In this document: piece by piece, positions 1 through 24,425 of the stretch
Numbering within the stretch: position 1 is the first letter of the stretch
How the letters are laid out: the number at the start of each line of letters is the position of its first letter
Source of the DNA: a virus
Taxonomy: Duplodnaviria; Caudoviricetes
DNA length: 24,425 bases
Strand: one strand, 5' to 3'
IMG/VR virus record: IMGVR_UViG_3300017785_000115
Span: 1 to 24,425 of that record
Program-made: the position numbers and the translations under genes
The notes under the pieces: model-generated
Seen by the model: only the letters and a program-made list of their open reading frames with translations
Database searches by the model: none
What the model was told of the DNA's origin: nothing

Positions 1-1
1 G

Positions 2-337
2 GATGCTGAACAAGCCAAAAATGCCATCAAACGCATCAAAGCCCTTCAAACGTCCTACGAGCGAAAATCAGAAAAGTTGAGGGCTTACCTTGCCGAGAAC
101 ATGAAAACGGCTGGAATCCACGAAATAAAGGCTTCTGACGGGTCTTTCGTGGTCAAGTTGTATGTTGACCGTGATGAATCCGTTTTGATTGAGGAAGGCA
201 CAGAATTCCCACCAGAATTGTGCAACGATCCCAAGCCTCCAGAGCCAAGCAAAACTAAGATTAAGAATGCCATTCTTGCTGGTGAGCCTGTTGCTGGAGC
301 CACCATTGTTCGTAAGGACAGATTAGTCATCAAATGA
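2..337 (+). CDS. Siphovirus Gp157-family protein, 5'-truncated by the window edge
   Basis: The frame of ORF 77..337 stays open back to position 2 (DAEQAKNAIKRIKALQTSYERKSEKLRAYL...). A coiled coil followed by the C-terminus 'PEPSKTKIKNAILAGEPVAGATIVRKDRLVIK' is typical of Gp157. Confidence 0.75.
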   Translation, partial: DAEQAKNAIKRIKALQTSYERKSEKLRAYLAENMKTAGIHEIKASDGSFVVKLYVDRDESVLIEEGTEFPPELCNDPKPPEPSKTKIKNAILAGEPVAGATIVRKDRLVIK

Positions 338-342
338 TTAAC

Positions 343-419
343 GGGGCTGAAAGCGGATGCTGTGCGTGATGTGCAAAGCATACGGATACCGTGTCACCCA
401 GACGCAGCGAGTAAGCCCC
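343..419 (+). ncRNA. Candidate structured RNA element in the Gp157-MazG intergenic region
   Basis: Closing stem GGGGCT(343-348)/AGCCCC(414-419). Inner stem GTGAT(366-370)/GTCAC(393-397) encloses two hairpins, GTGC-AAA-GCAT (371-381) and ACGG-ATA-CCGT (382-392). GAAA lies opposite GAGTA next to the closing stem. Confidence 0.45.
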
Positions 420-435
420 ACCTTTTAGGAAAAAC

Positions 436-753
436 ATGAAAGAAACACAATCATTTAGCAGCACAGAGTTTGCTGTTATGCAATGGGCTGAAGCTCGTGG
501 CATTTACAAAAATGGCACAGCATTAGGTCAAGCAAGCAAAACCGTTGAGGAGGCTTGCGAATTGTTGATTGCTATTGCCAAGGATGACAAAGCAGAGATT
601 GCTGACGCCATTGGTGATGTGATGGTCACGCTGGTCAACGTAGGGGTGTTGACCGATTTGGATGTGCGTCAATGCTTTTACAACGCCTATAAGGTTATTG
701 AGCCTCGCAACGGCTACATGAATGAGAATGGTGTGTTCGTTAAGTCAGAATAG
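436..753 (+). CDS. MazG-like NTP pyrophosphohydrolase (all-alpha NTP-PPase superfamily)
   Basis: Motifs 'QWAEARGI', 'KTVEEACEL' and 'EIADAIGDVMVTL' match the EExxE...D-xx-GD metal-binding pattern. An AGGA SD precedes the ATG. Confidence 0.85.
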   Translation: MKETQSFSSTEFAVMQWAEARGIYKNGTALGQASKTVEEACELLIAIAKDDKAEIADAIGDVMVTLVNVGVLTDLDVRQCFYNAYKVIEPRNGYMNENGVFVKSE

Positions 754-1336
754 TTAAAGCATGGTTAATGTGCTTGATACGGTCATCTAAACCGATTGTG
801 CCGCCATTGATCTTCTTGGTCATGGCGGTGTAATCTTTTGCATCGGCTTCTTTGTTAAGCCCACGCTTATTCCAAAACCAACCCGCGCTTAATGCTGCGT
901 ATTTAGGCGACAACAGGAGATCAGGCGAATGAACAAAATCCTCTCTCAAGGAATCACCGCACAAGGTGTAATTGTCCTTTCCGGTCAATTGAATGAGGCC
1001 GCGACCTTTATACAGGCTTCCCTCCTCGGTTTCTTCAGTACCATTACCCATTCGACCACCGTACACCTTGTTGGCAATCTTGTCGGGATTGCGGTGATAC
1101 GGTTGTGCTGCCTCAAGATTCGGGAATCTGCTAGGCCAAACTCGGCATAGTGCTTCTGCCGAATAATTTAGGTTTTCTTGCAGCGTCTTAAAGTTGCCAG
1201 ATTCATGAGCGCATTGCCCAATAAATGATGCCATGCGTAAAGGCGTATTGATTTCGTATCTGCTCATTGCTTCATTTAATGGCTCAAGCCATTCTTCACC
1301 AATGTGCAATTCTTTAAGTTGTTCAGCAGTAATCAC
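740..1336 (-). CDS. Endolysin, glycoside hydrolase family 19 (chitinase-like)
   Basis: GH19 motifs 'FIGQCAHESGNF', 'ENLNYS', 'YKGRGLIQLTGKDNY', 'SAGWFW' and 'TKKINGGTIGLDDR'. It is the last gene of the late operon. Confidence 0.93.
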   Translation of the reverse strand: MITAEQLKELHIGEEWLEPLNEAMSRYEINTPLRMASFIGQCAHESGNFKTLQENLNYSAEALCRVWPSRFPNLEAAQPYHRNPDKIANKVYGGRMGNGTEETEEGSLYKGRGLIQLTGKDNYTLCGDSLREDFVHSPDLLLSPKYAALSAGWFWNKRGLNKEADAKDYTAMTKKINGGTIGLDDRIKHINHALTILT

Positions 1337-1345
1337 TGTTTGTCC

Positions 1346-1843
1346 TTACTTAATTGCTGGTGCTTTTGACAGAAGGTCAGTCTTGGCTTGCGAACCAGCA
1401 GACGAGCCAAAGTAATAGGCAATGATGCCCGTCCATGCCGTGCCAAGCGAACCAAGCATCATCAAGATAGCAGGGTTGCTACTGTCTACTTTGCCAATAA
1501 ACATCATCACCAAGATGCCAAAGAAGCCTACGGTCACAGCGCCAGCCAGGATAGGCGGCATCAGGCTTCTGGTGGTGGCTTGCATCTCCCGTGCTGACTT
1601 GCGGTCTTCAACTTCCAGCTTCTCAAAGTTAAGGCCAAGTTCTTGCGCTTGCTTTTGAAGTTCAATTTCGGCAATTTTTACTTGTGCAATCTGTTCTGCT
1701 GACATCTTGTTGCCAGAAATCATGTCGCTGACTTTATCTGGGTCAACACCAATAGCTTTGGAAATAGCAGATACAGCCATACCCGCTAGTGGGCCACCCA
1801 TAGCGGTGGCAATAGTCGGTGCAATTTGTTTAAGCCAATCCAT
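1346..1843 (-). CDS. Putative holin (resembles the GTA-type 3TM holin family)
   Basis: N-terminal Gly/Ala hydrophobic segment, then 'DRKSAREMQ', two clear TM helices and 'YYFGSSAGS'. Directly upstream of the endolysin. Confidence 0.7.
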   Translation of the reverse strand: MDWLKQIAPTIATAMGGPLAGMAVSAISKAIGVDPDKVSDMISGNKMSAEQIAQVKIAEIELQKQAQELGLNFEKLEVEDRKSAREMQATTRSLMPPILAGAVTVGFFGILVMMFIGKVDSSNPAILMMLGSLGTAWTGIIAYYFGSSAGSQAKTDLLSKAPAIK

Positions 1844-1844
1844 A

Positions 1845-2462
1845 TCAATTACCTCTCTTGGTTAGCATTGCGCTGGCAATCTCCAGCATGAATTTAATTT
1901 GCTCTAAGCTCTCGGGCTGTTGCGCCCACCCCACCGTGATCTGTCCAACAAAACGATGACTGTCAGGCGGCACACTTATTCGGCAAGTAAAAGTCACGCC
2001 CTTTTCGATGTACCACAGCCCAACTTCGGATTGAGCGTAGCGGTATTCGCTACACGGCACTTCGTTGGTCATCAACTTGATTACATCAGCGTTGTTGGCT
2101 GCGTTTTGACTAAACAACCCCACATCAATGTCTTCGATGCTTTTGTCTCGTCCGTCTTTTGTGTAAGCCCTGTAAAGCACCCGGCTACCAAACAAAGGAT
2201 TGACCTTAAACACCGCCACCACCGTTGCGCCGGTTTTTTTGAACAGCATGGAACTGGCATCGTCTGTCCGAGAAGTGTTGATCTCAGGAAGTTTCTTGGA
2301 CTCCTTGTAGGCATCGCGCATGAATTCTTGGTTCTGCCAAAGGAAATAGCCAGAAAACGCAATGATGCCCATCAGGATAATGGCAAACAGTTTAAACGGC
2401 GAATCCACATACCCAAGCACTTTGTCGAGCGCTGTGTTGGCGTTTAACTTGTCGTCACTCAC
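1845..2462 (-). CDS. Single-pass membrane protein with a probable GAF-like periplasmic domain; T4 T-like holin candidate
   Basis: 205 aa, one TM at about residues 24-43, two Cys in the soluble domain. C-terminus 'FVGQITVGW...LEIASAMLTKRGN'. GTG start in a GTGA overlap with the upstream stop. Located in the lysis cassette. Confidence 0.5.
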   Translation of the reverse strand: MSDDKLNANTALDKVLGYVDSPFKLFAIILMGIIAFSGYFLWQNQEFMRDAYKESKKLPEINTSRTDDASSMLFKKTGATVVAVFKVNPLFGSRVLYRAYTKDGRDKSIEDIDVGLFSQNAANNADVIKLMTNEVPCSEYRYAQSEVGLWYIEKGVTFTCRISVPPDSHRFVGQITVGWAQQPESLEQIKFMLEIASAMLTKRGN

Positions 2463-2917
2463 CGCAGATACCTCATGTAAAGCACAATGCCGTACACCAT
2501 AAGCGCCGCCAAAACGATTGCCGCAAGGCTGACCGCAATATATTCAGCAAGTTGCTCGGCTTTTCGTTTCCGCAACGCAATTCGCCTTGCCTCGGCTTCT
2601 TTCTCCTCGCGCCTACGTCTTGCGGCTTGGGCTTGAAACTTCACCCAATCGTCCCACAGGCCGGGACGACCAGCATAAACCATCCGTTCACGCAATTCAG
2701 TTTCTTGGGCGTTGAGTTGCTCCAAAGCCATAAACTCTTGCATGTCAGACCGCGCCCCACCAGATGCCGCCTTTTTGGTGGCTTTTTCCTGAATCTTGGC
2801 TTTATTGTCAAAATAATCAAAGACTCGACCACCCAAGGCAGAAAGTTCTTTGCCATTGTTTAAAGCCGATTTGATGACGTTAAACGCTGCGTTAGCCGCC
2901 GCCAATTCAACCAGCAT
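2459..2917 (-). CDS. Hypothetical coiled-coil protein with a C-terminal TM anchor (152 aa)
   Basis: The likely start is ATG 2917 (MLVELAAANAAF...) rather than 2998, because the upstream stretch is better explained by a separate small ORF. Charged helix followed by a hydrophobic C-terminus. Confidence 0.7.
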   Translation of the reverse strand: MLVELAAANAAFNVIKSALNNGKELSALGGRVFDYFDNKAKIQEKATKKAASGGARSDMQEFMALEQLNAQETELRERMVYAGRPGLWDDWVKFQAQAARRRREEKEAEARRIALRKRKAEQLAEYIAVSLAAIVLAALMVYGIVLYMRYLR

Positions 2918-3014
2918 AAGCCGCCCTAAAAAAAGGAACCAAAATGTAGGCGCACCAAATGACGATGGCACAGACCCCGACCGCCGCGATGAATGCAACG
3001 GCCCAATCTTTCAT
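2907..3014 (-). CDS. Small membrane peptide, 35 aa (MKDWAVAFIAAVGVCAIVIWCAYILVPFFRAAYAG), absent from the ORF track
   Basis: Translated by hand. ATG sits 1 nt after the stop of 3016..3219 and the TGA overlaps the start of the next gene, so it fills the gap exactly. One TM helix. Confidence 0.6.
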   Translation of the reverse strand: MKDWAVAFIAAVGVCAIVIWCAYILVPFFRAAYAG

Positions 3015-3015
3015 G

Positions 3016-3219
3016 TCAAAGCCCAAATATTTTTTTGACAAACTCGGCAGCAACACCCGGCCCAAGCAGCACAGCAGCAATTACTGCATAAAGCAGATAT
3101 TCGATCTTTGCCATGCGCTTAGAGCCTGACTCAAAACTCTTTTGAATGCCTTCGTATCGTTGGGCGCAGACTGCTTCGTGTGTGGATAGTCGTGCATCTG
3201 TTGCGTCAACTGTCGCCAT
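3016..3219 (-). CDS. Small coiled-coil plus C-terminal TM protein (XhlA-like architecture)
   Basis: 'RLSTHEAVCAQRYEGI' coiled coil, then hydrophobic 'YLLYAVIAAVLLGPG'. GGAG SD upstream. First gene after the fibre. Confidence 0.65.
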   Translation of the reverse strand: MATVDATDARLSTHEAVCAQRYEGIQKSFESGSKRMAKIEYLLYAVIAAVLLGPGVAAEFVKKIFGL

Positions 3220-3233
3220 TTGCTTCTCCGAAT

Positions 3234-4802
3234 TTAGTTGATGCGGTAAACAATGAATGTGTTTGCCGCCGTTCTACGAATCCTGAACTGTCCAGAAATG
3301 TTGGTTGCAACAAGCGTTCTACCCACAATTGTCACGCCAGTATTTGCTGCTATTGTGATGTTGGCTGGCACTGAGTTGATGACATAAAAATCATACCCAA
3401 GGTCAACAGAACTCCAAGGGATAAGCGTTTCTAAAGTTGTCCCAAGAGGCAGCGTAACTGTATAAGCTGTTGCACCTGTCGTATTAACTATTTGCGCCAG
3501 AATGTCTGCGTTTGTTAATGTTGCCGTTGCAGTTATCGTTGATGGCGTTGGGCAGTAAACAACCGCTGCGCCAGAAACCATCTGTGAATTACCTGAAGAA
3601 TCAAATGATTGGCGGACGTTACCTTGACCGTCACTCAAAACAATCCAGTTGTTTCCTGTTGCAGAAATTGGCGCAGCAGCGCCTGTGTAGCTGCCAAGGA
3701 TGACGTTGTTGGAGCCAGTAGTAATGCCGCTGCCAGAATTTTGACCAAGCGCAGTATTTTGGCTACCAAGATTTTGTGTTAAAGCTGAATTTCCAATTGC
3801 AGTATTAAAGCCGCCCGTTTGATTGCTAAACAACGTACCATCACCTAGCGCTGTATTGCCATTGCCTGACAAATTTGAGCCTAGCGAGGTATTTCCAAAA
3901 GCTGTATTACTGGCTCCACCTACATTTAAAGCTAATGCGCCAGAACCCCCTGCCGTATTATTTGTTCCTGTCGTGTTTGCCGCCAAAGCACTAGCACCGA
4001 CAGCCGTATTAGTAGATACCGCCCCACCACCAAGACCAACGGTCACACCTTGAATTGTAAAGTTTCCGCTAACTGCTATGGTGGTTGTTGCACCCGACAC
4101 AGCGGAACCAATATTTATGCTTGTAATTGAACCAGATACACCCGCAGTCCCAAAATTTATTGTTTTGGTGCTTCCGCTTAGTGTGGGTCCAACTCCAACA
4201 TCCAATGTGTGCGTTGCTTGTGATCGGTCAACCGTAATGGTTCCGGTTTGAGGTATTCCACCAATCGTAATTGTTCCAGAGTTAGTTGCTGGCACAAATG
4301 ATGTTGAACCAGTAAATGTCTGTGATGTGTTTGCAAGCGTTGCAAGTGTGCCAGTTGCGTTTGGCAGTGTGTATGTGCGTGTTGTCGCAGTAGTAATACC
4401 AGAAAGTTCAAACAAAGCCTTTTTGGTGGTATCTGCATTGTCTTGCAATGTAAACTTGGTGTCATCAATAGAAAAAACGCCAGTAGTGTTGGCAATTGCA
4501 AACGATGCAGTACCATCCAACGCCTTGACGTTTGTAACCTCAAGGTTTGTTGTGTCTACACTTGTCAATCCAGTTAAAGCACCAGCATCACTCAAAATGC
4601 CAACGGAATTTTGAATTAACTTGCCTGTAGTGCCATCAAATCTGACAAGAGCATTGTCTGTTGAAGATGCTGGCCCATCCACATCACCATCACCCGCTGG
4701 ACCGGGGATGCCACGGTCAAGAATGACTGTTGTTGATGGAGTTGGTGTTACCTCAAGGGTAAGGTTGTTTGAGTCTTGAACGACTACGCTAATTGGCCCC
4801 AT
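3234..4802 (-). CDS. Tail fibre / receptor-binding protein
   Basis: 522 aa, Thr/Gly/Asn-rich. Short G-X-Y stretch (GIPGPAGDG), fibre-type segments and NTAxG...AL repeats. GGAG SD. Located after the tail-tip genes. Confidence 0.75.
   Translation of the reverse strand: MGPISVVVQDSNNLTLEVTPTPSTTVILDRGIPGPAGDGDVDGPASSTDNALVRFDGTTGKLIQNSVGILSDAGALTGLTSVDTTNLEVTNVKALDGTASFAIANTTGVFSIDDTKFTLQDNADTTKKALFELSGITTATTRTYTLPNATGTLATLANTSQTFTGSTSFVPATNSGTITIGGIPQTGTITVDRSQATHTLDVGVGPTLSGSTKTINFGTAGVSGSITSINIGSAVSGATTTIAVSGNFTIQGVTVGLGGGAVSTNTAVGASALAANTTGTNNTAGGSGALALNVGGASNTAFGNTSLGSNLSGNGNTALGDGTLFSNQTGGFNTAIGNSALTQNLGSQNTALGQNSGSGITTGSNNVILGSYTGAAAPISATGNNWIVLSDGQGNVRQSFDSSGNSQMVSGAAVVYCPTPSTITATATLTNADILAQIVNTTGATAYTVTLPLGTTLETLIPWSSVDLGYDFYVINSVPANITIAANTGVTIVGRTLVATNISGQFRIRRTAANTFIVYRIN
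3693..4010 (-). repeat. Six tandem ~17-aa NTAxGxxAL repeats in the fibre, plus a partial seventh
   Basis: NTAVGASALAANTTGTN / NTAGGSGALALNVGGAS / NTAFGNTSLGSNLSGNG / NTALGDGTLFSNQTGGF / NTAIGNSALTQNLGSQ / NTALGQNSGSGITTGSN / NVILG. Confidence 0.85.
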
Positions 4803-4811
4803 GATGACTCC

Positions 4812-5309
4812 TTAACTAATGTTGATAATGCCATCAGATCGAACAAGGAACATCAGAAAAATAATCAAATCATCCTGTGGAGTTCCTCCAGAAGCGGGAA
4901 AACTAACTTTGATTCGACCACTGAAACAAACAGGGTCAACCAAATCAATTTGCAATTCTGGATCGCCAGCAATGACAGACCATGCGCTGTCATCCAACAC
5001 AAGCGTAAATGTTCCCGCAATATCAATACGATTGGAAATTGTCAGGTTTACCGTTGTTGGGGTTGGCGTGTAATTGCCAATATCAAAGGACAATCCCGTT
5101 CGTGTGTCCTGTAGATTGGTGACAGTTCGCCTGACAATTTGTGCGCTGATTGTTGCGCCTGTCAAATCAATTGGAGTGCTTGGAAGTGTTGCGGTTGTTT
5201 TAAGCGCAAGATTCCAGTAAGTCTGCTGGTTGTAAACAAGCTCACCCGTAATGAGTGGATTGTCAAAACCCGAGACTTGGGTAATGACGTTTTGGCTAAA
5301 GACTGGCAT
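4812..5309 (-). CDS. Virion structural protein, probable fibre adaptor (BppU N-terminal-like beta sandwich)
   Basis: 'PIDLTGATISAQIVRR...GTFTLVL' pattern, seen in fibre-anchoring domains. Directly upstream of the fibre gene. Confidence 0.5.
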   Translation of the reverse strand: MPVFSQNVITQVSGFDNPLITGELVYNQQTYWNLALKTTATLPSTPIDLTGATISAQIVRRTVTNLQDTRTGLSFDIGNYTPTPTTVNLTISNRIDIAGTFTLVLDDSAWSVIAGDPELQIDLVDPVCFSGRIKVSFPASGGTPQDDLIIFLMFLVRSDGIINIS

Positions 5310-5317
5310 GAAAATTC

Positions 5318-5357
5318 CCTGTACTCAGGTGGTAACGCTCCCCATGTACTCACGGGG
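5318..5357 (-). promoter_or_regulatory. Twin hairpins with identical AGUA loops in the 5' leader of 4812..5309
   Basis: Minus strand CCCCGTG-AGTA-CATGGGG (5357-5340) and CCTG-AGTA-CAGG (5329-5318). The second hairpin covers part of the AGGGA SD and ends 8 nt before the ATG. Confidence 0.6.
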
Positions 5358-5384
5358 TACGAATGCTGTCTTGTCTTGTTTGGG

Positions 5385-5397
5385 ATTATCTCATATT
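5385..5397 (-). promoter_or_regulatory. Candidate late promoter motif, copy 1 (AATATGAGATAAT)
   Basis: Matches AATAYRRGAYAAT, also found at 16125 and 20863. GATAAT is -10-like with a TG extension, and TTGATG lies 18 nt upstream. Confidence 0.55.
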
Positions 5398-5410
5398 GAT
5401 GCAAAAGACA

Positions 5411-5881
5411 TCAAGATATACGCAACCAAAGAGAAACAAGGTTTTGTGATGGGGCGACTGAAGTTACACCCATACAGCGCCATGTGCCTGTTTGAACGGA
5501 GCCTACGTTATTTCCTGAAGCATTTGATGGTGTTAAATCAGCGCCAGAAACAGTTGTGCCAAAACTCACAAGCGGGGAAGCGCCGTTATATCGCGCCATC
5601 ATGTATGTGCCGACTGCTCCAGCAGTTGTTGATGGAGCCGGTGCAGCCGCAGATGTCCACGTTGTCCCGTTTGAAGTAAGCACGTTACCGTTTGTTCCGG
5701 GGGCAACAACTTGAGGCGCAGAGGTTCCATTGCCAAGCAGTACATTGTTAGCTGTCAGCGTTGTCGTTCCAATCCCGCCGTTTGCCACCGGCAAAGTTCC
5801 TGAAACACCGGCTGTCAGAGATACCTGACCGCTAGTGTTGACGTTGTTGCCAAGTAAGCCAAGATTGAGTGCTGCTGTCAT
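5411..5881 (-). CDS. Short tail-fibre-like protein
   Basis: 'GTLPVANGG', 'VLLGNGTSA' and 'GNVLTSNG' fibre motifs, with the tip-type C-terminus 'GTWRCMG...LWLRIS'. Confidence 0.65.
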   Translation of the reverse strand: MTAALNLGLLGNNVNTSGQVSLTAGVSGTLPVANGGIGTTTLTANNVLLGNGTSAPQVVAPGTNGNVLTSNGTTWTSAAAPAPSTTAGAVGTYMMARYNGASPLVSFGTTVSGADLTPSNASGNNVGSVQTGTWRCMGVTSVAPSQNLVSLWLRIS

Positions 5882-8800
5882 TTAAGCTGCTCCTGTTCGT
5901 TGATAAGTGGTTTGTTGAAGCATGGTGTTGTTTGTTGTTGGAGTGTAAGACAAAGCATAAACACCAGTTGAAGTTGTGTAATCAGTTCCTTGGTCAACCA
6001 AAGTTCCGTTTATATACAACTCAAAAGCATTTAAATCAAAATTGAAAGAATAGTTGGTAACTCCAACAGAAGTATTTGTTGTTCCTGTTTGCGATGCTCC
6101 CGCTGGAGTAGTCAAGATATTTTCAGCAAATTGTATAGAGGTTATAAGTCCGGTTACGTTTTGCGAAAAACTTAATGTCGTTGTCAAATCATAATCAAGA
6201 TCATTGACAGCAGTTCCATTAAAAAACAACTTCTCATATCCAGTGCGATAAGACCATTCGGTTGGAGTAAATAAAGATTGGTTTGTCAGACTATCTGTCC
6301 AACGGCTAAATGGTCTGTACGCTGAAGATGCGGCCCGATATTGATACACCGCATTGCCAGCCAATACGCCGCTTAATGTTGTTGTAAACGTGATTGTGCG
6401 TGTGGTGTAATTAATCGTTAATATTGTGTATTGCGTTGGTGTTCCAGTGTTGGCAAACGTGATTATGTCTCCAGCATACATTTTTTGATTAGGCAGTGCT
6501 GTGCTGGTGTAAACGATAGAACTTGCACCAACCGTTTGAACAATCAAACCAGTGTTGACAAAAGTAATTCCACTGGCAACTGCGCTCATACTGATGATGG
6601 ACACAAGTGTTCCAGCCGCGCAAGAAGTTCCAAGCGTAATTGTTGTAAGAATTTCTGTGTATTCCGATTCATCTAACAACATCCCATTGCGGAAAACAAG
6701 GCATTGCCCCAAGATGTAGCTTGCGCTTCTTGCAGTTGGCGTAAACACAGTTTGCCCTGCCGTTGCAATAACTTCATACAACGTGTAATTAAAATTATCA
6801 GGAGAAACAAACCCAAGCACACGACCATATTTATCAATAGTCAGTTGTGCAACCGCGCTAGTTTTTTGCGAAATGCCGGGTCCAAAATCCAACAACGTTG
6901 CCAACTCCGCAACAATTTTTCCGTCCGTACTGTTGGTTATTGCAATTTCACCAATGCCAGTTGTTGTTGTTCCCGTAGTAATAAGCTGACCTGTGCGAAC
7001 ATCAAGGTCAATCGTATTGTTTCCATCAGGCAGTGCCGACCAAATTGTTGGGTCATACAATGAAACGCTAGTTGGAACAAACGCTGCCGTTCCCGCAGCA
7101 TAAGCCGCAAAGTCAGTAGCAAAGCTAAATTTTCTACCACCTCTATTGCTAAACGCAAGGAATATGTTTGTGCCAAATGTCGGTTGTGCAAAATACCATG
7201 TGTAATTACTTGGGTCGCTTGAGTATGCTGGTGTTGTGTCGGTATTCCATAAACCAAAATAAGTTTTTCCCCTTGGGTTGTCTGAAATGCCGGTTCCCGT
7301 AATGCTTGTTGCGTAAGCCACCACAATATACCTCCCGGTAAATTGAAATGTGGTGGGCCTCCATTGAAGCACTGAACTTGCTGCGCTGTACTGACTTGAG
7401 CCAAGAGAGTTCACCATCCTGACAAAGAAATACCAGTTGCCTTGTGGAATGTTTTCCAAAGTCACAACACCCATACTTGAACCGGGCGTATATGGATTTC
7501 CAGCCGATTTCACCGCAGTGGTCCCGGCAAATATACGTTGAGGATCAGATGGTGCGCTAAATGCCGAATACCAAACTTCTGCGTATTGACTCACGCCACT
7601 TGATGCCGCCGTTACAGACACGCCAAATGATGGATTGGCGGCAGTCGGATTTAAATTAACTACCACTGGCGCATACATTGTGCCAAACACCAAAGGCGAT
7701 GGAATTCCAGTGTTTGGCGCTGGTGTAAATTGCGTGATTGGCGTATCGTCATACACAGTGGAGTTGTATTCAATCAACGTCAATGAAGCCGTAATTTGCC
7801 CATCATCACTAAAGTTTTCAGTGACTTGAGAAATCCTAAACAACTTGTTTGTCCAACCGTAATTTGGGCTAGTCAAGGTCACAATGTCGCCAGCCTCAAG
7901 TTGCAGACCAGCAAAACTAATTGTCACCTTCACAATCAAATCTTCACGCCCTGCTTTTAATAAACGTTGTGCGATGTATTGCGCTCGGACATCGCTGTTC
8001 ACCAAAGGCAACGTGACAGATTGCTTGTTGATTGGCTCATTTGGGTAAAGCAAAGTTGGCGCAACTTGAGAAAGACTAAACACCGCAGATGCAAACGTGT
8101 CTTTTTCGCTGCCATTTGCAAACTTGGATTCAATGATGTTTGGCGTACTAGACAAATCTGTTGGGGTGATTTGCAATGCTGACACCATGTTGCTGTCATC
8201 AATGGACAACGCCACTGCGTAAGTTGGCGATTGAACAATTACACCCCACTGGGCAGTTAATTCGTTGTAGCGTAACAAGCAATCACAAGATGCAGCCATG
8301 TTTTGCATGTTGCTCATAATACTCACGGATGTATCCAACACGCCATCAAACTTAAATCTTGTGATGGTTGCCGAACCTCCCGCCGCAGGGGTGTAGGTGA
8401 ATGCGCCAGCACAATACGAATTTAAAGTAGCAAGGCTTGTCGAATCGACTTGTGATGAAGGAACGCCAGCACCGTATCGCGTTGATTGCAGAAAATCACT
8501 AAAACAATCACCCGGCGCTGTCCTTGGGTTGTTAACTTGGAACCGAGTTTGTTGAATGCCCGTCAGTCCAGCATCTGCGTTATAAACCAATTTTACAATT
8601 GCAAAAGCGCAATTACTCATTAATTTGGTGTTATCCCAAACGTAAGCCAAATTAGGGTCGCTCATCAATGTAACGGCGTTTGTTGCGCTGTTTGTTGGTT
8701 GATATGACCCGTTGCGATACAAGTAGATAAACATGTTGCCATCTACGTTTGTTTGTGACTCGTTTGTTGACTCGTCAAGCAATGACACAACTCGTGTTTG

Positions 8801-9193
8801 ATCTGTAGTATCAAACACGCAACGCTTGCCGCCCCAATACACATTACCAAAAGTAAAAATGTCGCCTGTTGCGCCGCCTTGCGTATTAGTGACTTCTGCC
8901 AATGACAAGCAGTAATACATTGTCTGGTTGTCATTGCTAATTGTCAGGTCAGTAATAACACCTCCAACATAAGCACTACCATAAACCACTGGAAGTTTAT
9001 TGCTCCCGGCTGGAGGAACTTGCTGTCTGGACCCAAGATTTTTTTGTGTATTTGCTTCAGGACTTGCAGAACTTGCAATGATGCGCGACACCACAAGGTT
9101 GATACCAAATGCTACCGCCATACCGCCTGCCGTCAAAGCTCCAGCAGCATTAACAAGGCTAAACGCTTGTGACGCAATAATTGAACCCGGCAT
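5882..9193 (-). CDS. Tip attachment / host-specificity protein (lambda gpJ-like)
   Basis: 1103 aa. N-terminal 'LPVVYGSAYVGG', then 'YGAG' and the tail-hub motif 'LEAGDIVTLT...FRISQV', an FN3-like segment and a variable C-terminus. Confidence 0.85.
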   Translation of the reverse strand: MPGSIIASQAFSLVNAAGALTAGGMAVAFGINLVVSRIIASSASPEANTQKNLGSRQQVPPAGSNKLPVVYGSAYVGGVITDLTISNDNQTMYYCLSLAEVTNTQGGATGDIFTFGNVYWGGKRCVFDTTDQTRVVSLLDESTNESQTNVDGNMFIYLYRNGSYQPTNSATNAVTLMSDPNLAYVWDNTKLMSNCAFAIVKLVYNADAGLTGIQQTRFQVNNPRTAPGDCFSDFLQSTRYGAGVPSSQVDSTSLATLNSYCAGAFTYTPAAGGSATITRFKFDGVLDTSVSIMSNMQNMAASCDCLLRYNELTAQWGVIVQSPTYAVALSIDDSNMVSALQITPTDLSSTPNIIESKFANGSEKDTFASAVFSLSQVAPTLLYPNEPINKQSVTLPLVNSDVRAQYIAQRLLKAGREDLIVKVTISFAGLQLEAGDIVTLTSPNYGWTNKLFRISQVTENFSDDGQITASLTLIEYNSTVYDDTPITQFTPAPNTGIPSPLVFGTMYAPVVVNLNPTAANPSFGVSVTAASSGVSQYAEVWYSAFSAPSDPQRIFAGTTAVKSAGNPYTPGSSMGVVTLENIPQGNWYFFVRMVNSLGSSQYSAASSVLQWRPTTFQFTGRYIVVAYATSITGTGISDNPRGKTYFGLWNTDTTPAYSSDPSNYTWYFAQPTFGTNIFLAFSNRGGRKFSFATDFAAYAAGTAAFVPTSVSLYDPTIWSALPDGNNTIDLDVRTGQLITTGTTTTGIGEIAITNSTDGKIVAELATLLDFGPGISQKTSAVAQLTIDKYGRVLGFVSPDNFNYTLYEVIATAGQTVFTPTARSASYILGQCLVFRNGMLLDESEYTEILTTITLGTSCAAGTLVSIISMSAVASGITFVNTGLIVQTVGASSIVYTSTALPNQKMYAGDIITFANTGTPTQYTILTINYTTRTITFTTTLSGVLAGNAVYQYRAASSAYRPFSRWTDSLTNQSLFTPTEWSYRTGYEKLFFNGTAVNDLDYDLTTTLSFSQNVTGLITSIQFAENILTTPAGASQTGTTNTSVGVTNYSFNFDLNAFELYINGTLVDQGTDYTTSTGVYALSYTPTTNNTMLQQTTYQRTGAA

Positions 9194-9194
9194 A

Positions 9195-9641
9195 TCAAAT
9201 CACCCAAAATTCTTCAAGTTTTGAAAAACCGAACCTGCTGAACTTCAGGTCAGGACTGTTAACCATTTTGCTGATAAACGCATTGCAAATTCTTCCAGCA
9301 TCTTTGAGAGCAATTGCTTCGTCTAAGTATGCTCGTAACAGCCTGTATCCAGCAGTGCTGCCGCGATGTTCAGGTTCAACCCAATATGCAAACTCAGTCA
9401 AAACAAAATGCTTTGGCGACCAAATGCTTGGCATCACTGCCGCAATCATCATCCCCACAGATTTGCCATCAATCTCTGCCAACAAAACAACACCACGACC
9501 AGCAATCAATTCGTTAAGCATCTGCGTGACATATTCGGCATCATTGGCATCTTTCAAAAACTCCAGAGGAGTTTCGCTTCTGTATTGACGCAGCATATCC
9601 AGCACTGCTGGAATGTCAAAACGATTTGCTTTGCGAATCAT
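9195..9641 (-). CDS. GNAT-family N-acetyltransferase
   Basis: 'MIRKANRFDIPAV' start, acetyl-CoA motif A 'YWVEPEHRGSTAGYRLL' and C-terminal 'RFGF'. Coupled to the upstream gene by an ATGA overlap. Confidence 0.85.
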   Translation of the reverse strand: MIRKANRFDIPAVLDMLRQYRSETPLEFLKDANDAEYVTQMLNELIAGRGVVLLAEIDGKSVGMMIAAVMPSIWSPKHFVLTEFAYWVEPEHRGSTAGYRLLRAYLDEAIALKDAGRICNAFISKMVNSPDLKFSRFGFSKLEEFWVI

Positions 9642-10231
9642 TCTGGCTTCCCAAACTGATACGCAATTGTTTCAATAAAGCTGACACGATTCATGCTGGT
9701 ATCACCGGGGTTAAAGAATTGCCAACTGTCATCATTAGTGTAGCGTCCAGCATCTGTATTTTGCAAAGTCAATTGAGTGCTGGACGCTCCAATTTGAATT
9801 GTGCCAACAAAGCTACGGGCTTCTTCCATCCAGTTTTCTTGAATGCTGAATGACGTAATGTATCCGCTAAAAAACTGATACAACCCACCAGTACCACCCG
9901 TTGTGATAAGTGCGCCGTTTGTATCAAAGAAACCATGCCACATTTGAATGTAGGAACCCTTTACGGTGTTGCCTAAAACAAACCCAAGCATGGCTGTATC
10001 AATTCCTGTCAATGACACTGATGTGTCGTTGGAGGTGCTTTTTATGTCTCGCTGTACGTCACCTACCCGCAAGAGTGTACCCACCGCGCTAAACGGCGTA
10101 GCATCAACAGCAGAGACAGTTATGTTTGAAGCTGCTGTGCAGAAACGATAAATCTGCGAACCAGTGTTGATGCGTATGAAATCCGCAATGCGGATGTTGT
10201 TTGTTCCAACAACAGGTGTAATGACGTTCAT
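9638..10231 (-). CDS. Minor tail-tip protein (gpL position)
   Basis: Synteny between the distal tail gene and gpJ-like gene; beta-rich sequence; ATGA overlaps at both ends. Confidence 0.55.
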   Translation of the reverse strand: MNVITPVVGTNNIRIADFIRINTGSQIYRFCTAASNITVSAVDATPFSAVGTLLRVGDVQRDIKSTSNDTSVSLTGIDTAMLGFVLGNTVKGSYIQMWHGFFDTNGALITTGGTGGLYQFFSGYITSFSIQENWMEEARSFVGTIQIGASSTQLTLQNTDAGRYTNDDSWQFFNPGDTSMNRVSFIETIAYQFGKPE

Positions 10232-10908
10232 AAAACAGCCTCAAATGCGTTGAATTCGCCCGACCACTCAATAAACGAATCATTGGTCATTGGTCGCAAT
10301 GTATATGTCGGGTAATCACGCAAAATTACAGGGAATGTTACTCCCGTATAACTGCTGCCACCCATGCTAATAGTTGCCCCAAATTGACCAGCAACACAAG
10401 CCACAGTGGAAGCGAGCGTTGCTATAAGGTTTCGATGCACTGGCACGTTTACGGTTGCACCGGCTCCGCGCAACACATCAGCAGTGACAATGTATGTGTA
10501 CCGATCAACTTGCACAAAATCACCAATTCGGAATAAATACGAACCAGAAGAAATTGAAGGCAAAGAGCCAAGCACCAAAATTTTATTGGCTGATGATGTT
10601 TGCCACCTACATGCTGCAATTTGAGCAGAAGTCATGTCCCCTTGATACTTGATGTAATTCAACCATCCAGTGGAGCCAAAATTTAAATATTGCTCAAGTG
10701 CTTTGTCTGGAATCCTCAAGGCATTCAAAATGCTTCGGCTTTGCGAATACAGCAAATAATTCATGGGCCTCAACGTGAATTGAAACGGCACAACCGTAAT
10801 AATTTCACTGGTCAGGATTTTTTGGTTGCGGCTGACCGTCTGCCCAACAAACCTGTGGTCATTGATCGTGACGCTTTCAGCAATGCTCAGAATGGTGTTA
10901 AGGCTCAT
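10228..10908 (-). CDS. Distal tail protein (Dit/gpM position)
   Basis: First gene after the tape measure. 'FRIGDFVQV...YIVTADV' insertion and C-terminal 'FNAFEAVL' are typical of proteobacterial siphophage Dit-like proteins. Confidence 0.6.
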   Translation of the reverse strand: MSLNTILSIAESVTINDHRFVGQTVSRNQKILTSEIITVVPFQFTLRPMNYLLYSQSRSILNALRIPDKALEQYLNFGSTGWLNYIKYQGDMTSAQIAACRWQTSSANKILVLGSLPSISSGSYLFRIGDFVQVDRYTYIVTADVLRGAGATVNVPVHRNLIATLASTVACVAGQFGATISMGGSSYTGVTFPVILRDYPTYTLRPMTNDSFIEWSGEFNAFEAVL

Positions 10909-10909
10909 G

Positions 10910-13339
10910 TTATCGACTCACTGGCATAGACCGTTGTGCAGACTGATTTGCAGACCATACGGCTTGTTTGTTTTTGGCAAGGAATTGAACGGCGCTTTGA
11001 GTGTCAATGGCACTCATGTTTTGGATGATTGGCCCATTGTAGTTAATTGTTTGACCACCCATGCCACCCAAGGCATGGTTAGGAATGATTGTTCCAGCAG
11101 TGCGAGGAACGAACAACTCGGGTCCACGCTCTCCGACAATGCTTGCTTTGCCTACTGGTGGGTCGCCACCATCAGCAAACATTCTGCCGCCGCTGGCTGA
11201 TACAAATTGCGATTGCGTCATGGTCATTGGGGTTGGAAAAAATGAACTAAACAACATTCGCAGCAACGTCATGGCTTGCGCCTTCATCTCAATTGCAATC
11301 AAGTCCCTAATGACACTTGCAGCAAAGTCCTTCATTTTGAACTTGCCGGTTTGTACAAACTTGTCAATGGCAGAACCAAGGTTGCCCCACACCGAATCAA
11401 ACACTTGTTGGGTGCGCTTCATGGAGTCTTCTATCGTCACAAACAAGTTTGCCATTTGTTCTTGACGATCAATCTGGTCAAGATTAAATTGCTTGTCTGG
11501 ACCTTCCTCAACCTCTTTGCGCTTTCTCGCATACTCCAAAGAAATCTGAGCAAGTTTTTGCTCTTTCTCAGTGGCGTAAATCATTTGGCTCTTTAAGTCC
11601 AAGGACTCGCGCTGGTACTCCATCTCTCGCGTCTTGGATTGGTTGGCTGTTCTAATACTTGCAAGCCTGTTTGACTCCGCAACTTCGGCATCAGTAATTT
11701 CTTTTTGTGTGCGGAGATATTCTTCGTACTCTGAGAGCCGATTTTTGTTGCGGATGCTTCTGATTTTTTCATCACGCTTTAACTCTATTGTGTAAATCTC
11801 GGCATCCAACTGTCTTGCAAGCAGCCCACCAAAAGCAAGTTTTTCTTCAGCAGACTTTTTGCTGAACTCAAGGCGCTTTTCTTCAAGTTCTTTAGCCGCT
11901 TCCAATTCAATTTTTTGTATTTCGTTTGCGCCTTCAACGGCAATAAGAAACTCGTTGTTGGCAATCGCTTTGGCAATTGCTGATTCAATTTCTATTTGCT
12001 TGCCAATGCCACCAGCGCCAGAGTAGGCTTTAATTTTTCTTTGTTCTTCTTCTGCCTTTTTGGTTCTTGCCTCTGCCGCATCAAGCGCAGCCATTTCTTT
12101 GCTGACAATAGCGTTTAACTCGGTTCTGAACGAGGCAAGCGCAGCTTCTTGTGAGCCTGTCTTTAAGCCCTTTGCTTGCCTCTTAGAAATTTCATCAGTA
12201 ATCTCATTGATTTTCTTTTCAAGTTCGATGGCTCGGTCAGTTCCGCTTTCACGGCCCCAACCCATCATTGCGTCCCACGCAGAAGATGCAAAATTAGCAA
12301 CGCCTTGCCAAGCCTTTTCCAAATTGCCAAGTTCGCGTTGCGTTGATTTCAAACTTTCGTTGAGCAATGTTGCTTGCAGCTTTGCAGCCTCTTGCAATCT
12401 GCCCTGCTTCTCAAGAGCCTCAATGTTCTTGTATTGCTCAAGCGTAAGGAAATGATATTTGTCGTTCAATTGCTTTGCAGAACTTGCTGTCCCATCAAGC
12501 AAAGGAATCAGTGTTTCAGCGGCTTTTGTGGCATCTACGCCAGCAATCTTGGCAAAGCGCAGCACGACCTCACCAACAGCCTCCATTGAGGTGGATGTAA
12601 ATTTGCCTGATGCCGCCAACTGCTGCATCAAATCTCGGGCATCTCCAATTGATGCGTTTGTTTTGTTTGACAAAACATTGCCGAGGTTCAGCAATTTGTC
12701 ATAAGTTACACCGGCAAATCCACCAGTCAATGTCATTGCGTCCTTGAATTTGTCAAGATCGTCAATTGCTTTGTAAAAGGCGTAACCAACAGTGGCGGCA
12801 GCAGTTCCAATAAGAAGAAGTCCAACCCTAAAAGGGGTAAAAATAGAGCCAATGGCTTTAAACATATTGCCAACACCGCCCATCGCATCCTTCAATTGAC
12901 CACCTTGCTGGATGATGGCAATAAACGGGCTTTGACCAGAAGCGATCTGCGTAAACAAGTCAGTCGTCTGATACGTCAACTGCATCTTCTGTTGCTCGTT
13001 CATTTTGAACTGAGCGCCAGCCATATTCTTCATTGCGTTGGCTTTGGCATCATATGCTGCCGCTTCTTTACGCAACATGTCAATCAAAGTACCTTCAGCA
13101 CGTTGATAACGTCCAGCCTTAATCTCTCGCTCAATTTGCTCAACCTTAGTTAAGGTCTTGCCGTAATCTTCTGTTGCGTAACGCAGCGCAACAAGTTCTT
13201 TTGCGGCATTGTCGGAGTCGCGTTGAATCTGTTTAGCAAAGGAACCAAATTCCTGCTTTGCTTTAGAAATCTTGACTTCAAGTTCTGCCGTATCAACGCC
13301 AAGAACAATACCAAGTCGAGCAATATTCATTGAAGCCAT
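10910..13339 (-). CDS. Tail tape measure protein (lambda-like)
   Basis: 809 aa, alpha-helical and Ala/Glu/Lys-rich. 'TDLFTQIASGQSPFIAIIQQGGQLKD' is the lambda-type TMP motif. C-terminal 'FADGG...IVGERGPELFVP'. Confidence 0.95.
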   Translation of the reverse strand: MASMNIARLGIVLGVDTAELEVKISKAKQEFGSFAKQIQRDSDNAAKELVALRYATEDYGKTLTKVEQIEREIKAGRYQRAEGTLIDMLRKEAAAYDAKANAMKNMAGAQFKMNEQQKMQLTYQTTDLFTQIASGQSPFIAIIQQGGQLKDAMGGVGNMFKAIGSIFTPFRVGLLLIGTAAATVGYAFYKAIDDLDKFKDAMTLTGGFAGVTYDKLLNLGNVLSNKTNASIGDARDLMQQLAASGKFTSTSMEAVGEVVLRFAKIAGVDATKAAETLIPLLDGTASSAKQLNDKYHFLTLEQYKNIEALEKQGRLQEAAKLQATLLNESLKSTQRELGNLEKAWQGVANFASSAWDAMMGWGRESGTDRAIELEKKINEITDEISKRQAKGLKTGSQEAALASFRTELNAIVSKEMAALDAAEARTKKAEEEQRKIKAYSGAGGIGKQIEIESAIAKAIANNEFLIAVEGANEIQKIELEAAKELEEKRLEFSKKSAEEKLAFGGLLARQLDAEIYTIELKRDEKIRSIRNKNRLSEYEEYLRTQKEITDAEVAESNRLASIRTANQSKTREMEYQRESLDLKSQMIYATEKEQKLAQISLEYARKRKEVEEGPDKQFNLDQIDRQEQMANLFVTIEDSMKRTQQVFDSVWGNLGSAIDKFVQTGKFKMKDFAASVIRDLIAIEMKAQAMTLLRMLFSSFFPTPMTMTQSQFVSASGGRMFADGGDPPVGKASIVGERGPELFVPRTAGTIIPNHALGGMGGQTINYNGPIIQNMSAIDTQSAVQFLAKNKQAVWSANQSAQRSMPVSR

Positions 13340-13839
13340 TACTTTCTCCTTGCCGCCATTTTATTCGCATATGCCATCAAATAGGCAGCAAAACTTGTTT
13401 TGAAGTTGCCAACAACTGATTCTGCGTTTTGCTCAATTGCTCTACGCAAAAATGGTTGTGCTGGAATTTTTTTAGTGCCAAACTCTTGAGCCAAAGATAC
13501 AGCACTTCGTTTCACAGATACAACCGCAATAGCTGCATCAGACTGATTCACATGAATTGATTGCATGTCTCGTTTTGTTGGAATTCTTGCATCCAACCGA
13601 ACGGTATCTTTTAAGTGAATTGGGCTTTTTTCTGTTCTAGGCGATGGATCATATGGAGCCGTGGCTCTGACTTGATCCGCAACAGGCGACATCGCATCTT
13701 TTGCCGCCTTGACAATAGTTGCTCTTGCCGCAGTATCGGCACGATGAAAGTCCATCAACTCAGAAAGTTTCGCCTCAAGGTCTTCCAAGCCCTCAACGCG
13801 AAACATTCTATTTTTGCCATCGGGACTCCAAGAGGCCAT
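13339..13839 (-). CDS. HK97 gp10-family tail completion protein
   Basis: 'VEGLEDLEAKL', 'APYD' and 'QEFGTKKIPAQPFLRRA' signature motifs. Confidence 0.85.
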   Translation of the reverse strand: MASWSPDGKNRMFRVEGLEDLEAKLSELMDFHRADTAARATIVKAAKDAMSPVADQVRATAPYDPSPRTEKSPIHLKDTVRLDARIPTKRDMQSIHVNQSDAAIAVVSVKRSAVSLAQEFGTKKIPAQPFLRRAIEQNAESVVGNFKTSFAAYLMAYANKMAARRK

Positions 13840-13840
13840 A

Positions 13841-14185
13841 CTATTCTTTCAGGTAAGCCTCCGAACCCGGTCTAGTAGCCAAGAATGCCATCAACTGCTT
13901 GCTGGCTTGCTCTTGCTGTTGTTCCTTTGTCAGCGGCGGGACAATGTATTCGTGTGTCGATGGAAGAACGTCTTTCATCGTAAACGGTCTTGTCGTCTTC
14001 TGTATTTTCGAGTTTAAATTGCCTGTGGTCAAGGAACTTAGCGCAAGCAGCAGCGCCTTGTTCCCAATCATGCCATCAGACAGCATAATCTCGATATTCC
14101 GCATGTCGTCCACAGGAACATCATCTGGACACCCACCATGAGCGTACACATACGCTCGGGCTTGTAGGTGAATGTCCTGAATTAG
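13841..14185 (-). CDS. Tail assembly chaperone, T-like portion (probably made as a G-T frameshift fusion)
   Basis: The frame of ORF 13841..14149 is open up to the slippery site (LIQDIHLQARAYVYAHGG...). No evident SD before GTG 14149. Confidence 0.7.
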   Translation of the reverse strand, partial: LIQDIHLQARAYVYAHGGCPDDVPVDDMRNIEIMLSDGMIGNKALLLALSSLTTGNLNSKIQKTTRPFTMKDVLPSTHEYIVPPLTKEQQQEQASKQLMAFLATRPGSEAYLKE

Positions 14186-14637
14186 TTTTTTCGAGAATCC
14201 TTATATCCCGGCTGAATTGACTCAGAAATTCTTGCAAGCATTTCAAGTTGAACAGCCGTGGGCCATTCAGCTTCAATGTCTTCGTATGTGATGTCATCAA
14301 GCGTTCCATTCACAGGAACCAACAACTTGATGTACTCCACCACTCGGTTTTCCATTTGCAAAATGGTTTGAACCAATTCCTTGGTGGAGCGCCCTTCAAC
14401 AATCACATCATCGTCAGTGACAACAACACCTTCAACATCCGAGACATTTCGGAAAGTTGAAGTCATTTTGTCAAAACGGATTTTGAATTCAGTTGCATCA
14501 ACTTTATTGATGCGGTCTTGAATGTCATCAAGTTCTTTGGACAGCGGAACACGAACTTTAAATTCGTGACCAGCAAGTTCAAACGTCTTGGTGCGGAGGT
14601 TGGTTGTTTCGCCAAAGGCTGAAGATAGTCTTGTCAT
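14182..14637 (-). CDS. Tail assembly chaperone, G-like
   Basis: Acidic 151-aa protein between the tail tube and TMP genes. It ends in CGA AAA AAC TAA, which contains a slippery heptamer. Confidence 0.75.
   Translation of the reverse strand: MTRLSSAFGETTNLRTKTFELAGHEFKVRVPLSKELDDIQDRINKVDATEFKIRFDKMTSTFRNVSDVEGVVVTDDDVIVEGRSTKELVQTILQMENRVVEYIKLLVPVNGTLDDITYEDIEAEWPTAVQLEMLARISESIQPGYKDSRKN
14185..14191 (-). promoter_or_regulatory. Programmed -1 frameshift site A AAA AAC
   Basis: X XXY YYZ heptamer in the last codons of G. A -1 shift enters the open T frame (14185-14149 = 36 nt, in frame). Confidence 0.8.
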
Positions 14638-14858
14638 GGTCGTGTGGTTTTGATGATCTTGTGATAAATCAACTCGTTCAAGTTGATTGCATAATCTACC
14701 GCCTCAAGTGGCGTTAGCTTGTCTGCGTGATTCCGCGCAATATCGTGGGCAAGAGCAATTGCCGTGATGCGCTGTTGAGTAAACCCAAACCAATTTTTGG
14801 ATGAATCGGATTGGGCTACAAGAAAATTTAGAAGGTCGTTGCTGTCTTTTACTATCAT
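14634..14858 (-). CDS. Hypothetical protein, 74 aa
   Basis: Fits the operon packing, with an ATGA overlap onto the chaperone gene. No recognised motif. Confidence 0.6.
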   Translation of the reverse strand: MIVKDSNDLLNFLVAQSDSSKNWFGFTQQRITAIALAHDIARNHADKLTPLEAVDYAINLNELIYHKIIKTTRP

Positions 14859-14863
14859 GTTTT

Positions 14864-15076
14864 TTACTCTGTTGTGTCTTGTGCAACTTCCTCAATAACC
14901 ACCACAGGGGCAGTTACGTTGTATTTTTTGAGCAGTGCCAAAGCAATAGCTTCAGCAGTGTCTGGTTTGGCTGTGGCTTTTGCAAGTTCAGCAGCGTCCA
15001 CCACCATGCCACGGGCGACAAGATCAATGTCCCCGTAGCTGGTCACAATCGTTTCAATTGCGTCAGTGACTTTCAT
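14864..15076 (-). CDS. Hypothetical protein, 70 aa (MKVTDAIETIV...)
   Basis: The likely start is ATG 15076, in a TGATG overlap with the tube-B stop, rather than 15130. Ala-rich and acidic. Confidence 0.65.
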   Translation of the reverse strand: MKVTDAIETIVTSYGDIDLVARGMVVDAAELAKATAKPDTAEAIALALLKKYNVTAPVVVIEEVAQDTTE

Positions 15077-15594
15077 CAGTTGTTCGACCAGCCGTACTGG
15101 TTGCCTCGCGGATGAACAGTGAAAGTGCATTTGGCTTCAGCACCGGGCTGAGAGTCTATCTGGAACTGGCCTACACGCCCGTTAAAGGCATAAGCAACAG
15201 TGTTTGTACCATCCACAGCAGCCACAACAAATGTGCGGTCTACAGTGCCAGAATAAGCGTCAGAACGGATTTGCAGCAAAGCCGAATCGGAAGGGTTCCA
15301 AGCCGCCGTAATGGTCAAACTTGTTGGAGCCGCCTGAACTGGAATCTTGTCGCTTTGACGAGAACCGGCAACACTGAAACTTGCCACCGCATCGTCCATG
15401 CCGAAAGCAGGGATTGCTTCAACAGGAACAGCAACACCAGCAGCGCCAGTGCCGTTTGCAGAAGTGCCAACAATGGTTGTGACTTGAGCCAGCCAAACGG
15501 ACAAGTTAGCAGTGGTCAATGGAGTTGGAGTTGCAGCCGATTGCATCCACAGCGAGGTGCTAAAACCGGGAAGAACTTTTGTTGGGATCGCCAT
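15076..15594 (-). CDS. Major tail tube protein, paralog B
   Basis: 172 aa, beta-rich; 'TSLTITAAWNPSD', 'YAFNGRVGQF', 'AKCTFTVHPRG' fit the tube fold. Strong TAAGGAG SD. Confidence 0.8.
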   Translation of the reverse strand: MAIPTKVLPGFSTSLWMQSAATPTPLTTANLSVWLAQVTTIVGTSANGTGAAGVAVPVEAIPAFGMDDAVASFSVAGSRQSDKIPVQAAPTSLTITAAWNPSDSALLQIRSDAYSGTVDRTFVVAAVDGTNTVAYAFNGRVGQFQIDSQPGAEAKCTFTVHPRGNQYGWSNN

Positions 15595-15603
15595 GTCAAC
15601 TCC

Positions 15604-16098
15604 TTAGACGTTGTTGGACCAACCGTACTGGTTGCCACGGGGGTGAATCGTAAAGGTGCATTTTGCTTCAGCGCCGGGTTGAGAATCAATTTGGAATTGA
15701 CCAACACGCCCGTTGAATGCGTAGTACACAATGTTTGCGCCTTCGGTGGCAGAAACCACGAAAGTGCGATCAATCACGCCAGAATAGGCATCTGCCCTCA
15801 TTAACAGCAAGTTGGTGTCGGAAGGGTTCCAAGCAGCAACAATGGTCATGCTGGTGGGCGCTGCTTGCACAGGGATTTTGTCCGATTGACGAGAACCGGC
15901 AACGCTAAAACTTGCAACAGCGTCATCCATGCCAAAAGCGGGAATTGCCTCAACAGGAAGCAAATTGCCTACAACAGCAATGGGAGAAACCGAGGCAACC
16001 AAAGACAACTGTGCAGTAGTCAAAGGAGTTGGCGTAGCGGTTGGCTGTGCGTATAGCGCAGCACTAAAACCGGGCAAGACTTTGTTTGGTAAGGCCAT
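15604..16098 (-). CDS. Major tail tube protein, paralog A
   Basis: 164 aa, directly after the tail terminator gene. About 75% identical to paralog B by hand alignment. AAGGA SD. Confidence 0.8.
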   Translation of the reverse strand: MALPNKVLPGFSAALYAQPTATPTPLTTAQLSLVASVSPIAVVGNLLPVEAIPAFGMDDAVASFSVAGSRQSDKIPVQAAPTSMTIVAAWNPSDTNLLLMRADAYSGVIDRTFVVSATEGANIVYYAFNGRVGQFQIDSQPGAEAKCTFTIHPRGNQYGWSNNV

Positions 16099-16124
16099 TT
16101 TGAGTATCCTTCAAAAGTTGAACA

Positions 16125-16152
16125 ATTGTCTTATATTAGGCTGGAATGTCAA
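16125..16152 (-). promoter_or_regulatory. Candidate promoter for the tail-tube genes: TTGACA-16-GACAAT, containing motif copy 2 (AATATAAGACAAT, 16137-16125)
   Basis: Consensus -35 TTGACA (16152-16147), 16-nt spacer, -10-like GACAAT (16130-16125) ending 26 nt before the ATG. Confidence 0.6.
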
Positions 16153-16555
16153 TGGTGCAATCCAAATAGATTTGCGCCATTTTTTCCTCGTTGTTGTAAC
16201 TGTTGTAAAGCCACATGACATCTGCTTTTGAGATGTAAAATCCATCTGCCGGGCTTCCCAACAATCCACTGTATCCATGCAGGGACTGCAAAATCTGATT
16301 CGATATTGTAAAACCATCTTCAATCTGTTGAGTGAAAATAGAAATCTGAAATATCGGTCTGTCGATTCCCTTGTTGCTTTGCTGCGTTCCCGTATAAACC
16401 GGCTGATGCACGTTTCGTAGCATCCAAGTAATGAATTTGGGCTGCGTTGAAAAATTGCGGTTAAAAGCGGCATAAACGGGCACAGGCGTGACAATGTTTT
16501 CCAGTTGGTACTGGATAGCCTTGCCATAAACAACAGGGTTTAATTGAGTTGCCAT
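16136..16555 (-). CDS. Tail terminator / completion protein (gpU-like position)
   Basis: 139 aa, 'FQISIF...ILQSLHGYSG' pattern. Immediately upstream of the tube genes. Confidence 0.7.
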   Translation of the reverse strand: MATQLNPVVYGKAIQYQLENIVTPVPVYAAFNRNFSTQPKFITWMLRNVHQPVYTGTQQSNKGIDRPIFQISIFTQQIEDGFTISNQILQSLHGYSGLLGSPADGFYISKADVMWLYNSYNNEEKMAQIYLDCTIDIPA

Positions 16556-16899
16556 TACACCGCCGTAACAGGGTCAGAACGATAACAGGTAAACAGCACC
16601 GTCATGCGATCATCCGACTCGCGCACATTGTCAATTCGCCAATCCTTACCGCGCCATGTAATTGAGTACAGGTCTTGACTGTCCATAATCGTTTTCATGT
16701 TTCGCGTGTAATTCAGCGTGAATGTCGTCATGTCTTGATAAAGCCGATATTTATCAGCAATCTTTAGGCTGTTGGCAACGGCAGCAACCCGAGCGCGAGT
16801 CGCAAACCACAATGTTTGCGTTGTCGATTGCTCACCAAAATCAGACTTGCCAAAAGTCAAGTTGTTGATGTTGATGTTCTCAAAACGAGCAATTGCCAT
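16555..16899 (-). CDS. Head closure / head-tail adaptor (SPP1 gp16-like)
   Basis: 114 aa, 'DFGEQ' and 'ITWRGKDWRIDNV' motifs; synteny. Confidence 0.75.
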   Translation of the reverse strand: MAIARFENININNLTFGKSDFGEQSTTQTLWFATRARVAAVANSLKIADKYRLYQDMTTFTLNYTRNMKTIMDSQDLYSITWRGKDWRIDNVRESDDRMTVLFTCYRSDPVTAV

Positions 16900-16906
16900 T
16901 TTGTGC

Positions 16907-17578
16907 TCACATTACGAGGGGTTTGTAACTGCGTAAAAGCGTTGTCACGCCAAACGGAATGTCTTTCAATTTTGTCTCTGTCGCATTGGCTCGGTTGTTG
17001 TACAAGTGAGTCAGCAAAAGCAAGCCAGCCTGTTTAATCACAGGATAATTTGCCAATGGATTTGCAACAGTTGAATATTCCACAATGATTGGCGCAGACA
17101 TCACCGAATTCACATCAGTCGGCAAATTATTTACGATGACTTTATTACCCGAGGCATCGTAAAAATAATTGGTGTTTGTAATCGTTTGGAACACTGGCGG
17201 GAAAGCATCGTTCCAATAACCAACCGAATTAATTGTCACACCAGAAAGTGCCGGGTTTGTGTTTTGACTGACTTCAGGAAGATCAAGACTGATTGGTGAC
17301 GCTACAAGGCTCTCAGAACCGTACCAGACGCGATAAGTTACCGGGAGGATAGACATCCCCAAGTAATCCTCAATCGCCTGTCTGGTGGCGATTCCAAGGC
17401 TTGCAATGTATGTGTCCTGACTTGTATCGTCAAACAAGTTCAGTTGGTTGGTCATTTCATCAAGCGTCAACCATGCTGTCGAACTATCTCGTCCAATCTG
17501 CTCAACCTTTGCATAGTTGAACGGATTGCGTGTTTGCGCCCCAAAAGGCGCAGCGTATTGATAGTTGTCAACGCTCAT
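16907..17578 (-). CDS. Head-tail connector (HK97 gp6 / SPP1 gp15-like, long form)
   Basis: 'LTLDEMTNQL', 'AIEDYLG' and 'IKQAGLLLLTHLYNNR...IPFGVTTLLRSYK'. Confidence 0.88.
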   Translation of the reverse strand: MSVDNYQYAAPFGAQTRNPFNYAKVEQIGRDSSTAWLTLDEMTNQLNLFDDTSQDTYIASLGIATRQAIEDYLGMSILPVTYRVWYGSESLVASPISLDLPEVSQNTNPALSGVTINSVGYWNDAFPPVFQTITNTNYFYDASGNKVIVNNLPTDVNSVMSAPIIVEYSTVANPLANYPVIKQAGLLLLTHLYNNRANATETKLKDIPFGVTTLLRSYKPLVM

Positions 17579-17580
17579 GT

Positions 17581-18624
17581 TTAAGTCTCAATTGAACGAA
17601 CACCAGCAAAAACGTCACGCACAGAACTGACCATACGCTTTTCAGCATACATGGTCACAAAACCGGGCGTTGTCTGTTCCATTGCCTGAATGGTCATTTC
17701 TTCCACATCAGCAATGGTCATAAAACGAGGCCAGTTGGCAAGGTACATTGACTTGCAACCAACAACACCTGTTGCGTCCAAATATGGGTTTGGAATCACC
17801 GGGAATCCAAATACATGAAGCAACGAACCGGCTTCAGCGGAGCCAATGTCAATGAACGAGTAGCCGCCACTGCCGTGAGCATAGTTACGCAGGGTTTGAA
17901 TGGCTGTTGGGTGCATCATCCAAGCAGTACCCGGCATAGACCAGTATTGCGCTGGCAGAGCATTTGCCATTGCAGACAATGTTTCCGCTTCAAGGCCACC
18001 AGTGTTGTTGTACCCCACGGTAGCCAAAGTGTGCAAGCCGTTTGTAATCGCTGTGCCGCTTGTACCAAACGCAGCGGTTGCACCAGCAGCGCCGGGGTAG
18101 CTATTTAGGCCGCGCAAGCCATCAGTGCCACCAGTGGAGGTAGTGACTGAACCGGCTTGGTCATTGTTGAGGCCACACGATGCGCCCTCAAGTTGGGCAA
18201 ATTCCATCATTAGGTCTTCGACCAATTCGGCGTTCAGTCCATTGACATCCGACAGAACAGCCGAACGAACGGGCAATTGTGCAGAAATCACGCGAGTTGG
18301 CAATTGCCAAATGCTTGTGTTGATGTTGGGTGAACCACTGTTGGGGTTGACTGTGTAGCCCCAAGGGTTTGTGCTGTTTGCAGCGTTACCAGTTTTGCAG
18401 ACAAACTGAACAGCAGAATTTCCGGGTACTTTGATGTTTCGTGCGCCTTGACGAAACGGGTTGGCATATCGCAGGGCAGCAAATGCTTCATCAAAGTGAG
18501 TGCGACCACCGACATTCAAGCCTGAACCAGTGATGGCAGATGCCTCGCGCAAGTCAATCGTGACTCTATCGCCAGTTTCCAATGTTTGCTTAATTCCAGA
18601 CAGGATGCGTTCGGTGATGGTCAT
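17581..18624 (-). CDS. Second HK97-fold capsid protein (minor capsid paralog with a short N-terminal leader)
   Basis: 347 aa, colinear with the upstream MCP (GGRT, TSIWQL, NNDQA, GGT.GLRGL, AAFGTSGT, GLH.LAT, EKR...SVRD..AGVR). HK97 motifs 'AWMMHP' and 'FGFPVIPNPYL'. Own AGGA SD. Confidence 0.9.
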   Translation of the reverse strand: MTITERILSGIKQTLETGDRVTIDLREASAITGSGLNVGGRTHFDEAFAALRYANPFRQGARNIKVPGNSAVQFVCKTGNAANSTNPWGYTVNPNSGSPNINTSIWQLPTRVISAQLPVRSAVLSDVNGLNAELVEDLMMEFAQLEGASCGLNNDQAGSVTTSTGGTDGLRGLNSYPGAAGATAAFGTSGTAITNGLHTLATVGYNNTGGLEAETLSAMANALPAQYWSMPGTAWMMHPTAIQTLRNYAHGSGGYSFIDIGSAEAGSLLHVFGFPVIPNPYLDATGVVGCKSMYLANWPRFMTIADVEEMTIQAMEQTTPGFVTMYAEKRMVSSVRDVFAGVRSIET

Positions 18625-18647
18625 AACAGTTCCTAAATTGTTGGCAC

Positions 18648-18674
18648 AAAAAGGAGGGGGAATTACCCCCCTCC
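18648..18674 (-). terminator. Intrinsic terminator between the two capsid genes
   Basis: Minus strand GGAGGGGG-GTAATT-CCCCCTCC followed by TTTTT, starting 6 nt after the MCP stop. Confidence 0.85.
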
Positions 18675-18680
18675 GTTTTA

Positions 18681-20030
18681 TCAGGTCGATGTACCTGTCG
18701 AGCGATAGCGCACACCCGCATTCGGATCACGAACTGAGGTCGCAAGTCTCTTTTCCCCGTAAAAAGTAATACTTCCGGGTAAAGTTTGGTCATAGCGGCG
18801 CATAACCATGTTCAGCCTGTCTATGATTGTGTGAAAGCGCGAAAAATCAGCAAAATACATTGGGTACAAGCTGTTAGTGCCAGCAGCGCCAGTTGCGGCT
18901 TGGAACGGAGCATCAAGATACTTGTTCATCACCACATCAAAGCCCAACATTTGACCAATGATGCCTTCCGAATTCAACGACTCCATAGAGTTGAAGATTG
19001 GACGACCATTGGTGTCTTGCAGACCACGGATTGCTTGAGCCAAGATAGGGCTGACCATGAACTTAGCGTTTGCGGTCCAATACTGCTGCGGAAGTGCCAT
19101 CACCAAGTTAATAACGTCCTTGTATTGGATGTTGTTAGCGCCAACAGTGTTGCCGTTGGTGGTGATCTGGTCATAAGTAGCCAACGAGTGCAGACCGCTT
19201 GTAGAGCCAGTGCCAGAAGTGCCAAAAGCAGCAGCAGAAGTTGTCCCGCCAGTGTAAGTGGCGTTAGAACCAGCGTACTGATCCAGACCACGCAGACCGT
19301 TTGTGCCACCGTAGGGGTTGCTGACGGATTGTGCGGCTTGGTCGTTGTTCTGAATCATGGATTGGGCCTCGCTCATTGCGAATGAGGCCAGCATGTCGTC
19401 AACAACAACAGCTTCCAAACCATCAATGTCGTCCAACGCAGCAGTACGGATTGGGAACTGCACGTTCAGGTCTTGCATAACCAATTGCCAGATGCTGGTG
19501 TCTTCAGTAGTGGCTGCGCCGTTGTTCTGAATCGAATAGCCCCATGCTTCACCCGGATTGCCTGTGCGCACGCGAAACTGGTACGAGGAACCATCAGTAG
19601 CCACAGTGCGAGAGATACCGCGCATTGGGTTCAACAAACGCAAAGCCGTGAAGGTAGGATCGTAGCCAGTACGACCACCCTTGCCATCACCGCCAGCGGT
19701 CAAAGCAGAGGCTTCTTTCAGGTACGCATCCATTTGGCTTTCGTCTGCAAAGATTTGCAGTTCTTTTTCCAAACGGTTGTTGCCTTTGTAGAACTGGCTC
19801 AGTTGCTCACGCACCGAACGGTTCACATCTTGGCGAACAGTTTTTGCGGGTGTGCGAATGAATTCAGGCATTTGAATAGAAGCAACTTTGGCTTCCAGAG
19901 CAGACACCATCTCTTGCATTTCGGCTTTAACAGCCTCAACAGCAGCAGGGATTTTTGCTTCAACAGCGGTGATGCTTTCGGCTTGTTTAGCTTCGATAGC
20001 ATCCAATTTTTCGATGATTTCTTTAGACAT
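18681..20030 (-). CDS. Major capsid protein, HK97 family, with N-terminal delta (scaffold) domain
   Basis: 449 aa, ~105-aa coiled-coil N-terminus, then 'AKFMVSP...IRGLQDTNGRPIF...MLGFDV'. Follows the protease gene. Confidence 0.95.
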   Translation of the reverse strand: MSKEIIEKLDAIEAKQAESITAVEAKIPAAVEAVKAEMQEMVSALEAKVASIQMPEFIRTPAKTVRQDVNRSVREQLSQFYKGNNRLEKELQIFADESQMDAYLKEASALTAGGDGKGGRTGYDPTFTALRLLNPMRGISRTVATDGSSYQFRVRTGNPGEAWGYSIQNNGAATTEDTSIWQLVMQDLNVQFPIRTAALDDIDGLEAVVVDDMLASFAMSEAQSMIQNNDQAAQSVSNPYGGTNGLRGLDQYAGSNATYTGGTTSAAAFGTSGTGSTSGLHSLATYDQITTNGNTVGANNIQYKDVINLVMALPQQYWTANAKFMVSPILAQAIRGLQDTNGRPIFNSMESLNSEGIIGQMLGFDVVMNKYLDAPFQAATGAAGTNSLYPMYFADFSRFHTIIDRLNMVMRRYDQTLPGSITFYGEKRLATSVRDPNAGVRYRSTGTST

Positions 20031-20033
20031 GAT

Positions 20034-20834
20034 TCAACCTTTAAGTCGTTTGTCGAGGAGTTTTAGAAGTTCACGTTGCTCAAGAGCCGCGAGAATTTCC
20101 GCTTCGGTCGCTTCCGCATCAGAATCACTCTGTTGAGGCGCATTTTCAATGGGTTCAATCACAGCATCACGCTGCTCTAAAACTTTCTTGAATGTTGATG
20201 CGGCAGCGACCGCATCGCTCTTGGACAAGCCAGCATCCCGCAGACTTTCTTCCAAAACTTTTAAATCGGCAGAGCCATCAGGTCGGAAATACTCCAACTT
20301 TTTGATTTCTGCCTTGGTGTTATTTGGGTGCATGACCACGCTGGTTTCACGCAAGCCACCTTTGGTGATTTGGAAATAACCAGACTCGTATGGGTCATCA
20401 GAACCAATGGTCATTGCTTCGCCATCTTCCCTGACCCATTGATATTCTTCAGCGTAAGCACTGACAGACACGCCACCAAACATCATTGGCGACTCTTTCA
20501 TAACTTGGTAGAGGTCAGAGCCAGTGGTGGTGTTTACATACAAACGACCACAAGCGTTCATGCCATCGTCATCCATTTCAATGGAAGTCCACTCGCCGCA
20601 AGGAATGGAACTGTCATTGTGATTGACGTACATCGGGAGAGGACGACCACTTTTTGCGAAATCTTCTGCCCATTGCATAAAGCCTTCAGGCTTGTAGAAG
20701 AATTTACGTCCATCAGCGCCTTCCCGAGCGCCCCAAGTGGTAACGCGAGCCTCAATCAAACCTGTCGGTTCGCCGTTCTCGGCTTTTTCCGTCAAGTTCA
20801 ACTTGGCTTCGCAAATTAGATTCAATGTCTTCAT
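20034..20834 (-). CDS. Prohead maturation protease, HK97 family
   Basis: 'LPMYVNHN' (His), 'GGVSVSA' (Ser), 'LRETSVVMHPNN', and C-terminal 'LEESLRDAGLSKSDA'. Confidence 0.92.
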   Translation of the reverse strand: MKTLNLICEAKLNLTEKAENGEPTGLIEARVTTWGAREGADGRKFFYKPEGFMQWAEDFAKSGRPLPMYVNHNDSSIPCGEWTSIEMDDDGMNACGRLYVNTTTGSDLYQVMKESPMMFGGVSVSAYAEEYQWVREDGEAMTIGSDDPYESGYFQITKGGLRETSVVMHPNNTKAEIKKLEYFRPDGSADLKVLEESLRDAGLSKSDAVAAASTFKKVLEQRDAVIEPIENAPQQSDSDAEATEAEILAALEQRELLKLLDKRLKG

Positions 20835-20862
20835 TGATTGCCCCTAAAGCAATGGATTGATT

Positions 20863-20875
20863 ATTGTCCTGTATT
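20863..20875 (-). promoter_or_regulatory. Candidate late promoter motif, copy 3 (AATACAGGACAAT)
   Basis: Ends 28 nt before the protease ATG. Overlaps a perfect inverted repeat TTTTAGGG-CAACC-CCCTAAAA. Confidence 0.55.
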
Positions 20876-20973
20876 TTAGGGGGTTGCCCTAAAAGTACAG
20901 GCAACTGTTTATGAGGTCGTTTGACCTGTTGTGCTAATGCTACCAGATATTGTGAATCAGTACGCATTTTTTA

Positions 20974-22371
20974 TCAAGTTTTACCAATGTTCATCTTTTT
21001 GGTCTGATTTCCACCGCCGCCACCAGTATCTTGGGCGCTTGAGCCGGGTACAGGTTCGGCTGGCTTGGCATCTTTGACCAACTCGTCACCACCTTCCACA
21101 GAGGAAAGGTTCATATAATTGCGAGCCTCGTTGGGGGTCATAATGCCACCAGAAACGCCAGCAGTGGCAAAGTTCATTTGGTCCAATGGAGCGCCTTTGA
21201 GGAAATCCTTGGTGTCAAATTCCACGCACAACGATGGGTAGCCCTCCAGCAAGTGAGCAGTCAGTTTTTGTTGAATGTTCACAATGGTAGGGTACATGGT
21301 GGTCTTGTAAAACTCGTCCAAAGCCGTTTGGCTGTTGTTGAACTTGCCATCATGGATGCCAATCATAGAAGGCGGCACACCGAACAAGCCGCAGATTCGG
21401 CGCATGGTTTGCAACTTCAATGCCGCAGCGTCAGCGTCTTGCAGGGTCAACATGTCCAGCTTCTGATACTTCATGCCTTGGTCGAGCAGCATGGATTGAC
21501 CCGGCTTGGACGGATCGGACTGCTTGGACCCGACCATGTTGTTCCATGTCTCCTTCAGACGAGCCGCAATCTCTTTGAACTTGCCATCAGGAATGACTGC
21601 TTCGGTCACAAACATTCCAGATGGTTTGGCGCCATTCTGCATAACGTAATTGGCGTACAAATCAATGTCTTGGTCCAAGCCAACCAACTCGGTTGCCAAA
21701 ATACCTTTGTTAAAACCAGCAGAACCCTGCCAAGCCATTTCCTTGCCATGCATGACTTGGAAATACTTGAATTCATGGTCTTTGTTAAAGCCGTAGGAGG
21801 GCGTAGACAGCCTAAATGTAGGGTAGCGAGTGGGCGTGATGTTCACTGCAATCAGCGTTGAATCCAGCACATACATTTCCAGCGGAGTCTCGGTGGAACT
21901 GTTCTGGTCTTTCCTCCACCACAGGGTAAAGGCTTCACCAGACAACTCGTACCACATCAGCCACTGATACCAAAACTCGTATTTCGACTGGAAGTTGTTG
22001 GGGTGTCCCAATAGTTTGGCAACTTGCTTGGCTTTGGCTTTGTCTCTTGGGCCAACACCCTCACCACGAATCGCATCAACGGTTTTACCGTCTGCTGTCT
22101 CGCAGCAAATCTTGATTGGCAACTGCGCCAGCGCCCGAGCCTTGACCCCAATACAGGACATAACAGTGCTGTTTCGTGTCAGCACCGACATGTCCACCGG
22201 ACGACCAGCATTTGTGGTGCTGGCAGTGGTGACATAGAGGATTTGGGTATTTACACCAGCACGTTTGTCACTTCCTTGATAGACAATGTTATTGCCCAAG
22301 GCTGTCTGACCGAACAATGTATTGCTCTCAGACTGAGTGTTTTTGCGCTTGAAAATGTCAAAAATTGCCAT
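20974..22371 (-). CDS. Portal protein, HK97 family
   Basis: 'VMSCIGVKARALAQLP', 'PNNFQSKYEF', 'NGAKPSG', 'ICGLFGVPPSMIG' and 'GIMTPNEARNYMNL...GGDEL'. Confidence 0.96.
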   Translation of the reverse strand: MAIFDIFKRKNTQSESNTLFGQTALGNNIVYQGSDKRAGVNTQILYVTTASTTNAGRPVDMSVLTRNSTVMSCIGVKARALAQLPIKICCETADGKTVDAIRGEGVGPRDKAKAKQVAKLLGHPNNFQSKYEFWYQWLMWYELSGEAFTLWWRKDQNSSTETPLEMYVLDSTLIAVNITPTRYPTFRLSTPSYGFNKDHEFKYFQVMHGKEMAWQGSAGFNKGILATELVGLDQDIDLYANYVMQNGAKPSGMFVTEAVIPDGKFKEIAARLKETWNNMVGSKQSDPSKPGQSMLLDQGMKYQKLDMLTLQDADAAALKLQTMRRICGLFGVPPSMIGIHDGKFNNSQTALDEFYKTTMYPTIVNIQQKLTAHLLEGYPSLCVEFDTKDFLKGAPLDQMNFATAGVSGGIMTPNEARNYMNLSSVEGGDELVKDAKPAEPVPGSSAQDTGGGGGNQTKKMNIGKT

Positions 22372-22395
22372 GATTTCCCCTCAATTTCCAACACT

Positions 22396-24075
22396 TTACC
22401 ATTCTAACGACCTAAAGCCAAATGATTCGCTGACAAATACGTTATCAAGATGCCCGTGAATAGCCATAATCATGGCAATAATACCGTCCACTTTGGCAGA
22501 GGGATCGGCTTCGTTCTTCCGAACCTTCACGTTTCCGTTGACATCAGTGTAAACCTCGCAGTTCCCAAGTTGCCATCCAACAAAAGGGTTGCCATCATGG
22601 TGGATTGCCTTTTTGAGAATCAGTTGCTCGGTTGATTTGGACGGATTTGACAGCACCGCCATACCCTGACCGACCTTGACCACCGGCAAGCCTTCAGCGT
22701 ACAGGTTCGCCACCAGTGCGGCAGCGTTGTAGGGGTCAAAGTTGACAGCCTTAACTTCGTGCTTTTCGCACTCCTGTTTGATGTACGACTCAACCTCATT
22801 CAAGTCAGTCACGTTGCCGGGTGTAAGCCTCAAAATGCCACTTGCATGGGCTTGAGCAAAAATGCTCTTGTAGTGGTTGGGAATTAACTCAATTGACTCT
22901 TGCGGCAAAAAGAATTGAAACTTGGCGTAGAAATTTTCTTCGCTGTATCTGTGCAAAGTGCAAACAGCGTTTAAGTCTCGGGTATGCGCCAAGTCAAACG
23001 CAACAAATGTAGCCTCGGGCTTTTCCTCTGGCATGGGCGCAATGGAGTCATCCCAATATCTGCGGTCAATCCAAGCAGAATTGGCAGACACATAAATGTT
23101 CAATTGCTTGCACAGAAACTCGTTCAGGCTTGCTGGTTTTGCCCCTGCTTCTTCAGCCATTTGCTGGATGTGCTGCACAGTGACAGAAACCCCGAGCATC
23201 GGGTTTGCCTTGCCCCACACAGTCGGGTCAGCCCAATTGTCACCGGGGTCAATGCTGTACAACAGACCAAACCAACGGTATGAATCAGGAGCAGCCCCAC
23301 GCAAGACGCTGCGAAAATGGGACAAATCCTCAAAGAACTTGGTTTCCTTGGTGAAGCTGGCAGTCGTCAAATACATCCGCAATGGGTTCTTCCGAGCGCC
23401 CATGCCCGAGTGCAAAACCTCAATCGACTGCCTCTCAGTAATCTGCGCTGCCTCGTCAATCATGGCGCAAGATGGGTTTTTACCGTCACCAGTTTTTCGG
23501 TTCTCTCGGGACAGCGCCCGATAAGTGGAAGTCGAATCACCGGCTTTTTTCAGTTCGCTGCGGTAGGGAATGAACTTGCAAGCCAACTCGGGCTTCATGT
23601 TTTCCACAATGGCTTTGGACGAATCAAAGCAAATAGATGCCTGATCCCTGTTGGTCGCCAAGGTAAACACTTCAGCGCCAGCGTCCCCAAACTGCAACTC
23701 ATAAAGCGCAATGATGGAAGCAATGGTGGTCTTGCCCGACTTGCGAGGAACGAACAAAATAACGTCCGTCACCCACCGCATAGAGTGGTCGCGCCTGTCG
23801 CGGAACCCGTAAATAGCCGCCAAGTACATGACCTGAAACGGCTGCAACTCTATAGGCTTTCCCGCATCTGGTCCTTTGACATGGCGGCAGAATCGGACAA
23901 ACTTTAGGATGTGTTCGGCTTTGGCAGGGACAAATTCGTAAGGCGCATCCTTACGTTCGACCATATCCAAAAACCGTTGGCAAGCTAGTTTGACATCCTC
24001 ACAAGCCTGAATGTCACCCCTAGTTACCGATACCGCATACTCAAACGCAGGGTTAAGCAGTGGCGAATAGCTCAT
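22396..24075 (-). CDS. terL: Terminase large subunit
   Basis: Walker A 'VPRKSGKT', Walker B 'AMIDE', coupling motif 'LTTA', 'KANPMLG', nuclease 'AFDLAHTRD' and 'KVDGIIA'. Resembles HK97-like cos-type terminases. Confidence 0.97.
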   Translation of the reverse strand: MSYSPLLNPAFEYAVSVTRGDIQACEDVKLACQRFLDMVERKDAPYEFVPAKAEHILKFVRFCRHVKGPDAGKPIELQPFQVMYLAAIYGFRDRRDHSMRWVTDVILFVPRKSGKTTIASIIALYELQFGDAGAEVFTLATNRDQASICFDSSKAIVENMKPELACKFIPYRSELKKAGDSTSTYRALSRENRKTGDGKNPSCAMIDEAAQITERQSIEVLHSGMGARKNPLRMYLTTASFTKETKFFEDLSHFRSVLRGAAPDSYRWFGLLYSIDPGDNWADPTVWGKANPMLGVSVTVQHIQQMAEEAGAKPASLNEFLCKQLNIYVSANSAWIDRRYWDDSIAPMPEEKPEATFVAFDLAHTRDLNAVCTLHRYSEENFYAKFQFFLPQESIELIPNHYKSIFAQAHASGILRLTPGNVTDLNEVESYIKQECEKHEVKAVNFDPYNAAALVANLYAEGLPVVKVGQGMAVLSNPSKSTEQLILKKAIHHDGNPFVGWQLGNCEVYTDVNGNVKVRKNEADPSAKVDGIIAMIMAIHGHLDNVFVSESFGFRSLEW

Positions 24076-24424
24076 CTACATCACTCACTTTTGCCTTCAA
24101 CTTTGGGCGACCACGGGCCACAAGACCTAGTTCAGCCAGCATCTTGATAGCCTTGTCAGCCATCTCAGTGCGAATCTTGAACCAAGCTGTCACGCCTTCG
24201 TTGTTGCCGTAGACCGTGACATGACCTGCTTCACGAATGTTGATTTCAGCAGTCAACAGGCTGTCAACCGTGATGACCAATGTGCCGATTAGCAGTTCAT
24301 CAGAGGCCGTGAGCGTTCCTGTCGAGGCTTCGACTTCTGCGCGAATGGCAGTCTCAAACGCAGCCTTGTCCCAAGTGGACGGATCGTTCAAGTAGCCAAG
24401 AATGTGACGAGGTTTTTTTGCCAT
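24053..24424 (-). CDS. terS: Terminase small subunit (P27-like)
   Basis: Overlaps the terL start. Helical, with 'IREAGHV' and 'MLAELGL..RGR' patterns. The start lies at the window edge, so its upstream context cannot be seen. Confidence 0.8.
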   Translation of the reverse strand: MAKKPRHILGYLNDPSTWDKAAFETAIRAEVEASTGTLTASDELLIGTLVITVDSLLTAEINIREAGHVTVYGNNEGVTAWFKIRTEMADKAIKMLAELGLVARGRPKLKAKVSDVDELFATA

Positions 24425-24425
24425 A

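Follow-up and report, generated by a model that had tools for sequence, protein, structure and literature searches.

Tandem tail-tube paralogs with matched cores in a siphophage-type genome may co-assemble into one tube

The window, by which we mean the whole 24,425-nt stretch of DNA analysed here, contains the minus-strand structural operon of a tailed phage, as judged from gene order and family matches. Its head part runs through terminase, portal, protease, major capsid protein, a second capsid-fold gene, adaptor and head closure. The tail part comprises a probable tail terminator (16136-16555; named by position, with no family match), the two tube genes A and B, two small orphans, a probable tail assembly chaperone pair (151 and 102 aa, 13841-14637; named by position) and a Neck1-like gene, and the distal part holds an 809-aa tape measure protein (TMP; 10910-13339), tip genes and lysis genes. 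Gene A (15604-16098) encodes a short form of the tail tube protein (164 aa) and gene B (15076-15594) a long form (172 aa); a 70-aa orphan gene without a family match (14864-15076) is coupled to B through TGATG. All genes, gene segments and the A-B junction given by window coordinates lie on the minus strand. The pair sits between the neck genes and the chaperone/TMP genes, as expected for a siphophage tube, and none of the 28 window proteins scanned matched a sheath family. The sequencing runs that contain the stretch are mostly freshwater metagenomes, and the four GTDB matches are MAG contigs of mixed taxa.

B matches phrog_158 "major tail protein" (E 2.8e-6), and the AlphaFold models of A and B (pLDDT 87-88) both have a beta-sandwich tube fold with a flanking helix and a long beta2-beta3 loop. 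Foldseek matched the models to lambda gpV-type tubes (E 6e-7 to 4e-5), VIA gave Z 10-11 against the GTA, SPP1 and 80alpha tubes, and the Atlas neighbours are Phage_TTP_11/12/16. A PDB sequence search with a two-sequence profile found no match; with a 61-sequence profile it returned weak matches to the T1 and FCWL1 tubes (E 0.01-0.03). The best fold matches, lambda gpV and YDC107 (PDB 7T2E, 8K36, 9MFE; E 6e-7 to 1e-5, TM ~0.65-0.7), have a single tube domain like A and B but are encoded by one gene, form homohexameric rings and are 12-15% identical, and lambda adds a C-terminal Ig domain. Altogether, the models indicate that this siphophage-type genome encodes two intact tail-tube paralogs, A and B, with the lambda gpV fold.

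The earlier note on this DNA had placed the two proteins at about 75% identity by hand alignment, and this holds: 127 of 163 aligned residues are the same (78%; 73% over 173 columns). The invariant blocks of 36, 25 and 12 aa that it described are present, as is a further run of 9 aa. The 36-aa block (A48-83, 15850-15957; B57-92, 15319-15426) spans beta2 and the beta2-beta3 stacking loop, and the 25-aa block (A126-150, 15649-15723; B135-159, 15118-15192) spans beta5.2-beta6.1 of the inner barrel. B's nine extra residues align as one at B35 and eight at B43-50, within the long-form beta1-beta2 loop (B34-50, 15445-15495), which consists of a W34 helix plus GTxANGTG and is predicted to lie on the outer surface. 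At the junction (15595-15606), A's TAA is followed by 9 nt and the ATG of B, in frame in the window; the SD motif TAAGGAG sits 5 nt upstream of that ATG and overlaps the stop codon, and the window has no terminator-like site between the genes.

The pair is the largest direct repeat of the window (300 nt, 74%, spacing 531). Between A and B, pS is 0.75 and pN 0.034 in the core, and overall dS is 2.2 and dN 0.17. Because synonymous change is saturated and protein change small, above all in the core, this is an old duplication under selection, as the earlier note had proposed, and purifying selection acts on both genes (across 63 disjoint pairs, dN/dS is 0.092 in A and 0.088 in B). An assembly artefact is excluded, again in line with that note: a single contig from run X1, which may be the source sample, covers 14600-18382 with 4 differences, and 178 distinct loci among the matches listed carry the same A-then-B pair. 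Among these matches, the order is A then B in 134/134 two-copy loci. For expression from RNA, the assembled contigs of run X15 cover parts of both genes, although contigs neither establish transcription nor allow genes to be ranked; contigs show presence only, and there was no clean A-B deletion joint among the contig matches listed. One relative (L071:733-1270) has an intact A but a B broken into overlapping frames of 117 and 63 aa, either through sequencing error or by natural loss of B.

To place the pair among its relatives, we assembled 384 loci from five viral-contig scans, one genome scan and phage P19250A; each scan contributed its best 80 matches to a chosen query, and the locus counts are not population frequencies. 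Among these matches and the window, 227 have two tube gene copies, 156 have one and 2 have the gene in pieces. Once loci with identical tube DNA were dropped, the distinct loci among the matches listed comprised 178 A+B, 51 short-only (P19250A among them) and 56 C-only, plus 26 lacking enough flank for a class call and 2 broken. C is a long sister form of 172-176 aa that stands alone in these loci; its core is ~61% identical to those of A and B. The best 80 metagenome loci include 74 two-copy loci, 4 cut at the contig end and 2 that are B-type-only. These two, L390 and L418, are near-identical to each other; their lone tube gene is long, has a core of A/B type and lies within a complete gene order.

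Methylophilaceae phage P19250A (KX815270.1), termed a siphovirus in the accessible text of 10.1101/2020.04.27.064238, is the sole relative among 50,697 GenBank phage records. Its gene 10 (APC43895.1, annotated hypothetical) is a lone 165-aa tube gene 70% identical to A. P19250A resembles the window in its gene set, near-identical terminase-to-tip order and two capsid-fold genes, and differs in an earlier Neck1-like gene, the short tube gene standing alone and a TMP of 594 vs 809 aa. Thus single-copy relatives are common (short-only, C-only, B-type-only and P19250A), which by the earlier note's own reckoning speaks against an obligate heteromer. Each form occurs alone in the family, so a mutual need of the obligate Hcp2-Hcp3 type does not hold at family level, and B, missing from the 51 short-only loci and P19250A, is no universal partner of the main tube gene. 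Short-only, long-only and two-gene tails all occur, and the A+B pair does one tube gene's job. The single-copy genes were also considered as A/B recombinant hybrids and rejected: across 16 diagnostic columns in the 51 short-only genes, none is nearer B than A in the helix-beta5.1 segment, with three ties. One distant short-only member (L225:8001-8495) lies in the 229-kb contig JBAQTC010000002.1 of a Burkholderiaceae MAG, a possible prophage and a possible hint at the host.

In a tree built from the neighboring terminator, chaperone and Neck1 genes (107 rows), A+B, short-only and C cassettes are interleaved, and its starred branches force at least 10 (A+B), 5 (short-only) and 8 (C) changes. Sister A+B and C genomes share terminators (78-86%), chaperones (71-84%) and similar TMP lengths. 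L093 (A+B) and L350 (C), for example, have terminators 86% and TMPs 72% identical and TMP lengths of 811 vs 806, and the L350 C protein is only 58-60% identical to A or B. Dit is replaced between some swapped sisters (29-35% identity). The 70-aa orphan is present in 145/161 A+B, 35/49 A-only, 0/56 C-only and 0/2 B-type-only loci among the matches listed; it accompanies A-containing cassettes, and could be hitch-hiking in the swapped cassette or be a partner of the A outer sheet.

We assigned inside and outside from the strand order of the models and published tube topology rather than from ring coordinates. In the accessible part of that description (PMC8718954), the inner sheet is formed by beta2, beta3, beta6.1 and beta5.2, with the beta2-beta3 loop stacking the rings, and the outer sheet by beta1, beta4, beta5.1 and beta6.2 plus the helix. 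Between 45 A and 42 B representatives, the diagnostic columns fall in the N-arm (position 3), beta1 (Y16W, A17M), the beta1-beta2 loop (B30-54, in which W34, Q37 and GTxANGTG are nearly invariant in B), the helix (B105), beta4 (B127), beta5.1 (B132, B134) and the final residue. The stacking loop and strands beta2, beta3, beta5.2 and beta6 are free of them. The fixed A/B differences are therefore all predicted to lie in outer elements, chiefly the conserved helix-loop of B. Of the interface argument made earlier, the part that stands is that ring and stacking elements appear conserved between A and B. The pb6-like part does not: this topology mapping found no complementary, crossed A/B differences in those elements. 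Form C has most of B's outer signature, including the B34-50 loop. Two distant long-form homologs, P0122 and P0128 (234 and 257 aa), were rejected as fusions, their extra length being ~60-85 aa inserted in the beta1-beta2 loop, and insertions of this size fit an exposed site. A search for the genomic partners of P0122 and P0128 yielded ordinary tube forms only. With C assumed as the root and most of the distant full-length homologs long, the long form looks ancestral and A a shortened derivative.

Although their exteriors differ, the cores of A and B change in step. Among 61 representative pairs, same-genome A-B identity in two core segments is 0.93 and 0.91, compared with 0.85 and 0.84 when A is set against B from another genome and 0.85 and 0.81 when it is set against A. 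Non-core columns show no comparable excess (0.45 within vs 0.44 across genomes). At three polymorphic core columns, A equals B in 61/61 genomes (expected 0.60-0.64), and the 36-aa block is likewise matched genome by genome. We also counted paired changes in 76 disjoint close genome pairs, which were chosen on outer columns and whose independence by kinship is incomplete. Here 146 core columns changed in both genes; 117 of these involved one and the same pair of residues, and in 108 the change agreed between A and B of each genome. In 500 permutations stratified by divergence, the null for the last two counts averaged 76 and 43 and never exceeded 91 and 57. For the outer columns the three counts were 100, 34 and 24, with null averages of 74 and 23 for the first and last; paired change is thus slightly in excess there too. 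The gene trees suggested by the earlier note give a split answer: the non-core tree separates A from B (SH-aLRT 98), and the core-only tree mixes them (18 and 16 label changes) and, with few columns and many open forks, groups A with its own B in many lineages. In one subclade the A core has drifted from that of B (identity 0.80-0.87), and the weaker match lies partly at outer beta5.1/beta6.2 positions included in the column-based "core".

Recent gene conversion was rejected as the source of this matching, there being no surplus of identical runs or codons. Identical DNA runs between same-genome A and B show no excess length, four-fold sites differ at 0.60-0.64 within vs 0.65-0.68 across genomes, and codon identity flanking paired changes is 0.57 vs a background of 0.54 +/- 0.19. 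Between genomes that are 93-94% identical, there are examples of the same substitution in A and B made with different codons. Old gene conversion is a possible source, synonymous sites being saturated even between genomes, and neutral conversion would match cores without co-assembly. Shared third partners do not force the match, because C, with a different core, works with a similar terminator, chaperone and TMP. Contact between A and B would be the simplest selective cause of the matched cores.

As a proxy for abundance, we used a codon score trained on major capsid vs low-copy genes, with leave-one-out, in 68 thinned genomes, 34 of them A+B. The major capsid gene scored 0.253, A 0.136 and B 0.123 (A vs B p 0.18, 34 genomes), and sole tube genes 0.127 (short) and 0.166 (long). 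Lower scores were found for portal (0.076), Dit (0.038), head closure (0.028) and terminator (-0.031; B vs terminator p 1e-10). The mean SD match was 5.6 for B vs 4.9 for A. By these proxies, A and B are probably expressed at similar, high levels, much as the earlier note supposed, and both codon bias and SD argue against a single-ring role for B.

With one broken TMP dropped (L212, 360 aa), median TMP lengths are 598 aa in short-only loci (n=24, 23/24 <=668), 806 in A+B loci (648-995, n=63) and 797 in C loci (n=20); after kinship control, the relation of tube form to TMP length has p 0.25 with 5 independent pairs. A link between tail length and bracing by the long form is thus a lead, not a result. 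A rule of thumb gives ~0.15 nm of tail per TMP residue and 4 nm per ring, by which we take the window's tail to have ~30 rings.

Siphophage tubes are usually modelled as single-protein polymers. On balance, with slightly better than even confidence, we favor a reading in which A and B co-polymerise into one non-contractile tube without fixed ratio or pattern, that is, a non-stoichiometric two-subunit tube. One transcript would yield A and B in large, similar amounts, as SD coupling and codon bias suggest, and the two would substitute for each other in TMP-templated polymerisation. They would be interchangeable because they do not differ in the elements for ring formation (beta2/beta5.2) and stacking (beta2-beta3 loop), and their cores would stay matched through selection for mutual fit. 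In the weakest step of this scheme, the mixed shaft would show two outer surfaces, with B adding a larger outer helix-loop. The long form would most likely brace the tube, since short-only phages nearly all have short TMPs, and the outer sheet of A would stay open, perhaps to receive the linked 70-aa protein. B alone is rare (two mutually similar loci among the matches listed), so it may need A in the phages that have both. What remains of the heteromer first proposed is selected duplication, conserved interfaces and probable co-assembly; an obligate A3B3 ring, a split pb6 and read-through drop out.

A fuller version of this reading, which we put forward only tentatively, is a composition-tunable two-gene tail. 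Here the paralogs would co-polymerise along the whole shaft, with parallel substitution rather than DNA conversion keeping the interfaces identical. The proportion of A to B, perhaps arranged in a pattern of single rings or of blocks, would set stiffness and surface chemistry and so allow longer tails, and the A+B cassette would swap freely with single-gene ones throughout a freshwater phage group that is abundant.

The closest functional parallel is SPP1, whose tube contains gp17.1 and gp17.1* at 3:1 and is viable with the short form alone, according to the accessible text of PMC7666168. As is predicted for A and B, the two SPP1 forms share a tube core and differ in their exteriors (PMC7666168, PMC8718954, both as accessible). 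In SPP1, however, one gene with a frameshift supplies core identity for free and adds a C-terminal FN3 domain, whereas A and B each have a complete gene and an SD, evolution holds the two cores matched, and the difference lies in an internal loop and outer-sheet residues. As part of the mixed-tube reading, and at the same slightly favorable odds, A and B would work like the SPP1 mix yet fall outside that kind, with two genes replacing the frameshift.

Positional or segmental use is unlikely; here one paralog would supply the tip or neck end, as a block or as one or a few rings, and the other the shaft. It has precedents in the Pvc7-Pvc5-Pvc1 order of PVC (PMC12546770) and in T5 p140 (PMC10038345), tube paralogs that are encoded separately, as A and B are, and that occur together in one particle. 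The nearly invariant loop of B resembles a docking site, A+B TMPs are longer than short-only ones, and a single ring would also need a core matched to A. However, as far as the accessible parts of those sources describe them, Pvc5 and p140 are single positional rings, and p140 is 9% identical to pb6, whereas B is 78% identical to A and missing in many relatives. The codon bias of B is that of a major protein, equal to A's and far above that of single-ring genes, and its SD is equal to or stronger than A's. Single-gene relatives, moreover, have a similar terminator, chaperones and TMP, and no B-specific collar-like gene was seen between the tube and TMP genes.

We regard as distinctly unlikely an ordered heteromer of A3B3 rings or strictly alternating A6/B6 rings, whether it is likened to a T5 pb6 divided into two genes or to Hcp2-Hcp3. 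Similar inferred expression, matched cores and the constant A-then-B order would suit it, and the outer loops could impose order. Obligate tube-fold heterohexamers do exist: in the Bacteroidales T6SS, Hcp2 and Hcp3 (PDB 9VND) are tube-fold paralogs that share one ring and, in the accessible text of PMC13035841, are specialised at effector-binding interfaces. A and B, by contrast, are predicted to share their lumen and ring interfaces and to differ on the exterior, and the short-only, long-sister-only and B-type-only loci imply homo-tubes of both forms. T5 pb6 is likewise a tandem-encoded pair of tube domains, but it is a single fused chain in trimeric rings (PMC8718954, accessible part), whereas A and B are unfused and each occurs alone in relatives. 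The suggested split pb6 counterpart fails on these grounds, its domains not being always paired and neither fused relatives nor complementary interfaces having been seen among the loci and columns compared. Complex prediction for A3B3 gave ipSAE 0.29, 0.36 and 0.07 vs a mark of 0.32, with controls not folded, and we let it weigh neither way.

That A and B do not functionally co-assemble, forming separate tails and with them two virion types, or being used one protein at a time while occasional gene conversion homogenises their cores, seems improbable to us. Tandem DNA that is 74% identical invites recombination, saturated synonymous sites would hide old conversion, and each form can be the sole tube gene. 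Against this are the lack of surplus identical DNA runs or flanking codon identity and the paired changes made with different codons between close genomes, and identical polymerising surfaces in one cell give segregation no evident basis.

Programmed read-through of the A stop into a pb6-like A-B fusion is very doubtful: the genes are in frame in the window and in 36/61 representative pairs (spacers 8-16 nt), but 25/61 are out of frame, 4 of the 36 in-frame pairs contain a second stop, A ends in TAA in 57/61, the 9-nt spacer is accounted for by the overlap of the SD with the A stop, no tube ORF exceeds 176 aa in the fetched loci among the matches listed, and a search for natural fusions, weak evidence by the tool's own note, found no homolog of 288-2000 aa.

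If co-assembly is correct, the result is a variation on known tube biology and not a new machine. Known mixed tubes, as far as the accessible sources describe them, arise by frameshift (SPP1) or as single positional rings (T5 p140, Pvc5). In the searched literature, mostly non-subscription and accessible in part, we found neither concerted evolution of tube paralogs nor a siphophage in which separate genes encode two major tube proteins that are closely related. A and B offer a clear case of paralogs with a shared polymer interface evolving in step. A large natural series, in which the short form, the long form or both serve on similar scaffolds and one member, P19250A, is cultured, makes the effect of the exterior on stiffness, length and adsorption testable, and formerly hypothetical proteins of an abundant freshwater family are now annotated as tube proteins.

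Several neighboring features were recorded in passing. An internal promoter at 16152-16125 was rejected as a conserved feature, the pattern occurring in 3/45 A, 0/21 short-only and 0/25 C representatives. The first probable chaperone gene ends in CGAAAAAACTAA (14182-14196), with an A-run before the stop that recurs in many relatives and may be a lambda G/GT-type frameshift site. The Neck1/HK97-gp10-like gene (13339-13839) lies between the chaperones and TMP in the window and precedes the chaperones in other relatives, and both orders occur in all three tube architectures. A GNAT acetyltransferase gene (9195-9641) lies in the tail-tip module between hub-like and J-like tip genes and keeps this position in relatives. 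The second HK97-fold capsid gene (17581-18624) encodes 347 aa that are 43% identical to the 449-aa major capsid protein and lack its N-terminal part; it has an intermediate codon bias (0.11) and is preceded by a strong terminator-like hairpin (18674-18653). By analogy with Nocturne116 (PMC13595954, accessible part), it is a candidate for a dedicated vertex (penton) protein. Of 165 loci having both flanks, 164 have two or more capsid-fold ORFs between the protease and adaptor genes, and so does P19250A.

What the first reader, a model, noticed from the sequence alone, without database searches (positions are those of the whole stretch)
17581..20030. Second HK97-fold capsid gene behind a terminator: candidate dedicated vertex (penton) protein
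Seen: a 449-aa MCP with a delta domain, a GC-rich hairpin with a U5 tract, then a 347-aa full-fold paralog with its own SD but no long scaffold domain. The two are in different frames and the first ends TGA TAA, so they are not a read-through fusion. Established: HK97-like siphophages build hexons and pentons from one protein, while T4 uses paralogs gp23 (hexons) and gp24 (pentons). Inference: partial read-through of the terminator yields the minor paralog in lower amounts, as a vertex protein would need (55 of 415 subunits if T=7).
Basis: partly seen in the sequence, partly recalled or inferred. Interest (0 to 1): 0.8.

Follow-up and report, generated by a model that had tools for sequence, protein, structure and literature searches.

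The report
Swappable second capsid gene, likely corners
A large group of freshwater tailed phages always carries a second, trimmed copy of the head-shell gene right behind the main one; it likely builds only the five-fold corners of the head, as shown so far in a few other phages, and very different versions of it sit beside an identical main shell protein.

Summary
Observation confirmed. A 449-aa HK97-fold capsid gene (M1) is followed by a terminator-like hairpin and a 347-aa paralogue (M2, 40% identical, no long scaffold). M2 follows M1 in 232 of 237 related loci; the other 5 are cut by contig ends. The pair is also in cultured phage P19250A. M2 is under purifying selection, forms one old clade, and keeps M1's putative maturation glutamate (224/225). 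Its axial domain is shorter than its partner's in 199/199 pairs, as in the solved penton proteins of Jabs and Nocturne116. Identical M1 cores pair with M2 alleles only 65% identical (axial domain about 45%), which fits M2-only rings better than mixed ones. Best reading: a dedicated penton protein (0.7); its position in the virion is untested. Two-protein siphophage heads are already in print (2026). The terminator is conserved (216/232) but not M2-specific, since single-capsid HK97 has a putative one at the same place. This scan reached the same reading earlier on other genomes. New member of a known, rare kind, and directly testable.

The parts
18681..20030 (-). M1, major capsid protein precursor, 449 aa, HK97 fold; likely the hexon protein
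   Evidence: PF05065, phrog_10, AF2 and Foldseek; role inferred
19713..20030 (-). M1 delta-like scaffold region, residues 1-106, ending in YLKE before ASA (putative maturation site)
   Evidence: Long helices; E at the junction in 212 of 213 M1 sequences; cleavage not shown
18678..18683 (-). Tandem stops TGA TAA ending M1
   Evidence: Sequence
18648..18674 (-). Intrinsic-terminator-like hairpin (9 bp, 7 GC) with U5 tract
   Evidence: present with at least 4 T in 216 of 232 loci, controls 0
18631..18634 (-). AGGA Shine-Dalgarno-like site 6 nt before the M2 ATG
   Evidence: Sequence; AGGA/GGAG/GAGG present in 130 of 232 loci
17581..18624 (-). M2, second HK97-fold shell paralogue, 347 aa; likely the penton (vertex) protein
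18544..18624 (-). M2 short N-terminal peptide, residues 1-27, ending DLRE before ASA (same junction motif as M1)
   Evidence: E in 224 of 225 M2 sequences, [LIMV]xE in 215
17725..18033 (-). M2 axial (A) domain region, residues 198-300: trimmed loops, most variable part
   Evidence: Shorter than the partner M1 in 199 of 199 pairs; dN 0.39 for residues 201-280 vs 0.077 for residues 28-165; mapped to HK97 gp5 255-333 by hhalign (HK97 domain limits recalled)
20034..20834 (-). Prohead serine protease (S78), the likely processing enzyme for M1 and M2
   Evidence: PF04586; substrates inferred
20974..22371 (-). Portal protein
   Evidence: PF04860
16907..17578 (-). Head-tail adaptor Ad1, directly after M2 and behind the same terminator
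   Evidence: phrog_40 and phrog_442

Best explanation
M2 is likely a dedicated vertex protein that forms the 11 pentons of the head, while M1 likely forms the hexons and supplies the scaffold. Shown: both genes are intact HK97-fold paralogues from one old duplication, always together, both under purifying selection, with a conserved terminator-like hairpin between them. Inferred: M1, upstream of the hairpin, is made in bulk and organises the prohead through its 106-residue delta region. M2 is made from read-through transcripts together with the neck and tail genes. [quoted passage not shown] The S78 protease then clips both proteins at the shared (L/M/I)xE|AS junction. Because the M2 axial domain would touch only other M2 subunits, it is free to drift and the whole gene can be swapped as a cassette.
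For: (1) Obligate pairing: 232 of 237 distinct M1 3' ends are followed by M2 and the 5 others lie within 190 nt of a contig end; 222 of 235 M2 have M1 upstream and 13 lie at a contig start. (2) One clade: 34 of 34 M2 rows group at SH-aLRT 100, and 24 M1-type rows at 95 (quick tree). (3) dN/dS medians: M2 0.09, 0.13, 0.21 and M1 0.11, 0.13, 0.12 in three dS bins. (4) The axial region is 10-24 aa shorter than the partner M1 in 199 of 199 pairs (median 107 vs 123), while N-arm, spine and P-sheet segments have equal median lengths. Jabs MCPp has a markedly smaller axial domain and Nocturne116 VP a shortened A-domain tip loop. (5) No long scaffold and placed directly after the MCP, as for those two. 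(6) The junction glutamate is kept in both families; T4 gp24 likewise loses a short 10-residue peptide. (7) Of 421 locus pairs with M1 cores at least 95% identical, 62 have M2 cores under 75%; of 267 pairs with M2 at least 95%, none has M1 under 75%. L027 vs L123: M1 core 100%, M2 65%, axial region 46%, with sharp DNA boundaries around M2. A-domains pack within a capsomer. (8) In the four tailed-phage cases read here (T4, Jabs, Nocturne116, SaPIbov5 Ccm), the second HK97-fold protein sits in the pentons.
Against: No direct evidence that M2 is in the virion or pentameric. M2 lacks the reduced E-loop and near-absent N-arm of Nocturne116 VP: its E-loop tip is equal or 3 aa longer. It is far closer to its MCP (40%) than the solved cases (18-24%), so mixing with M1 is more plausible here. 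Two-component encapsulins tile irregularly. Only 4 of 25 multi-member M1 clusters contain more than one M2 type, so the swap count rests on few events. M2 dN/dS rises to 0.21 at high dS and 0.33 in the axial region, which could be relaxed constraint. The terminator is not specific to two-protein heads.
Confidence: 0.7

Rival explanations
1. M2 is a minor shell protein mixed at low frequency into hexons and pentons (irregular tiling), tuning stability or displaying extra domains.
For: [quoted passage not shown]
Against: M2 alleles with axial regions only 43-47% identical work with an unchanged M1, although A-domains pack against capsomer neighbours. Loop trimming is one-directional in 199 of 199 pairs. 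M2 is never lost.
Confidence: 0.12
2. M2 is a size or shape determinant in the manner of SaPIbov5 Ccm, or builds a special site such as the ring around the portal. M1 can still make pentons, and M2 competes for vertices or marks an alternative head.
For: Ccm is an MCP homologue that takes the pentamers and redirects head shape while CP can also form pentamers. The Nocturne116 authors link VP to prolate shape.
Against: M2 sits in the phage's own head operon and was never found alone in the loci held (0 of 235). Nothing here points to two head sizes or to portal contact.
Confidence: 0.1
3. M2 is not a structural shell subunit but an assembly aid or decoy (for example for a host capsid-sensing defence), and its variable axial domain reflects conflict with hosts.
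For: Allele swapping and fast axial-domain change.
Against: The full fold, all inter-capsomer elements and the junction glutamate are kept. In one subgroup M2 carries an N-terminal domain that elsewhere heads a protease-capsid polyprotein, as expected of a processed shell protein.
Confidence: 0.07
4. M1 and M2 form a read-through or frameshift fusion, or M2 is a decaying duplicate.
For: Adjacent paralogues only.
Against: Frame offsets are 136/56/40 over 232 loci; tandem stops; six loci have a 600-700 nt insert between the genes; purifying selection.
Confidence: 0.01

Closest known systems
Mycobacterium abscessus siphophage Jabs MCPh (ORF72, hexons) / MCPp (ORF73, pentons), T=9 (bioRxiv 10.64898/2026.07.24.740622; abstract, passages and section 5 read)
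   Same: Adjacent genes, processed MCP first; the second lacks the long N-terminal maturation domain and has a smaller axial domain
   Different: 18% identity there vs 40% here; MCPp is modelled from residue 3 (no clipped peptide), while M2 keeps a 27-aa peptide with M1's junction motif; Jabs uses disulfides, while M2 cysteines are not conserved; penton position is shown there, inferred here
Lactococcus phage Nocturne116 MCP (ORF18) / vertex protein VP (ORF19), c2-like phages (PMC13595954; passages read)
   Same: Small siphophage, VP gene right after the MCP, no scaffold or protease domains, shortened A-domain tip loop
   Different: VP has a much smaller E-loop and almost no N-arm, whereas M2 keeps both; prolate, cross-linked head; 24% identity; in c2 the l5-l6 gap is 19 bp vs 54-77 nt with a hairpin here
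T4 gp23 / gp24 (PMC9958956; passages read)
   Same: Paralogue from a duplication; long propeptide on the hexon protein (65 aa) and short one on the vertex protein (10 aa), both removed by the prohead protease
   Different: Large prolate myovirus, about 20% identity, separate scaffolding core; M2 is much closer in fold to RcGTA/HK97 (Z 21.9/16.7) than to gp24 (Z 12.3), so the origin is likely independent
SaPIbov5 Ccm (PMC8569155; passages read)
   Same: MCP homologue that fills only pentamers
   Different: Encoded by a satellite against a helper phage, has an 87-aa delta domain and redirects head shape; M2 is in the phage's own operon
Methylophilaceae phage P19250A, KX815270, gp5 (4600-5988) and gp6 (6066-7124)
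   Same: Cultured member of this same group: 57% and 56% identical to M1 and M2, same gene order and hairpin
   Different: gp6 is annotated only as hypothetical; one tail-tube gene, not two

Membership tests
Dedicated vertex (penton) proteins: T4 gp24, Jabs MCPp, Nocturne116 VP | HK97-fold paralogue of the phage's own MCP | tested here: met
Dedicated vertex (penton) proteins: T4 gp24, Jabs MCPp, Nocturne116 VP | Occupies only the five-fold vertices of the virion | not testable with these tools
   Needs cryo-EM or a pentamer-vs-hexamer model; five copies exceed the complex tool's size and copy limits
Dedicated vertex (penton) proteins: T4 gp24, Jabs MCPp, Nocturne116 VP | Present in virions at about 55 copies | not testable with these tools
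   No proteome of P19250A found; the original isolation paper was not held
Dedicated vertex (penton) proteins: Jabs MCPp, Nocturne116 VP | Gene directly after the MCP, without long scaffold or protease domains | tested here: met
   232 of 237 loci; N-terminal peptide 18-33 aa vs 94-123 aa in M1-type rows; one subgroup has an extra 100-aa N-terminal domain
Dedicated vertex (penton) proteins: Jabs MCPp, Nocturne116 VP | Reduced axial domain / shortened loops | tested here: met
   Shorter in 199 of 199 pairs by 10-24 aa; domain limits by alignment to HK97 gp5 and recalled boundaries
Nocturne116-type VP | Much smaller E-loop and almost no N-arm | tested here: not met
   N-arm segments equal (12+17 aa); E-loop segment G79-W106 is 27 aa in M2 vs 24 in M1
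Jabs-type MCPp | About 25 degree bend in the spine helix | not tested
T4 gp24-type | Short N-terminal peptide removed by the prohead protease | tested here: inconclusive
   Junction E in 224 of 225 M2 and 212 of 213 M1; cleavage itself not shown, and the site is inferred from position
Satellite-encoded Ccm | Encoded without its own MCP on a parasite element | tested here: not met
   0 of 235 M2 stand alone in the loci held; 13 are at contig starts; loci are mostly viral contigs
Frameshift or read-through capsid variants (T7 10A/10B type; recalled) | Fixed frame relation giving one extended protein | tested here: not met
   Offsets 136/56/40; own start and SD-like site; inserts between the genes
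Two-component encapsulin (irregular tiling) | Mixed shells of variable composition | not testable with these tools
   Abstract only; indirect evidence against from allele swapping

The most novel reading that the evidence does not exclude
The vertex of these abundant freshwater phages is a plug-in module. One hexon protein accepts many interchangeable penton alleles (30 M2 types vs 11 M1 types at 80% identity), whose axial domain and grafted extras are under selection for diversity. The extras include a tail-fibre-like beta domain in the E-loop, a beta domain in the loop after the spine helix, and an N-terminal domain likely left inside the head. Corners would then be a display and cargo platform at 55 copies per particle, exchanged by recombination much as receptor-binding proteins are.
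Probability: 0.25. Interest if true: 0.75.

Novelty: new member of a known kind. Interest (0 to 1): 0.48.

Why it matters
Both 2026 structure papers call a penton-only paralogue unusual in small tailed phages, and one says its benefit is unclear. This group shows it is likely fixed in a large, common freshwater lineage, by an independent duplication still recognisable at 40% identity, with a cultured member (P19250A). That makes it a clean system to ask how quasi-equivalence is split between two proteins, which surfaces must stay compatible, and why the vertex allele turns over while the hexon protein does not. It would also correct the annotation of hundreds of 'hypothetical' or duplicate MCP genes.

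Tried and rejected
RNA evidence: 12 runs were listed, all as Logan contigs with shares of 0.05-0.21. Four were laid. Coverage was fragmentary, the strains mixed and no ends were called, so it says nothing on read-through or levels. Sequence search of solved structures: 0 hits for M2 and only RcGTA for M1 at significant E; the fold search was needed. Promoter scan: 17 sites vs 15.5 expected, so no support for a separate promoter behind the terminator. Scans with the distant alignments A3 and A4 could not find seed motifs in two of three tries, and P0128 returned one truncated M1-type locus. The most distant M2-like proteins (P0126-P0129, P0135, P0137, P0139, P0142, P0150) therefore have no genomic context, and their pairing is assumed. 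The careful tree did not finish; the quick tree is quoted. Alignment A2 contained two M2-type rows by my error (P0128, P0142; 2 of 77); it was used for the M1 model and the M1/M2 classifier, but not for the counts, where these two are labelled M2. Disulfide stabilisation as in Jabs: rejected, as cysteines are not conserved. A literature search for post-capsid terminators returned 0 papers; the HK97 GenBank annotation was used instead. MAG host labels (Betaproteobacteria, Methylophilaceae, Burkholderiaceae, but also Mycobacterium, Nitrosotalea, Bacteroidetes) are mixed and probably partly mis-binned; not used.

Full report
Setting. The window is a 24.4-kb linear virus record, about 65% complete. 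On the minus strand it carries a siphophage morphogenesis operon: terminase, portal, S78 protease, M1, M2, adaptor, two further neck-region genes, two tail-tube-like paralogues and a tape measure. The only match among 50,697 annotated phage records, for either capsid gene, is Methylophilaceae phage P19250A. It has the same order and annotates the second gene as hypothetical. A passage in bioRxiv 10.1101/2020.04.27.064238 describes it as a siphovirus of freshwater LD28.

Observation.

Conservation. Loci came from five viral scans and one genome scan, each capped at the best 80: 79 loci of 447 confirmed stretches, 80 of 288, 80 of 590, 1 of 1, 80 of 84, and 10 of 10. They are therefore a sample, and many are near relatives. 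Of 237 distinct M1 3' ends, 232 are followed by M2 and 5 end within 190 nt of the contig end. Of 235 distinct M2, 222 have M1 upstream and 13 start at a contig edge; none stands alone. A hairpin with at least 4 T follows M1 in 216 of 232 loci, against 0 in three controls. Frame offsets are 136/56/40, so there is no fusion. In a quick maximum-likelihood tree of 74 rows, all 34 M2-type rows form one branch (SH-aLRT 100) and 24 M1-type rows another (95), which points to one old duplication.

Selection. Over 91 sequence pairs, median dN/dS was 0.124 for M1 (2770 of 4095 comparisons with dS 0.1-1.5) and 0.166 for M2 (2079 of 4095). At matched low and middle dS the two are alike, and M2 is higher only at high dS (0.21 vs 0.12). 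The excess lies in M2's axial region: dN 0.39 vs 0.077 for residues 28-165, whereas M1's axial region is as conserved as its core (0.074 vs 0.084). M2 is not decaying.

Anatomy. In a joint alignment of 213 M1 and 225 M2 sequences (20 of them distant proteins without context), the N-arm, the spine helix and the P-domain sheet have the same median lengths in both families. Three loops are about 8-9 aa shorter in M2, two in the axial region and one just before it. The axial region is shorter than the partner's in 199 of 199 pairs. The domain limits rest on an alignment to HK97 gp5 and on recalled HK97 boundaries. Both families keep a glutamate at the end of the N-terminal extension (212/213 and 224/225), mostly as (L/I/M/V)xE followed by ASA. 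I read this as a shared maturation site; that reading is inferred from position, and the likeness to the T4 protease consensus is recalled. Some M2, and no M1, carry 70-85 aa inserts: in the E-loop (P0125, L213, L220, L305, L306; matching a tail-fibre PHROG) or after the spine helix (P0128, P0137, P0139, P0142). Twenty-two loci have a 100-aa N-terminal domain on M2 (phrog_2859). The same domain begins an 880-aa protease-capsid polyprotein in other phages.

Swapping. Among 198 unique pairs (19,503 comparisons), 62 of 421 comparisons with M1 cores at least 95% identical have M2 under 75%; the reverse is 0 of 267. L027 vs L096 or L123 and L036 vs L105 have M1 cores 100% identical and M2 65-68%, with axial regions 44-47%. 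L027 and L123 are 96-100% identical in DNA on both sides of M2 and 49-78% inside it. These comparisons are not independent: 4 of 25 multi-member M1 clusters hold more than one M2 type. Since A-domains pack against neighbours in the same capsomer (PMC8569155, passages), an unchanged M1 that tolerates such different M2 axial domains fits M2-only rings better than mixed rings. This is an inference.

Mechanism. The likely picture is: bulk M1 upstream of the hairpin makes the hexons and the scaffold; M2 from read-through RNA makes the pentamers; shared outer elements join them; the protease clips both. If T=7 (assumed from the 38.7-kb P19250A genome vs 39.7 kb for HK97; HK97's T number is recalled), the need is 55 vs 360. 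The terminator fits this but does not indicate it. HK97, with one MCP, has a putative terminator annotated right after gene 5; c2 has a 19-bp gap before its proposed vertex gene; and the neck and tail genes lie behind the same hairpin, with no promoter signal above chance. RNA contigs were uninformative.

What is known. Jabs (abstract, passages, section 5) and Nocturne116 (passages) are siphophages with a penton-only paralogue next to the MCP, lacking scaffold and with a trimmed axial domain. T4 gp24 (review passages; abstract of PMC10580926) and SaPIbov5 Ccm are also pentameric. A two-component encapsulin tiles irregularly (abstract) and is the model for the main rival. M2 differs from the Nocturne116 VP in keeping its N-arm and E-loop, and from all these cases in its high identity to the MCP. 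I did not find this phage group's second capsid gene described in the listings. Of the 8 papers naming P19250A, 6 were listed and one was read in passages. The isolation paper was not held, and supplements of the Jabs preprint were not seen; either may bear on head shape or prior notice.

Earlier notes of this scan. A sequence look-up found nothing. A word look-up listed eight unchecked AI notes on other genomes, seven on tandem HK97-type capsid pairs and one on a T4-like gp24 duplicate; several concern freshwater phages and give the same vertex reading. My reading was recorded before I saw them. They are not independent support.

Verdict. Real, conserved and functional. Most likely a dedicated penton protein (0.7), and a new, probably independent member of a rare known kind. 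Interest is moderate: the kind is in print and the key step is untested, but the group is large, has a cultured member, and shows cassette-like exchange of the second gene.

Noticed in passing
window 15604-16098 and 15076-15594 (-): Two tandem tail-tube-like paralogues, 74% identical (phrog_158 for the second). Two copies in 59 of 130 related loci with enough downstream DNA, one copy in 70, none in 1; P19250A has one. Optional, unlike M2.
   Followed up: partly
L022 6066-6698, L024, L055, L056, L102, L302 5360-5992: An ORF of about 200-220 aa inserted between the M1 terminator and M2 in six loci. It resembles a GIY-YIG homing endonuclease (motif recalled); NUMOD3 in L302, no Pfam hit for L022.
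   Followed up: partly
P0123; L234-L256 in part, L219, L296-L309 in part: M2 fused to a 100-aa N-terminal domain (phrog_2859, unknown function) ahead of the junction motif; the same domain heads an 880-aa protease-capsid polyprotein in L310-L312.
   Followed up: partly
P0125, L213, L220, L305, L306; P0128, P0137, P0139, P0142: M2-type proteins with 70-85 aa beta-rich inserts in the E-loop or after the spine helix; none seen in M1.
   Followed up: partly
L002, L013/L090, L055, L064/L100: Contigs holding a second, inverted and diverged copy of head genes, e.g. L002 3272-7703; possibly chimeric assemblies of related phages.
   Followed up: no
L229 (JBAQTC010000002.1, 229-kb contig of a Burkholderiaceae MAG): The M1-M2 pair lies on a long bacterial contig, a possible prophage and host lead.
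   Followed up: no
window 16907-17578 (-): The head-tail adaptor is long (223 aa), with family matches at both ends, suggesting an inserted middle domain.
   Followed up: no
L150 4491-5843 and L271 258-1672: M1 is split into two ORFs in these two contigs; sequencing error or a broken gene.
   Followed up: no
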